DNA of 28,393 nucleotides from assembly GCA_040758355.1 (NCBI GenBank), contig JBFLWF010000028.1:1-28393 (forward strand). The letters run 5' to 3'. Positions 1-28,393 of this stretch are shown here, one piece after another. Each line of letters opens with the position of its first letter. Within the stretch, counting starts at the first letter, position 1. A program made the position numbers and the translations under genes. This stretch comes from Nitrospirota bacterium (GTDB lineage: Bacteria > Nitrospirota > Thermodesulfovibrionia > Thermodesulfovibrionales > Dissulfurispiraceae). The notes under the pieces are model-generated. The model was not told where the DNA came from. It saw only the letters and a list, made by a program, of their open reading frames with translations, and did not search any database.

Positions 1-61
1 CAAGTTTTACTGCCTCCTGCCGAAATTCCTTCGTGTACCTTCCATACGGTAACCTTTCCAT
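1..61 (-). CDS. IS3-family transposase OrfA, N-terminal fragment (partial)
   Basis: Manual translation MERLPYGRYTKEFRQEAVKL matches the HTH_Tnp_1 start 'RY(S/T)xEFKxEAVxL'. Confidence 0.75.
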   Translation of the reverse strand, partial: MERLPYGRYTKEFRQEAVKL

Positions 62-125
62 CTGAACACCTCCGTTAACTTATTTTACCTCAACTTTTGG
101 TGTCCACTTTTCTTATCCTACCTCA
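1..125 (-). mobile_element. IS3-family insertion sequence, left end (IRL + start of orfA), truncated by window edge
   Basis: Minus strand starts TGAGGTAGGATAAGAAAAGTGGACACC (5'-TG terminus and GTGGACAC inner motif typical of IS3 IRs), then RBS GGAGGTG and ATG at 61. Confidence 0.8.
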
Positions 126-229
126 GATTTGGATAAATTTGCCGCTGCGCTTCGCAGGCAAGGAAGTTTTTAATATCTTACTGAAATAGAGTCCTGAAAA
201 GTCTATAAGTTCGAATTTCATACAAATGC

Positions 230-721
230 TTAATCATCATCGAATTTCTGACATGTTTCATCAATAAAATCTTCTGACAGCCATAGTCCAGCATTTTGGA
301 GTTTGAGAAGGCATTCTCTTATAGAGGGTATGAGCTTGCGTTTTCTTGCGAGCACTATAACACCTACAGTGCCGGTATAGTGACAACCCAAAGTCTTGGC
401 GCATCTTCGCGCTTCGCGATCATCGATGACAGCCCAATAGTCGGGGTGCTCCAGAGCGAATGACAATACAGAACTTTCTCCCTCTCCCAAATCCCATGAG
501 GTTATAGATGCCGGAACAATAATATCGCCACCTATTTTGATCTGAGGGTTTGTAGATAGATTTTGAAATATCTGCATATCATTGTCTTTTACCATTATCT
601 CTTGATAAACCTTATCAGGCACGATGATTTCCTTGAACAGAGCAAATAAAATACTGGAGAGGCCGCTTTTACAGAGACAGATTAATGGTGACGCATTAAC
701 AACGACACTATCAATCCGCAT
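230..721 (-). CDS. DUF3368 family PIN-domain protein (VapC-like toxin)
   Basis: VVVNASPLI, DLGEGES and IDDREARRCAKTLG..GTVGVI motifs; overlaps upstream antitoxin gene. Confidence 0.85.
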   Translation of the reverse strand: MRIDSVVVNASPLICLCKSGLSSILFALFKEIIVPDKVYQEIMVKDNDMQIFQNLSTNPQIKIGGDIIVPASITSWDLGEGESSVLSFALEHPDYWAVIDDREARRCAKTLGCHYTGTVGVIVLARKRKLIPSIRECLLKLQNAGLWLSEDFIDETCQKFDDD

Positions 722-968
722 TGTGAAGTTCTTTTTCTATATCAGTGGCGGTGTATTGAAATGGAGAAACCTTAAAGCGTGAGAGGGAAGAGATAAATTC
801 AGAGCGACTTAGTCCTGCTATTTCAGCTGCTTTTTCTTGCGACACTATGCCCATCTCGTACCACTTGACCGCAGCGGCAAGACGCAATTCTCTTGCGAAC
901 TCCGCAGGTTCTTTACGGAGGGCTGAAAAAACACCTTCCGGCATATCAAGTTGTAACGCTACAGACAT
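711..968 (-). CDS. UPF0175 family protein (putative HTH antitoxin)
   Basis: 85 aa, ELRLAAAVKWYEMGIVSQEKAAEIAGLSRSEF signature; immediately upstream of the DUF3368 gene. Confidence 0.85.
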   Translation of the reverse strand: MSVALQLDMPEGVFSALRKEPAEFARELRLAAAVKWYEMGIVSQEKAAEIAGLSRSEFISSLSRFKVSPFQYTATDIEKELHNAD

Positions 969-1110
969 AAACTTCCACCGTTCCTTTTAAATAGTATATC
1001 AAAAACGACTGAAAAATGCGCCTATCGCAAGAGAGGCATCCTCACTTCCCGCTATAGTCGGTTGATTTTAATTACAAGTTTGCATTAACCTAAATAGTTA
1101 TAAAAACTCT

Positions 1111-1200
<90 letters not shown>

Positions 1201-1211
1201 GTTTAAACAAC

Positions 1212-1238
1212 CTTGAACGATTTGAACTGTTTGAACGA
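1212..1238. repeat. Short 9-bp tandem repeat, consensus TTTGAACGA x3
   Basis: cttgaacga-tttgaactg-tttgaacga between the tRNA and SRP RNA. Confidence 0.6.
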
Positions 1239-1244
1239 TTTTTT

Positions 1245-1372
1245 CTACAGCCGGGGGCTGGCCCTGCGCAGCAGGCAGGTGTGAACCCCGCCAGGTCCGG
1301 AAGGAAGCAACGGTAAGCATTTTGTCTGGGTGCCGCAGCAAGCCGGTCCCGTAAGCCGGCCCCCGGCTGTAG
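1245..1372 (+). ncRNA. ffs: Signal recognition particle RNA (4.5S)
   Basis: Domain IV core CCAGGTCCGGAAGGAAGCAACGG; long terminal stem 1239-1262/1355-1378; conserved tRNA-Ser-ffs-dnaX synteny. Confidence 0.93.
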
Positions 1373-1392
1373 AAAAAACAGGATGGAGTAGA

Positions 1393-3024
1393 ATGTCATA
1401 CCTTGTCTTAGCAAGAAAGTGGAGACCCCAGACCTTTGAGGATTTAGTCGGTCAGGAAGCAATTGCACGCATTCTGAAGAATGCCATTACCCAAAATAAA
1501 GTCGCCCATGCCTATATATTCTCAGGGCCGAGGGGCGTAGGCAAAACAACAACAGCAAGAATACTCGCAAAGGCATTAAACTGCGTAAGCGGGCCGACTC
1601 CTGACCCATGCGGGAAATGCCAGTCATGCATGGAGGTCACAGACGGCTCATCCATGGATGTATCTGAAATCGACGGCGCTTCGAATACAGGCGTCGACAA
1701 CATAAGAGACCTTCGTGAAAGGGTCAGATATGCGCCGTCAGGCAGCAGGCACAAGGTTTATATAATTGATGAGGCACATATGCTTTCAACATCCGCCTTT
1801 AATGCCCTTTTAAAGACCCTCGAAGAGCCTCCGCCCCATGTGATATTTGTCCTTGCCACAACAGAGCCCAAAAAGATACCGCCCACAGTGCTATCACGCT
1901 GTCAGCATCTGCCATTCAGAAGAATATCGGGACAGAAGATTAAAGAGAGGCTAAAATTTATTTCCAATGCGGACAGTATAAAGGCAACGGATTCTGCCCT
2001 CGAGATGATTGCGCGGGCTGCTGACGGGAGCATGAGGGACTCATTAACTATCCTTGACCAGATAGCATCTTTCTCAGAGGATATAACAGAATCCGAGATT
2101 AAAGATCTTTTAGGAATCACAGATATAGAAACCCTTTCAAGGCTTTCATCATCAATAATCGAAGGGGACAGGAAAGGCATTATCAATATAATCTCGGAAC
2201 TCACCAACACCGGGACAGACCTCAAGACATTTACAAAAGACCTTTTGCAGTTCATCAGGGATCTTTTAATAGCAAGGATAGCAGGAGAGACAGAAAATGT
2301 CATTGACTTAAGCGAGGAGGAATCAAGCGCAATCAATAAATTAAGAGATAAAACCACAGAAGAACATATGGCACTTATTTTATCCGAATTAATAAAGGCA
2401 GAGCCCGGTATAAGAAGCGCATTCTATCCGAGGATTGCCCTTGAAATGACCCTTATAAGATTAAGCATGCTGAGCCATCTAAAGTCGGTAAACGAGGCAT
2501 TGAGGATAGTGAGCAGCCAACAGTCGGTAGCCGGCAGTCAAGAAAGCAAGGGTCAGAAGATAGAAAACAAAGTAACAGAAACGGAGAAACGGAGAATCGG
2601 GGAACCGGAGACAAAAATCACTGATTCACCCATTCACCCATTCACCCATTCACCCATTCAGGACATCTGGAATGTTGTCCTCGAAAAAATAGACGAAACA
2701 AACCATCCCCTTTATTCCAAATTGAACGAAGGCTCCGTTTCTTTCGGCGATGGTGAAATCAAGATTGCATTCAACGGCGGGCTGTCTGTGCATGCGGAAT
2801 CGGTCAAGGAGAACATCCCGCTTATAAAAAAGGTGGTTCAGGATATTTCCGGCAGAGATGTATCCATAAATGTTGAGACTGTGGAAGTGAAGTCTGTCTC
2901 CAAAAAAGATTTAAAGGAAGATGCACGGAACAATCCCATAATCAAAGAGGCCCTTGAGCTGTTTGAAGGAAGGATAGTGGATGTGATGCCAATAAATAAC
3001 AAATCAGGAGGAAGCGATGTCTAA
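1393..3024 (+). CDS. dnaX: DNA polymerase III subunit gamma/tau
   Basis: MSYLVLARKWRPQTF start (ATG 1393; the ORF-track start 1330 lies inside SRP RNA), Walker A GPRGVGKT, Zn-binding Cys cluster, DEAH, SRC motif. Confidence 0.97.
   Translation: MSYLVLARKWRPQTFEDLVGQEAIARILKNAITQNKVAHAYIFSGPRGVGKTTTARILAKALNCVSGPTPDPCGKCQSCMEVTDGSSMDVSEIDGASNTGVDNIRDLRERVRYAPSGSRHKVYIIDEAHMLSTSAFNALLKTLEEPPPHVIFVLATTEPKKIPPTVLSRCQHLPFRRISGQKIKERLKFISNADSIKATDSALEMIARAADGSMRDSLTILDQIASFSEDITESEIKDLLGITDIETLSRLSSSIIEGDRKGIINIISELTNTGTDLKTFTKDLLQFIRDLLIARIAGETENVIDLSEEESSAINKLRDKTTEEHMALILSELIKAEPGIRSAFYPRIALEMTLIRLSMLSHLKSVNEALRIVSSQQSVAGSQESKGQKIENKVTETEKRRIGEPETKITDSPIHPFTHSPIQDIWNVVLEKIDETNHPLYSKLNEGSVSFGDGEIKIAFNGGLSVHAESVKENIPLIKKVVQDISGRDVSINVETVEVKSVSKKDLKEDARNNPIIKEALELFEGRIVDVMPINNKSGGSDV
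2581..2660. repeat. Octamer tandem repeats in dnaX linker: (ACGGAGAA-like)x4 and (ATTCACCC)x4.6
   Basis: acggagaa-acggagaa-tcggggaa-ccggagac at 2581-2612; four perfect ATTCACCC units at 2624-2655 plus ATTCA. Confidence 0.85.
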
Positions 3025-3358
3025 AAAGATGCTCGGCGATATTATGCGTCAGGCGCAGAAGCTACAGGATGAAATGCAGAGGATGCAGGAAGAGGCAAAG
3101 AAAAAGACCGTGGAGGCAAGCGCCGGCGGAGGCATGGTAACAGTAGTTGCCAACGGTGGAGGTGAGATAGTCTCCATAAAAATAGAAAAGGATGTGGTAA
3201 ATCCCGATGACGTGGAGATGCTTCAGGACTTGATCCTCGCAGCATCAAACGAGGCATTGCGGAGGGCCCAGCAGATGGTCAACGAAGAGATGTCGAAACT
3301 CACAATGGGCATGCAGATTCCCGGACTCGGCGGATTGGGAAATATCTTCGGGAAATGA
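3017..3358 (+). CDS. ybaB: YbaB/EbfC nucleoid-associated protein
   Basis: AGGGMVTV and DVEMLQDLILAASNEAL motifs; position between dnaX and recR. Confidence 0.95.
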   Translation: MSKKMLGDIMRQAQKLQDEMQRMQEEAKKKTVEASAGGGMVTVVANGGGEIVSIKIEKDVVNPDDVEMLQDLILAASNEALRRAQQMVNEEMSKLTMGMQIPGLGGLGNIFGK

Positions 3359-3948
3359 CGCAGGGCATAATAGAAGACCTCATTACCCAGCTCACCAAGC
3401 TTCCCGGCATAGGAAGAAAAAGCGCACAGAGGCTCGCCTTTTTCATCCTTACAATGTCGCCGGATGATGCAAAGGGCATTGCATCTGCAATCATCGATGT
3501 TAAAGACAAGGCAAGATTCTGCTCCACGTGCTTTAACATTACAGACACAGACCCATGCAACATATGCAGCAATCCCTCAAGGGACAAGGGCAGGATATGC
3601 GTTGTTGAAGAACCGAGCAACATCATTGCAATAGAAAGGACAAGGAGTTTCGATGGGACATATCATGTACTGCTCGGTGCTCTCTCGCCACTCGATGGAA
3701 TCACGCCAGACAAGCTGAAGATTAACGAGCTTGCACATCGGATACAATCTGACAGTGTTAAGGAAGTGATTTTAGCCACAAACCCGAATACCAAAGGCGA
3801 GATGACAGCACAGTATATAACAGAGATTATAAAGCCTTTCAATGTGAGGATTACGAGAATCGCTTACGGCCTGCCCATCGGAAGCGATATAGAATTTGCA
3901 GATGAAGTAACTCTATCAAAGGCGCTTGAAGGAAGGCGAGAAATGTAA
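3355..3948 (+). CDS. recR: Recombination mediator RecR
   Basis: LPGIGRKSAQRLAF, C4 zinc finger, Toprim (ICVVEEP, YHVLLG, EVILATNP). Confidence 0.97.
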   Translation: MTQGIIEDLITQLTKLPGIGRKSAQRLAFFILTMSPDDAKGIASAIIDVKDKARFCSTCFNITDTDPCNICSNPSRDKGRICVVEEPSNIIAIERTRSFDGTYHVLLGALSPLDGITPDKLKINELAHRIQSDSVKEVILATNPNTKGEMTAQYITEIIKPFNVRITRIAYGLPIGSDIEFADEVTLSKALEGRREM

Positions 3949-5589
3949 CTATTCAAGCGCCTCTTTAGTCATCCTCTCTGCTGTCTCGAACACCGCCTTT
4001 TTGCCCTTCTCTGTCCTCGCCTCTATGTAAAATCTCACCTTCGGCTCTGTGCCCGAAGGCCTTATCATAAGCCATGAGCCATCGTCAAAGACAATCTTTG
4101 TTCCATCCACGGTTATCAGGTCTTTGACTGTCCTGTTGCTTCCGCCTATATTAATTACCGTTCCTGTTTTATATTGCTCCTTAATAACCGAGAGCCTTTT
4201 TATAAGAGGCTCTCCCACAAGAGAGGCATCAACAGCAATCCCTGAACGATCAGGGTAATAATAGCCGAATTCGTCCATAATATCCTTCAGATACTCGCTC
4301 AGGTTCTTGCCTGTAACAGCCATCATCTCTATTGCCAGAAGCAGGCCGAACAGGGCATCCTTTTCAAGCGTATGGTTGTAGCCGGAAATCCCGTCGGATT
4401 CCTCAAAGGCGACTATTGCCTTCTCAGGGACTGTCTTGAGCATATAAGGTCTGAAATTCTTGAATCCCACCTTTGTCTCTTTGACAGGAATTCCGAGTTT
4501 TGCAGCTATGGCATTCACAAAATTGCTTGTGCCGACCGATTTAGCCACTACTCCTGGAAATTTCTTATGAACATTAAGAAAATGGAGCGCCATTGCACCG
4601 AAATAGTTCATGGGTATCTGCATGATACTATCAATATATCTGGCTGCATATCTGATACGGTCTCCGTCAGGATCCATGATAGCGCCAAGCTTGAATTTTT
4701 CATTGCTCCGGCTTAAAACCTTTTCAACTCCTGCCATATTCTTTTCAGAAGGCTCAGGTGCAACGCCTCCAAAGAGATAATCGTCCTCTGTCCTCAGATA
4801 TTTGATTTTCGGATTTTCGCCTAAAATCCTCTGAATGCGTCCCCTTGTTGCGCCATGGACATTGTCAATACAGATAATACAATCCTCGCTATTTATAAAA
4901 TCCTTTATTCTTTCAATATTCAGAGTCTTCCGTTCTTTTATGTATTTTATGTAGAGTTCTGTTAAATCTATCCTTTCAACAACTGCCCTTGATGCCTGGC
5001 TCTCAACCCTTGCCCCTTCTTTCATCATCCTGTTGGCTATATCTTCTATCTTTGAAGTAATCTCTGTTCCTGCAGGACCGCCATCGGAAGGATTGAACTT
5101 GAAGCCTGCATAGTTTGCGGGATTATGCGAGGGGGTGAGATTAATAGCGCATGCAGCATTCAACATCTCAATGCCTGCTGAAAACTCCGGTGTAATTGCC
5201 TCACCAGCATACCATGTCTTTATCCCTTCTTTTTGTAAAAGACCTATAACCTCCATTGAAAAATCAGGGCCTAAAAATCTGTTGTCGTGGCCAACAATAA
5301 CCCCACGCCTTTTTATATCATCAAAATCAGATACACCCATTGCTTCCATGAAAGATTTATCATTGCTTTTAAATGCCTCTATAATTGCGGATGTAACTAT
5401 GCGTACATTATTAAATGTAAAGTCCGTGCCAATCTCCCCTCTCCATCCTGATGTGCCGAATACTATCTTCGAAGGAGCGATATTCTCCCTCGCAAATTTT
5501 TCTATAACCGGCAGCAACTCTCTGCCCTTTGAAACATCGGACATTATCGCCTTCCAGCAGGCAGCAGCGTTCTCAAATGATCGAGCCAT
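3949..5589 (-). CDS. Phosphoglucomutase/phosphomannomutase family protein
   Basis: FGTSGWRG, catalytic TPSHNP, metal-binding DPDGDR, FEESDG, RPSGTEPK. Confidence 0.92.
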   Translation of the reverse strand: MARSFENAAACWKAIMSDVSKGRELLPVIEKFARENIAPSKIVFGTSGWRGEIGTDFTFNNVRIVTSAIIEAFKSNDKSFMEAMGVSDFDDIKRRGVIVGHDNRFLGPDFSMEVIGLLQKEGIKTWYAGEAITPEFSAGIEMLNAACAINLTPSHNPANYAGFKFNPSDGGPAGTEITSKIEDIANRMMKEGARVESQASRAVVERIDLTELYIKYIKERKTLNIERIKDFINSEDCIICIDNVHGATRGRIQRILGENPKIKYLRTEDDYLFGGVAPEPSEKNMAGVEKVLSRSNEKFKLGAIMDPDGDRIRYAARYIDSIMQIPMNYFGAMALHFLNVHKKFPGVVAKSVGTSNFVNAIAAKLGIPVKETKVGFKNFRPYMLKTVPEKAIVAFEESDGISGYNHTLEKDALFGLLLAIEMMAVTGKNLSEYLKDIMDEFGYYYPDRSGIAVDASLVGEPLIKRLSVIKEQYKTGTVINIGGSNRTVKDLITVDGTKIVFDDGSWLMIRPSGTEPKVRFYIEARTEKGKKAVFETAERMTKEALE

Positions 5590-5612
5590 CTAAACCCTCC
5601 GATTCATAACTT

Positions 5613-8600
5613 TTAGTTATTTTCAAAACTCAAAATATTTTTTTCAACTTCCGGATAAACATCATCAATTTTCTTCTGAGCTTCAATCGTTCTTGATAAT
5701 GCTGAAACAATTTTCAAGTAATGTTTTATGTCGTCTAATGATAATATCTTTTCTTTTCTGTCTTTTAGCCACTTTTCGCACACCTGATAACCACCGATTT
5801 GATATTCCCAGACTTCAGGTGCGATGCCTTCAAAATACTGATCGCTATTTATATAGAGCTTTCCGTGTTCATATCTCAACTTTTCGACTCTGTTGTTTCC
5901 TTTTCCTTGAAACCTTACAGATGGAGAATCGAGTTCTGATGCTTTAAGAAGATGCAATTCAACAAGCCTTTCACCATAATCTCCCATATTCTTAAAGAGC
6001 TTATAATCTTTTGTAAATGGTACTCTCGGAAAATCAATTTTTAGAAATTCGGCATATTTTGTGCGATAGATATTTGAATAAAGAATCGCATAAGTGTAAT
6101 AAAAGACTTCTTCAGTAGAGGGCTCTTTTTTGTATGTTGCGGCAAGACTTTTGATAAGTTCCACGTTAAGATTGGGTTTTCTAACAGTATAAGAGGCTTC
6201 GGGCTCAAAGAGCATCATAGCACGACCAAAGGTGAACCGTTCTCTGGGGCTTTTTGTTTTCTGGTAAAGATATAATGGAAAAACAAATCCTGCGCCTCTA
6301 TTGCTAATAAAAAGTCTTCGGTCTGAAATTTTATCCACGCAAAACACATAATTATAGATTTTTACAGGCTCATAAAGGTACTGTCTCATTACAGTCAAAC
6401 CGAGATTCTCTTTAGTGAAGTGCTGCATTATGTCTAAGCGGTCTCTGTCAACCAATTCGGGTCTGTAACAGATATATCTATCATCAAAAGGCCGGTAGGA
6501 ATACGGCAGAATCGAGTCCTTCCAATCTTCTTTTTTCAGCTTTTCCCTTGCTTCTTTCAGCTTAAAATCATGCGTATCTTTCAAGTCTAATGCCTGCCTT
6601 ACTAAGTCATCAGGCAAATCGCTGACAAATGTCCTCATCCTCTGTCTGATTTCTTCTTTTGTAAATCCCACTACAAAGTGGTCACGGTGGGTTGTAACAC
6701 CGCTTGATGATTGGATGAATATATCTTGAATAGACCAGAACTTCTCGTATTTGGCCTGTTCGGAGAAATCCCTTGGCACAAAGAAATAATAAGGCTCTGA
6801 TGGCTGGAGTTTTATCCATTTAGTTGATTTAGTCTCGTGTTTGTGTAAATACTCATATTTCCTTTCTCTCACCCCGTAAACATCCTGATAGAAGACCTTT
6901 CCATGCCCTTTCTGCTTTTTGTCCTTAATAAACAGGGCAATCGAAACTCCCTGCTGAATATCAAAGACATTCTCATCCTTGCTCCCATCGGGACATTTCT
7001 CTCCGATACGGCTGTTACCATGAAGGTTCAAGATGTATATATCGTTAAAACTTTCCAATAACTTCTTCCTCATGCCCCGATGAATCAAGCCGGATAGATA
7101 GGAATTGTTAGTAATCATTCCAATAACGCCCTTACCTGCCTTGTCTATTTTCCAATGGGCAAAACGGATAAACTTGATGTAGTCATCAGAGAGGGGCTGA
7201 ATATTCCTTTCATCACGGACATCTTCTTTATAGATGTCCATCTCATTTTCTATAAAATCAGATTTATTGGCAGAACTTACAGAATACGGCGGATTGCCGA
7301 AAATAACCAGAATAGGTTCTTCCTTTTTTACCTTGCCTGCTAACTGAGATTCCTCCGAAAGGGAAGCCATGCCAGGCAGTTCTGTCTGTGCAAGCTCCTC
7401 CATTTCCAACGTGTTGGTTAAATAAAGTTTAAACCTGTCCTCTTCGTGGAGTTTATATCCAAGCTCTTCAAGCAGGAAGGACATCTTTAAATGTCCGATT
7501 GCATATGGCGCCATCATCAACTCAAAGGCATAGAAATTTTTAAGTATATGTTCCTTTATGAACTTTTCCTTTGCTCCTTCGCCATATTTCGAGGTAAACT
7601 CTTCTGCTGCCAATTTCGCAGCCTCTGCTAAAAATGTAAGCGTGCCTGCCGCCGGATCTAAAACCGTTACAGAAGTATTCGCAAAGCCGTCATCTTTGCT
7701 AAAATGTTCTTTCAGAATATGGTGCAGAGAACGGATAATATAAGAGACTACAGGTTCAGGCGTGTAGTAAACACCTCTTTTTTCTCTTGTTTTGGGGTCG
7801 TATTCTGCAAGAAAAGTTTCGTAGAAATGGACTATGGGGTCTTTGCCTTTATGTTTATGGAAATACTCATCGAGTATCTTAAAAACATCTGTAACAGCAA
7901 GGACTTCAGAAATATCATCCGCAATCCATTCCATTTGCTTGGGCAAATCGCCAAGGGAAATGAATTTAAAGACATCTCTTAATATTCCGATTGTCTTGGG
8001 AATCCTGTCATAAGCAAGCTTCCTGTTAAAACCGTTCTCAGAACGCGTCCTCGCAGCAAAGAGTCCATATGTGATTGTCTGTGAATAGAGGTCGGCAAAA
8101 TCCTCTTTTTCGAGACCACTTATGAGATACTTCCGAAAAGCCTCATAAAATCCTAAAATAAAACCCTTTCCTCTTTTTTCTTCTTCTTGCAATTCCTGCG
8201 CAATGACCTCATCTTTTAAAAAGCGAGTTCTCTTTGCCAGTTCTATCGCAAGATTTTTTGCGTCGTATACCTTTGGCAGAGAGAAAGAGAAAAATTTCTC
8301 TAACAATCTCATAAAATCTTGCTCTTTTTCTACAGGCGGAATTGTTTTGAGCTTATGGACTACATAAGGCCTGCCTATAAGGGCTTTGTCTATTAGCAAG
8401 CCGTTACGGTAGAGTCTGAATTCAAAAAAATTGGTGAGTATCAGATTCGGGAATGTATGCAGATAGCGTTTTAGCTGGTCAGAATATTCTATATTGTCTA
8501 AATTTTCAACAGTTGGGGCTTTTGCTTCGATATAGCCAATTATATGTTGTTTTCCATCCCAAACCCTGAAGTCAGGATTTCCAGCCTCGGTTCTTTTGGG

Positions 8601-8744
8601 CAGGGTTGTTATATGGATATTTTTTTTGCCGATCGATTCTGCATGTCCTTTAAACAATTCATCGAGATTTGAATAATAGCTCTCTTCCCTTGCATCGCCT
8701 CGATTAGCAATATCTGTTATTTTTTTCAAATACGATTTAAGCAT
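5613..8744 (-). CDS. Single-chain restriction-modification enzyme (Type IIG/Type ISP-like N6-adenine MTase with N-terminal PD-(D/E)xK nuclease and C-terminal specificity domain)
   Basis: PDF...IEAK nuclease motif; GVYYTP; motif I LDPAAGTLTFL; motif IV GNPPY; C-terminal YRPFD, DFPRVP and YQIGGYQV blocks as in Type ISP C-termini; no helicase motifs. Confidence 0.88.
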   Translation of the reverse strand: MLKSYLKKITDIANRGDAREESYYSNLDELFKGHAESIGKKNIHITTLPKRTEAGNPDFRVWDGKQHIIGYIEAKAPTVENLDNIEYSDQLKRYLHTFPNLILTNFFEFRLYRNGLLIDKALIGRPYVVHKLKTIPPVEKEQDFMRLLEKFFSFSLPKVYDAKNLAIELAKRTRFLKDEVIAQELQEEEKRGKGFILGFYEAFRKYLISGLEKEDFADLYSQTITYGLFAARTRSENGFNRKLAYDRIPKTIGILRDVFKFISLGDLPKQMEWIADDISEVLAVTDVFKILDEYFHKHKGKDPIVHFYETFLAEYDPKTREKRGVYYTPEPVVSYIIRSLHHILKEHFSKDDGFANTSVTVLDPAAGTLTFLAEAAKLAAEEFTSKYGEGAKEKFIKEHILKNFYAFELMMAPYAIGHLKMSFLLEELGYKLHEEDRFKLYLTNTLEMEELAQTELPGMASLSEESQLAGKVKKEEPILVIFGNPPYSVSSANKSDFIENEMDIYKEDVRDERNIQPLSDDYIKFIRFAHWKIDKAGKGVIGMITNNSYLSGLIHRGMRKKLLESFNDIYILNLHGNSRIGEKCPDGSKDENVFDIQQGVSIALFIKDKKQKGHGKVFYQDVYGVRERKYEYLHKHETKSTKWIKLQPSEPYYFFVPRDFSEQAKYEKFWSIQDIFIQSSSGVTTHRDHFVVGFTKEEIRQRMRTFVSDLPDDLVRQALDLKDTHDFKLKEAREKLKKEDWKDSILPYSYRPFDDRYICYRPELVDRDRLDIMQHFTKENLGLTVMRQYLYEPVKIYNYVFCVDKISDRRLFISNRGAGFVFPLYLYQKTKSPRERFTFGRAMMLFEPEASYTVRKPNLNVELIKSLAATYKKEPSTEEVFYYTYAILYSNIYRTKYAEFLKIDFPRVPFTKDYKLFKNMGDYGERLVELHLLKASELDSPSVRFQGKGNNRVEKLRYEHGKLYINSDQYFEGIAPEVWEYQIGGYQVCEKWLKDRKEKILSLDDIKHYLKIVSALSRTIEAQKKIDDVYPEVEKNILSFENN

Positions 8745-8812
8745 TATGTTCCAATATCCAATCTATCCCAAAATTTACAGATATATTTTATAACACACCA
8801 GTAAAAATACTC

Positions 8813-9919
8813 TCATTTCCTCAAAAAGTAGATTGCAATCTCAAGCATTATCAATATTACTATTGCAAGCTCCAACAGTTCAATTCGCTTATTCGCAATC
8901 TCCCTGTAAAGCATATCATAAACATTGGATGCTATATCCAGTTTTTTCTTTATGCCCCCTTCCCATTCCTTAACCCTGAATAGTCTCAAGGCAGCCATAT
9001 AAATCTTTGCATAATAAACATCCTCTGTAACTTTTAACGAGGTGTCTATCTTCTCTGTTATGTCAGTCAATTCCGTAATAGTCTTCATAACCTTTGCAGC
9101 AAGCCTTTCGTATTTCTTAATCTTCCATATGGAAAGGGCGCCTTTGGCAGAGATACTCTCATATATGTAATCCAGTTCCCTGTCCACAATATGATCATAA
9201 TATCTGAGCTCAAGGAGTTGCGCATTTGCAAACTCAAGAATGTCCGGTATTTCCATACTCCCGGAAGGCTCGATGATAAAGGCGTTATCCCAATTTAAAA
9301 CAACCCCATCGTTTTTATAATAAGAAAATCTCAATGATATTAATTCGTCTTTAATGCGGCTATCCAGAGACTTTTCTTCATATAGTAATAGTCTTGGAAT
9401 ATCATAACTGCCCAGAAACTCGTCAAAACCCATCTCAGGGCAAAACGAGTCGATATAAAAGATTGTATAGTCCTCCTCAAAACGGCTTATATTAAAACCG
9501 GAAAAAGAGTCCCTCAAAATCGTGGTAACCTGATCGAGCTGTCTTCTGCATTCAATATTAATATCTTCGCTATCTTCAAGCGACAGGGCCAATCCTTCAA
9601 GAGATTTGATATCCATGTCTGGGACTGGAATTTCGAGGATTATACTCATCACCCCATAATCATAGGCTTTGCTGTAAACATTGATGTCCAACCTCTTGCC
9701 ATTGATTTCCTTTTCAATGCCCTTGATCTGAAATGACACCGGCGGGTTTGCAAACTCGAATGCCTTACTGAAGGGCTTTCTCTCTATCCTGAGCCTCTTG
9801 GCCTCTTTCTTGAGTTTCTCTTCTACCTTCAGAAGGTCAATCTCATATGCTACATCGTAAAGCCTGTAGATGAGTATTTTGCCTGATTTTATGATGGGTA
9901 GCTCGTTATTCATAATCAT
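8813..9919 (-). CDS. RMD1/DUF155-like protein with C-terminal membrane helix
   Basis: LEFANAQLLELRYYD, DVYYAKIY..ALRLF and terminal LELAIVILIMLEI patterns. Confidence 0.6.
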   Translation of the reverse strand: MIMNNELPIIKSGKILIYRLYDVAYEIDLLKVEEKLKKEAKRLRIERKPFSKAFEFANPPVSFQIKGIEKEINGKRLDINVYSKAYDYGVMSIILEIPVPDMDIKSLEGLALSLEDSEDINIECRRQLDQVTTILRDSFSGFNISRFEEDYTIFYIDSFCPEMGFDEFLGSYDIPRLLLYEEKSLDSRIKDELISLRFSYYKNDGVVLNWDNAFIIEPSGSMEIPDILEFANAQLLELRYYDHIVDRELDYIYESISAKGALSIWKIKKYERLAAKVMKTITELTDITEKIDTSLKVTEDVYYAKIYMAALRLFRVKEWEGGIKKKLDIASNVYDMLYREIANKRIELLELAIVILIMLEIAIYFLRK

Positions 9920-10057
9920 TATCTACAGAAATATTATCATATAATCTCAAAGATATGTACCGATGATTCTGCCTGTAAAATTCCCTGATCTCCTTGCGAT
10001 TTTTCTTACCCGGTGGTATCCTTTTTTATAATTTTGGTATCCATTCGAGATGGCGTA

Positions 10058-10924
10058 ATGACATCGGTTATCCCGGAACATGTTTTATACAGCATTGGAT
10101 TCAGAAAGTTCAGGATGTGGATTATCCAATATCAATCCTGCGCATTTTTATTCCTATTCCTCATTTTACTTTTAATAATCGGCTATCCTGAAGGCGCCTG
10201 GGCCAAGCGAGTTCCATCCCCTTGTAAAATAAAATACCCCAGCGATGCAAACGTGGAGTGGGAATGCAGACGCTTGCGCAAAGGCGAGACCCTTGAAAAT
10301 CTTTTCGGTGATAGGTGGATAGACGTGGCCAGGTTTAATAGAATAGACAGGCGTCATGCATATCATGGTGTCTCCATAAAAGCGCCTGAACGCCTTGAGG
10401 AGATTGAAAATTTTACGCCAATGCCAGAATATTATGAACCTGCTGAATCGGAAGCAAAATTTATTTTGATCGATCTATCGGAGCAGTTTCTGGGGGCTTA
10501 CGAATACGGCAGGCTGGTATTTTCCGTACCGGTTGCAACAGGCGAAAAGGGGAACGAAACGCCCTCCGGAGAATTCAGAATCACTGCGTTTAACAGCCGC
10601 CACAAGTCATCTCTATACTTTATTGAAAAAACCGATACCCCCTATCCCATGCATTACGGCCTCAGATTTCATATAAGCAAGAGTGGAATCGCTTACTGGA
10701 TTCATGGCCGCGATATCCCCGGTTATCCTGCATCCCATGGTTGTATCGGGCTTTATGATGAAGAAATGCAGAAAAAATATTATAAGTATCCAAAAAATCC
10801 TGTGCTTAATGATGCAAAGACCCTTTTTGAATGGGTTATCTCGCCTCTCAAGGATGATGAAAAATTTCATTTACTGAAAGATGGGCCAAGATTGAAGATC
10901 ATCGGCCATGCACCGGAAGGTTGA
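10058..10924 (+). CDS. L,D-transpeptidase (YkuD family) with signal/anchor helix and degenerate LysM-like segment
   Basis: IDLSEQFL, PVATG..TPSGEF, catalytic IHG...ASHGCI; start uncertain (10013/10058/10115). Confidence 0.88.
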   Translation: MTSVIPEHVLYSIGFRKFRMWIIQYQSCAFLFLFLILLLIIGYPEGAWAKRVPSPCKIKYPSDANVEWECRRLRKGETLENLFGDRWIDVARFNRIDRRHAYHGVSIKAPERLEEIENFTPMPEYYEPAESEAKFILIDLSEQFLGAYEYGRLVFSVPVATGEKGNETPSGEFRITAFNSRHKSSLYFIEKTDTPYPMHYGLRFHISKSGIAYWIHGRDIPGYPASHGCIGLYDEEMQKKYYKYPKNPVLNDAKTLFEWVISPLKDDEKFHLLKDGPRLKIIGHAPEG

Positions 10925-10995
10925 GATAAACACCTATGGAGAGTTAATATATACCCTGTCAAAGTTGCAGTCTCTATGAAAGGAGGATGTTACAC

Positions 10996-11526
10996 ATGAT
11001 TTCAAGAAGAAATTTTTTAAAGGCTGTGGCCGCAGGCATTGCAGCAGTCTATCCCTTTAAAAATGCCATGGCATCTCAAAAGACTGCTCCTGAGAAAACT
11101 CTCAATATGTACAATACCCATACAGGCGAGAGCATAAATATCAAATATTATGCCTCTGGTATTTATGACCCTGATGCATTAAATGAGATTAATTATTTAT
11201 TAAGGGATCATTATACAAATGAAGTTAAGGCCATCGATGTTAAAACCTTAGACCTGCTCTGCGACATAAAGGATATCTTCGGAAAAGGCAAACAGGTGAA
11301 GATAATTTCAGGTTATCGCTCGTTTGAGTATAATGAATATCTGAGGAGCCTCGGAAGGAGGGTCAGCAAAAACAGCCTCCATCTTCAGGGCATTGCAATA
11401 GACTTTGAAATACCTGGTGTCAGCAATCACGAACTCTACCGAATTGCAAAGTCCTTCGGAGCAGGCGGTGTAGGACATTATCCTGAGTTTGTGCACATAG
11501 ATACCGGCAGAATCAGATATTGGTAA
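10996..11526 (+). CDS. mepK: YcbK/MepK family peptidase M15 (DUF882), Tat-exported
   Basis: Tat motif SRRNFLK; HTGE, LRDH, IISGYRS, SLHLQGIAID, GGVGHYPEFVHIDTG; AGGAGG 9 nt before ATG 10996. Confidence 0.88.
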   Translation: MISRRNFLKAVAAGIAAVYPFKNAMASQKTAPEKTLNMYNTHTGESINIKYYASGIYDPDALNEINYLLRDHYTNEVKAIDVKTLDLLCDIKDIFGKGKQVKIISGYRSFEYNEYLRSLGRRVSKNSLHLQGIAIDFEIPGVSNHELYRIAKSFGAGGVGHYPEFVHIDTGRIRYW

Positions 11527-11564
11527 TTATTGCTAATAATCCCAAAATGTGATAATTAAAGAAT

Positions 11565-12023
11565 ATGGATCTAAAAGACAGACATATACTCATTGCGATT
11601 GACGAGTCCGAGAATGCAAAGAGGGCTGTCCTTTATGTTGCCGATTTTCTTGGAGGCTTTCCGGGGTTTCGTGTAACGCTGCTTAATATCATTCCCGAAC
11701 CTCCGGAAGACTATTTCAAAACCCCTGAAGAACATCTTAAGTGGATCGAAGAACACAGGCATAAAGCCGAGAAAATGCTCGAAAATTACCGTCAGATACT
11801 CATTCAATCAGGATTCAGCGAAGACAAGGCATCTGTGAAATTAATCATTAAAGATTGTCCGTCGGTTGCAGAATGCATCCTCGATGAATTAAATAAGCTC
11901 AAGGCATGCACTGCTGTTGTAGGCCGTCGGGGAATATCAAAAAAAGAGGAGTTCCTGTTCGGCAGCACATCGAGCAAGATTATCCACGATGCAAAGAACT
12001 GCTCTGTGTGGGTGATAGAGTAA
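11565..12023 (+). CDS. Universal stress protein
   Basis: ILIAIDESENAKRA N-terminus; VVGRRG...FGSTSSKIIH...SVWVI C-terminus. Confidence 0.9.
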   Translation: MDLKDRHILIAIDESENAKRAVLYVADFLGGFPGFRVTLLNIIPEPPEDYFKTPEEHLKWIEEHRHKAEKMLENYRQILIQSGFSEDKASVKLIIKDCPSVAECILDELNKLKACTAVVGRRGISKKEEFLFGSTSSKIIHDAKNCSVWVIE

Positions 12024-13340
12024 CTAACTAAAAGCTATTTTTCTTCCCCATTCCGACGCCTTCTGCAGTATATCTTCTTCATCTGCAGCAACAAACATTC
12101 CGTTATTAACAAGCACTCTTCCGTTCACCATAACCGTTTCCACGTCGGATGCCATTGCTGCATAAACAATATGGGAATAAACATCGTACATGGGCGTAAG
12201 ATGAGGCTTTTTCAAATTGATGGTTATGATATCGGCCAGTTTGCCTTTCTCGATGCTCCCGATCCTGTCTCCAAGTCCCAGCACTTCTGCACCCCATCGT
12301 GTTGCCATTGTAAGGACAGTCTTCGAATTCAGAACAGTCGGATCGCCTGAAATAGCCTTATGAACCTTTGCAGTGGTTGACATCTCGCTCAAAACATTCA
12401 GATCATTGTTGCTTGCAGCCCCGTCTGTCCCGAATGTGACCTTTACTCCTGCAGTAAGCATCGTAACAACAGGCGCAAATCCCGAAGCCAGCTTCAGATT
12501 ACTCTCCATGCAGTGGGATATGCCGACCTTACGATCTGCGAGCATCTCTATTTCATTATCTTCAACCCAGACACAGTGTGCAGCAACTACCTTCTCATTC
12601 AGGAAACCTACGGCTTCGAGATGCTCAACAGGCCTTTTGCCGTAAAGCAGTTTGATCTCATCAACCTCCCATTCTGTTTCCGATATATGTATGCTTACTA
12701 AAACATTCAGCCTTTCAGCCGCTGCTCTTACCTTTTTCAATGTATCGGGACTGCATGCGTATGCGGAATGGGGGGCAATACATGGAATAATCAGACCATC
12801 ACCTTTCCAGTCATCTATGAATCTTTCAGCATTACTTATATAATCATCCGCAGAATTGCCGGTTTTTGTTGGAAAATCGACAATGCCAGCTCCTATCACA
12901 GCCCTCATCCCCATCTTTTTTGATGCAACGGCAACGCTGTTCCCAAAGAAATACATATCGTTATAGGTTGTGACTCCTGCCTTGAGCATCTCAAGACATG
13001 CGAGCTCTGTTGCATCGAAAACAAATTCGTGGCTGAGCCATTTGTTTTCGGCAGGCCAGATATGGTTTTCGAGCCAATCTTTTAAAGGCATGTCATCCGC
13101 AAGCCCCCTGAAATAGACCATCGCTGCATGGGTATGGGTGTTTATCAATCCGGGCAATACCGCCCTTCCCTTGCCTTCAATGATTTTCTCCGAAGAATAT
13201 TTCTTCAGAATATTTTCAGAAATATCGACATCAACGATTTTTGTATCCTTAACCGCAATAGCGCCATCTCTAATCAAATCCATCCTATCATTCATTGTAA
13301 GGATATAGTCACCGCAGACAATAAGATCAACTGTTTGCAT
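12024..13340 (-). CDS. mtaD: Amidohydrolase, MTA/SAH deaminase (MtaD/DadD) family
   Basis: PGLINTHTH, HISET, AAHCVW, HCMESNLKLASG, GTDGAASNN. Confidence 0.8.
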   Translation of the reverse strand: MQTVDLIVCGDYILTMNDRMDLIRDGAIAVKDTKIVDVDISENILKKYSSEKIIEGKGRAVLPGLINTHTHAAMVYFRGLADDMPLKDWLENHIWPAENKWLSHEFVFDATELACLEMLKAGVTTYNDMYFFGNSVAVASKKMGMRAVIGAGIVDFPTKTGNSADDYISNAERFIDDWKGDGLIIPCIAPHSAYACSPDTLKKVRAAAERLNVLVSIHISETEWEVDEIKLLYGKRPVEHLEAVGFLNEKVVAAHCVWVEDNEIEMLADRKVGISHCMESNLKLASGFAPVVTMLTAGVKVTFGTDGAASNNDLNVLSEMSTTAKVHKAISGDPTVLNSKTVLTMATRWGAEVLGLGDRIGSIEKGKLADIITINLKKPHLTPMYDVYSHIVYAAMASDVETVMVNGRVLVNNGMFVAADEEDILQKASEWGRKIAFS

Positions 13341-13385
13341 CTAAAAACAACCCTCCCTGCAATTCGAGAAAATTTTCTATCTACA

Positions 13386-13547
13386 GGATAGCAGGTATGC
13401 CGAAAAGACTTTAATAGCGATACCTCAGAGCCGAACCCTCCCGCTGTTTAAGGGCAACTTCAGTACTACCTTTTGCATTCAGCAAAAAAACAGGCAATAC
13501 TGTTTCTCATCGCATTATTAAAGGCTTTGCAGGCATACCTGCTATCC
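13386..13547 (-). ncRNA. Rod-shaped structured RNA, 6S RNA-like candidate
   Basis: Perfect 16-bp terminal inverted repeat GGATAGCAGGTATGCC, about 17 bp further interrupted pairing, an asymmetric internal bubble and an apical hairpin whose G-U pairs favour the minus strand; GGGTTC and CGGCAT in the 3' arm recall 6S RNAs. Confidence 0.45.
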
Positions 13548-13568
13548 ATGCTTGCGAATTATAAACCT

Positions 13569-14429
13569 TCAAATATTCAACGCTATCAATGTAAAAACAA
13601 ACACTGCAATGCTTATATAGCCGTTCATATTGAAAAACGCCATATTTAATTTGCTCAGGTCATGGGACTTTACAAGTGAATGCTCATAAATCAGCAGCCC
13701 TGCAACCAGAAACATGCCTGTCCAATATACAAGATTCAAATTAAAGAGAACACCGTTTACAGCAAGCAATGACCATGTAACAAAGTGGAAAATCCTCGAA
13801 AGGATCAACGATCTTTTTATTCCAAACCTCTGCGGGATGGAATGGAGTCCATGCCTTCTGTCAAACTCCATATCCTGAAGCGCATAAAGCACATCAAAGC
13901 CTGCAAGCCAGAATACCACTGCAATGCTAAGAGGCATTATCTCCAAATCAAATGTTCCCTTTATGGCAATCCATGCGCCGAGGGGCGCTGCAGAGATGGC
14001 AATGCCGAGGACAAAATGTGCCATCCATGTAAATCTCTTTGTATAGGAATAGAGGATTAAAACTCCAATTGCAATGGGAGAGAGTTTTAGACAGAGCGGA
14101 TTGAGATTGTAAGCAGCAAAAACAAATAAAGCAAGCGAGATAAATGTAAATATAACCGCATCCCTGACCTTTATCTTTCCCGAAGGTATTTCCCTGTTTG
14201 CTGTCCTTGGATTCGCCGCATCGATCTTCCTGTCGATTATCCTGTTCAATCCCATCGCCCCTGAACGCGCGCCAACCATCGCAACAGCAATCCAGAAAAC
14301 CTGTTTCAGGGATGGAATCCCAGATGCAGCGAGGATAGCGCCGGTGAATGCAAATGGAAGGGCAAAGACCGAATGGGAGATCTTAATCATCTTCAGATAG
14401 AGGATTGCTATATTTTTAGCCATCTGCAT
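13569..14429 (-). CDS. UbiA-family polyprenyltransferase (MqnP-like)
   Basis: KISHSVFALPFA, ARSGAMGLNRIIDRKIDAANPRT, YSYTKRF, FDVLYALQD, AFFNMNG; multiple TM helices. Confidence 0.9.
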   Translation of the reverse strand: MQMAKNIAILYLKMIKISHSVFALPFAFTGAILAASGIPSLKQVFWIAVAMVGARSGAMGLNRIIDRKIDAANPRTANREIPSGKIKVRDAVIFTFISLALFVFAAYNLNPLCLKLSPIAIGVLILYSYTKRFTWMAHFVLGIAISAAPLGAWIAIKGTFDLEIMPLSIAVVFWLAGFDVLYALQDMEFDRRHGLHSIPQRFGIKRSLILSRIFHFVTWSLLAVNGVLFNLNLVYWTGMFLVAGLLIYEHSLVKSHDLSKLNMAFFNMNGYISIAVFVFTLIALNI

Positions 14430-14510
14430 GAAATTTATGATACCATACTTCCACCTGACTTGCCGAGACCGATTAAATTATGTTCTAATTATTGGCAGCC
14501 AAAAACTTGC

Positions 14511-14546
14511 TTGACAAAGAACAAAAACTATGTTAGAAAATTCACA
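14511..14546 (+). promoter_or_regulatory. Sigma70 promoter of gcvH operon with overlapping Rex/CRP-like palindrome
   Basis: TTGACA(14511)-17 nt-TAGAAA(14534) preceded by TG; TGTTA-N6-TCACA at 14531-14546. Confidence 0.5.
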
Positions 14547-14629
14547 CTGAAGGGCTTTGTCCTTATTAAAAAATTAAAGGGGGCTCGTGGGGGAAATGAA
14601 ATCTTCCCCACACCTTAAAGGAGGAGAGC

Positions 14630-15012
14630 ATGAATCCAGACAACATCAAATATCACAAGGAACACACATGGGTAAAGGCATCAGGCAAGAAGGCAACTGT
14701 GGGAATAACAGACTACGCACAGGATGCGCTGGGAGACATCGTGTACATTGACCTTCCCGAAGTTGATGCAACAGTAGAAGCAAACACCGAGATGTCAGAG
14801 ATCGAGTCCACAAAGGCAACATCGGCAGTAATAGCACCTGTAAGCGGAACCATAATCGAGGTCAACGAAAAGCTTGCAGACTCTCCTGAGATAATCAATG
14901 AAGACCCGTATGGAAAGGGATGGATAGCAGTAATAGAAATGGACAACGAATCAGAGGTCGACGATCTCATGGATGCAGGAGACTACGAGAGATATATAGA
15001 AGAGGAAGCAAA

Positions 15013-15016
<4 letters not shown>
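14630..15016 (+). CDS. gcvH: Glycine cleavage system H protein (lipoyl carrier)
   Basis: EHTWV, VGITDYAQDALGDIVYIDLP, lipoyl-Lys EIESTKAT, INEDPYGKGW; AAGGAGG RBS. Confidence 0.95.
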
Positions 15017-17733
<2,717 letters not shown>

Positions 17734-17753
17734 ATTTAGCCGATAATTAAACC

Positions 17754-18101
17754 ATGAGAGGCAGAATACAACCTCGGAACCTCAGACAACAGGTTACGGT
17801 CGAAAGAAAGAAACGCAATGTAATATTTTTCACCGTAATTATACTCGCACTTCTCTATATAAGTACATCTCTCCTTCTTGGAAACATGGGTTTCATAAAA
17901 TATCTCACACTCAAAAAGACAAAAAATAGCTTGGAGACAGAAATAACCACATTGGAAAAAGAGAACAAGATACTGCAGACGCAGATAAACGCATTAAAAG
18001 AAGACCCCTATTATATAGAAAAACACGCGAGGGAAGAATTCGGATTGGCAAAACCCGACGAATACATCTTTCAATTCCAGAATGATGCCAACAAGAATTA
18101 A
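17754..18101 (+). CDS. ftsB: Septum formation initiator FtsB/DivIC
   Basis: Single TM helix, coiled coil, DPYYIEKHAREEFGLAKPDEYIF; eno-ftsB synteny. Confidence 0.88.
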   Translation: MRGRIQPRNLRQQVTVERKKRNVIFFTVIILALLYISTSLLLGNMGFIKYLTLKKTKNSLETEITTLEKENKILQTQINALKEDPYYIEKHAREEFGLAKPDEYIFQFQNDANKN

Positions 18102-18103
18102 TA

Positions 18104-20278
18104 ATGGATAGCCCCCTTTACATTGCCTTTCTCTGGCACATGCACCAGCCCTATTACAAAGACCCTTTTACAGGGATTTACCGGCTGCCATGGGTAAGGC
18201 TGCACGGAACCAAGGATTATCTGGACATGGTGAAAATCCTCGAGGAATTCCCGAACATCCGCCAGACATTCAATGTAGTTCCTTCCTTGATCGAGCAGTT
18301 GAGGGATTATATAGAAAACAATGCAACCGACAGGTACCTCGAATTAACGCTGAAAAATCCCTCTGACATGACAGAATCCGAAAGGCTGTTCGTCATAGAA
18401 AACTTCTTCCTCGCAAACTGGGACAATATGATAAAAACCTTCCCCAGATATTATGAACTGCTCGTAAAGAGGGGATTCCGCTTCACAAAGGGAGATATTG
18501 TAAGGGTATCCAGATATTTCACAGATTATGATGTAAGGGATCTTCAGGTGCTCTTCAATCTGAGCTGGATCGACCCCATGTTCAGGGATAATGACCCAAC
18601 CATGAAAAGGCTTATACAAAAAGAAAGGGGCTTTACAGAAGAAGACAAACAACTCGTAATAAAAAAACAGTTCGAGATATTAAAAGGGATAATCCCTGAA
18701 TATAAAAAAATGAGCCAGAGCGGACAGATAGAACTATCTGTAACGCCTTTCTACCATCCGATACTCCCCTTATTATGGGATACCGACTCTGCAAAGATAG
18801 CAATGCCCGGTGTAAGATTGCCGAAAAAGAGATACGGTTATCCTGAGGACGCTGTAAAACAGATCAGGATGGCACTGGATTACTTCGAAAAGATATTTGG
18901 ATACAGGCCGTCGGGCATGTGGCCTTCAGAGGGATCTGTGAGCGAAGATGTAGTTAAGGCCATGCATGCCGAAGGGATTAAATGGATCGCAACCGATGAA
19001 GAGGTCCTGGCGAGATCGCTTCAAAAACCTCTGAGAAGCCCCGAGGGCTATCTTACCGATGCAACGGGTCTATACAGGCCATATCAATTCAACAATGTCT
19101 CCATGATATTCAGAGACCACAAACTATCGGACCTGATAGGCTTTGTATATTCAGGATGGAAGCCTGAAAAGGCTGTGGATGACTTCATGGGCAAGCTCAT
19201 ACAGATAAGAAATACCCTTCCAAAAGACAGGCCATACCTTGTCCCTGTAATCCTCGATGGCGAAAATGCATGGGAATACTACAAAAACGATGGACACGAT
19301 TTCCTGAGAGGACTGTATCATGCATTGAGCAACGACAGCAGGTTCAAGACCGTAACCGTCTCGGAATTTATAAAAGAACACGACCCGGGCGAACCGCTCC
19401 ACAGACTTCATTCAGGCTCGTGGATTAATGCCAATTTCGGGATATGGATCGGTCATGAAGAGGATAACCTTGCATGGGACTATCTTGCTCAGACAAGGGA
19501 AGACCTTGGGGCATTTGCAAAGGCCAATCCCGACAGGGACATCACCGAGGCATGGAATGCCATTTATGCAGCAGAAGGAAGCGACTGGAACTGGTGGTAT
19601 GGGGACGAGCACACAACAGAAACACAGGAGGATTTTGACGAGCTCTTCAGGAACTATCTCATGCAGGTCTATAAAGTAATGGGCAAAGACATACCACCCC
19701 ATCTTTATGTACCCATACTGCTGGAGGACAGGAGCATCGAGCCCGTTACACAGGCAAGGGGCTTTATATATCCAAAAATTGACGGCTTTGTCACAAGCTA
19801 CTTTGAATGGTACCAGGGTGCTTATGTTGATGTAAAACGGTCTGGCGGAAGCATGCACAAATCCGAGAGTTTTGTCTCCGCGCTTTATTACGGCTTCAAC
19901 AAAGACAACATTTACTTAAGGATCGATCCGGCAATGCCGTTTTCAGAAACACGTGAGCCCATTATCCTGCAGATAAATATCGTACACCCCTTTACATTCA
20001 GAATAACCTGTGATCTGCAGGAAAATACTCTTAATGCAACAGTCCACGAAAGGGTATTCGAGGAGTGGATATTGGTGAAGACCATCGAGAATGTGGCAGC
20101 AAAGGAGATATTTGAAATAGAGATACCGTTTGCCGACATAAAGGCGCATGAGAATGACGAAATCCATTTTTCTATGGATATAATGAAAAACGGCGAAGGG
20201 ATAGAAAGGTGCCCATGGAGGGGGTATATAACCGTAACCGTTCCAACGCCGTATTATGAGACGCTGATGTGGTATTAA
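18104..20278 (+). CDS. Glycoside hydrolase family 57 (amylopullulanase-like)
   Basis: HMHQP, WVRLH, HPILPLL, GMWPSEG (nucleophile Glu), LDGENAWE (acid/base Asp), AEGSDWNWW. Confidence 0.93.
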   Translation: MDSPLYIAFLWHMHQPYYKDPFTGIYRLPWVRLHGTKDYLDMVKILEEFPNIRQTFNVVPSLIEQLRDYIENNATDRYLELTLKNPSDMTESERLFVIENFFLANWDNMIKTFPRYYELLVKRGFRFTKGDIVRVSRYFTDYDVRDLQVLFNLSWIDPMFRDNDPTMKRLIQKERGFTEEDKQLVIKKQFEILKGIIPEYKKMSQSGQIELSVTPFYHPILPLLWDTDSAKIAMPGVRLPKKRYGYPEDAVKQIRMALDYFEKIFGYRPSGMWPSEGSVSEDVVKAMHAEGIKWIATDEEVLARSLQKPLRSPEGYLTDATGLYRPYQFNNVSMIFRDHKLSDLIGFVYSGWKPEKAVDDFMGKLIQIRNTLPKDRPYLVPVILDGENAWEYYKNDGHDFLRGLYHALSNDSRFKTVTVSEFIKEHDPGEPLHRLHSGSWINANFGIWIGHEEDNLAWDYLAQTREDLGAFAKANPDRDITEAWNAIYAAEGSDWNWWYGDEHTTETQEDFDELFRNYLMQVYKVMGKDIPPHLYVPILLEDRSIEPVTQARGFIYPKIDGFVTSYFEWYQGAYVDVKRSGGSMHKSESFVSALYYGFNKDNIYLRIDPAMPFSETREPIILQINIVHPFTFRITCDLQENTLNATVHERVFEEWILVKTIENVAAKEIFEIEIPFADIKAHENDEIHFSMDIMKNGEGIERCPWRGYITVTVPTPYYETLMWY

Positions 20279-20385
20279 ACGGCTATGCTTAAAACTATCC
20301 GGTGCACAGCGTATCAAACAAGGCCGCAATCCAATTCACAAAACAAATATCAAATATTTAAAAGGAAGGCTTTTACATCTCCCCT

Positions 20386-20801
20386 GAAACCGTTATTTGA
20401 GTACACTAATAATCGGCAATAATAGAATTATACCAATGCTGTGGTTGAAGGGAAACCGTTATTTGAGTACACTATCTTTAAACACGAATTCCTGCACCTC
20501 TGAGCTGTGGTTGAAGGGAAACCGTTATTTGAGTACACTTTTTGCAAACGCATATAAAGGACTGCCGCTGCTGTGGTTGAAGGGAAACCGTTATTTGAGT
20601 ACACTGCAACCCTTGAGGTTGAGAGCGCCCTTCAGCTGTGGTTGAAGGGAAACCGTTATTTGAGTACACTTCGCAAGGAAAGACGTCGATTGCAGGCGGG
20701 CTGTGGTTGAAGGGAAACCGTTATTTGAGTACACTTCTGCTCTCTTCTTCAATATTGTCAATTTTGCTGTGGTTGAAGGGAAACCGTTATTTGAGTACAC
20801 T
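20386..20801 (+). CRISPR. Type II-C CRISPR array: 6 identical 36-bp repeats GCTGTGGTTGAAGGGAAACCGTTATTTGAGTACACT + one 5'-eroded repeat; 6 spacers of 29-30 bp
   Basis: Full repeats start at 20438, 20504, 20570, 20635, 20700, 20766; partial repeat 20386-20407; orientation set by complementarity to the + strand tracrRNA anti-repeat. Confidence 0.98.
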
Positions 20802-20802
20802 G

Positions 20803-20834
20803 CCCCTCCCGTAACTCATTGAGATTGCGGGAGG
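20803..20834 (+). terminator. GC-rich hairpin between array and cas2 stop (putative terminator, leader-equivalent end)
   Basis: CCCTCCCGTAA-CTCATTGAG-ATTGCGGGAGGG between convergent crRNA and cas transcripts; no U-tract. Confidence 0.55.
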
Positions 20835-20850
20835 GAACTGCCCCACAGAC

Positions 20851-21198
20851 CTAAAGAAATTGCAATTGTTCCGGCTGTTTTTCCGGTTCCACACTCTTTT
20901 TCCCAACAAAAACCTCCATTTTCCCAAACTGCCTGTCCGTAACTGCGAGGAGTCTCACCTGCCCATTTTTAGGCAACACAGACCGTACATATTTACGATG
21001 CACCTTGCTTGCCTCTTCAGTAGTGCAAAAGCGGGCATATACTGAGAACTGAAGCATTATAAATCCTCTCTTTATAAGTTTTTTTCGGAATGCCGTATAA
21101 TCTCTGCGCGCATCCTCGGTATCTACCGGAAGATCAAACATCACCATAAGCCACATGCTCTTATATCCTGATGTTTCATCAAAAATATCATTAAACAT
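20851..21198 (-). CDS. cas2: CRISPR-associated endonuclease Cas2
   Basis: MWLMVMFDLPV, FRKKLIKRGFIMLQFSVYAR, VTDRQF (type II-style Cas2). Confidence 0.96.
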   Translation of the reverse strand: MFNDIFDETSGYKSMWLMVMFDLPVDTEDARRDYTAFRKKLIKRGFIMLQFSVYARFCTTEEASKVHRKYVRSVLPKNGQVRLLAVTDRQFGKMEVFVGKKSVEPEKQPEQLQFL

Positions 21199-21200
21199 TT

Positions 21201-22091
21201 TTACAAAGCAGGCAGACTCAGCTTCTTTCTCGTACTGCTGTAAACATCCGCAAGTGATGAGGCAGCCCGTGCCAATATGCTAAAGAGCGCCCTTTCTTCT
21301 CCATCTATATAAAATGTTGATAGAAGCGCCTCTATAATTTTTTTCTTGATTGCAGTGTTTAACTGAGCGTCAGTTCCAATTTTACGAATAAGAAGCGCTA
21401 CTGCTTTATCTACGAGCGGACGAAACGGCTCCATAATATCGCTTGCAAGACAGAAGTTATCATACTTGTTATGATGATTTACGCCTAAAGATGGATGAAG
21501 CCCCGCACCGCATATGGCACGCGCTGTCAAGGCTCTGAGTATGGCATATCCATAGTTGAGCAGGCGGTTCTGATCATTAGCGTATCTGTTTCTACGAAAT
21601 GTCTTATCGCTAAAGAGCGCAGGCCAATATCTTTGTGCAGCCTGCGCTTCAATATTGCCAGTATCGCCTGATGTTACCCTCACGGCAAGTAATGTTAAGC
21701 CTCTATCAGAGCCTGTCATCTCAGTTAAAACATTTGCCTGAGCTTTAATTTTAGCTGTTACAATCTGCTGCCAGATACGCTTTTGGAGAGGCTTTGGAGC
21801 AACCGCCTGTTTTCTAAATCTTTCGGATTGGGTAAAATGAGAATCCAGAGGCAGCATCATTGCGGATGGCTGGAACTTTTCATCGCAGATAACCACAATC
21901 CCGCCTTGAGACGCAAGGCGGGAAATCACTGCCTGTGTCATGATTACGCGCGGGTTTGAGATAACCAATGCGCCGATATGAGAGATCGGCATGGTAGCTA
22001 TTGTCTTGCCTTCGCATTCAAGCAAGAGGTTGTCAAGATTGACGCTCAATTTGCCGGAATGTTCGGATATTTCAATAATCCTGTCAGTCAT
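21201..22091 (-). CDS. cas1: CRISPR-associated integrase Cas1 (type II)
   Basis: SGDTGNIEAQAAQRYW, NRLLNYGYAILR, LGVNHHN, LASDIMEPFRPLVD. Confidence 0.97.
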   Translation of the reverse strand: MTDRIIEISEHSGKLSVNLDNLLLECEGKTIATMPISHIGALVISNPRVIMTQAVISRLASQGGIVVICDEKFQPSAMMLPLDSHFTQSERFRKQAVAPKPLQKRIWQQIVTAKIKAQANVLTEMTGSDRGLTLLAVRVTSGDTGNIEAQAAQRYWPALFSDKTFRRNRYANDQNRLLNYGYAILRALTARAICGAGLHPSLGVNHHNKYDNFCLASDIMEPFRPLVDKAVALLIRKIGTDAQLNTAIKKKIIEALLSTFYIDGEERALFSILARAASSLADVYSSTRKKLSLPAL

Positions 22092-25000
22092 TCGCCTGCC
22101 TAACCTCGCCGAGCGGTGTGATAATAACCTTGCGGCAATTTAATTTCTTCAAAGGCTCAAGAAGGCTTGATTCCAGCTTTTTAGGCTTTGCCTCATTGAT
22201 CGGCGCATACATAATACGAGCATATTCCTTGCCTCCAACCCTTGTTACCGTAATAGTTTTTATGACAAACAATTCTTTCTTTTCCGGTTCCGCTTCCAGT
22301 TCAATAATGTCGCCTAGAGCTAAAGAACAAATGAACCGCCTATTATCGGTTTGTTCCCTGTTTATGACCGGCTCTCGCTTTTTGAGCCGCTGTGCTGCTT
22401 CAAACATGCTGACGGTTTTGCCTGTCCATTTTGTTTTGGCATTTTTTTGCGTTTCCTCAAAGATTTCTATATGGCTGTTCAATCCTGAAGTCACATATCT
22501 CTCTGCATATCCCGAACCCACAGGCATAACCGTCTCTGATTTTCTAACACGGACTTTCTTGATAGGTATTTTTCTCTGCTGTCCGGTTCTTTTTTCTGTT
22601 GCTGATAGAAATGGAAGTCTCTCCTCACTGCCGAACGCTTTTTGAATATCACTCTCTCCAAGCTTTTCTGGATTATAACCAAGGTCGCGAAGTTTGTTGA
22701 TTACAATCTCTTTTATTCTTTCATCAACAATATTTTTAATGTCGGATGGTGTAAGCGATGGCACCTTTTTCCGCACATGAACATATTCTTTTCCGTCTGA
22801 TGCTTTTATAGGTTTGCTGTATATAGTCTCTTCGTGTAACGCGCCGCGTATTCTGTGCGACACGCGGTGGGAGACTGTAAGCTCCCTGATAGACTGTCTG
22901 ACATTTTCTAAGAATCCTTCCCACGGCTCTACGATATTACCGAATAAGCGCCGTCTCTCTGCTGCAGCTCGTTTTGACGCTTCGCTGAGCGTTTTGAATA
23001 TCTGGTGGTCGGTGAGCGCTATTGTAATTGCATCAATAGCATGGTGTCTGTGATCTGTGCGCTCCTTTTTCCCGCCGTCTCCGAGCACTCTGTTCAAATT
23101 CAGTGCATTTCTCAGATGGGCGGTAATACCCCCTCTTCCGGCCTGAATGCGCCTTTTGCCGCTTTCATCAATCACGCCTCCGTAGAGAAGACCGAGATAA
23201 TCCATTGCAATTTTGCTTACATAGCGCGTGTCGTTCAACTGGCTGCTGACGAAATCTTCCCAATCTGTCGATCTTTCCATAAGAAAGCGTTGTAGCTTTG
23301 CTTGTTTCATACCTTTGTCGCATTTAAAGGTTTTTACTCTTCCAATAATCTCACCCCATCGTTCAGTATTACCCGAATACGCTTCAAAAGGAGTCTTGCC
23401 TGATTTCATATTTCTGTTCTCTTCTGCCAGACAGAGAGTTTTATTTATATAGGAATTATCAAGACATCGGCTAAAGGGAATTATATGTTCTATATCAAAA
23501 TTTCCAAGCGTTGAGAATGAGATTGGCGTTCCTGTATAAGGGCATCTCCAGTTGGCTTCTTCAGCCAGCATGACTTTTAATATATCTTGTGATGTAGCTG
23601 CTCGATCTGTTTCTTTAAGAAATGAGTCCGCTGCCTTCTTTCGCTCTGTTTCTTTGCGGCGACTGACCTTCCAAGTTTCTTCCCGCTGTTTTCTGCTTTT
23701 CTTCATGTCTCTTGCAAGCTCAATCCTGATCGCCTCAGGCTTGCCGTATTCCTTAACAATGGCATTAACGACTTTTCGCAATTCCGTAAGCGCCCTGATT
23801 ACGACAAGATTTCGCATATCATCGTCATAATCAGAAACAGGCGGAAGCATATCACGGGGCGGCTCTTTAGGACGGTCACCATAAATCTCTTTAACTGCTG
23901 TTGCATATGCAGTGCCATTTTCAAGTAATGACAGAACTTTTTTTATTGCCTTCTTAGACAGGTTGCAATAGCCTGGTTGCAAATTGATTTTTGGCAAAGA
24001 CAAGGCCATTTTTTCGTCAAGATTAAATTCTACAATAATCTTTTCAGGCAATCCCCGCTCATTTTCCTGACAATTTATAACCTCAGCTACGAGACGCTGT
24101 TTCTGTTCATCAGACCACGAAATCCATATATCGCCCAAGATTTTATGGAAAGCGGCAGCGGTTCTATTTCCTATCAAACGAGTTTCTCCGCCGCCTTCAA
24201 GGTTGATTTTTGTTTTATGTGGAAGATTCAAAAGCTTTTTTGCATCGGTAATTGTCAAATCCCCCTCATTTTCAAGCCGTGCAATAAGGGCAATCCTTTC
24301 TTCTGATGTCAAATCTCTTACGCTGCCGTCAGGCATTATAATCCTCGTATTGTTTATGTTTTGAAGCATTCTGAACTGTTGAGCTTGTAATGATGCCCAT
24401 GGCGCGCGCTTATGTCCGGGTTCAAACTGACAATCGCCTATTAAATGTTTCTGGCTTTTAAGCGGACGCTGAAAAAAGATAGCATGGTAAATAGTCTCTT
24501 TTAATGCTGGAGTTAATTGTTCAGGATAAAATGCCGCCTGTTTATCCCATATAAGATTGAATTCCTTTTTATACATATCACGGAGGGTATAACGTCCCCG
24601 AATCTTATTGGAATTGTCGGCAAAGGGATCAAGCCGGACAAAATATTCTCCAAGAGTGCGGGCGTTCGCTTTCTCTATTTCCAATTGCAAAAAATGTGTT
24701 TCCTCAGCAATCTTGCCTTCTTCTTCTTTTTGTTTCTCACTCTTGCCTTTTTTATTTGTCCTCTCAAAGCCGCGCCGCTGCGCAAGATGATACAACGCTC
24801 GTCCTATCTCATAAGGCTCAAGCTTCTCATCGAGACCGGCAGCCCTTAGCAAGTAAAGTAGGTTATGATGTATTTTTATCTGCGTTCTGTATTCATCCTC
24901 TCCTCTTGCCATAAGTTTTTCATTCCAAGAGACTGCCAACTCTGTATCAAGTTTCTTTAACAGCCAGTCTTTCTGCTGTGAGATTTCTTTGCGGCTTAAT

Positions 25001-25296
25001 TTGCTATCAAGCGGCACACCGTCAATGGGAAGCAGACCAGCTTTCTGGAGAACCACAAAAAGATCATTTAAACGGTTTGCAGTGCGTTCTGTTTGCCTGC
25101 GGGATTGACGCGCATTTCTTCTTTGTACATTATGCGATTCTTCTTTACCTAAGCCATATCCTTTTACTCCAGCATCAAAGGTGCGAACACCTGTTTTGAT
25201 AACGCCTATGGGTTTATATCCATCGCTTTTGAGCATCGCCCAGCCTATAGAATTCGCTCCAAGATCAAGCCCTAAAATGTATTGTTCTGCGCTCAT
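22084..25296 (-). CDS. cas9: Type II-C CRISPR RNA-guided endonuclease Cas9 (1070 aa)
   Basis: RuvC-I LGLDLGANSIGWA, Arg-rich bridge helix, RuvC-II IELARD, HNH DIEHIIPFS..DNS..NK, NDTRY, RuvC-III HHAIDA; no csn2 or cas4 in the operon; AGGAGG RBS. Confidence 0.98.
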   Translation of the reverse strand: MSAEQYILGLDLGANSIGWAMLKSDGYKPIGVIKTGVRTFDAGVKGYGLGKEESHNVQRRNARQSRRQTERTANRLNDLFVVLQKAGLLPIDGVPLDSKLSRKEISQQKDWLLKKLDTELAVSWNEKLMARGEDEYRTQIKIHHNLLYLLRAAGLDEKLEPYEIGRALYHLAQRRGFERTNKKGKSEKQKEEEGKIAEETHFLQLEIEKANARTLGEYFVRLDPFADNSNKIRGRYTLRDMYKKEFNLIWDKQAAFYPEQLTPALKETIYHAIFFQRPLKSQKHLIGDCQFEPGHKRAPWASLQAQQFRMLQNINNTRIIMPDGSVRDLTSEERIALIARLENEGDLTITDAKKLLNLPHKTKINLEGGGETRLIGNRTAAAFHKILGDIWISWSDEQKQRLVAEVINCQENERGLPEKIIVEFNLDEKMALSLPKINLQPGYCNLSKKAIKKVLSLLENGTAYATAVKEIYGDRPKEPPRDMLPPVSDYDDDMRNLVVIRALTELRKVVNAIVKEYGKPEAIRIELARDMKKSRKQREETWKVSRRKETERKKAADSFLKETDRAATSQDILKVMLAEEANWRCPYTGTPISFSTLGNFDIEHIIPFSRCLDNSYINKTLCLAEENRNMKSGKTPFEAYSGNTERWGEIIGRVKTFKCDKGMKQAKLQRFLMERSTDWEDFVSSQLNDTRYVSKIAMDYLGLLYGGVIDESGKRRIQAGRGGITAHLRNALNLNRVLGDGGKKERTDHRHHAIDAITIALTDHQIFKTLSEASKRAAAERRRLFGNIVEPWEGFLENVRQSIRELTVSHRVSHRIRGALHEETIYSKPIKASDGKEYVHVRKKVPSLTPSDIKNIVDERIKEIVINKLRDLGYNPEKLGESDIQKAFGSEERLPFLSATEKRTGQQRKIPIKKVRVRKSETVMPVGSGYAERYVTSGLNSHIEIFEETQKNAKTKWTGKTVSMFEAAQRLKKREPVINREQTDNRRFICSLALGDIIELEAEPEKKELFVIKTITVTRVGGKEYARIMYAPINEAKPKKLESSLLEPLKKLNCRKVIITPLGEVRQAND

Positions 25297-25311
25297 CTCG
25301 CTGCCTCCTCC

Positions 25312-25340
25312 TTGACAAAAGTTATAGCAATGTCTATATT
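25312..25340 (+). promoter_or_regulatory. Sigma70 promoter for tracrRNA
   Basis: TTGACA(25312)-17 nt-TATATT(25335); predicted +1 at about 25347 coincides with the first base of the anti-repeat. Confidence 0.8.
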
Positions 25341-25346
25341 AAATTC

Positions 25347-25462
25347 AGTGTACTCAAGTAACGGTTGCCCTTATGTACTACAGTAAGGACTTCCGTTCCG
25401 CAGGGAAAGCTCTGAGGAGCCCCCTTCTGGAAAGCCCCGTTTAAAAGCGGGGCTTTCTTTTT
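25347..25462 (+). ncRNA. tracrRNA
   Basis: Anti-repeat AGTGTACTCAAGTAACGGTTGCCCTTATGTACTACAGT vs repeat reverse complement AGTGTACTCAAATAACGGTTTCCCTTCAACCACAGC; then AAGG nexus, hairpins and an intrinsic terminator. Confidence 0.92.
25430..25462 (+). terminator. Intrinsic terminator of tracrRNA
   Basis: GAAAGCCCCG/CGGGGCTTTC 10-bp stem followed by TTTTT. Confidence 0.85.
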
Positions 25463-25474
25463 CTATCATTGGTA

Positions 25475-25678
25475 TTACCATTCCTTACTCACCGGAGGCA
25501 TGGAAATGCTGAAGCAGAATGGTTTGGCTACTTTTGAATGTTCTTGAGTTTTTATCCGGATAGAGGTTTTTTTATAGACAGCATCGGATTTTTCGAGCGC
25601 CTCCTTTATCAGCACCGTAAACCTGTGGCGGTAAAGAATGGGCAATTTGTCGGCTCTAAAAGTCAATTTTATTCTCAT
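25475..25678 (-). pseudogene. cas6: Truncated CRISPR endoribonuclease Cas6 (N-terminal remnant)
   Basis: MRIKLTF..LPILYRHRF..LIKEAL..KPFCFS resembles the Cas6 N-terminus (MRxxl, lP.nY, K.FtFS); only 67 aa with no C-terminal G-loop; ends next to the tracrRNA terminator. Confidence 0.72.
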
Positions 25679-26238
25679 TTCAGTTTGCCCTTATTTAATA
25701 TTTCCTCAAATGTCCTTAAAAAATCTTTAATATCGGATGCTACATCAAATTCTTTTAACCAGCCACGTATATACTTCGTATCGATATCGGGATTTTTAAG
25801 GATAATCGTCCTTACATCCTCTAAGTCCCTCGGTCTTCCTGCAAAGATTTTGTGGATTATGACATCTTCAGGCGAAGCAAAATATACTTCCTGACTCAGC
25901 ATCTCTATTTTTTTTGCCCTCTTTATGGCTTCCGTTTCATAGGGCGTAAATGAGAAAATGAAATCTACCCTTATGCCGGTTGTTTCATCCAATGCAGGTA
26001 GAACCATTGTCTGCATAACAAAGGATTTTATGTCTTCAGGTATGGGTTTAAGAGAAAGGTCTTGAATAACGACAAGAAGCTCATCAATATGATTGGCATT
26101 TACGCCAAGTGTAACATCTATGTCTCTGGTAAGACGGGGTTCTCCATAGAGTAGCACTGCCTGCCCGCCTATAATCATGTAGGGGATATTGTGTTTTTTG
26201 AGGCTTGCTCCTATCCTTGAGAGTATCTCTTCAAACAT
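25675..26238 (-). CDS. Nucleotidyltransferase, AbiEii/DUF6036-like (putative toxin)
   Basis: IIGGQAV..YGEPRLTRDID pol-beta-type motif, RVDFIF, C-terminal K.FAGRPRDLEDV. Confidence 0.8.
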   Translation of the reverse strand: MFEEILSRIGASLKKHNIPYMIIGGQAVLLYGEPRLTRDIDVTLGVNANHIDELLVVIQDLSLKPIPEDIKSFVMQTMVLPALDETTGIRVDFIFSFTPYETEAIKRAKKIEMLSQEVYFASPEDVIIHKIFAGRPRDLEDVRTIILKNPDIDTKYIRGWLKEFDVASDIKDFLRTFEEILNKGKLK

Positions 26239-26432
26239 GAATTCAATATCTTTGCAACTTTTATATCTACATCTATTCCTTCTAACGGTTCTTTAGGAGG
26301 CAGTATGCCAAGTGTAACGCCTTCATGCCACATGGCATCAAAGATTTTCATGGCACTGCCAAAAGACAGTCTGCCTTCATCCCTCATAAAATTGTCTTCA
26401 AACCTTTTAAGTATTTCTGGACTCTTTATCAT
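26211..26432 (-). CDS. Small hypothetical protein (putative antitoxin/partner of the nucleotidyltransferase)
   Basis: 73-aa ORF overlapping the NTase start by 28 nt; two-gene TA-like layout. Confidence 0.65.
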   Translation of the reverse strand: MIKSPEILKRFEDNFMRDEGRLSFGSAMKIFDAMWHEGVTLGILPPKEPLEGIDVDIKVAKILNSCLKRYSQG

Positions 26433-26468
26433 CTCTTATCCATTTTAGCATGAAAATTCCATAAATAA

Positions 26469-27515
26469 TCAGCCCTGATAAATATGCACATCCCTCTGTG
26501 GGAATGGGATTCTTATTCCGAGTTCATCGAATCTCTTATAGATTCCCCTGTTTATTTCATCAACAGTGCGAAGCCGTAATGCAGGCTCTTTTATCCAGCA
26601 TAATAGCTCAAGGTTCAGCGCTGATTCTCCGAACGCATTGAAAAATACCTTTGGTGCAGGATCATCAAGGATATTGCCATTCTGTGCGGCAATATCGATT
26701 AATGTCTTCTCAACAAGGTCAATATCGCTTCCATAGGCGACATTTACAGGAATCCTTACCCTGAGATTTGGTGTCGGCGCACTCTCATTTACTATCTTTG
26801 AGCCGGCGATTATGGAATTGGGGATGGTTATCATTATGTCATCGAGGGTCTTAATCCTCGTGCTCCTTATACCGATTGACACAACCTCTCCCCTGTCAAC
26901 CTTATCGATGACGATAAAATCTCCTATCTTAAACGGCTTGTCCGCAAATACGCTTATTCCGCCAAAGAAATTGGCTATAGTGTCCTTTGCTGCCAATGCA
27001 ATAGCAGCACCGGCGATTCCTGCCGATGCTATAAGAGGCGTGATGTTTATCTTCCATATGGATAAGATAACCATGAGCGAGGCGAGGATTATTGCTATCT
27101 TTGAGACATTCTCGATTAATGGAATTATGTCTTTGCTCAAGCCTGTTACATCAGATACCTTATGGATGGCGTCTTCGATAACAATATTGCTTACCTTGAC
27201 GGCTGCAATCGTCCATATTGCGGTCATCACCGAATAGATGATGCCGTCGGCATAAAACATTACCTTTTGTGAAGGTCTCAGGTACGCAATAGCAAGAACA
27301 ATCCCGATCAGTATTATCGTGAAATAAATGGGTCTGTGAATAGCATCCAGTATTTTGTCATCGATATCACTCTTTGTAAATCTTGTAAATTTGCGTAAAA
27401 CTTTGTCCACGAAAAAGTCGGCAATCTTTGCTATCACGATGAAAGCCGCAATGGAGAGAATTGCATTGATATAAGGCGATGCCGAGATATTAAGGGATTC
27501 TATCAATCTTGTCAT
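26469..27515 (-). CDS. Small-conductance mechanosensitive channel (MscS family)
   Basis: AIALAAKDTIANFFGG, DKPFKIGD, IGIRST, IPNS, GIRIPFPQRDVH. Confidence 0.93.
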   Translation of the reverse strand: MTRLIESLNISASPYINAILSIAAFIVIAKIADFFVDKVLRKFTRFTKSDIDDKILDAIHRPIYFTIILIGIVLAIAYLRPSQKVMFYADGIIYSVMTAIWTIAAVKVSNIVIEDAIHKVSDVTGLSKDIIPLIENVSKIAIILASLMVILSIWKINITPLIASAGIAGAAIALAAKDTIANFFGGISVFADKPFKIGDFIVIDKVDRGEVVSIGIRSTRIKTLDDIMITIPNSIIAGSKIVNESAPTPNLRVRIPVNVAYGSDIDLVEKTLIDIAAQNGNILDDPAPKVFFNAFGESALNLELLCWIKEPALRLRTVDEINRGIYKRFDELGIRIPFPQRDVHIYQG

Positions 27516-27525
27516 AAATTCCCTC

Positions 27526-28267
27526 CTATTCTTCGATATAATTCAAGTCCTTGTGGAAAGTCTCCTCAAGGCGGTATAGCGCATAAAACGCAATGAGCAT
27601 GCATAAAGCGCCCACCATAGCCCCTGCATTAAGTATACCAAAATATTTTTTAGTTATCTGAAACAGGAAGGTAATGGGAATAACCGTACCGCGAATAAAA
27701 TTAGGCACTGTAGAGGCCACTGTTGCCCTTATGTTGGTTCCAAACTGCTCTGCAGCAATGGTAATGAATATTGCCCAGTAGCCCACTGCAAAACCTATTA
27801 TTCCGCAGGATAGATAAAACAATGAAGAGCTTGCTCCGCGGGGCATGAAATATAAGGCTATGGAAATGGAGGATAGTATCAGAAACATCGATACGATCTT
27901 TTTTCTGCTCCGAAAATACTGGCTGAGGAATCCACTGATAAAATCTCCAAAGACCAGTCCTATATAGCAGAACATCACTGCCTCTCCTGCATTAATCGTC
28001 CCTGAAATATTCATTGTCTTTGCGAATTCAGGCGAAAAGGTAATGAGTATGCCTACACAGAACCATATGGGAAGCCCAATGAGGATGGAGTTCATATATT
28101 TGAAGAAACGCCTGCGGTTGGTGAAAAGCATAAATAAATTTCCTCTGCTTATGTCCCTTTCTTCTATCTGTTTATACATCCCTGACTCATAAACACTTAT
28201 CCTCATTATGAGCAGGAGCATGCCGAGACCTCCGCCTATGAAATAGGCAATCCTCCAATCAAAATGT
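27526..28267 (-). pseudogene. MFS transporter, C-terminal part, interrupted by ISL3 insertion
   Basis: Frame continues upstream of the ORF-track start as HFDWRIAYFIGGGLGMLLLIMR up to 28267, where IS sequence begins; AEQFGTNIRAT and LEETF MFS motifs. Confidence 0.85.
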
Positions 28268-28393
28268 GGCTCTTCGTGTAATCGAGTGGGTCATTTTATA
28301 TCTCCTTGAGCATACATGTAAGTATTTTCAGGCGCAGATACTCCTCGTCTCTGAGACCGTAAGCCCTTCTCTGTATAACACGAATTTTGTTGT
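28268..28393 (-). mobile_element. ISL3-family insertion sequence, right end, truncated by window edge
   Basis: Terminal GGCTCTTCG (ISL3-type end); minus strand 28393-28296 encodes NKIRVIQRRAYGLRDEEYLRLKILTCMLKEI*, a typical ISL3 transposase C-terminus. Confidence 0.88.

Follow-up and report, generated by a model that had tools for sequence, protein, structure and literature searches.

CRISPR types are often gained and lost, and their turnover is usually inferred from presence or absence. The window, i.e. the whole stretch of 28,393 nucleotides analyzed here, holds a type II-C cas9 cassette which abuts a truncated cas6, and raises the question of whether a class 2 system has taken the place of a class 1 system at this very locus (Table 1). 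In one group of environmental Nitrospirota, the sequences show to the base the slot without cargo, its class 1 and class 2 alleles and the position of the break, and the class 1 and class 2 alleles seem to share a habitat. This is therefore a natural case in which to study the displacement of one adaptive immune system by another, and the possible influence of the scars on later swaps. The locus is an unusually well-preserved example of a defence-system swap, not a new kind of system.

Table 1. Features of the locus (positions in the window)
Feature	Position	Strand	Remarks
GH57 gene, left conserved flank	18104..20278	+	Pfam PF03065
8-bp direct repeat, left copy	20270..20277	+	last bases of GH57
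CRISPR array	20372..20801	+	seven 36-nt repeats, of which the first is degenerate; six 29–30-nt spacers
cas2	20851..21198	−	profile matches
cas1, type II/NMENI	21201..22091	−	TIGR03639 264.8 bits (cut-off 120)
cas9, 1070 aa	22084..25296	−	TIGR01865 689 bits; HNH_4, RuvC_III
Promoter-like site of the tracrRNA	25312..25340	+	11/12 consensus; consensus match only
tracrRNA (ends approximate)	25346..25462	+	anti-repeat, stem-loops, 13-bp terminator hairpin, U-run; z −3.68
8-bp direct repeat, right copy	25470..25477	+	complement gives the stop codon of the stub
cas6 (type I-B) stub	25475..25678	−	67 aa; ATG overlaps the NTase stop
Stretch of 14 nt between repeat and cas6 break	25478..25491		no origin assigned
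AbiEii/DUF6036-like nucleotidyltransferase (NTase), 187 aa	25675..26238	−	head of the class 1 island
73-aa ORF, no known family	26211..26432	−	overlaps NTase; unnamed Atlas cluster
mscS, right conserved flank	26469..27515	−	

The type II-C cassette

Type II-C systems (Neisseria/Campylobacter type) are defined by the presence of cas9, cas1 and cas2 only. The cassette of the window has this composition: the RuvC and HNH motifs of Cas9 are present (residues 8, 525, 601 and 751), cas1 and cas2 are its only companions (csn2 and cas4 are absent), the array directly adjoins cas2, and a tracrRNA able to pair with the repeat lies upstream of cas9. The repeat and spacer lengths and the transcription of the array opposite to the cas genes are also those of type II-C. 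The crRNA is most likely transcribed from the plus strand: the repeat–tracr duplex reaches −50.1 kcal/mol (33 pairs) in the +/+ combination, versus −39.3 kcal/mol for −/−. The tracrRNA and its terminator, on the strand opposite to the cas genes and the stub, both face the stub; an Rfam search gave no match to a tracr family. Judging from its sequence, the cassette looks complete, beside a broken cas6. The cassette itself does not differ from type II-C; what sets the locus apart is the 8-bp direct repeat at the cassette ends and the adjoining class 1 scar. The spacers of the array have no convincing target in the genome itself, in class 1 loci or in the loci that were fetched.

The best Cas9 matches in genomes of the order are 46–50% identical, six metagenome clusters reach 64–87%, and the next match is in Geomobilimonas (49%, which is also the identity to the nearest named relative). 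None of the 67 other family genomes has a match at E ≤ 1e-200. When metagenome contigs (6 loci) and genome contigs (11 loci) were scanned, only distant relatives (24–33%) came up; no Cas9 was found in viral contigs, and a plasmid search gave none. From these comparisons, Cas9 is rare in the family and foreign to it, and appears to be the newcomer.

The cas6 stub and its break point

The preliminary description of this DNA had recognized Cas6 motifs in the 67-codon ORF and suggested a profile search. The assignment holds: the best match is a 265-aa Cas6, 77% identical over residues 1–61 of that protein, and PADLOC identifies the ORF as Cas6b (E = 2.3e-11, profile positions 1–57 of 225). Of 37 candidates in a homology search, 25 match the stub at E ≤ 0.01, and all 25 contain PF01881. 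Pfam and NCBIfam profile searches of the stub gave no match; the Pfam model that matches the full-length Cas6 spans residues 134–264 only. As had also been described, the stub is on the same strand as cas9-cas1-cas2 (all minus), and 12 nt separate its stop codon from the position at which the tracr U-run ends (25462). The cas6 homology stops at 25492: only codons 1–62 (25492–25678) derive from cas6, and the last five are read-through.

Cas6 is an endoribonuclease made of two RRM halves with a C-terminal glycine-rich loop. The C-terminal half and the G-rich loop are missing from the stub, which keeps 62 of about 265 codons, and what is left is itself altered. One base is missing at 25566/7 and one is extra at 25544/5, which shifts codons 38–45 before the frame is restored; this compensating pair of frameshifts erases the conserved L-Y-P motif (L39, Y40 and P41, present in 24, 25 and 25 of the 28 full-length Cas6 rows, respectively). 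M21 and A/S22, kept in 23/28 and 25/28 of these rows, are changed as well. A search of the PDB with the Cas6 of G004, a genome of the same genus, gave no match at E ≤ 0.001, so the lost motif has no structure-based reading. The low dN/dS between the stub and the closest intact cas6 (0.059/0.70) indicates that the truncation is recent.

The GH57/mscS slot

GH57 and mscS are convergent. GH57 has orthologs in 4/4 same-genus genomes, and the homology to relatives ends at its stop codon. The slot between the two genes is empty in four relatives, G002, G003, G035 and G016 (mscS being broken in G003), and carries other cargo in two more, G001 and G019. Among 17 family genomes with mscS (E ≤ 1e-100), its neighbour is directly GH57 in three, cas6 in three, and other genes or the contig end in the rest. 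The cargo in the window (20278–26469) consists of six genes (cas2, cas1, cas9, the stub, NTase and the 73-aa ORF) and includes neither integrase nor transposase. Conserved flanks here enclose variable, unrelated cargo, which makes the slot a defence hotspot; in its basic state it has no cargo. It resembles the replacement islands presented in PMC10250203, where short, unrelated defence cassettes sit between conserved core genes and carry no mobilising gene, and are proposed to move by homologous recombination in these flanks. In contrast, two CRISPR classes alternate in the slot studied here, and the one that leaves is marked by a scar that can be dated, a situation that the accessible part of that article does not describe.

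Since the basic state of the slot is empty, the class 1 locus must itself be an insert. The earlier proposal that the stub is a scar left when class 2 replaced class 1 is otherwise supported.

A class 1 locus at this position, which the preliminary description had suggested seeking in relatives, is present in G004. There, mscS is followed after 61 nt by a full cas6, then by the rest of a type I-B operon (cas8b, cas7, cas5, cas3, cas4) and the start of a class 1 array, none of which is found at the window locus. The stub corresponds to the beginning of a cas6 from the same family as the leading Cas6b gene of G004, in the same slot and the same orientation after mscS; in contrast to G004, the window has nothing from cas6 codon 63 on, and its head includes the NTase pair, which G004 lacks. 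The end of the G004 array and GH57 are on separate contigs, so that the assembly ties the I-B operon to the mscS flank only. The pS between the window and G004 is higher for cas6 (0.65) than for mscS (0.43) and GH57 (0.23; Fisher p = 0.03 and 2e-6): the stub is not the vertical copy of the G004 gene. mscS is mosaic among the same-genus genomes; the sliding identities of GH57 and mscS show this mosaicism and give no direction. In G271, from another genus, the mscS–cas6 spacer is 78% alike over 200 nt. Because this spacer is common to two genera, class 1 is the wider-spread state of the slot.

Broken cas6 genes are not confined to the window. G271 has a stub of 32–33 codons in the same slot, G264 one of roughly 15 codons that follows what remains of an NTase gene, and G006 one of 85 codons before a type I-D-like operon; none of them adjoins cas9. 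An internal stub is present in 3/10 family genomes that carry a cas6 of the stub type, and 9 of 38 cas6 representatives stop early in a non-Cas6 tail. The second I-B locus of the genome under study is also fragmented. Contigs C66 and C72 were considered as the rest of the operon of the stub and rejected: they have no 3′ part of cas6 from the stub family and carry their own cas6b, and are thus taken to be that second locus. The search for orphan class 1 arrays that had been recommended found none in the assembly.

The NTase pair is part of the class 1 island; G264 has the same NTase–cas6 joint as the window. NTase scores over the Pfam cut-offs for DUF6036, AbiEii and DUF2204. The 73-aa ORF, which travels with NTase, has no match in Pfam, NCBIfam or PADLOC, AbiEi models included, and is possibly its antitoxin. 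A two-gene unit with an AbiEii-like NTase at the head of defence loci recalls the type IV toxin-antitoxin system AbiE, but with a partner that matches no AbiEi model; the pair is a putative toxin-antitoxin. The addiction link of CreTA is RNA-based according to a review (PMC12737573), and no RNA-based addiction module of the CreTA type was found at the window locus.

Other haplotypes

In metagenome run X2, which comes from another study, the joint is bridged at a depth of 25, while a cas6 without the frameshift has a depth of 61.5; the pieces of the NTase region have depths of 75–94 and the tracr a depth of 26. This hints that this independent metagenome holds the unswapped allele beside the bridged joint. 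In run X3, record 18 comes from a population that is about 93% alike and carries II-C at the GH57 end; the GH57 protein P0234 and the Cas1 protein P0165 both list a longest contig of 7438. The zero cover of X3 over the NTase pair is a hole that carries no weight.

Among the JGI proteins, P0025 is a Cas6 that extends to the G-rich loop, with a longest contig listed of 22171. The same value is listed for an NTase and a 73-aa ORF that are 98% and 97% identical to those of the window, and on these equal longest-contig values only, the three probably represent the unswapped allele. P0150 (78 aa) has a tail that corresponds to the antisense-tracr frame of the window (14/15 residues), differs from the H1 stub P0149 at 10/54 positions outside the shifted stretch, and has a frame and a total size at the joint unlike those of the window stub. 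Since a different cas6 allele thus ends in the same antisense-tracr tail, the joint is not confined to one haplotype. P0150 and an mscS that ends like that of G271 both list "2 contigs, longest 13019"; going by these equal values only, the P0150 haplotype seems to consist of an mscS–cas6 head and the same joint, with no NTase pair. The differences between the stub alleles reach codon 62, and there is no clear shared tract before the joint.

The joint and the direct repeat

The 8-bp direct repeat has two copies only in the window, and the right one is likely the outer end of the II-C cassette. The chance of finding it in the 28-nt joint region is 3.7e-4 from its frequency in the genome, or a few 1e-3 if the register is allowed to vary, both values being post hoc. 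The repeat has the form of a target-site duplication, as in a transposon-like insertion; the search for terminal inverted repeats gave one 7-mer inverted match, at chance level, and the cassette has no transposase gene. GH57 and mscS are present as homologous anchors, and homology-facilitated illegitimate recombination is a candidate route to the joint. The GH57-side flank of G004 has no match to the 14 nt that lie just outside the repeat. Because the repeat bounds the cassette 14 nt from the break, the arrival of the cassette and the breakage of cas6 would be separate joints.

The exact pattern of the joint region is absent from viral contigs, and the tracr-joint DNA gave two short chance-level pieces only in 316 other genomes of the order. 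A literature search, mostly of non-subscription papers, returned no description of a cas9 flanked by the remains of a cas6.

Probable displacement of a type I-B island

We consider it probable that the II-C allele displaced a type I-B island in the GH57/mscS slot and that the stub is the dead scar of this island. The island would have comprised the 73-aa ORF, NTase, cas6 and cas8b-cas7-cas5-cas3-cas4-cas1-cas2-array. The II-C cassette (tracr-cas9-cas1-cas2-array) would have entered the slot at the GH57 stop codon, giving rise to the 8-bp repeat. With the entry of the Cas9 allele, the rest of the island, starting at cas6 codon 63, would have been lost, GH57 homology providing the anchor on one side and an illegitimate join inside cas6 closing the other, or it may have been deleted soon after as redundant. 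The earlier proposal that the class 1 locus was "deleted or overwritten" is supported as to the loss; either route may have been taken, the repeat being 14 nt off the break and stubs without cas9 occurring elsewhere. Afterwards, Cas9 and class 1 alleles would have kept recombining, with mscS, the 5′ part of cas6 and GH57 as homology arms, and the same joint would therefore be found behind different heads. In favour of this reading are the I-B operon after mscS in G004, the occurrence of class 1 at the slot in two genera, the rarity of Cas9, the complete-looking cassette beside a cut cas6 and the probable unswapped allele; the separate contigs of G004, the non-vertical stub, the unmatched 14 nt, the stubs without adjoining cas9 and the missing clear tract before the joint weigh against it.

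PMC5361080 presents a similar course for the T6SS effector-immunity modules of Vibrio cholerae: a resident module is displaced by an incoming one and leaves a remnant, the joint being made once by homology-facilitated illegitimate recombination and then spread by ordinary homologous recombination. There, the remnant is a useful immunity gene. The locus studied here instead keeps only the beginning of a dead gene, and what is exchanged are adaptive immune systems. A more speculative extension is that the scar on the cassette flank serves as a homology arm which pairs with the cas6 of any type I-B island resident in the slot and, with GH57 as the arm on the opposite side, lets the Cas9 allele overwrite class 1 repeatedly. 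If this were true, the same joint behind two class 1 heads (NTase–cas6 in the window, and probably mscS–cas6 for P0150), as well as the co-occurrence of the swapped allele and the likely unswapped one in a single groundwater metagenome, would reflect an ongoing sweep in nature by which class 2 takes over from class 1.

It is conceivable, at a clearly lower level of confidence, that decay came first: the I-B island would have shrunk to the stub alone, and II-C would have been inserted later at the GH57 stop, duplicating 8 bp. Even so, the slot would have passed from class 1 to class 2, yet the loss would not have been caused by the arrival of Cas9. The repeat, as the mark of an additive insertion that ends 14 nt from the break, agrees with this order of events, as do the stubs without adjoining cas9 in G271, G264 and G006 and the broken state of the other I-B locus of the genome. 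But none of 317 genomes of the order carries the same cas6 break without the cassette, and a cassette-free GH57 would have no stop at the normal place, because the right repeat is then followed by C. Moreover, the low dN/dS points to a recent break, yet the II-C allele is already present in the population about 93% alike.

It is unlikely that a resident II-C allele instead gained a class 1 head (the mscS end, the NTase pair and the 5′ part of cas6) by recombination anchored in mscS, in which case class 1 would never have occupied the slot in this lineage. Such a history would lead to an identical arrangement, mscS is mosaic among the same-genus genomes, and the diverged population has II-C at the GH57 end (P0234 and P0165, equal in longest contig). 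Such a graft gains nothing if, as the listed values suggest, the P0150 haplotype has the joint and no NTase pair; the link between class 1 and mscS in two genera and the rarity of Cas9 in the family also speak against it.

We give very little credence to the stub being a retained micro-protein or a translated leader, acting as a Cas9 accessory or on transcription into cas9. Its start codon overlaps the NTase stop, which makes translation probable; the frame is regained after the second of the two indels, dN/dS is low, and the same 67-aa form is found in a second record (P0149) and in run X2. This last finding is the one that the preliminary description had said would point to an accessory protein conserved beside cas9, but the agreement is one of form only. 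The loss of conserved residues, and the occurrence of the same joint with another frame and size in P0150, argue against a conserved protein; the C-terminal half with its G-rich loop is gone, a cas6 piece is found in 0/11 fetched loci of related Cas9s, and only two proteins of 36–118 aa match the stub. The stub is most likely a dead cas6 scar, which points to no new enzyme and to no role of Cas6 in type II. A chimera of assembly or binning, suggested by the fragmentation of the genome at IS copies, is refuted by gapless single contigs that cross the joint in run X1, a possible source (20772–28267, 3 differences), and in the independent run X2 (22259–25625, 7 differences), and by the same read-through tail in a JGI protein.

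Most likely, then, the stub has no new protein function and is a scar from the takeover of a class 1 site by class 2, in a hotspot of a type already known. As a by-product, the locus provides a compact II-C Cas9 of 1070 aa, half-identical to its named relatives, with a defined tracrRNA and repeat.

The cas6 remnant and the type II-C cassette

The window is one whole contig of an assembly (G000) of 2.77 Mb which is 99% complete, and the named relatives of its proteins come from Nitrospirota. Between mscS and a GH57 gene convergent with it, the minus strand carries a 73-aa ORF, a 187-aa AbiEii/DUF6036-like nucleotidyltransferase (NTase), a 67-aa ORF, cas9, cas1, cas2 and then a 7-repeat array. 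With its tracrRNA, the cassette fits the usual definition of type II-C and is a complete member of that type.

The preliminary description had recognized the N-terminus of Cas6 in the 67-aa ORF (the stub), and had placed its stop codon 12 nt from the tracrRNA terminator, on the strand of cas9-cas1-cas2. Both observations are confirmed: the stub is 77% identical to residues 1–61 of a 265-aa Cas6, PADLOC calls it Cas6b (E=2.3e-11), PF01881 is carried by 25/25 of its matches (37 candidates compared), and the U-run of the terminator ends at that distance. The homology of its DNA to six relatives stops at 25492, one base past codon 62, and this joint is spanned without gaps by contigs of two sequencing runs, X1 (a possible source) and X2 (a separate study).

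The stub has lost one base after codon 37 and gained one 22 nt further on, so that codons 38–45 are out of frame before the frame is regained. L39, Y40 and P41, lost through this pair, are found in 24/28, 25/28 and 25/28 full-length rows, respectively (ungapped count). The stub stands outside the working Cas6 family. Compared with the closest intact cas6 (G146), it gives dN 0.059 and dS 0.70 over 52 codons; most of the divergence thus dates from the time when the gene was still functional, and the break is recent. A second record of the same stub, P0149, retains M21 and A22, which are T and V in the window.

Features of the window and of related loci
Feature	Location	Strand	Remarks
tRNA, then small SRP RNA	1111-1352		5' of dnaX-ybaB-recR
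1043-aa ORF	5613-8744		fused restriction-modification enzyme by appearance only
Promoter region	25312-25330		read by eye: -35 box of the tracr promoter adjoins the cas9 ribosome-binding site; minus-strand extended -10-like motif overlaps that promoter, suggesting divergent overlapping promoters
tracrRNA	~25346-25462	+	11/12 promoter match, 33-pair duplex with repeat, terminator
cas6 stub	25475-25678	-	67 aa
73-aa ORF and NTase	25675-26432	-	widespread in the order
MFS transporter gene	27526-28393		interrupted at 28267 by an IS end
Insert of G001	L019:4627-7628		one of four genes with a LysM domain, no Pfam hits for the others
mscS of G003	L021:6989-7781		broken and truncated at the slot
Stub of G006	L016:15658-16224		85 codons, same cas6 family as the window stub
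Remnant of G264	L102:7200-7565		sequence 5' of the 73-aa ORF fused to NTase 3' half and ~15 cas6 codons; probable tyrS adjoins

The GH57/mscS slot in related genomes

In four genomes of the same genus, the slot between the two genes has different contents. GH57 abuts mscS in G002 and G003, and four unrelated ORFs separate them in G001; this four-gene insert is a candidate unknown defence cassette. A class 1 operon, for which the preliminary description had proposed to examine this interval in relatives, follows mscS in G004: after 61 nt come a full cas6, a Phd/RelE-like pair, cas8b, cas7, cas5, cas3, cas4, cas1 and cas2, then an array with which the contig ends, GH57 being on a different contig. 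Among 68 family genomes, 17 had this mscS at E<=1e-100; the next gene is GH57 in three and cas6 in three (G000, G004 and G271), the rest having other genes or the contig end. G271, from another genus, has the mscS-cas6 spacer of G004, and its cas6 ends after 32–33 codons, before a polymerase-beta-type NTase gene. In a third run, X3, a 901-nt contig (93% alike) links GH57 to the array trailer, and another links GH57 to mscS over a slot insert of 3148 other letters.

Homology between alleles extends no further than the final codons of GH57 and mscS. Conserved flanks, unrelated cargo and the absence of a mobilising gene make the slot a hotspot. It works like the defence-hotspot replacement islands described in PMC10250203.

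The NTase pair and Cas9

In G264 a decayed NTase end is joined to about 15 cas6 codons, whose start overlaps it in the same way (83% over 342 nt). Of the 16 annotated loci with a close NTase, three (G229, G234, G264) continue into class 1 genes; within the DNA retrieved, none continues into cas9. The 73-aa ORF and the NTase therefore belong with the class 1 system, not with the Cas9 cassette. A longest contig of 22171 nt is listed for P0025 (a Cas6 reaching its G-rich loop), for an NTase 98% identical to that of the window and for a 73-aa ORF 97% identical; these equal values suggest an unswapped allele. Judging from sequences, the pair often stands at the head of defence loci (class 1 operons, restriction-modification-like and WYL-like genes) and is an uncharacterised toxin-antitoxin candidate. 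It differs in kind from the CRISPR-guarding addiction modules that PMC12737573 reviews.

Cas9 has a match at E<=1e-10 in 13 of 251 order genomes, with best identities of 46–50% outside G000, and at E<=1e-200 in none of the 67 other family genomes; a cas6 piece is absent from all 11 Cas9 loci that were fetched. From these comparisons, Cas9 appears to be a newcomer at the slot. An 8-mer from the last bases of GH57 has a single other copy in the window, at 25470, on the stretch that separates the tracr terminator from the cas6 break, and this 8-bp repeat looks like a target duplication. By genome frequency, the 28-nt joint region would contain it by chance with a probability of 3.7e-4, or a few in a thousand with register allowed (post hoc). 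The end of the cassette marked by the 8-mer lies 14 nt inside the cas6 break, which implies two separate joints.

Other alleles carrying the joint

The JGI protein P0150 (78 aa) has the Cas6 N-terminus without the frameshift pair, then a 15-residue tail, 14 residues of which correspond to another frame of the antisense tracr end of the window (25488-25444). Outside the shifted stretch it differs from P0149 at 10/54 positions, mostly by residues found in intact alleles. The entry "2 contigs, longest 13019" is common to P0150 and to an mscS ending in the residues of the direct mscS-cas6 allele of G271, and no NTase cluster member has the value 13019. Thus, two different class 1 heads are probably followed by the same joint, to within one base.

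In X2, the depth is 25 for the stub-cas9 contig, 61.5 for a cas6 contig that has the missing base, 75 and 94 for pieces of the NTase pair, and 26 for the tracr bin. By eye, the loose end at 25553 corresponds to P0025/P0150 residues, and another, at the GH57 stop, resembles the G004 flank. Among the pieces listed, these hint that swapped and unswapped alleles coexist in X2, depth not being equal to cell share.

The probable replacement and its alternatives

The locus had been described as a class 1 to class 2 replacement, a reading which we judge real and correct. Its most likely course, to which we give somewhat better than even chances, is that the II-C cassette inserted itself at the stop codon of GH57, that the class 1 genes were removed either during the entry of the allele (by GH57-anchored recombination, with the illegitimate joint falling in cas6) or shortly afterwards, and that recombination between the Cas9 allele and class 1 alleles came later. 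This course would resemble T6SS module displacement, for which PMC5361080 reports homology-facilitated illegitimate recombination and then ordinary recombination. That Cas9 uses the cas6 scar as an arm to overwrite class 1 loci is doubtful.

Several findings speak against so simple a course. Cas6 stubs with no adjoining cas9 are common. Three of the 10 family genomes having this cas6 carry an internal stub, and 9/38 cluster representatives stop early in a foreign tail, some possibly through sequence errors. That the class 1 locus decayed first is unlikely; no allele fixing the order of events was found. A reverse graft is less probable still, and a functional micro-protein made from the frameshifted stub is very improbable.

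Compared with its G004 counterpart, the stub is more distant (pS 0.65) than the flanks are from theirs (0.43 for mscS and 0.23 for GH57). G000 itself has a second type I-B locus, split into IS-bounded pieces on contigs C72 (TM1802-type cas8b, cas7) and C66 (cas5 part, cas3, cas6b, cas1 part), whose genes include NTase-HEPN-like pairs. A search of the assembly for orphan class 1 arrays, which the preliminary description had proposed, found neither a second array nor a second cas2. In G006 the stub is followed by a type I-D-like operon with a cas1 94% identical to that on C66, a parallel case in which one class 1 system was exchanged for another.

A literature search at the level of listings turned up no account of a cas6 remnant next to cas9; supplements may contain such cases. 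The locus is a new, well-resolved case of a process already known.

Elsewhere in the window, the 1043-aa ORF has phosphomannomutase-like and DUF155-like neighbours. The 5' part of the MFS gene is on contig C22, the IS end which cuts it occurs at 27 contig-end places of the assembly, and an X1 contig runs on past this point without the IS.
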